A stretch of 21,882 bases of DNA from Candidatus Hermodarchaeota archaeon. GTDB lineage: Archaea; Asgardarchaeota; Lokiarchaeia; Sigyniarchaeales; SOKP01. Under the pieces are notes generated by a model. It had not been told where the DNA came from. It did not search any database and saw only the letters and a list, made by a program, of their open reading frames with translations. Every line of letters starts with the position of its first letter. Position 1 is the stretch's first letter. Of this stretch, positions 1 to 21,882 are shown piece by piece. Both the position numbers and the translations under genes were made by a program. Where the stretch lies: assembly GCA_048885535.1 (NCBI GenBank), contig JBHLLO010000049.1:1-21882 (forward strand), given 5' to 3'.

Positions 1-78
1 TGGAAATATTTACGAGCTTTTAAAAAGCTTGTTGATCCTAATATGATAATGCATCCAGGAAGACTTGCGCTTCCATAA
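1..78 (+). CDS. 3' end of FAD-linked oxidase (GlcD/D-lactate dehydrogenase/alkyl-DHAP synthase family), truncated by window edge
   Basis: Frame 1 reads WKYLRAFKKLVDPNMIMHPGRLALP*, matching the family's C-terminal K..DPx.I(L/M)(N/H)PG motif. It lies immediately upstream of a CCG Fe-S protein, a typical GlcD-GlcF pairing. Confidence 0.8.
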   Translation, partial: WKYLRAFKKLVDPNMIMHPGRLALP

Positions 79-84
79 TTAAAA

Positions 85-89
85 GAGGT
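85..89 (+). promoter_or_regulatory. Shine-Dalgarno site for the 98..1486 CDS
   Basis: GAGGT 8 nt before ATG 98, in a 19-nt gap after the upstream stop, consistent with an operon. Confidence 0.6.
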
Positions 90-97
90 TAAAAAAA

Positions 98-1486
98 ATG
101 GCAAAAACAGGAATGGAAAGGTTAGAAGAGCTAAAAAAAGATATTTATAAATGCATTCACTGTAAAGCATGTAGATTCGCCTATTCTGGAGAGCCTGATA
201 GAAAAGGAATAGGCGAACATACTGGTAAGCAAGGAACTGTTCTTTATGAGGGAATGGTTGATGCATGTCCTGCTGGAATCGAATATGGCTGGGAGGCATT
301 TTGGAACGCTGGGAAGATTTGGATCGCGAGATCGATCCTAAATGGAGATCTGGAATTCTCCGAAGAAGTAAGAGATGTAATTATGCCTTGTATAACATGT
401 GGACAATGTTCAGCCCAGTGCGAGAATAAAGTTAGGACTGTTGAAATTATAGAATCTTTAAGAGCCGCATGTGTTGAATCTGGAATCCCAATGATAGAGA
501 AGCATCAATTAGTTAGGAGGTTAACTGAAGAAAAAAATAATCCTTATGGCGGTGCTGCTGATGAACGATTTAAGTGGGCTAAAGATGCTGGATTAGAGAA
601 ATATATTGATAATAAAGCTGCAAAGGTTGGATATTTTGTGGGATGTACAGCAAGCTATAGGCAAATAGAAATTGCGATTGCTACTTGTAAGATATTTGAG
701 CAATTGGGGATTGATTTCACATTAATAAGTGATGAAGTGTGTTGTGGAAGTCCTTTCTTTAGAGTTGGAGCTGTTGACATAGCTCAAGATTTAATGAATA
801 AAAATGTTGAGGCGTTCAAGGGATTGAAGATGGTCTTTTTTAGCTGTGCAGGTTGCTACAAAACATTCACGAATGATTATCCAAAATGGATGTCTGAAGG
901 TAAGATTCCATTTAAAACAATGCATGCCTTTGAGTTAGTAGCTCGACTTATAACTGCAGCTAAAATAAAGTTTAAGCCCAATAAGCAATTAAAGGGAAAA
1001 ACAGTGACTTATCATGATCCATGTCATTTGGGAAGGCATATGGCTTTAGAAATTGAACAAAGCATCATTGAAGAATCCGAAAACCTAATGATGGATAATC
1101 GAAAAATTAGGCAACAAATTGAAGCTTGGTATGAAGTTCCTCGAATTATATTGAAACAGCTAGAACAAGATGTTGGCATTGTCTTTAAGGAAATGTATCG
1201 AATAAAGCTTGATAGTTTTTGTTGCGGAGCAGGAGGAGGAGTAAGAGCAGGGTTTCCTGATTTTTCTTTGAGGACATCTAGTTTAAGGTTAGACGAAGCA
1301 AATGCTATTAAGGCAGATATCGTAACAACAGAATGTCCATTTTGTTATAGAAATCTATATGATGCAAATGAACTTTATAATCATGGAGTACAAGTGTATG
1401 GTTTAATTCAACTGATTGATAACTTCAAACTTTTAGAAATCAGCGAGAAACCAACTTTTGATGAAATTTTAAAAATGAAAAATTAG
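98..1486 (+). CDS. Fe-S oxidoreductase, HdrD/GlcF/GlpC family (two 4Fe-4S motifs plus two CCG domains)
   Basis: CIHCKAC...CP and CITCGQCSAQC ferredoxin motifs. CCG domains: FVGC...EVCCG...SCAGC and YHDPCHLGR...FCCGAGGG...TECPFC. Confidence 0.9.
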   Translation: MAKTGMERLEELKKDIYKCIHCKACRFAYSGEPDRKGIGEHTGKQGTVLYEGMVDACPAGIEYGWEAFWNAGKIWIARSILNGDLEFSEEVRDVIMPCITCGQCSAQCENKVRTVEIIESLRAACVESGIPMIEKHQLVRRLTEEKNNPYGGAADERFKWAKDAGLEKYIDNKAAKVGYFVGCTASYRQIEIAIATCKIFEQLGIDFTLISDEVCCGSPFFRVGAVDIAQDLMNKNVEAFKGLKMVFFSCAGCYKTFTNDYPKWMSEGKIPFKTMHAFELVARLITAAKIKFKPNKQLKGKTVTYHDPCHLGRHMALEIEQSIIEESENLMMDNRKIRQQIEAWYEVPRIILKQLEQDVGIVFKEMYRIKLDSFCCGAGGGVRAGFPDFSLRTSSLRLDEANAIKADIVTTECPFCYRNLYDANELYNHGVQVYGLIQLIDNFKLLEISEKPTFDEILKMKN

Positions 1487-1496
1487 AATCATTAAA

Positions 1497-1550
1497 TTTT
1501 TTTATTTTATTTATCAAACGGAAAGTGCTTTTCCTTTTTATTTTTATTTT
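1497..1550 (+). terminator. Putative archaeal oligo-T terminator
   Basis: Several T-runs directly after the stop at 1486. Confidence 0.45.
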
Positions 1551-1639
1551 AAAAGCTAAATGTATTTAAATTTAGAGATATGCCAAAATTTAGAGAACTG
1601 AATTTCTATTAAATCAATTTATAACTAAGACATTTTTAA

Positions 1640-3037
1640 TTGCAAAGGATTTTGAAGGAAAAAAAAGTGAAAGTTAGGAGTAAAACTGCTATACAATGTC
1701 ATTTTTTACCACCTGAAGAGAGACTTAATTCTTTTAATGAAGTCAACCTTGGATATATTAATTTTGAGGAAGTAATTCGAGAATGTGAGCGCTGTTATCA
1801 ATGCTTTATGAAGAGTGACCCCGAAGTAAAACCTCCACCTTGCATGAAATATTGCCCAACTCATTGTAACTCTAGAGAGGTTATTAAAAATGTTCTTAAT
1901 GGTGATATTGATGAGGCATTAAAGATCATCTACAACCATTATCCTTTTCCAAGATCTGTCGAAAGAGTTTGTCCAGGTTATTGTCAATTACATTGTACTG
2001 CTGGTAAGAAGGGAGATCCGATTCAAATTCCAACTATTAAACGCTTTTTAGTAGATAATTTTAGTATTCCTAGAGAATATTTTAAAAGAGATGATGATAC
2101 AGGAAAAAAGGTAGCGGTAATTGGTTCAGGACCTCTTGGACTAACTGTTGCATATTTTTTGCAGAAATTTGGATTCAATACTACAATTTTCGAAAAATTA
2201 AATGTATTAGGAGGAATGATGGCTACAGAAATTCCTGAATTTCGTCTACCAAGAAAAATTTTAAAGGAAGAGATAGAAAATATAAGGAAATTAGGAGTAA
2301 AATATTTCACTAATAAGGGGATTGATGAGAAATTCAATGTACAAGGACTACTCGAATCTGGTTTTGATGCAGTTGTCATTGGAATTGGAGCTCATAGGGG
2401 AAAATGGACGAAACTTCCAGGAGAAGAACCACAGATTATTTTACAAGCTATTGATTTTTTGGAATATTTTCATTTAGAAAAAGAAATTCCTGATCTTAAA
2501 GCGAAAGAAGTAGTTGTAATAGGAGGGGGAAGTACAGCTACCGATGCTGCTCGAGTCTCAAAAAGACTTGGAGCAAATGTATCTATATTATATAGAAGAG
2601 AGAAAGAACAAATGCCTGCAGGAAAAGCTGAAATAAGGGATACGGAGGATGAGGGAATTTCTATTAAATACCTAACAAATCCAGTTGAATTTATATGTAC
2701 TGAAAATGAATTTCAGATCGCTATATGTCAGAAAGTTGAACTAGGTGATACGGATGAGAGTGGACGACCTAGACCTATACTAATTGAGAACTCTGAGTTT
2801 AAAGTGAAGGCTGATTACATAATTGAAGCAATTGGTCAAGAACCCAATCTTAAAGGATTTGACAAAAATAAATTCAAGATCACATTGGTGAACACTTTTG
2901 AAGTGAATGATAAATTTTTCACTTCGGTTTCTAAAGTGTTAGCTGGAGGTGATTGTGTTACTGGATCTAAGAGCGTTGTTGATGCCGTAGCTCAAGGGAA
3001 AATAATTGCTGAACAAATTAGAGATTTTTTAATGTAA
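1640..3037 (+). CDS. GltD/NfnB/SudA-family FAD- and NADPH-dependent Fe-S oxidoreductase
   Basis: PEERLNSFNEVNLGY N-terminus; RCYQC...C...CP and RVCP..C...C clusters; GSGPLG FAD loop; IPEFRLP; GGGSTA plus YRR (NADPH-type); GGD...VVDAVAQG. The true start may be GTG 1667, which is preceded by GAAGGA. Confidence 0.9.
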   Translation: MQRILKEKKVKVRSKTAIQCHFLPPEERLNSFNEVNLGYINFEEVIRECERCYQCFMKSDPEVKPPPCMKYCPTHCNSREVIKNVLNGDIDEALKIIYNHYPFPRSVERVCPGYCQLHCTAGKKGDPIQIPTIKRFLVDNFSIPREYFKRDDDTGKKVAVIGSGPLGLTVAYFLQKFGFNTTIFEKLNVLGGMMATEIPEFRLPRKILKEEIENIRKLGVKYFTNKGIDEKFNVQGLLESGFDAVVIGIGAHRGKWTKLPGEEPQIILQAIDFLEYFHLEKEIPDLKAKEVVVIGGGSTATDAARVSKRLGANVSILYRREKEQMPAGKAEIRDTEDEGISIKYLTNPVEFICTENEFQIAICQKVELGDTDESGRPRPILIENSEFKVKADYIIEAIGQEPNLKGFDKNKFKITLVNTFEVNDKFFTSVSKVLAGGDCVTGSKSVVDAVAQGKIIAEQIRDFLM

Positions 3038-3040
3038 GTA

Positions 3041-3847
3041 TTAAATGATATTATAGCTTTTGAATGCACGTAAGGTCTCAATTGTGGCATTAACTGAGTG
3101 TTTTTCACCCTCACCCACTTCGGGTTTCCAACTTCCATCTTTTTGTTGTTTTTGCTCTAAATCAGTTAGACATTGTCTAACTAAAGGATGGCTGATTTTT
3201 AAGTTAGCATCCTTTAGGCATCTTACAAACCAAGCTAAATAAGAACCTTCCCAATCAGAGGAGTAATTAGATTGAAGAACATTAATCGCTTTTTGAAAGG
3301 GCTCAGAGTCCATTCCGGGATAAAAAGAGAACATAGGTAAAGCAAGCCAAGTAGCTCTAAAATAACCTCTTAATCTTCCAGTTTCATCAGAATTTTCAAC
3401 TAAAAAGTCTGTAGGGCAGTAGGTTCCCTCAGCTTCAGCATAACTAAAACGAATTAGTAAATGAGCACAATATGCTGTTAACCATACTCTCGTTTCGATT
3501 CTACCTGGTATCATCCATTTCGGGGGATTGAATTTTTGGACTTCATCAATCTCGTCCCATCCTCCATCCTTTTGTTGTCTATTTAATAGAAATTTACAAG
3601 CAGAATCTATAATTGATCCCCGATATAACTTTAAGTCGTCAAACCAAAATAAAACATATATTGTATCACATATATTACCAACTTCTTTTATCCAATAGCT
3701 AAAGCTACCATTTGGTTTTTGAAGTGCCCTTAATTGTTTAACCACTTCTTTTTGCGGCTTCTTATTCCAAAGAATGGTTTCTAAACGCGCCTTTTCAATT
3801 AAGTTTCCCTTCAATTGAACAAATTTAATAGCCTTCTTTATATTCAT
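3041..3847 (-). CDS. Prenyltransferase/squalene-oxidase-repeat (QW motif) alpha/alpha-toroid protein
   Basis: Three QW-type repeats: LQKPNGSF, RQQKDGGW, KQQKDGSW. No DxDD cyclase motif seen. Confidence 0.75.
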   Translation of the reverse strand: MNIKKAIKFVQLKGNLIEKARLETILWNKKPQKEVVKQLRALQKPNGSFSYWIKEVGNICDTIYVLFWFDDLKLYRGSIIDSACKFLLNRQQKDGGWDEIDEVQKFNPPKWMIPGRIETRVWLTAYCAHLLIRFSYAEAEGTYCPTDFLVENSDETGRLRGYFRATWLALPMFSFYPGMDSEPFQKAINVLQSNYSSDWEGSYLAWFVRCLKDANLKISHPLVRQCLTDLEQKQQKDGSWKPEVGEGEKHSVNATIETLRAFKSYNII

Positions 3848-4014
3848 AGATTATATTTATCTTATTACGATTGGGCTTTCTATTAAATAATTGGACAATT
3901 TAGAGAAAAATAGTTAATATTTAAATTGATGGATTATCTAATCTTTCTTCAAGGTATAATTTTAAATAAAAAAAGAATATAATTAGAATAGAAATTCAAT
4001 TTTCGTGAAGGTTT

Positions 4015-5505
4015 ATGAAAAGGAAAAAAGCAATTGCAATTGTCGTGATAATAATTATTATAATTGGATTGACTGTGGGATTATTATTGATCTTCCTTCC
4101 TTTTGGGGAATATATTGGTCAACGAAAAGCACTCATCTGTGCTAGCGCTAATGATTTTTTTGGGAGTGAACCAGATGGTGATTTTAATGGTGGAAATGAC
4201 TCTAACCTTAACAATGGTCCGGGTAACTGGACTTATAATAATATAGATAACAGTTATGGTGATTATGATTTTGGAAATGGCTCTCTATCTATTTTAAGCC
4301 TTATTCCTGGTCCAGCGGTGGGAAATTATCTGCTTAATTTTTCTGAGCATTATTCATTAAATAATTATGCTTTTTATAATATGACTGCAGATGTATTTAT
4401 ACAAAGTCCACATCCTATTGGTGGTAAAGGTGTTCAAATTGGGTTGATCTGGCTAGACTCAGGTCGCAGTGTTGTTAGGGAAGATTGGTCGATTAATGTA
4501 AGTACTAAACTGAATCAGTGGTTTACTTTAAATATAACTGGAGTCTGCAATAACGAAACTGGACATGAGATAACAGATTTGACTTTAGCATTGAGAGTTA
4601 ATGTTAGTAATTTCCTTCCACCGGGTGATATTTTTTACTTTGATAACATTGAAATATATAAATGGATTCAAGTTGATTTAAACAACCCTACTGATCCTCC
4701 GCCTCCGCCTCCACCCCCTCCTCCAGGGATTGATTCAGATGGCTTCCCTGCTCAAGGGTTACAGGTTTATTGGATATTAAAAAATCATGGATATACCGAT
4801 GATAATATCTTTTTTATGCTCTACTATAAGAATGATGCTGATGGTATAATTGATATTAGTCTATTTGATGCATATGCTAATGATTTAATTCATGATGGAG
4901 TACCCGCGATTATAGATGTTGCAAACGATAGTGTAACGGCATCAAGATTTAAACAAGAATTAAATGTATCTTACACTGGGTCCTTTGCTTCAGGTATACA
5001 TCAAAAGGATACCTTGATTATATTTATGTGTGACCATGGATCAAATAAATTATTGCCAGATGGAAATGCTACCTTCCACTTTGAGGCAGATAATAGTTTT
5101 ATTACGGAGTTTGAATTTTATGATTTAGTTAAAGAAATCAAGTGCCAGAGAATGATGATTAACGTAGATTGTTGCTTTAGTGGTAATTTCTTGAATGCAG
5201 ATGCCAATATTGGTCAAAGTTGGTATGATATAGAAAATTGTATTATGGTTAGTGCTTCTTCAAATTTACTAGCATGGTATTATATACATAATAGAAATCC
5301 AGATGGTTTTGCAGGATCTTGGTTCTTTCATTGGTTCTGGGATGTTTTAGACCATGATGGAAGTATCTTAGATGCTTTTAATTTTGCATCCACTTGGCCT
5401 CCAGCAGTTCGACCAATGCCGTTGTTTGCAATTCAGAATCCAATGTGGCATGATAACATGGGGATAAATAGTACATTGAGGTTTGGTGGTGACCCTCCTT
5501 TATAG
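4015..5505 (+). CDS. Membrane-anchored clan CD cysteine peptidase (C13 legumain/Gpi8-like or caspase-like) with inserted beta-rich domain
   Basis: Basic residues plus a hydrophobic N-terminal anchor; first core strand RKALICAS; YWILKNHGYTDDNIFFM; catalytic dyad contexts IFMCDHG (His341) and INVDCCFSG (Cys387). Confidence 0.75.
   Translation: MKRKKAIAIVVIIIIIIGLTVGLLLIFLPFGEYIGQRKALICASANDFFGSEPDGDFNGGNDSNLNNGPGNWTYNNIDNSYGDYDFGNGSLSILSLIPGPAVGNYLLNFSEHYSLNNYAFYNMTADVFIQSPHPIGGKGVQIGLIWLDSGRSVVREDWSINVSTKLNQWFTLNITGVCNNETGHEITDLTLALRVNVSNFLPPGDIFYFDNIEIYKWIQVDLNNPTDPPPPPPPPPPGIDSDGFPAQGLQVYWILKNHGYTDDNIFFMLYYKNDADGIIDISLFDAYANDLIHDGVPAIIDVANDSVTASRFKQELNVSYTGSFASGIHQKDTLIIFMCDHGSNKLLPDGNATFHFEADNSFITEFEFYDLVKEIKCQRMMINVDCCFSGNFLNADANIGQSWYDIENCIMVSASSNLLAWYYIHNRNPDGFAGSWFFHWFWDVLDHDGSILDAFNFASTWPPAVRPMPLFAIQNPMWHDNMGINSTLRFGGDPPL
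4696..4725 (+). repeat. Poly-proline (P10) linker encoded by CCN repeat
   Basis: cct ccg cct ccg cct cca ccc cct cct cca, in frame. Mixed codons argue for selection on the protein rather than simple slippage. Confidence 0.9.
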
Positions 5506-5508
5506 ATC

Positions 5509-5537
5509 TTTTAATTTATTTATTTTTTTCTTTTTTT
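5509..5537 (+). terminator. Putative oligo-T terminator
   Basis: T-rich tract with T7 runs right after the stop at 5505. Confidence 0.5.
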
Positions 5538-5719
5538 GGAAATATTTTATTTAAAGGCTCTTCGTTAGATTATTTGAGTTAAGACTGGCTAAATTGTGAT
5601 CTAATATACTCTACTTAGAGTTTTTATTCTTTTTTTTGATACATAAAATGAATTCAGATGGCAAAAAATAAATGTAACAATTATCATTATATTCAAAACG
5701 ATTCAAGAGGCATATTCTG

Positions 5720-8700
5720 TTGTTGCATGGAGAAAAGAAAACTGCATATCCATATATTACAGAATTCAAGAAAGAGCTTTTTGAATCATTTGTACTTATT
5801 GATCGGAAAAAAATTGGAAGTTTTCATTTAGGTTATTATAATAGAATCATAAAACTTTATCATACAAGGGCTGAAGCAATAAGAAAAGAGTCAAATTTAG
5901 ATCTAGAACATCTTTATTGGTTTCTCTTATTAGGAAAATACCTTAAAGAAGATTTCGGAAATCAAATACAGTTTTTTTATGATTTTGTAAAGTCATGTGA
6001 ATTAGATATCATCGAAAAGGATCAAATAGGTTTTAAGAAAAATCCTACTTCAAGTGCATTACCCGATATTTGGTCAACTTATTATGCTTTAGCGTGTATA
6101 AAACTATTAGGATTATTGGATGACTATTTTTTAGTGAAGGGAAGAATTGATACTATTAGAAAAATTAAAAATTTTTTATATGATCATAAAAAAGGTGAAA
6201 TTTTCCTTCATTGCCTTGATAAAGCGTGTGAAATTCATAAACAACCATTCACAGCAGAAACGGTATTTTACATTCTCGAAATTCTAACAATTATAGGAAA
6301 CGATGTTAGACTATTTAAAGAACAATTCCGCTCCTACTTGAGTAATAGAAAGAAAATACCTTCAATGTTATTTAAGTATTTAGCAATTAAGTATTTGGAT
6401 TTAGAGTTAGATGTAAAAGATAAAGAAATTTATTATTATAATCAATTTCAAATGCAAGATGGTGGGTTTAGCTTTTCTAATGAACAAGGTAAAGTAAATG
6501 ACACATTTTGGATAATCTATATATTTAAAAATTTCTCATGGTTAGTTGATTACAATTCTGCTAGAATTTATTCATTTGTTAATGAGAAAATTCAAGAAAT
6601 ATGTGAAGTTGATCAATTGGATAATGTTGAATTGTTTACTGATTTAGCAAAACTTGTGATTCTTTTATCATTTATTTGGAAAAAATTTATTGGAGAAATA
6701 GAAAGAGTTATTTTTAAACAAATAGAAAAAACCGGATTTATAGATATTAAGCAGATAAAAAATTCTTTTGGTTTGACACATGGAATTGAAGAAATAATCT
6801 TATATATTAACTTAAGTTATAATTTTAATCTAAAGATTATTAATAATACAATTGAATTTAGTAATTATCTTAGATCACTGGGTGAAGGTCTAAAAATTAT
6901 CGCAACCAAAATAAACACTCATTTGAGAGAAAATAGCATAATTTGTCTTTCTGATATCCTTAAGAACTATAAAATAGAACATAATGCAGAACCCTTAAAA
7001 ATCAAAGAAAATGTTTTACCTCTAGTTAATGATATGATAGGGAAGAAATTTTTCCAGGGAACTATACGAGCAAAAACAAAGTTTCTTAGAAAACCTAAAT
7101 ATTATTTCTATTTAGATTATTTCTTGGACAACATTATAATTTCTGATATTGAGGTAAATACGGAGAAATTATTTGAAGAAAAAGAAAAATTGATAGATAT
7201 AAAAAATGATATTTATAATATGACTTTAACTTTAAAGAATACTACAACCCAGATAAAAGAGGAAATAGAGTCGTACTTACTTTTAGATGAAATTGAATAT
7301 GCAAAACAAAGAATGAAATTTATTTTAAGAAATGCTTTATTAGAAGCGGATTTCTTAAACGAAAACATTGAGAATTCATTTAGTCAAGAAATGAAATATA
7401 TTAATATTCAAGCAGTATTAGTCACTGAAATAAATCAATGGAAAAAAGCATATTCTATAATGCAGAAAAAGTTAAATCAAGTCGAAAGGTACCTTAATGA
7501 AAAGATTCTAGAAAAAGAAGAAATAAAGAAATTTGATACTATATTAGATGAACTAGATGGTAGAATTTTTGAAGTTGGAGAATATATCAAAAAAGAATTA
7601 GATTCTTTCCGAAAATTTTTCCGAGAAAGACTAGAAGCAGGTTATAATGACCAGTCTTATAAGTCAATAAAAGGAGAGTTCGATAAAATAGCAAATTATG
7701 TTAATAAGTATGATAATACGATATATAAAGTATCACAAAAAATTACTATAAAAGAACAGAACGTTCTTAAGAAGCATAAGAGGATTATTGATAATTGGGT
7801 TAATATAAAGGAGAACTTTGACTCTATTTTTAATCAATACAAAGAAGGATTCATCTTCTTTGACGTAACAATTGAAAAGATTGAAAATGTAAAAGAAGAA
7901 ATTAAAAAAGAGTTTTCAAATATATCCGAAAAAGCAAAAACTGAAATTGCTTCTAATCAATTCCAGGAAGCTTTCGAAATCATAAAAAAAGATTCTGATT
8001 TAGTACTCAATCAAAAAACTAATGATTTAAAAAGTTTAAGAGATACAGTTAAAAGCCAAGTAAAAAAAAATCAAAAACTTTTCCTTCTTTATCAATATTT
8101 AGAAGAAAAATTAGATGAGCTAGAACAATCAATTATAAATTTAATAGCAGATCAAGTGGTGTCTCTTAAGCATAAGGTAACAGAAGAAAGAAATAAAGCG
8201 AAAATCGAGGATTTTGACAATTTTATCTTCCAACAAATCCAGGATTTTAAAGCAAACCTCAAAGCATATAAAACTAAACTAAATAATTTGAAAAATATTA
8301 AAATTACTGAATTAATTAGCGGTTTTGATAAAATCCTTATTGAATTAGATAGTAAGAATAAATCATATCTGAAAAAACTTAATAATTTAAAAGATCTTAT
8401 ACCAAATTTCGATCAAAATACTATTACAATCATTCAATGGGAAAAATTCCAAGATTATCTCAATAATGAGATTAAAAACCTAAAAGAAAATTATGTGAAT
8501 CAAATTATTCTTAATGAAATAGAGACATGGACGATAGAGAAAAATACTAATGAAATAGATCTGACAAAGCTTGCTGATAGGCTAAATTTAAAGTGTAAAT
8601 CAGTAATTTCATTGATAAGAGAAATGATAGATTTTTCTAAACTCGAAGGTGATCTAGATGAAACAAAAAAAATAATGATCTTCCATAATGTTGCTTTTTA

Positions 8701-10126
8701 TAAAAATAAAGACCTAAATACCTTTGTAGATACCAAACTGATTAAGTTTCACCAAGAAAAAATTGGAAAGATTTTAGCATTATATGATTCAGGTGTCAGA
8801 AATAAAAAGTTGGCAGTAAACATTCTAGAATTAGAAAATAGAATTAATGAGTACCCAAATATTGAAAAAAGCGTTAGAGAAAGGTATGAAGTAAAAGTAA
8901 AAGAGCTTAAAATTGATGAAAGTAGGGAAGAAAACCTCAAAACTCGAAAAGAATTAGACAATATATTAACAAATGGAAAAAGCGCGATTCAAAAAATTTC
9001 AGAGAACCTAAAATTCTTTAATAGATTCCAAAACTTCATTTCAGAAGAATTTGATTTATTGAGAGGAGAATTTATAAATCTTTTTATAAAATCTTTTGAA
9101 GACCTTAGAAAATTTGAATCTCATATAAAAGCAATTGAGAATTTTGAATCAAAAAAAATGAAATTTGATTTAAGATATAAAGAAGTCGAAGATAAGATCA
9201 ATAATAAATTAAAAGATACTCTAAGTAAGTCCTCAAACTTTAAAAGACTTGAAACGGAAATTAGAGAATTCTATGTGTTAAGAAAGAATGAGTTTTCTGA
9301 TTTCTATAATATTAAATTAGATAAGATTATGGAAGATATTACTACTCTGAAAGATGAAACCTATCGAAATGAATTATTAGAAAGAATAAGTAAAATAAAA
9401 ATCTATTTAAGCCAGCTATTAGGAACCCTGCAAACTAGAGTGGAAGATTATATTGAGTATAAAGAATTTAAACGTGCTTATATAAAAGTACAAAAAAGAG
9501 AGAAAAAAATTGAAATAGAGTTTAAAGAAATTTCAAAAAATGTGAAGCAATTAGTGAAAGAGTATGAGAGAAAATCAAAGAATTTTGAAAATAAAAATAA
9601 GTATTTACTTGAAGATTTTGAACATTTCCTCAAAGGCTTTAGAGAACTCCTAACTGAAAAAATAAAATCCCTAGAAGAATTGATAGTTAAATCATATGTT
9701 TCAATGGCAATTAAAGCTGTTGCTAACCAATACCTAACCATAAGTTTTTTACAGAATGAATTGAAAATGAAGAAACAGAAAATTCAAGAACATCTAATAA
9801 CTTTAATTAGTTCAGAAAAACTAGAAGGGAAATATAATCCTCAAATTGGATTGTATTATGAAAATCCAGAAATATTAGAGAAATTAGATGAAACAGAACT
9901 AGAGGTTATGAAAAAAATGAATTTCAGGTTATATATGTTTTGGAGGCGTCTTAAAAGTTTTACAAGTCAGAATTATAGTATATTCACATTCCTAGCTGCA
10001 ATCTTATCTATTACCATCTCATTGTCAAGCGTTACAGGTCCATTAATTTATATTGTGTTAATTATATTGATAATCGTTCTTGCCTTATTCTTACTATTCA
10101 AACGTAAAAAACAAGAAAAGATTTAA
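5720..10126 (+). CDS. Large multidomain protein: N-terminal prenyltransferase-like repeats, winged-helix/PCI-like domains, long coiled coils, C-terminal transmembrane segment(s)
   Basis: TTG start with GAGG at 5707-5710. DIWSTYYALACIKLLG and QMQDGGF repeats. PCI-like tails IDLTKLADRLNL...IREMIDFSKLEGDLD and LTISFLQNELKM...LITLISSEKLEGKYN. K/E-rich helical stretches. About 40-aa hydrophobic C-terminus followed by KRKK. Confidence 0.65.
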   Translation: MLHGEKKTAYPYITEFKKELFESFVLIDRKKIGSFHLGYYNRIIKLYHTRAEAIRKESNLDLEHLYWFLLLGKYLKEDFGNQIQFFYDFVKSCELDIIEKDQIGFKKNPTSSALPDIWSTYYALACIKLLGLLDDYFLVKGRIDTIRKIKNFLYDHKKGEIFLHCLDKACEIHKQPFTAETVFYILEILTIIGNDVRLFKEQFRSYLSNRKKIPSMLFKYLAIKYLDLELDVKDKEIYYYNQFQMQDGGFSFSNEQGKVNDTFWIIYIFKNFSWLVDYNSARIYSFVNEKIQEICEVDQLDNVELFTDLAKLVILLSFIWKKFIGEIERVIFKQIEKTGFIDIKQIKNSFGLTHGIEEIILYINLSYNFNLKIINNTIEFSNYLRSLGEGLKIIATKINTHLRENSIICLSDILKNYKIEHNAEPLKIKENVLPLVNDMIGKKFFQGTIRAKTKFLRKPKYYFYLDYFLDNIIISDIEVNTEKLFEEKEKLIDIKNDIYNMTLTLKNTTTQIKEEIESYLLLDEIEYAKQRMKFILRNALLEADFLNENIENSFSQEMKYINIQAVLVTEINQWKKAYSIMQKKLNQVERYLNEKILEKEEIKKFDTILDELDGRIFEVGEYIKKELDSFRKFFRERLEAGYNDQSYKSIKGEFDKIANYVNKYDNTIYKVSQKITIKEQNVLKKHKRIIDNWVNIKENFDSIFNQYKEGFIFFDVTIEKIENVKEEIKKEFSNISEKAKTEIASNQFQEAFEIIKKDSDLVLNQKTNDLKSLRDTVKSQVKKNQKLFLLYQYLEEKLDELEQSIINLIADQVVSLKHKVTEERNKAKIEDFDNFIFQQIQDFKANLKAYKTKLNNLKNIKITELISGFDKILIELDSKNKSYLKKLNNLKDLIPNFDQNTITIIQWEKFQDYLNNEIKNLKENYVNQIILNEIETWTIEKNTNEIDLTKLADRLNLKCKSVISLIREMIDFSKLEGDLDETKKIMIFHNVAFYKNKDLNTFVDTKLIKFHQEKIGKILALYDSGVRNKKLAVNILELENRINEYPNIEKSVRERYEVKVKELKIDESREENLKTRKELDNILTNGKSAIQKISENLKFFNRFQNFISEEFDLLRGEFINLFIKSFEDLRKFESHIKAIENFESKKMKFDLRYKEVEDKINNKLKDTLSKSSNFKRLETEIREFYVLRKNEFSDFYNIKLDKIMEDITTLKDETYRNELLERISKIKIYLSQLLGTLQTRVEDYIEYKEFKRAYIKVQKREKKIEIEFKEISKNVKQLVKEYERKSKNFENKNKYLLEDFEHFLKGFRELLTEKIKSLEELIVKSYVSMAIKAVANQYLTISFLQNELKMKKQKIQEHLITLISSEKLEGKYNPQIGLYYENPEILEKLDETELEVMKKMNFRLYMFWRRLKSFTSQNYSIFTFLAAILSITISLSSVTGPLIYIVLIILIIVLALFLLFKRKKQEKI

Positions 10127-10148
10127 TTACTTCCTGCTTTTCACCTTA

Positions 10149-12299
10149 TTATTCATAATCTAATATCAATTGAACTTGATTAGATTCTTTACGTAAATAT
10201 CCTAAATGACAAGCTCGATTAAAATGAATGTAAAACTTGTCATTTATTAAATCTTCTTCATAAGCATATTTTTGAAATTCCGAAAATTTCATAGAACCTT
10301 GTTTCCCATAAATTTTTATAATATTGATAAGCGTCTTAACGTTTTTATTTATCCTGAATTTCCTTTCTTTAGGTTGAAAACTTTTCTTTCCTTTTATTTT
10401 TAATAAAGATTTTTTCAATTTACTTTCATCAAAACTGAGAATTTCATTAATACATGTCACTCCATGCTTCTTCAGTTCATTATATTCTTCACTTTTTATG
10501 AAGTCTTCTATTTCTGTAATTATATCATCAATTGATCGGTTTACTAGCAACTCTCGCTCTTTTTCTTTGCGATCCTTAGGTTTATCAAAAAGATTCAACT
10601 CATCAAAACACTTTTGTGTGTCAAAATTAATTTCCTTTCTATTTATTGTTTTAAATAGCTCTATATTTTTAGGTCTTAAAAGAATATCATTCATCGTCTT
10701 TTGTTTTCTCAATGCTACTTTATGAAATGGAATATCTACAGTTCCTCTAGTAAGGAGTATATAACATCTACCCGGTGCGTTTCTGCCAGTCCTACCTCTT
10801 CTTTGAATTAAACGGATTTCGGAAGGAACAGGTTCATAAAAAATTATTGCATCAACATTTGGAATATCAAGACCCTCCTCAGCTACACTGGTTGCAATTA
10901 GCACACTTATTTTTCCTTCTCTAAATTCCTCGAGAATTTCAATCTGTTTATTCTGAGAGAATCCAAGATCATCATATTTAGATGCTTGACCAATAAATTT
11001 CTCAGCTTTTAATTCAATACCAAATCTATTCTTAATTTCAACTTTCAAATATTCTGCCATTTCCCGGAATTGTGTAAAAATTAAAATTTTTCTGTTTTTA
11101 TATTCTTCTATTTCCTCCTCAATTATAGAAAGCATTTTTTCTATTTTCGGATGGGTTAACTCTTCATCATCAGTGTTCTCTAATAAGGATTCTATGAATT
11201 TATAATGTTCTGAATTGGTAATCCTTTTTGCTGATAAAATATCTTGTCCCGACTTTAAAGCAACCCTTTCTAGGAATGATTTAAATAGGGAATAATTTTG
11301 AGTTTCCAACAAATCTTTGCCATGGAGTATGCTGATGCAACTTGAGCAATAGGAATAAATAGTTTGGACATTTAGATCCTTTTCTTTAACAATATCTATA
11401 ACTTTTGGATTTTGATGATATAATAAGTTATTATATTCATCTTCTGATATTTCTGATTCATAACCATTTTCATATCTTAATGAGAAAGTTAAATCTTGAG
11501 CTATTGTTAAAAATTCTAATTTCGAATAATAAGGTTTATTAGGTTTAACTATTCCCCACTCAATAAATAATTTTAAAAATTTTTCAAATAAGTTATACCA
11601 TACAGCACTAATCTCTAAAACTTTAACTGGAACATTTACGAATTCTAAATAGGTATCAACGTCATATATGTACTTTTGAACGTCATTATCTTCATAAGAT
11701 TTGAAGATAACATTTTCAATAAAAAGGTTATCACACAATTGCTGAATGTGAAAATAACTTTTACCTGGTGATGCAGTTAAAGCTAATATTAAAGGATCTG
11801 TGCAAGTAGAAATGTATTCATTAGAAATAAAATTATACGCATAATTACCTTTTGTTCGATGACCTTCATCAAAAATAAGTAAAGATACATGCCTTAAATC
11901 ATATCTACCTCTCTCAATATCATTTTTTATTATTTGGGGTGTAGAAATTATAACTTTTGAATTATTAAAAAGGAAGCGCCTTTTTTCTGGTTGAATTTTT
12001 CCCGTAAATGAAGTAATCTTTTTCTTTTCAATATTCATCAATTTTTGACATGAGGATTTATGTTGAAAAACTAATGGTCGTGTGGGGGATAGAATTAAAA
12101 TTTTGGATGCAGGATATTTTTCTAAAGCTTTAACTGCAAGTAAAATACCAATAATGGTTTTTCCTAACCCTGTTGGCAAAACTACAAGAGAATTTTTATT
12201 CATGCAACTCTTTACGATGTTTTCTTGATACTGTCGATAAAATATCTTATTTTTTTTTAAGAATTGCCCATTAAAATACTCCAATTTCGGATGTTGCAT
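10149..12299 (-). CDS. hef: Hef/Mph1/FANCM-family SF2 helicase without recognisable ERCC4 nuclease domain
   Basis: RQYQ, LPTGLGKT, PTRPLV, STPQ, DEGH, LTASPG, HPK, IFTQFR, FIGQ, ATSVAEEGLDIP, YEPVPSEIR, QRRGRTGR. No ERKxxxD or HhH motifs. Confidence 0.85.
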   Translation of the reverse strand: MQHPKLEYFNGQFLKKNKIFYRQYQENIVKSCMNKNSLVVLPTGLGKTIIGILLAVKALEKYPASKILILSPTRPLVFQHKSSCQKLMNIEKKKITSFTGKIQPEKRRFLFNNSKVIISTPQIIKNDIERGRYDLRHVSLLIFDEGHRTKGNYAYNFISNEYISTCTDPLILALTASPGKSYFHIQQLCDNLFIENVIFKSYEDNDVQKYIYDVDTYLEFVNVPVKVLEISAVWYNLFEKFLKLFIEWGIVKPNKPYYSKLEFLTIAQDLTFSLRYENGYESEISEDEYNNLLYHQNPKVIDIVKEKDLNVQTIYSYCSSCISILHGKDLLETQNYSLFKSFLERVALKSGQDILSAKRITNSEHYKFIESLLENTDDEELTHPKIEKMLSIIEEEIEEYKNRKILIFTQFREMAEYLKVEIKNRFGIELKAEKFIGQASKYDDLGFSQNKQIEILEEFREGKISVLIATSVAEEGLDIPNVDAIIFYEPVPSEIRLIQRRGRTGRNAPGRCYILLTRGTVDIPFHKVALRKQKTMNDILLRPKNIELFKTINRKEINFDTQKCFDELNLFDKPKDRKEKERELLVNRSIDDIITEIEDFIKSEEYNELKKHGVTCINEILSFDESKLKKSLLKIKGKKSFQPKERKFRINKNVKTLINIIKIYGKQGSMKFSEFQKYAYEEDLINDKFYIHFNRACHLGYLRKESNQVQLILDYE

Positions 12300-12651
12300 G
12301 TTATGGATAACTTTCTATATTTAAATTTAAAAAGTACAACTCTGAAAGATTTTTATAAAATAGAGAGGCACATAGTTTTAAGAATTATTATTGGACATTT
12401 AATATAATCATAAAATTTTTAAAAAAATGTGATAAATTTATTGTAAAACCATTTATCATGGTTTATTCAAAAAACATGATACATCCAGATTTTTAGTAAC
12501 TAAGTTTAATGTTTAAAATTAGTATCTATTCTACGAATATACCCATGTCCACCCAAAAAAATAGTACAATATTATACTGTTGAACATGAGGAATTCACTA
12601 AAAACTCCCAGGAAATTATTAAAATAGCTATTTACTTTACCATTCGTTGTT

Positions 12652-14238
12652 TTAATCTGATGAAGTGGAAGAAACCTTTGCCAGTTTTTTTGTATTTTTG
12701 ATATAAACGATTTTCTCGATTTTTTCATCAGATCTTTTAGGTATGAATGTTATATCGGGTATTCCATGTTTCATAAATCCTTTTAATTCATCAGAAATCA
12801 TCGACTTACTCATTCCCATTGAATGAAGCATATCATTTCCGCTTTTAATCACTGTTTTAGCAAAGCGTGGTACATTTCGGCCCATCCAATTAAATTTACC
12901 AAAGGGATTAGTATATCTTTTTATAAGCATTTTGAGCCAACCCTTACTAAGATAATATGCAGAATATGCTTCGCCCACTAATTTATATATCTCATTAGTA
13001 GTTAGTTGTTCTGTGCGCATCATTGGATGAAATAAATCATAATATTTATAATCTTTAGTTGTAACCCTTTTTTGTTTAAACATTTCATTGTAGAACTCTG
13101 TTCCCGGAAATGCTGTAATGGGAGTAAATTGAATACAGGTGAGATTAAGCGATCTAGCAAATTGAATATTTTGTCTTACCATTGTTTTAGTTTCACCTGG
13201 ATATCCAATAATAACACCTCCAAATATTGAAATTCCACGGTCTTGAAGCATAGATACAACACTTTTAATCATTTCAGGAGTAGTATTTTGCTTATTCATG
13301 GCATCAAGGCTTTGTTGGTGAACTGATTCAATCCCTAGAAAAACTTGTCTCATACCCGCCTTATGCATTAGATCAACCAACCAAGGATTTCGATATAATG
13401 AATCAATTCGGGATTGGCAGGAAAAATAAATATTATTTGGCACTCCAGAACGAATCATAGTTTCGAGTATTTGTTTTGTCCGTTTTATTTTAATAGTAAA
13501 ATTGTCTTCACAGAAAAAGATAAAATCATTTTTCCAATCGACATCATAAATTTCTCGCATAATCCTTTTAATTGATTTTGTTCTATAAGTTACAGGTTTA
13601 TTTGAATTCCTCCACATTTTTATAATGCAACAGAATTTACAATTATGCGGACAACCACGTGAAGTTTCAAGTTGAGCTACTCTTGCACCTAAATAAATAT
13701 ATTTTGCATCATCTAATAAATCTCTTCTGGGCATTGGAAAGTTATCTAAATTAAGTTCTAATTGACGCTCTTTATTATGTTTCACTGTTCCATCTTTATC
13801 CTTATATGATAAACCATCAATTTGGTTTAATGAAATATTATTTTTATTCCCATCAAGATAATCAATAACTTCTTTAAAAGTATGTTCTCCTTCACCTCGA
13901 ATGGTGAAGTCTACGGCTGGATGACATGCTACAAATTCTGGTGCTAAAGTTGGATGATATCCACCTAATATTGTATGACAACCTTGCTCTTTAGCCATTT
14001 GTGCTACCTCGAATGCATGATATATTTGTGGAGTCATACTAGTAATAGCTACTACATCATATCGGTTTAGATCACTGCGAAATCTTTTTTCTCGATATCT
14101 ATCAACTTTAAAATCGAATAATTTCGCCTCGTGATCAGGAACCATTGCAGCGATTGAAATAAGGCTTAAAGGGGCACCCTTTATAATAGCATCTAATCCT
14201 GCTTCTAATCGAGCTGGATTTACATAGAGAACCTTCAT
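12652..14238 (-). CDS. Cobalamin-binding radical SAM protein (class B methyltransferase/BchE-like superfamily)
   Basis: N-terminal B12-binding domain (PLSL, GGYHPT, RGEGE), ETSRGCPHNCKFC cluster motif, EDNF, GIES, IIGYPGET, FPGT. Confidence 0.88.
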   Translation of the reverse strand: MKVLYVNPARLEAGLDAIIKGAPLSLISIAAMVPDHEAKLFDFKVDRYREKRFRSDLNRYDVVAITSMTPQIYHAFEVAQMAKEQGCHTILGGYHPTLAPEFVACHPAVDFTIRGEGEHTFKEVIDYLDGNKNNISLNQIDGLSYKDKDGTVKHNKERQLELNLDNFPMPRRDLLDDAKYIYLGARVAQLETSRGCPHNCKFCCIIKMWRNSNKPVTYRTKSIKRIMREIYDVDWKNDFIFFCEDNFTIKIKRTKQILETMIRSGVPNNIYFSCQSRIDSLYRNPWLVDLMHKAGMRQVFLGIESVHQQSLDAMNKQNTTPEMIKSVVSMLQDRGISIFGGVIIGYPGETKTMVRQNIQFARSLNLTCIQFTPITAFPGTEFYNEMFKQKRVTTKDYKYYDLFHPMMRTEQLTTNEIYKLVGEAYSAYYLSKGWLKMLIKRYTNPFGKFNWMGRNVPRFAKTVIKSGNDMLHSMGMSKSMISDELKGFMKHGIPDITFIPKRSDEKIEKIVYIKNTKKLAKVSSTSSD

Positions 14239-14493
14239 TTTAACACCGTTTTTTCTTGAATATTGTATCTAGCAGAAACTAACGTTTGGTAAATTATCTC
14301 TTAATATTTATAGGGAAGAAATTTAAAACCCCAAAACATTTTTTTATAATTATAAAAGAATTTTTCCTTAATAAACTTGTTGAATCTACATAATATTTGT
14401 TGATCCAATATAGCACCAATATTCAATTTCCTCCCTCTATATTGATTCCTTGTTAAGAAATATATTTATTCACAAATTGCTTATTTACCACTA

Positions 14494-14892
14494 GTGAGAT
14501 ATAATCCTAAAAGCGTTAATGAGCTGTTAGACAATTTGCAAAATGCAAATTCAGCTATAAAGGCAGTAATTTTGCTTTCTGTTGAGGGATTACCTATTGC
14601 ATCCACTCTTCCAAGAGAATTGAATGATGCCCAATTATCTGCTCTCTCAGCTACGATATTAGCATTAGGAAGAAAAGGAAATTCTGAAATGAGTAACGGT
14701 GAGTTCAATCATTTATATATTGAAGGTTCTAATGGCGGGATATTAATATTCCTAATGAGTAAATTCGAAATTTTGGTTTTACTCACTAATGAAAACCCTG
14801 ATTTGGAAATGATTATTCAGAGTTTAAATGATTTCAAATTTGAAGATATTAATATCTTTAAAAAATCCAAAATTAAGAAGAAAAAAAAATAA
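14494..14892 (+). CDS. Roadblock/LC7 (MglB-like) domain protein
   Basis: IKAVILLSVEGLPIAS, LSALSATILALG and LYIEGSNGGILI match the roadblock fold pattern. GTG start. Confidence 0.85.
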   Translation: MRYNPKSVNELLDNLQNANSAIKAVILLSVEGLPIASTLPRELNDAQLSALSATILALGRKGNSEMSNGEFNHLYIEGSNGGILIFLMSKFEILVLLTNENPDLEMIIQSLNDFKFEDINIFKKSKIKKKKK

Positions 14893-14922
14893 TGTATTAA
14901 ATCTGGATAAATCCCTCTTTTT

Positions 14923-15138
14923 TTAACCTTTAAAGTATTTAATGGCTAAAAGGATGTCATCCCGTGTTACCTTTTTGCGTTTTGAATGTTTGGTTAGACC
15001 TAAGGCTGTTTTGGTTATTTTTTCAGCAGCCATGCCCATCCAATCGACTAATTCGTCAACGGCGTCTCTAGCCACTATAATGGCCCCATTATGTTTCATT
15101 AATCTTCGAATAGGACTCCAACTAATATATTCAGACAT
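14923..15138 (-). CDS. Archaeal histone (HMf-like fold, no N-terminal tail)
   Basis: PIRRLMK..GA..VARDAV...HSKRKKVTRDDILLA, with the R-x-x-V-x-x-x-D signature. Strong GGAGG ribosome-binding site. Confidence 0.93.
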   Translation of the reverse strand: MSEYISWSPIRRLMKHNGAIIVARDAVDELVDWMGMAAEKITKTALGLTKHSKRKKVTRDDILLAIKYFKG

Positions 15139-15146
15139 TTTTTATT

Positions 15147-15151
15147 CCTCC
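15147..15151 (-). promoter_or_regulatory. Shine-Dalgarno site of histone gene
   Basis: GGAGG on the minus strand, 8 nt upstream of ATG 15138. Confidence 0.7.
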
Positions 15152-15232
15152 ACTCTTTAATTTATATTTTTGTAATGTTATTGATTTTTGTTATTATTTA
15201 ATGGTTAGTTATATAGTTATATATCTTCTATA

Positions 15233-15240
15233 TATTTAAA
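15233..15240 (-). promoter_or_regulatory. Candidate TATA box for histone gene
   Basis: TTTAAATA on the minus strand preceded by the purine-rich GCAAAATC (BRE-like). The AT-rich background lowers specificity. Confidence 0.35.
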
Positions 15241-15325
15241 GATTTTGCTTAGTACTTAAGTTTATGAGGAAAAAAATGGAAAAAATTTCACGACAAAATT
15301 CAAAGATAATAAAAAATCAATCTCG

Positions 15326-15388
15326 TAAAAGTTAAAGATTTTTTATGGAAATTCGAATTTCGTTAAATATCAAAACTAAAAGTTAAAG
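15326..15388. repeat. 12-bp direct repeat pair flanking a 14-bp palindrome
   Basis: TAAAAGTTAAAG at 15326-15337 and 15377-15388; GAAATTCGAATTTC at 15348-15361. Confidence 0.6.
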
Positions 15389-15428
15389 CGGAAGGTTCTA
15401 TTTCTTCTCTTTCCTCGAAATCGTGTAT

Positions 15429-15460
15429 AATTTGAAAAAAATAAAAAGTTTTTTCAAATT
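15429..15460. repeat. Perfect 12-8-12 inverted repeat
   Basis: AATTTGAAAAAA-ataaaaag-TTTTTTCAAATT. Confidence 0.6.
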
Positions 15461-15625
15461 CTGAGATGCTTGATCAAGAAATTTTGTGTTATCCAGAAGT
15501 TAATTATTTTCAATTATTGTTGAAAAATTAATGGGAAATGATTAAATAAAAATCCAATTTTGTACAAAAAATTAAATACTTTTCTGTAAAATAATAGAAT
15601 TATATTAAAAAAAAATTGAAATCCG

Positions 15626-16363
15626 ATGATTAAGTCAAAAAAGATTTATTTAATATATTTAGGAATTTTCTGTCTTATCATAAATTTTGGTTTATTCTCA
15701 CCAGGCTTAGGATCTCCATGTTCTTCTGCTTATAATATAAGCTGGGGTGTTACAGAAGGAAACACCTATACATGGATTGTAAGAGAAACAAATACAAGTC
15801 TTGGATTCCTTCCAGTCAACTCTGAATTTCGAATAACAGTAAACTCTATTAGGGCACTAAACGGTGGAAATGCCACTGGAATAAACGCTACAGTCACAAG
15901 ATATAATAGCGTCACTCAACAAACAACAACAATTTTAGATAATCAGATGTTTATTTATTTCGATGCAGGGACAAATACAACCTCCTTTTATGCTCCAATT
16001 TACGAGCACGGGTTTTTTGTTCCTACAAATTATGGACATCATTTTTATGAAGCTTTAGTAGATTATATTAGTAATTACTATGCATTTGATCAATGGGGAT
16101 CGACTTCTTATACCGATGGTCGATTGATTTTTCTTAGTGGTTATAATATTTCATCTGATTTATATTATCGCTGGCATTTTAATGACAATTTAATAACTAG
16201 CGAATTAATTGTTGCTCACTGGGATGATCTTTTTGATAACATTTACCAATACCGACTAGAATTGGAGTGGGTTGAAGCTATATCCTATGGAAATTTCTTT
16301 TTAGTTTTTGCGGGGATTACAATAATTTCATTAATTTATATATATAAAAAGAAAGAAGCTTAA
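15626..16363 (+). CDS. Secreted/surface protein with signal peptide and Loki-CTERM-like C-terminal anchor
   Basis: N-terminal signal; WGVTEGNTYTW start of the mature domain; many N-x-S/T sequons; C-terminal AISYGNF followed by a hydrophobic helix and KKK. Confidence 0.7.
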   Translation: MIKSKKIYLIYLGIFCLIINFGLFSPGLGSPCSSAYNISWGVTEGNTYTWIVRETNTSLGFLPVNSEFRITVNSIRALNGGNATGINATVTRYNSVTQQTTTILDNQMFIYFDAGTNTTSFYAPIYEHGFFVPTNYGHHFYEALVDYISNYYAFDQWGSTSYTDGRLIFLSGYNISSDLYYRWHFNDNLITSELIVAHWDDLFDNIYQYRLELEWVEAISYGNFFLVFAGITIISLIYIYKKKEA

Positions 16364-16369
16364 AGTTGT

Positions 16370-16392
16370 CTTTCTCTTTTTTTTTTTGTTTT
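16370..16392 (+). terminator. Putative oligo-T terminator
   Basis: Long T-run immediately after the stop at 16363, in the gap between convergent genes. Confidence 0.55.
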
Positions 16393-16403
16393 AAATAGTG
16401 CTA

Positions 16404-17396
16404 TTAAGACCAAACAATTTTTTCATATTTACAGGTTGAGCATTCAACAGATTCACATCTTTCTGGAAAATATGGTAAGACATTTCCGCAGTATTCACAT
16501 TCTAAGTTGAAGATTTGATCTAATGTATCAATTTTATTATCAATTATTAAACGATTGGAAAATTGATTAACAAAATTTGTTAGAACCGTGATAATAATAC
16601 TTGCATTATTTGAAGCAGCAAGCCATTCTATTTTATTGGAATTGATTTGCCCAATTATTAGAATATCATCTCCTGACACAAGCTCAGATGCGAAATACCA
16701 TCCTATGTTATTACTTTCATCTTTTGTAATTAATTGAAAGTTTTGTTCCAGAATTGTTTGTTCTACTTGATAAAAGAAGTAGTTCAAATCAACAGCCCCT
16801 TTAGTCCCAATCCCAATACTTTTTATTCCGCGTTTTATACCTGGTAATTTAAGAAAATTTTTCACTTCATTGCTAGGTAGAATTTTTGGTTCAAGTGAGA
16901 TTGGATCGAATTTGATTTCCACTGGTTCTGAATCAAGCGCCCTTACAAAATCTGCATTATTTACAAAGGTGACATAGGATCGAATTTCGCCTTTTTCTTC
17001 AAGGGATAAAGGAGTGAAAAATGAATTTATTTGTTTTTGAGAAATTTCTTCTATTTTATCAAATTCAATCCTTAATTGTTTTTCATTCTCTTCAGGTAAA
17101 TCTGAATCAATTATGACTTTCGGAGGATTGCTTCTACAAAGTGCTAAAAAATCGGGGAATCTTATTCTAATTTTAACTTCGGTTATTGGAGCCATACTTT
17201 GATTGACAATCAGTAAGGAATAAAGATAATTTGCTCCATATGGTTCAAGTTTATGGACTATCTTAACTTTATTTTCTTGATCTACATACTCTAAAGAGAC
17301 AAATTTTTCTTGCTGAGGTTGTTGTGTTTTTATGTCTTTAAAGACTACTAATCCTTTAATGCCTTTTGAGTCATTATCCTCAGATTTTTTATTCAT
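16404..17396 (-). CDS. Coatomer/adaptin appendage-like protein (Ig-like sandwich plus platform) with C-terminal Zn ribbon
   Basis: Beta-rich aa ~43-165 (LLIVNQSMAPITEVKIRI), linker LEPKILPSNEVKNFL, alpha/beta aa ~185-285 (VDLN...YFASELVSGDDILI), then CEYC-x15-CSTC. Confidence 0.55.
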   Translation of the reverse strand: MNKKSEDNDSKGIKGLVVFKDIKTQQPQQEKFVSLEYVDQENKVKIVHKLEPYGANYLYSLLIVNQSMAPITEVKIRIRFPDFLALCRSNPPKVIIDSDLPEENEKQLRIEFDKIEEISQKQINSFFTPLSLEEKGEIRSYVTFVNNADFVRALDSEPVEIKFDPISLEPKILPSNEVKNFLKLPGIKRGIKSIGIGTKGAVDLNYFFYQVEQTILEQNFQLITKDESNNIGWYFASELVSGDDILIIGQINSNKIEWLAASNNASIIITVLTNFVNQFSNRLIIDNKIDTLDQIFNLECEYCGNVLPYFPERCESVECSTCKYEKIVWS

Positions 17397-17521
17397 AATT
17401 TTTTATGAGTACTACCGACATTAAGATTTCTATCGTTATTATTAAAAAAAAATAATTTTCCTTTTATAATTTTTGACCTTATATTTTTTTTACCTATGAA
17501 TTCTAGATATATATAGAAGCA

Positions 17522-18217
17522 ATGAAAGATTTTGAAGAATTGGATATTTTATTCGAAAGCCAAACTATTAAACCTTCTTTTAACTATGTTCATATATTTT
17601 TAGCAATCTTAATATTTGGAGAAAATCCTGAAGGTTTGGGAAGGTATCGCCTAAAGAGAGAACTATTGGTAGGAGAAGGTACTGCAAAGTCTCTTATTTA
17701 CAAATTAAAGGAAATTGGTAATTTTATAGATATCAATATAAAGAATTTAAATGGTGAACAGCAGATTACATCTAAAGGACATGTATTAACTGAAAAAGGC
17801 TTAAGGATTTTGAAGAAGATAAAAAATAAAATCCCATTATTAGAAGAAGGAGATATATCGGTACTGAAGGATTTTATCCTTGATTCAGAAATTTCAAAAT
17901 CATATTTTTGTTTAGTTAAACATAGTGCCGATCAATTGAAAAGTGGAGTGGAACAAAGAGATGCGGCTATTAAAGTCGATGGATTGGGAGCTACTTGCCT
18001 TATTCATAATGGAAATAGACTAGCATTTCCATCATATTCTTCAACGGAGGATAATCTCAATATAAAAATTAATGATAAAGTTCAGCTATATTTCAAAACG
18101 AAATTAATTAATGCTAATATAATTTTTGAAAAAGGAGATGTTATTATAATAGGATTAGGAACAGAAACACGAAAGGCGAGGCTTGCAGCATTAAATGCAG
18201 CAATAACCTTGATATAG
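17522..18217 (+). CDS. DUF4443-like protein (N-terminal winged helix; PH0730-like)
   Basis: LGRYRLKRELLVGEGTAKSL helix-turn-helix, KGHVLTEKG wing, and GVEQRDAAIKVDGLGAT motif. Confidence 0.7.
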   Translation: MKDFEELDILFESQTIKPSFNYVHIFLAILIFGENPEGLGRYRLKRELLVGEGTAKSLIYKLKEIGNFIDINIKNLNGEQQITSKGHVLTEKGLRILKKIKNKIPLLEEGDISVLKDFILDSEISKSYFCLVKHSADQLKSGVEQRDAAIKVDGLGATCLIHNGNRLAFPSYSSTEDNLNIKINDKVQLYFKTKLINANIIFEKGDVIIIGLGTETRKARLAALNAAITLI

Positions 18218-18223
18218 TTAAAA

Positions 18224-18757
18224 GTGAGTTGTATGGAGATTGAGTTTGAAGATGATATAAAGTTAGTGTTAAATAGAGGAATTATTGAACAATTACGAAT
18301 GTGTGTTAATAATTCTCATCCCAATGAAGCATGTGGAATAATTTTTGGGGAGATCACTCAAATTACGAAAAAAGACCATAACGATGATTTTATATACTAT
18401 TACAAAGGAACAAATTTTGAATGTATTCAATCAGATAGAAAATCTGCAGTAGCATTTTTAATAGAAAATATTGAGCAATTACATGAAATTATTCAAAGTA
18501 AGATTCAGCAATTAAATTTAAAAAGTAAAATCAGATTAATTAGTATTTTTCATTCGCACCCTTCTGGATCATATCCAAGTTCTATGGATTTAAATCAAAT
18601 GAAATTTTTAGACAGTTTTAGTAGTGTTATGCATCGTTTTACAAGTAAGGCTTTTAAAAACCTAGTTTGGACTATAATGGATGGTATAACCTATGAATTA
18701 AGGGGTTTTATCTATATAAATCCAAAATTCTTTCAAATTGAAGTAGTAAGAAGATAA
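18224..18757 (+). CDS. JAMM/MPN+ (Mov34/Rpn11-like) metallo-isopeptidase
   Basis: PNEACG...FHSHPSGSYPSSMD carries E, HxH, S and D. Starts 6 nt after the DUF4443-like gene; start is GTG 18224 or ATG 18233. Confidence 0.85.
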   Translation: MSCMEIEFEDDIKLVLNRGIIEQLRMCVNNSHPNEACGIIFGEITQITKKDHNDDFIYYYKGTNFECIQSDRKSAVAFLIENIEQLHEIIQSKIQQLNLKSKIRLISIFHSHPSGSYPSSMDLNQMKFLDSFSSVMHRFTSKAFKNLVWTIMDGITYELRGFIYINPKFFQIEVVRR

Positions 18758-18763
18758 AAACTA

Positions 18764-19405
18764 TTATTGAACTTGTTTATACCCATCCTTGTTGATGGTA
18801 CAAATTTGGATATGAAACCCAGAAGCAGCATCTCTTTCACGAGAACTGGAGATAGCTGTCTTTATTAGTTCAATTCCTGCAGTCAGTGTCATATTAGGTT
18901 TCCAATCAGCTTCTAATACTCCTAATGAGAAAGGTCCTCCAGAACCAAAAGCAATAAAATGTTCATCTTCGTAAAGAGTCCCTAATAAATCTACTCCATA
19001 TAATTTGCCTTTTTTTTCTTTAAGTGAATAACCCCCAATAATCATCATAGCAAGATAATACGATCTACCACTGAATAAAATGTTTCTTGTTATACTTGCA
19101 ATATATTTAGGTTCAGGAATTCTTTCTTCCTCAACTTCTTTTAATCGTGAAAAGGCTATCAATTGATTTACAATATATTGGCAATCAGCAACAGTACCTG
19201 ATATTGTGGCACATGTATAATTATTTATCTCAAATAGTTTCTGTGCAGTTTTTGTAGCTACAGTATAACCCGCAGTGGCTTGAGATTCTGTTCCAACTAC
19301 TACACCATCCTTTACAATAATTCCGACTGTTGTGGTACTCGATTTAATGATTCTTTTTAAAGAATCCTTATCTAAATTTAATTTATTGGAAATATTTTCC
19401 ATCAT
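18764..19405 (-). CDS. psmB: 20S proteasome beta subunit
   Basis: Propeptide then TTTVG, Glu17, Lys33, GSGG, RDAASG. Confidence 0.95.
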   Translation of the reverse strand: MMENISNKLNLDKDSLKRIIKSSTTTVGIIVKDGVVVGTESQATAGYTVATKTAQKLFEINNYTCATISGTVADCQYIVNQLIAFSRLKEVEEERIPEPKYIASITRNILFSGRSYYLAMMIIGGYSLKEKKGKLYGVDLLGTLYEDEHFIAFGSGGPFSLGVLEADWKPNMTLTAGIELIKTAISSSRERDAASGFHIQICTINKDGYKQVQ

Positions 19406-19548
19406 TTTTCAAAAATCCTCTAGATGTTATATTGAATAAATTAACTTTTAGTATATTTATTTTTCTTTTACAGATTATAAAGATTTAAACACAAAAATTT
19501 TAAAGAAATCAATAACTTTACTACTTACTATTCTAATCATGGTCTGTC

Positions 19549-19926
19549 ATGGCTCGTTCTCAAGCAAGATCGAAAAGAAGATATACAGGAAAAAAATATA
19601 GATATTTTAGAAAGAAGAGAAAGCGAGAATTAGAACGCCCTCCTATAGAAACTAAAATAGATGAGGAAAAAAAGAAAAATCAGAGAACTTTAGGAGGAAA
19701 TATAAAATTAAAATTATTCTCGTCGCTATATATAAACGTTACAAATCCTAATAATAATAAAACTTCTAAAGTTAGAATCTTGAAGTTTGAAAGCAATGAT
19801 GCCTCAAAAGATTATAATCGAAGGCATATATTAACTAAAGGAGCAATTGTAGAAACTGAATTAGGAAAAGTAAGGATCACTTCTCGCCCTGGTCAACATG
19901 GTGTGTTAAATGGGATTTTAGTATAA
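19549..19926 (+). CDS. rps8e: 30S ribosomal protein S8e (eS8)
   Basis: RSKRRYTG, RKKRKRELER, RTLGGN, ILTKGAIVETELG, TSRPGQHGVLNG. Confidence 0.97.
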   Translation: MARSQARSKRRYTGKKYRYFRKKRKRELERPPIETKIDEEKKKNQRTLGGNIKLKLFSSLYINVTNPNNNKTSKVRILKFESNDASKDYNRRHILTKGAIVETELGKVRITSRPGQHGVLNGILV

Positions 19927-19963
19927 TTACGTTATATAGGTAAAGAAAGAAATATAACAAATC

Positions 19964-20698
19964 TTATTCAATAAAACCCCCATCTTTATTAAGTTTTAAT
20001 TGATAATAAACCAATCCATCAAGAAAGTTATCAGAAGGCATTTTTTCTAAAGAAGATATTGAAAGCCACTTTAAATGCCCTTCCCATTCATTCTTATCAG
20101 ATGATACCAACTCATCTGGTTTAAAGTCATAAGATTCACTAACAGTGGCAGAAATAAGAAAAGTAATTGATATATTATCCCATCCACCTAAAATTGCTCT
20201 TAGAAAAAAAGTTGGTTTTAAAGGTATACAAACTTCCTCAAATAACTCACGTGTTAGGGCAACTTGTGGTGGTCTATCTAAATCATTGATTTCTACTATT
20301 CCCCCTGGGATATTTATAGCTCCTGGGAAGTAACTTTGCGATAATGCTCGTTGACCAATTAAAATATGTTCTAGATTAGGGGAAAAAACAAGATATTGAG
20401 TTCCAAGCACTCCCAATCCTTCGGTTAACGTTATGGTTTTTGTTAACATGTAAGTAGCCATAGAAAATTTCATCTTTTCAATATCTAAGAGCAGTAAGTT
20501 ATTTTTTAGATAATAATTACTTAAAAATATTAACGTTCCATCATAATCATTAGGGTTTTCTTTTGTGTGTTTGTTCCAATGTTTTTTAGCCTCAGTTTTA
20601 TATTGATTTGAGAATTTGAATTTGTTTATGAGTTTTTTATTCCATTTAATATAATCTAATAATAATTTACCCTCCCAGAGAATGTCTAACTTCGGCAT
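19964..20698 (-). CDS. Nudix hydrolase (NUDT22-like long N-terminus)
   Basis: PGGIVE...ALTRELFEEVCI Nudix-box variant; upstream NPNDYDG motif. Confidence 0.8.
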   Translation of the reverse strand: MPKLDILWEGKLLLDYIKWNKKLINKFKFSNQYKTEAKKHWNKHTKENPNDYDGTLIFLSNYYLKNNLLLLDIEKMKFSMATYMLTKTITLTEGLGVLGTQYLVFSPNLEHILIGQRALSQSYFPGAINIPGGIVEINDLDRPPQVALTRELFEEVCIPLKPTFFLRAILGGWDNISITFLISATVSESYDFKPDELVSSDKNEWEGHLKWLSISSLEKMPSDNFLDGLVYYQLKLNKDGGFIE

Positions 20699-20764
20699 TA
20701 GATTATTATTACTAAAAGAAATTAAAAACTTTCCGTTTCTAAAAAAGTAGTGTCAGAAACTCAA

Positions 20765-20875
20765 TTAATCTTGAATCTTTATATTTTTAACATTTGCTTT
20801 CTTACCCTCTATTATTTCCGTATTTTTACTCATACAATAGTTACATTGAAATAATTGAAGTCCTGTCAATTGACA
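20765..20875 (-). pseudogene. hypA: Orphan 3' fragment of hydrogenase maturation nickel chaperone HypA
   Basis: QLTGLQLFQCNYCMSKNTEIIEGKKANVKNIKIQD* matches the HypA C-terminus (CxxC.S....I..G....V..I). The N-terminal MHE motif and first CxxC are absent upstream. Confidence 0.7.
20864..20875. repeat. 12-bp perfect palindrome at the hypA-fragment junction (candidate att/target site)
   Basis: TGTCAATTGACA, 1 nt from the stop codon of ORF 20877..21104. Confidence 0.55.
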
Positions 20876-20876
20876 C

Positions 20877-21104
20877 TTACTTTTTCCCTTTTTTTTCAAA
20901 AAATTCTTTTTGCCTTTGACGCAAAACGTCCAAAGCTTCCTCTGGAAGTATTTTCCCATCCAATATATCTTTATAGACTTCGTCTAAAATTTTATAATCA
21001 TACTCACTTGGAAGTACAATCTCATGCAATTCTGATGCAAACTTGTACAAGAACTCCTCTCTACTGAGTTTTTTAACTTTTCTACTTTTTCTTCCATTCA
21101 ACAT
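20877..21104 (-). CDS. Small helical hypothetical protein
   Basis: 75 aa, ATG start 30 nt after the upstream stop, same strand, charged amphipathic composition. Confidence 0.6.
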   Translation of the reverse strand: MLNGRKSRKVKKLSREEFLYKFASELHEIVLPSEYDYKILDEVYKDILDGKILPEEALDVLRQRQKEFFEKKGKK

Positions 21105-21134
21105 GATTAATAAAAATATAAATTATTTAAACTA

Positions 21135-21882
21135 TTAGGGAATATTTTGATTCTGATTTCTTAGAAATGTTAGATAATGTGTACCCCAAAAAGGCTTCTT
21201 AATGTTGTCATTATAAAATTTATCATAATACCTCTCAAACCAAGCCACCTCACCATGGGTAATAAAAAAGTTAATCCTTTCACTAAATTCATCAATGTTA
21301 CTTTCTCCTAAAACTTGACTGATGGAACCAAGATCATTTTTTGTTATAGTCCTACCCAATTTCAACAATTGAATAATTGCATCGTGCATAATAACCTTTC
21401 TTGTTCGTAATAAACGTCTTGTACCATAAATATCTCTTAATGTACAAATCTTCCCCTTGAAATTTGTATTGAGGCGATACAGGTGAGGAATATCACCTAA
21501 ATTTTCATAATCATACACAATTATTAAAACATTAGGATCTAGTGATCTTTTATTCTCATTTATATGGTGTAAATTCCAATATATCTGATTTGACGATCGA
21601 TCTATCAAAAAATCTTTAGACCATAAATTAAGACCCATTGTCTCTAATAATATTGTATATGAATTTTCTGGAACAAGTTTAAGCCAGCTTTTGCGATCAC
21701 CCTTACTTAAAGTCCTTAAAGGATAATTTCTCTTAATGTACTCTCTGTTAAACTGGTATAATTTTGAACCCGAACTTGGAGCCTCGTTTACATTAACAAC
21801 AGCAAGTTTACTAATGCGCATACAATTTGAATAAGTAAATCCTTTCTCTTTTAACTTATTTGATATGAATTTAGTAGCTCGG
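21135..21882 (-). CDS. C-terminal part of a larger protein with HNH-like motif (5' truncated by window edge)
   Basis: The frame stays open upstream of ATG 21821 to the window end (RATKFISNKLKEKGFTYSNC-M). Contains WNLHHINENKRSLDPNVLIIV. Confidence 0.6.
   Translation of the reverse strand, partial: RATKFISNKLKEKGFTYSNCMRISKLAVVNVNEAPSSGSKLYQFNREYIKRNYPLRTLSKGDRKSWLKLVPENSYTILLETMGLNLWSKDFLIDRSSNQIYWNLHHINENKRSLDPNVLIIVYDYENLGDIPHLYRLNTNFKGKICTLRDIYGTRRLLRTRKVIMHDAIIQLLKLGRTITKNDLGSISQVLGESNIDEFSERINFFITHGEVAWFERYYDKFYNDNIKKPFWGTHYLTFLRNQNQNIP

Follow-up and report, generated by a model that had tools for sequence, protein, structure and literature searches.

A probable trunk-less appendage-like protein with a C-terminal Zn ribbon in an Asgard archaeal lineage

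The protein considered here is encoded by an ORF on the minus strand at positions 16404-17396 of the window, by which is meant the whole stretch of 21,882 nucleotides that was analysed. The ORF specifies 330 amino acids followed by a stop codon (16404-16406). The window is AT-rich (25-37% GC) and its content is archaeal, including genes for a histone, a Roadblock/LC7 protein, a proteasome beta subunit and ribosomal protein S8e. The parts of the gene and the adjoining spacer are as follows.

16404..17396, minus strand: whole ORF, 330 aa
17277..17396, minus strand: disordered tail at the N-terminus, residues 1-40 (in residues 1-15 and 20-40 the pLDDT is under 50)
17340..17351, minus strand: conserved short motif L16-V-V-F19 (L16 and F19 invariant in 43/43 sequences)
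16902..17276, minus strand: predicted Ig-like beta-sandwich sub-domain, residues ~41-165
16542..16901, minus strand: predicted linker and platform-like alpha/beta sub-domain, residues ~166-285
16407..16526, minus strand: C4 Zn ribbon, residues ~291-330, with C300, C303, C319 and C322 (invariant cysteines; weak matches to Zn-ribbon families)
17397..17521, no strand: AT-rich 125-bp spacer common to this gene and the divergent DUF4443 gene (context only)

The gene is real and under selection, as judged from 151 homologous proteins (E ≤ 0.001), 75 genomic loci and a mean column identity of 57% in an alignment of 43 homologues. All four cysteines of the ribbon are invariant in that alignment (43/43) and in 54 of 54 sequences once distant relatives are added, and a CxxC...CxxC pattern occurs at the C-terminus of each of 131 short forms of the family. 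W233 is invariant and F181 nearly so in the 43-sequence alignment, and both residues are candidates for a ligand pocket.

The gene neighbourhood was surveyed with tblastn across the 75 loci. Downstream of the gene and in the same orientation, 67 of them have a histone gene, and a DUF4443 gene is divergently oriented in 71, with genes for a JAB protein, the proteasome beta subunit and S8e present in 66, 64 and 61 loci, respectively. The spacer shared with the divergent DUF4443 gene measures 93-163 bp in 62 of 69 loci, and the one towards the histone gene measures at least 424 bp. This conserved synteny seems to be inertia within a single order, on three grounds. In a genus of the same family (g4) the DUF4443-JAB-proteasome-S8e block is intact in both regions examined and DUF4443 is present in all four genomes (completeness 90-100%), none of which has the gene described here; an unrelated DUF711 gene occupies its slot in the one g4 region that was scanned. 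Of three divergent loci that encode long forms of the family, two have DUF4443 nearby and one has JAB, and a TFIIB-repeat gene is adjacent in two. No ESCRT family was detected among the ORFs of the window or among the examined neighbours at the divergent loci. A functional link between the gene and the DUF4443-JAB-proteasome-S8e block was rejected as unproven, since the block persists in g4 where the gene was not found.

The stretch between the gene and the histone gene corresponds to 15139-15625 of the window; it is 424-570 bp long in 38 of the 67 loci and is devoid of convincing ORFs. A search of this spacer for a partner gene yielded only low-complexity ORFs of 30-60 amino acids, some of them conserved among close relatives, and positions 14800-17700 of the window gave no match in Rfam. 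Also between the two genes, at 15626-16363 on the plus strand, is a 245-aa ORF whose product is hydrophobic near both termini and matches no Pfam family; the ORF is present in only 10 of the 75 loci and seems to be a lineage-specific insertion. The gene for the Prok-JAB protein (18224-18757, plus strand) starts 6 bp past the DUF4443 gene, and the two likely form one operon. The Prok-JAB protein has a match to the anti-phage NCBIfam family cap2_3 that is far below threshold (25.9 bits versus a cut-off of 320) and probably reflects the shared JAB domain only. Further away, a 1468-aa ORF (5720-10126, plus strand), syntenic in 24 of the 75 loci, has a PCI-type winged helix (residues 917-989) as its sole family match; it was considered as a relative of the 330-residue protein and rejected as unrelated, apart from a winged helix of generic type (hhalign probability 1.1%). 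A scan for promoters and terminators with bacterial-type models, the host being archaeal, gave the same result as shuffled sequences. Most of the window is present in four DNA sediment-metagenome runs from one study; no RNA run was listed.

A whole-protein AF2 model built from the alignment of 43 homologues has a mean pLDDT of 84.2 and a pTM of 0.83. Residues 1-40 are disordered in this model, the strands of the sandwich fall within residues 44-161, and a short linker strand and helix (residues 168-182) lead into an alpha/beta domain with strands within residues 188-262 and helices at residues 204-216 and 265-285, after which the chain ends in a small three-stranded ribbon at residues 295-327. 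The preliminary description of the locus had proposed a beta-sandwich, a linker, an alpha/beta region and a C4 Zn ribbon, in that order, and both the model and the invariant cysteines bear this out. The model thus contains the N-terminal Ig-like sandwich of an appendage and, right behind it, a platform, meaning a beta-sheet flanked by helices. The alpha-solenoid trunk is absent, as had been claimed, and so is a hinge, given that merely the 40 disordered residues are located N-terminal to the sandwich; in longer relatives winged helices or Zn ribbons are found instead of solenoids.

When the whole model was compared with known structures in Foldseek, ranks 1-13 were all appendage entries of COPI gamma/beta or AP2 alpha/beta2, with E-values of 6.7e-10 to 6.9e-7 over 252-308 aligned columns, while BBSome subunits occupied ranks 15-16 and rank 17 went to a Fanconi core chain. 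This comparison had been recommended in the preliminary description, and its outcome, together with the domain order, supports the appendage-like ear and platform that were postulated there. Generic DUF11 or CARDB domains were the competing assignment named in advance; the model has the pair of sandwich and platform, its best matches are appendages, and DUF11 is matched in 3 of 54 family members. The top Foldseek chain is the COPI appendage 9qpq_H (residues 826-953, E 6.7e-10), which, from its numbering and the length of beta-COP, is probably beta-COP. In the structure comparison this chain is tied with beta2-adaptin and alpha-adaptin chains, so beta-COP is not singled out.

Superpositions on whole appendages have TM scores of 0.23-0.29 (by query) and an rmsd of 13-18 Å, suggesting that the two sub-domains of the model are packed differently from those of eukaryotic ears. 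A second structural look at the whole model aligned the sandwich alone and had no appendage entry among the best 50 matches listed. Because of that result and of the low TM scores, residues 166-330 were modelled separately from a deeper alignment, with a pLDDT of 96.9 and a pTM of 0.90. Appendage platforms make up the top 14 entries in the platform comparison and are about 1-3 Z units ahead. As modelled, the sandwich taken alone is generic.

Sequence methods are silent on this likeness. A Pfam scan of the protein gave a sub-threshold Zn-ribbon match alone and no appendage model at E ≤ 1, and phmmer returned 0 matches against PDB sequences at E ≤ 10. Profile searches against PDB sequences, with profiles of 43 and 54 sequences, found Zn-ribbon or HypA-like stretches only and no adaptin/COPI chain, and NCBIfam holds no family for the protein. 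The Pfam appendage models PF02883, PF09066 and PF07718 matched nothing across the whole 3.09-Mb genome at E ≤ 10; a search of the genome with PF14806 at the same threshold matched one unrelated ORF and not the protein, which reaches the curated cut-off of none of the four models. This weak Coatomer_b_Cpla match, elsewhere in the genome (C4, E 0.07), was dismissed as it has an hhalign probability of 0.65%. PF02883 (Alpha_adaptinC2) is the commonest sub-threshold Pfam match in the family, occurring in 23 of 54 members with a best E-value of 1.5e-4, and the ESM Atlas places eukaryotic alpha-adaptin appendages (score 0.77) closest among its named feature clusters, which is a lead only. The appendage reading rests on the predicted fold and not on sequence. 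The preliminary description had also matched five stretches of the protein by eye to beta-COP; all five are present in the translation and lie within the most conserved blocks of the family, but the resemblance itself is without statistical support given the silence of Pfam, phmmer and the profile searches.

It is probable that the protein is a trunk-less, stand-alone appendage module of the adaptin/COPI type which carries a Zn ribbon and which, we infer, acts as an interaction hub. Alternatively, a generic Ig-like domain could be joined to a helix-grip or TBP-like domain whose likeness to appendages is convergent, with the alpha/beta domain binding a small molecule, a lipid or a membrane as in Bet v 1/START or KA1-like domains. 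Kirola, PYL and BamC are interspersed among the adaptin matches in the Foldseek listing, which is consistent with such convergence, as are the generic sandwich and the outcome of the searches with Pfam models and PDB profiles, which found no significant link in sequence to eukaryotic appendages. Convergence is nevertheless unlikely, since appendage platforms lead by about 1-3 Z units with all top 14 entries, the sandwich directly precedes the platform as it does in appendages, whole-chain Foldseek E-values extend to 6.7e-10, and weak PF02883 matches recur in 23 of 54 members.

The Zn ribbon invites other explanations. It is weakly similar to the ribbons of RPB9, TFIIB and eS27, and together with the TBP-like fold it might act on DNA or on the basal transcription machinery, making the protein a transcription or chromatin factor. 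The histone gene on the same strand (67/75 loci), the divergent gene for DUF4443, a wHTH protein (71/75), and the TFIIB-repeat gene adjacent in two of the three divergent long-form loci would all fit such a role. Every Zn-ribbon match is below threshold, however, the histone gene is at least 424 bp away, the DUF4443 block persists where the gene was not found, and the closest structures are coat appendages and not TBP, all of which makes a transcription factor quite improbable. Kinship with HypA-like metallochaperones, in which a Zn ribbon is inserted into an alpha/beta domain or placed at its end, is more doubtful still and has very little chance of being correct. The profile match to HypA chains (E 0.07, residues 253-328) worsens to an E-value of 0.41 with a broader profile, is confined to the last strand, the long helix and the ribbon, and does not reach threshold; Pfam HypA matches do occur in 5 of 54 members (best E 7.5e-4), but HypA is absent from the best 50 matches listed in the structure comparisons.

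The named proteins among the 151 homologues are all annotated as 'hypothetical protein' of Asgard lineages. An exhaustive search of cluster representatives found 68 clusters only, and the ten distant clusters that were looked up are Asgard-labelled wherever they are named. Among 301 genomes sampled across the phylum, 84 have a match at E ≤ 1e-5, including 60 of 68 genomes in the source's own family and, within the same order, 6 of the 7 genomes from a sister family. Two further families account for matches in 16 of 76 and 1 of 4 genomes, most of which cover only residues ~188-325 (platform and Zn ribbon), and the remaining families among the sampled genomes gave no match at this threshold. As far as these sequence searches go, the family is Asgard-restricted and near-universal in the source's own family. 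The source genome has a single copy, and most of the 84 matching genomes likewise have one match.

Members and relatives of the family form a series of architectures. Short forms of 330 residues have the disordered tail, and long forms of 350-494 residues, linked to the family by HMMER, have an N-terminal PCI/DDRGK-type winged helix. Proteins of ~620 residues contain several Zn ribbons followed by a C-terminal platform and Zn ribbon, and a 1258-aa protein has ABC_transp_aux/GIFT, E3_UFM1_ligase, DDRGK and PCI matches. PCI matches occur in 8 of 54 members, every one of them a long form, and an unrestricted HMMER search found no family member longer than 494 residues. Residues 888-1251 of the 1258-aa protein align with the whole long-form profile over 352 columns (hhalign 99.4%, E 2.9e-21), and homology to this UFL1/DDRGK fusion spans the sandwich, the platform and the Zn ribbon of its C-terminal module. 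The nearest structures in the ESM Atlas are 788-aa Asgard proteins with PCI, E3_UFM1_ligase and DDRGK matches (TM 0.58 over residues 39-291); the Atlas also includes a stand-alone 243-aa Methanobacteriota protein (TM 0.61/0.81). Based on the architecture series, the hhalign result and the neighbours in the Atlas, the 330-residue protein is the smallest version of an Asgard module found elsewhere in fusion with UFL1/DDRGK-like scaffolds.

Several known systems resemble the protein in part. The ears of AP2 alpha and beta2, AP-4 beta and COPI beta and gamma have the sandwich followed directly by the platform, as in the 330-residue protein, which differs from them in that it has no hinge or trunk, bears a C-terminal Zn ribbon, appears to be packed differently and is not matched by their Pfam models. 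The GAE and platform domains of BBSome BBS2/7/9 match much more weakly than the AP and COPI ears, and their beta-propeller and helical domain are missing from the protein. Since it lacks a trunk, falls short of the Pfam thresholds and is probably packed differently, the protein is not a strict member of the coat-subunit families. The 1258-aa UFL1/DDRGK-type fusion is homologous to the family over its C-terminal 364 residues (winged helix, sandwich, platform and Zn ribbon); the short protein lacks the winged-helix domains and has the disordered LxxF tail in their place.

Archaeal proteins of this general kind have been published in three reports. Makarova et al. (2024, mBio) describe 'adaptin appendage' regions with an IG and a TBP fold in archaeal ESCRT neighbourhoods, a Methanobacteriales appendage protein with a Zn ribbon ('Meth_adaptin') and Asgard proteins that join an appendage with Vps28-C and longin domains. 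Asgard fusions of Vps28/Vps23 and of an E3 UFM1 ligase to adaptin/COPI C-terminal domains are described by Liu et al. (2020 preprint), and Eme et al. (2023) report all functional domains of AP and COPI in Asgard genomes, among them the C-terminal domain of alpha-adaptin and the appendage sub-domain of beta2, in an unfused state and with a sparse distribution. These accounts agree with the statement in the preliminary description that appendage-like domains had been noted in Asgard archaea. Likened by their description, the archaeal proteins of Makarova et al. share with the 330-residue protein a two-domain region without a trunk but have an extra N-terminal domain which it lacks, and the Vps4/ESCRT-III genes adjacent to them have no counterpart in the window. 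The protein is thus not unprecedented, since archaeal appendage-like proteins, one of them with a Zn ribbon, are already in print. No paper on this specific 330-aa family was found in the literature; supplementary tables (e.g. asCOG lists) may include it.

Appendage domains are the interaction hubs of clathrin-adaptor and COPI coats, and short aromatic motifs in disordered regions are known ligands of appendages, whose aromatic pockets take up FxDxF, DPF/W, WxxF and FxxFxxL motifs. As predicted, the protein consists of the Ig-like sandwich, the TBP-like platform directly behind it and a rigidly attached C4 Zn ribbon; the disordered tail of 40 residues in front of them contains the conserved motif [DE]-L-phi-phi-F-[RK]-[DE]. 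In other Asgard lineages the module either follows one PCI-type winged helix or forms the C-terminus of large UFL1/DDRGK-like winged-helix proteins. By analogy with eukaryotic appendages, the protein is likely a motif-binding hub, in which the surfaces of the sandwich, the platform or both would bind short linear motifs of partner proteins. The Zn ribbon and the N-terminal motif could tether the protein to further partners or to itself, possibly within a ubiquitin-like or membrane-remodelling pathway. The homology of the protein with the module that ends UFL1/DDRGK-like fusions suggests an archaeal setting in ubiquitin-like pathways rather than in vesicle coats, and a ubiquitin-like context is the best lead to a pathway.

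The tail motif has the pattern [DEG]-L-[VIL]-[LVIS]-F-[RNK]-[ED] across the family, and 130 of 131 short forms have LxxF among their 45 N-terminal residues, as opposed to 11.6% of shuffled tails. Since appendages bind short aromatic motifs in disordered regions, the motif is hypothesized to be a ligand for either the body of the protein itself or a partner. A prediction of the complex between the tail (residues 1-32) and the body (residues 41-330) scored 0.06, to be read against a mark of 0.32 and with controls not folded, and counts neither for nor against docking of the tail.

A more far-reaching proposal makes the protein the minimal, trunk-less appendage hub of a Lokiarchaeial pathway that is either ubiquitin-like (UFM1-type) or concerned with membrane sorting. 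Short motifs on cargo or enzymes would be recognized by the platform and the sandwich, and a Ubl or a partner by the Zn ribbon, while the [DE]L-phi-phi-F[RK][DE] tail would plug into the winged-helix scaffolds that carry the same module as a covalent fusion in other Asgard lineages. That all of this holds jointly is doubtful. Were it true, the protein would preserve to this day the free-standing form that was later recruited as the ears of coat subunits. The preliminary description had likewise seen in it a putative prokaryotic precursor of vesicle-coat appendages, which is a conjecture about evolution. Where appendages originated bears on how the eukaryotic endomembrane system came about. The general idea having been published already, what is gained is not a new principle but a well-defined family with testable details, namely the motif, the Zn ribbon and the domain series. 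Being compact, very well modelled, mostly single-copy and present in 60 of 68 genomes of the source's family, the protein is a practical target for structure determination and the discovery of partners.

Some individual loci deserve mention. A full-length copy with 49% identity (L024, 8001-9020) is on a contig titled Nanopelagicaceae bacterium, which is probably mis-binned since all other named loci are archaeal. At L077 (2446-4308, minus strand) and L078 (23-1426, plus strand), which belong to the other Asgard family with 16 of 76 genomes matching, the platform and Zn ribbon end multi-Zn-ribbon proteins of 467-620 residues, in which no match to the sandwich was detected. One long-form relative (G162:C28:54819-55691; L082, 2541-3695) has a single in-frame TAA within the match, which could be a sequencing error or the mark of a pseudogene or split gene. 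Second, partial matches covering residues ~205-330 in frames of 110 residues are found at G159:C45:9632-9955, G065:C62:72-464, G228:C233:250-576 and L073 253-576. Two of these frames contain stop codons and two lie within ~1 kb of a full copy, and the partial matches may be duplicated C-terminal fragments or pseudogenes.

Follow-up and report, generated by a model that had tools for sequence, protein, structure and literature searches.

Integration at the end of a gene with restoration of that gene is well known in bacteria, and is known also for the homing endonucleases of organelles and phages. Phage 21 and e14 integrate in icd, T4-like phages have mob and seg genes, which encode free-standing homing endonucleases of the HNH and GIY-YIG types, and casposons of Thaumarchaeota occupy the aEF-2 gene at its 3′ end. 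PMC8409611 describes genomic islands that occupy dusA, as well as SGI1, which targets trmE at its 3′ end. In fungal mitochondria, free-standing homing endonuclease genes lie beside partial C-terminal duplications of cob and atp6, as set out in the available part of PMC6279837.

The window analysed here is the whole stretch of 21882 bp that makes up contig C49 of assembly G000 (GC ~30%; assembly completeness 91.6%). Its relatives are Promethearchaeota (Asgard), which bears out the Asgard origin given in a preliminary description of this DNA. Close to one end of the window lies an orphan hypA tail. A homing-endonuclease-like cassette that replaces gene ends best explains this orphan, and we give that explanation about an even chance of being correct. 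The nearest described architecture is that of the C-terminal duplications of fungal cob and atp6 (PMC6279837). The two have in common a whole gene, endonuclease ORFs (often degenerate in the fungal case) and an orphan C-terminal duplicate, together with a sporadic presence and decaying endonuclease ORFs. They differ in that the fungal genes described there encode LAGLIDADG or GIY-YIG proteins within an organelle, whereas here an HNH-like ORFan is found in an archaeal chromosome, and 5′ gene ends are affected too (in genome G010, below). Gene-end targeting itself is thus known; what is new is a recurring cassette with a nuclease-like ORFan and imported ends at three unrelated conserved genes. 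The literature searched, which included the main text of two Asgard mobile-element papers whose supplements could list sites, yielded no mention of hypA as an integration target.

The orphan tail and the insertion at hypA

The orphan occupies positions 20765–20872 on the minus strand. It comprises 35 codons and a stop, and its frame translates to QLTGLQLFQCNYCMSKNTEIIEGKKANVKNIKIQD followed by the stop codon, a HypA-like C-terminus with the second CxxC, much as the preliminary description had read it. The same genome contains an intact hypA gene on contig C82 (C82:1140–1511, minus strand), encoding 123 aa with the MHE start and both CxxC pairs and scoring 98.7 bits with Pfam HypA. The orphan aligns without gaps with the last 108 nt of this gene (C82:1140–1247), 97 of the 108 nt being identical, and is thus one copy of a 108-nt diverged direct repeat. 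It is closer still to hypA of the closest relative, L011 (99/108 nt). At the level of sequence the intact gene is the decisive evidence, and confirms that the orphan descends from hypA. Taken alone the Pfam evidence would be weak; the HypA profile (PF01155) does match the 64-aa ORF that holds the orphan, over profile positions 71–112 of 112 (E = 0.0012), but at 19.2 bits the score falls under the cut-off of 28.9 bits, as a fragment and not a member protein.

The identity between the two copies begins precisely at the stop codon, and finishes at 20872 inside a perfect 12-bp palindrome, TGTCAATTGACA (20864–20875), that straddles the homology boundary. The edge is therefore where the preliminary description had placed it, and the fragment does lack the MHE N-terminus; no hypA body lies upstream of it, and an unrelated 75-aa ORF is found there instead. 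The palindrome had been singled out as the point at which the fragment starts. Perfect 12-bp palindromes number 16 in the window and 13.0 ± 3.3 in 50 shuffles. At this chance level the palindrome was rejected as evidence of a recombination core, and its position at the boundary is probably incidental. The second junction copy that had been anticipated does exist as the diverged 108-nt repeat on C82, but the palindrome itself occurs once in the assembly. An intervening sequence removed at the DNA or RNA level, offered earlier as an alternative, need not be invoked, given that hypA is present in complete form, stop codon included. For annotation, short orphan gene tails beside ORFans can mark insertion junctions; hypA here is unbroken.

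Contig C49 runs in the order psmB, rps8e, Nudix, orphan tail, orf75, orf248, contig end. Ribosomal protein S8e (19549–19926, plus strand; Pfam Ribosomal_S8e, E = 1.4e-35) provides a host flank and synteny anchor, and the Nudix gene (19964–20698, minus strand; Pfam NUDIX, 23.6 bits) is host DNA lying downstream of the point where hypA originally ended. Contig C82 starts within a SWIM/Rho_N ORF, and continues with orf94, a 515-nt spacer, the whole hypA and SRP19. In a protein search of G000 and 40 relatives, a single hypA was found in 22 of the 24 other same-genus genomes. The order SRP19–hypA–(Nudix)–rps8e is uninterrupted in all 15 same-genus loci fetched, followed by psmB where the locus reaches that far, and the order in relatives is thus the one that the preliminary description had foreseen. 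Five of the 15 loci have a Nudix-like gene in the interval from hypA to rps8e (a fragment in L012, incomplete in L020). None of the 15 has orf248, orf75 or the SWIM module.

Both G000 contigs run from the repeat into non-host DNA and then end. The DNA between the working hypA and the orphan that is absent from the relatives' loci amounts to at least 1010 + 1139 nt (at least 2.15 kb), and the insertion runs on past the window through the region upstream of orf248 (21822–21882, up to the contig end). Neither C82:625–1139 nor window 20699–20764 has DNA matches in the relatives' loci. Together these data support the placing of the orphan at one junction of an insertion, with hypA restored at the other junction, on C82; restoration at the far att junction had been suggested from the window. 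Of the earlier proposal that this is one end of a mobile element using hypA, the displaced 3′ end at an insertion junction stands, but the 2.15 kb assembled contains no integrase or transposase. The insert is not distinguishable by base composition (GC 0.26–0.33 throughout), and no terminal inverted repeats were found between its window side and its C82 or C90 side. Rfam detected no RNA gene at the junctions, its only match being an intron-containing tRNA at C82:1994–2096, ~480 nt from hypA; ARAGORN found no tRNA.

Logan contigs from four runs (X1–X4) of one study were aligned to window 18500–21882. One X2 contig (record 13, 3648 bp) carries 18931–21882 in one piece and then ~696 nt more, and 1080-bp contigs of X1 and X3 end 34–38 nt beyond the window end. 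The junction between orphan and cassette has therefore been assembled independently at least once, with support that is limited in that X2 may be the window's own source sample; within that limit the X2 contig speaks against the misassembly at 20876 that the preliminary description had raised. Loose ends of Logan contigs at 20872/20873 correspond to G000's own C82 allele and to hypA of relatives. Depth in the Logan contigs is 13.3 on the cassette side, 12–14.9 on the host side and 14.1 for the C82 allele. The C49 end has zero k-mer overlap with any G000 contig (k 21–127), and the C82 start matches C90 only; synteny suggests that C49 and C82 would be adjacent through an unassembled interior.

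The arrangement might have arisen with no mobile element, by chromosomal rearrangement, by an old local duplication followed by drift, or as an assembly or binning chimera of two strains. C49 and C82 are physically unjoined, and the 1-kb module C82:1–1002 is repeated on C90 (91%); such repeats can drive rearrangements and break assemblies. We nevertheless regard this origin as very improbable. One X2 contig spans the junction with matching depths on either side, orf248, orf75 and the SWIM module are missing from the hypA locus of every one of the 15 relatives, relatives of orf248 occur in just one (G010) of 41 other genomes of the genus, and the same layout recurs in two other genomes. The comparison of the two hypA ends also bears on the question of drift.

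The 11 repeat positions that differ between the two ends were compared across 13 relatives, L015 and L016 being omitted as they have extra hypA codons. Over the last 22 nt the orphan is identical to L011 at 22/22 positions and to the next four relatives at 19–21, while the working hypA matches L011 at 17/22 and these relatives at 15–17. The states of the working gene at repeat positions 99, 101 and 105 are found in none of the 13 relatives. The encoded C-termini also differ, with ...KILE in the working HypA and ...KIQD in both the orphan and the two closest relatives. Since the orphan matches the relatives and the working tail is the odd copy, the nucleotide comparison shows the orphan to be the host's original hypA end, and the tail of the working gene to be of foreign derivation. 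Simple drift after duplication should have left the unconstrained orphan as the more diverged copy, and the opposite is observed. This mosaic test gives mixed signals across the 5′ half of the repeat (positions 6, 18, 41, 42 and 51); the state at position 41 is unique to the orphan, and at position 18 the reverse holds. The crossover can thus be placed no more exactly than upstream of position 87.

Compared with relatives, the DNA of hypA is conserved at 88–92% over the 3′ 108 nt and at ~79% over the first 264 nt. The 3′ segment is therefore the most conserved part of the gene at the DNA level, and would make a good landing site.

The putative cassette genes

The last gene of the putative cassette, orf75 (20877–21104, minus strand), encodes a small, basic helical protein and stops 4 nt before the orphan. 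It has no match in Pfam, PHROG or NCBIfam. Homologs of 78 and 81 aa (35–38% identity) occupy the same position in the two cassettes of genome G010 described below.

Upstream lies orf248 (21135–21821, minus strand), a candidate mobility nuclease of 228 aa counted from the ATG, in a frame that is open to 21881. It likewise has no sequence match in Pfam (E up to 10 or 1), PHROG, NCBIfam or PDB; distant HNH domains are often missed by curated HNH models. A word-indexed search of 5.8 billion proteins returned only orf248 itself, and phmmer against 1.84 billion representatives gave 11 proteins at E ≤ 0.001, two of them long, with the orf248 domain C-terminal. Scans of viral_contigs and metagenome_contigs with orf248 and SWIM ORF queries found no relatives, and the scan of genome_contigs with alignment A2 returned only the G010 and G099 loci. 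The ESM Atlas gave no usable lead for either orf248 or orf75. A 26269-bp contig carrying orf248 was found elsewhere.

With the 11-sequence alignment as input, AF2 modelled orf248 at a pLDDT of 77.5, with a core above 90; the single-sequence model (pLDDT 39.5) was unusable. The model was compared with 48161 chains using VIA-align. Among the top 27 rows there are at least 20 HNH nucleases, or Cas9 or IscB chains matched through their HNH regions, all aligned to model residues ~48–151. The highest Z, 5.5 (with 90 aligned residues and an rmsd of 3.3), is to be read with the program's own guide that Z below 8 can reflect a common arrangement. The matches include Cap5 (Z = 5.5, 5.2 and 4.7), McrA (4.9) and the Cas9/IscB HNH regions (~4), as well as GVE2 HNH, ZRANB3, Gme HNH and T4 endonuclease VII. 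The top Foldseek rows are also Cas9 or HNH chains, with a best E of 0.22 and none at E ≤ 0.001.

The 11-sequence alignment contains the motif W.RHHI(D/N)E(D/N)K..(D).N...(L)V...EN...I(P)H. Its His-His ... Asn ... His pattern is typical of the HNH, or beta-beta-alpha-metal, fold, and H85, H113 and W82 are invariant among the six sequences of alignment A2. On the basis of the model and this motif, orf248 is probably an HNH-type (beta-beta-alpha-metal) nuclease, and would be expected to have nuclease activity. The assignment is a weak one (Z 5.5, with no curated or PDB sequence match), and that counts against homing.

Related insertions at other genes

In the order as a whole, relatives of orf248 occur in 15 of 154 genomes including G000, all within one family. 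In two of these genomes, G010 and G106, they lie in a matching layout at other genes.

In G010 an OsmC-like gene and SecE are separated by two tandem units, each consisting of an orf248 pseudogene interrupted by stop codons and an orf75-like ORF. In G000 only 41 nt separate the two genes, and in four of five other relatives they form one contiguous piece. An 87-nt direct repeat, corresponding to the 5′ end of the OsmC-like gene, flanks the insert, and its two copies have 79% identity at a spacing of 1736 nt. The orphan copy, beside SecE, has a host-like upstream region and a host-like start, while the first ~87 nt of the working OsmC-like gene are divergent and its upstream region is unrelated.

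In G106 the interval from an EF-2-like gene to an orphan holds a remnant of orf248 (E = 4.5e-10, with two stops) and a 298-aa ORF. The orphan is a 64-nt copy of the last 16 codons and stop of the EF-2-like gene, with 80% identity at a spacing of 1376 nt, and the 298-aa ORF stops 4 nt before it. The EF-2-like gene and a downstream GTPase gene are neighbours in the loci of all eight relatives, with a gap of ~65–115 nt in five and 270–730 nt in three, compared with ~1485 nt in G106. The 3′ part of the orphan and the sequence downstream resemble those of the closest relative, and the working tail differs; six of the eight relatives were comparable here, L082 and L085 having no short-blast match. 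Like the aEF-2 casposons, this insert targets an EF-2-like gene at its 3′ end, but unlike casposons it is 1.4 kb in length, has no Cas1 or polymerase gene, and is flanked by a 16-codon repeat that is not a casposon-type target duplication. The 298-aa ORF was considered as kin of orf75, orf94 or the long HNH-domain proteins, and is unrelated to them.

G000, G010 and G106 have a common order, comprising the end of the working gene, a spacer, orf248, one ORF, 4–13 nt and then the orphan, and in all three orf248 is transcribed towards the orphan copy. The repeats that bound the inserts overlap the target gene in each case, at 108 nt (90% identity), 87 nt (79%) and 64 nt (80%), as the attL and attR of an integrase-driven element would also do. 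The layout is therefore repeated at three genes, hypA, OsmC-like and EF-2-like. A comparison of the three orphan junctions gave AT-rich similarity only, with no shared motif. A fourth short remnant of orf248, in G067, lies 639 nt from a contig end, and has no repeat within the 2366 nt examined. With related cassettes at the OsmC-like and EF-2-like genes, hypA is one of several conserved targets, and the link between element mobility and hydrogenase maturation drawn in the preliminary description is not indicated.

As with a homing endonuclease gene, the cassettes show presence/absence polymorphism at conserved sites among close relatives. None is present at hypA in the 15 relatives, between OsmC-like and SecE in G000 and four of the five others, or between the EF-2-like and GTPase genes in the eight relatives. 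Elsewhere the orf248 domain forms the C-terminus of long ORFs (469–1711 aa), and the short cassettes could be remnants of larger elements; this too counts against homing. In G127 such a long protein lies ~5 kb from a tyrosine-integrase-like ORF of 302 aa. Homologs of orf248 that are 61% identical are found at unrelated targets; a nuclease with sequence specificity would not usually be so distributed, and this is a further point against homing.

Possible modes of invasion and the second module

In the mechanism that we propose, mobile DNA would have entered hypA at about codon 88. It would have carried its own version of the last 35 codons and stop, so that hypA stays whole on C82, and the host's old tail would have been pushed downstream, next to Nudix. 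The mobile unit would be a two-gene cassette, orf248 then orf75, that acts as a free-standing homing endonuclease gene. The orf248 nuclease would cut cassette-free alleles within the conserved gene end, and repair from a cassette-bearing allele would copy both the cassette and the donor's version of that end; the duplicate end would arise at the first, illegitimate invasion. The T4 mob and seg genes offer a parallel, being intergenic nuclease genes that cut a conserved neighbour in the cassette-free genome with co-conversion of the flanks, as is proposed here, though the phage cases seldom leave a duplicated gene end and the host here is a cellular Asgard genome. Homing by this route is deduced from the layout. 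No cleavage, excision or empty-site reads were seen, and Logan contigs are of a kind that cannot show empty-site or excision reads.

A homing-like cassette is favoured because neither the G010 insert (1736 nt) nor the G106 insert (1376 nt) has space for a recombinase, and orf248 is the only gene that they share. Its sporadic presence (15 of 154 genomes) and its decay to pseudogenes in G010 and G106 are what would be expected of a selfish nuclease gene. The foreign working end and native orphan, by comparison, cannot separate homing from site-specific integration or from homologous recombination, since all three predict that pattern.

Site-specific integration is the main rival, and is kept because the G000 interior is missing, a long orf248-domain protein has an integrase-like neighbour in G127, and homologs 61% identical lie at unrelated targets. 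Here a larger integrative element (a provirus, plasmid or island) would have entered by means of a site-specific recombinase, with an attP that mimics the last 108 nt of hypA. orf75 and orf248 would be att-proximal cargo, with the integrase encoded in the unassembled interior. The inserts of G010 and G106 would then be deletion remnants. Such an event classically leaves a direct repeat by which the gene is restored. SGI1, the dusA islands, phage 21 and e14 share with this locus insertion in a conserved gene end, provision of a substitute end and a displaced orphan as a diverged repeat; they are unlike it in having a tyrosine integrase beside att, as far as the sources available describe them, whereas none was found here, and two of the three inserts could not hold one. 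The DNA between window position 21882 and C82:1 is missing, record 13 of X2 runs on for its further 696 nt, and orf248 is also carried on the 26269-bp contig noted above. Integrated Asgard elements with short att repeats are described in the available part of PMC11529989.

No tyrosine or serine recombinase gene is present in window 20873–21882, in C82:1–1139 or in the complete G010 and G106 inserts. The sole PF00589 match in G000 is the housekeeping XerA (239 bits, cut-off 220), which is conserved at 75–90% identity in 5 of 5 relatives, and the G127 integrase and its neighbours have no homolog in G000 except for a weak match to XerA. The G010 and G106 inserts hold only orf248-type sequence and one small or unrelated ORF, and three independent remnants would all have had to retain the same gene in the same polarity. 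On balance we think integration by such an element unlikely, while still the strongest competitor to homing.

A third possibility is Campbell-type integration, in which a circular element with a captured fragment of a gene end enters by a single crossover, with orf248 uninvolved, and selection spares only those insertions that pass through gene-end fragments. One crossover through a terminal fragment yields precisely one whole gene and one orphan end, the differing targets (hypA, OsmC-like and EF-2-like) fit guidance by homology and not by a recognition sequence, and the hypA tail is the most conserved part of its gene. Yet the repeats are short (64–108 nt) and merely 79–90% identical, the constant polarity and the stop of an ORF 4–13 nt from the orphan in three cases suggest a defined element end, and a nuclease-like gene is present every time. 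We judge integration of this kind to be improbable.

To return to the gene-end-replacing cassette, a wider and more tentative proposal, which we would put somewhat short of even, is that orf248 defines an undescribed family of HNH-type mobility nucleases in Promethearchaeota that drives small cassettes to replace gene ends. If this is true, cassettes would invade 5′ or 3′ ends, supply a foreign end and leave the native end orphaned. Such cassettes would be to the chromosomes of cells what intron-less homing is to organelles and phages, and they would give rise to mosaic gene termini in Asgard archaea. Were orf248 the mobility enzyme, it would be a new homing-type nuclease with long natural target sites, and imported ends would be a route for the horizontal replacement of parts of housekeeping genes. 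DNA traffic into and out of Asgard genomes is little understood, and the hypA locus provides a concrete, testable case.

The module beside the working hypA, C82:1–1002, comprises the SWIM/Rho_N ORF, orf94 and ~375 nt. It is unrelated to the orf248/orf75 cassette, and it may be part of the same element, a nested insertion or the mark of a rearrangement. The unassembled G000 interior, which may hide an integrase, and the presence of this second module both count against homing. Close copies of the module occur in G000 only; the other genomes of the genus have one host paralog of ≤44% identity (36/41). The copy on C90 (C90:439–1435, 91% identical) lies directly against the final 267 codons of a gene whose product has ~765–800 aa in four relatives. 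Neither the 5′ 498 codons of this gene nor the five ORFs that precede it in G018 were found in the G000 assembly. The gene has a Vps28-like C-terminal region (25.8 bits).

Sequence around the orphan hypA tail

On the minus strand of the window a 64-amino-acid ORF (20765-20959) starts at an ATG within orf75, the smaller of the two cassette genes beside the orphan hypA tail, but in a different frame, and then reads on through the tail. This is probably not a gene. The tail itself carries a Lys-to-Met change directly after the CxxC, shared by none of 13 relatives.

The Nudix gene (window 19964-20698) located between rps8e and hypA is variable across the genus, being found in five of the 15 same-genus hypA loci (L011-L025), a count that takes in a fragmentary copy in L012 and a partial copy in L020. 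The whole copies are 38-42% identical, compared with ~75-90% for hypA and rps8e at the same loci. In the relative G010 the rps8e-hypA space contains an additional 134-amino-acid ORF. The region downstream of hypA may be a site of repeated insertion.

A repeated module and its neighbours

The 1-kb module lying next to the intact hypA occurs twice in the G000 assembly, at C82:1-1002 and within C90:1-1630 (L026), with 91% identity between the copies. It comprises a SWIM/Rho_N-domain ORF, a 94-amino-acid ORF and a terminator-like stem. The C90 copy adjoins the final 267 codons of a gene that encodes ~765-800 amino acids in relatives, and whose C-terminal region is Vps28-like. The 5′ 498 codons of this gene are absent from the G000 assembly, as are the ~8 kb of genes that lie upstream of it in the relative G018. 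Elsewhere on C82, upstream of SRP19, there is a 103-nt tRNA (C82:1994-2096, L010; Rfam, 50.9 bits), which presumably contains an intron and was not detected by ARAGORN.

orf248-related sequences in other genomes

Sequences related to orf248, the HNH-like cassette gene, lie beside other genes in relatives. In G010 (C67:6103-7925, L043) two tandem units, each an orf248 pseudogene with an orf75-like ORF, are located between an OsmC-like gene and SecE. The insert lies between two copies (79% identity) of an 87-nt repeat that corresponds to the start of the OsmC-like gene at its 5′ end; both the start and the upstream region of the working gene are foreign. In G106 (C102:479-1918, L056) an EF-2-like gene has an insert at its 3′ end, comprising an orf248 remnant and an unrelated 298-amino-acid ORF. 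A 64-nt orphan copy of the final 16 codons of the EF-2-like gene follows 4 nt past the stop of that ORF.

The orf248 domain also forms the C-terminus of long proteins (469+ and 657+ amino acids) in G127 (C129:12000-20096, L069) and G099 (C30:1-2821, L068). At both loci these are adjoined by zinc-finger ORFs (130 and 277 amino acids) that are related to each other. In G127 the locus is likely to represent a larger mobile element, because a 302-amino-acid tyrosine-integrase-like ORF and a 505-amino-acid ORF are also located near the long protein.
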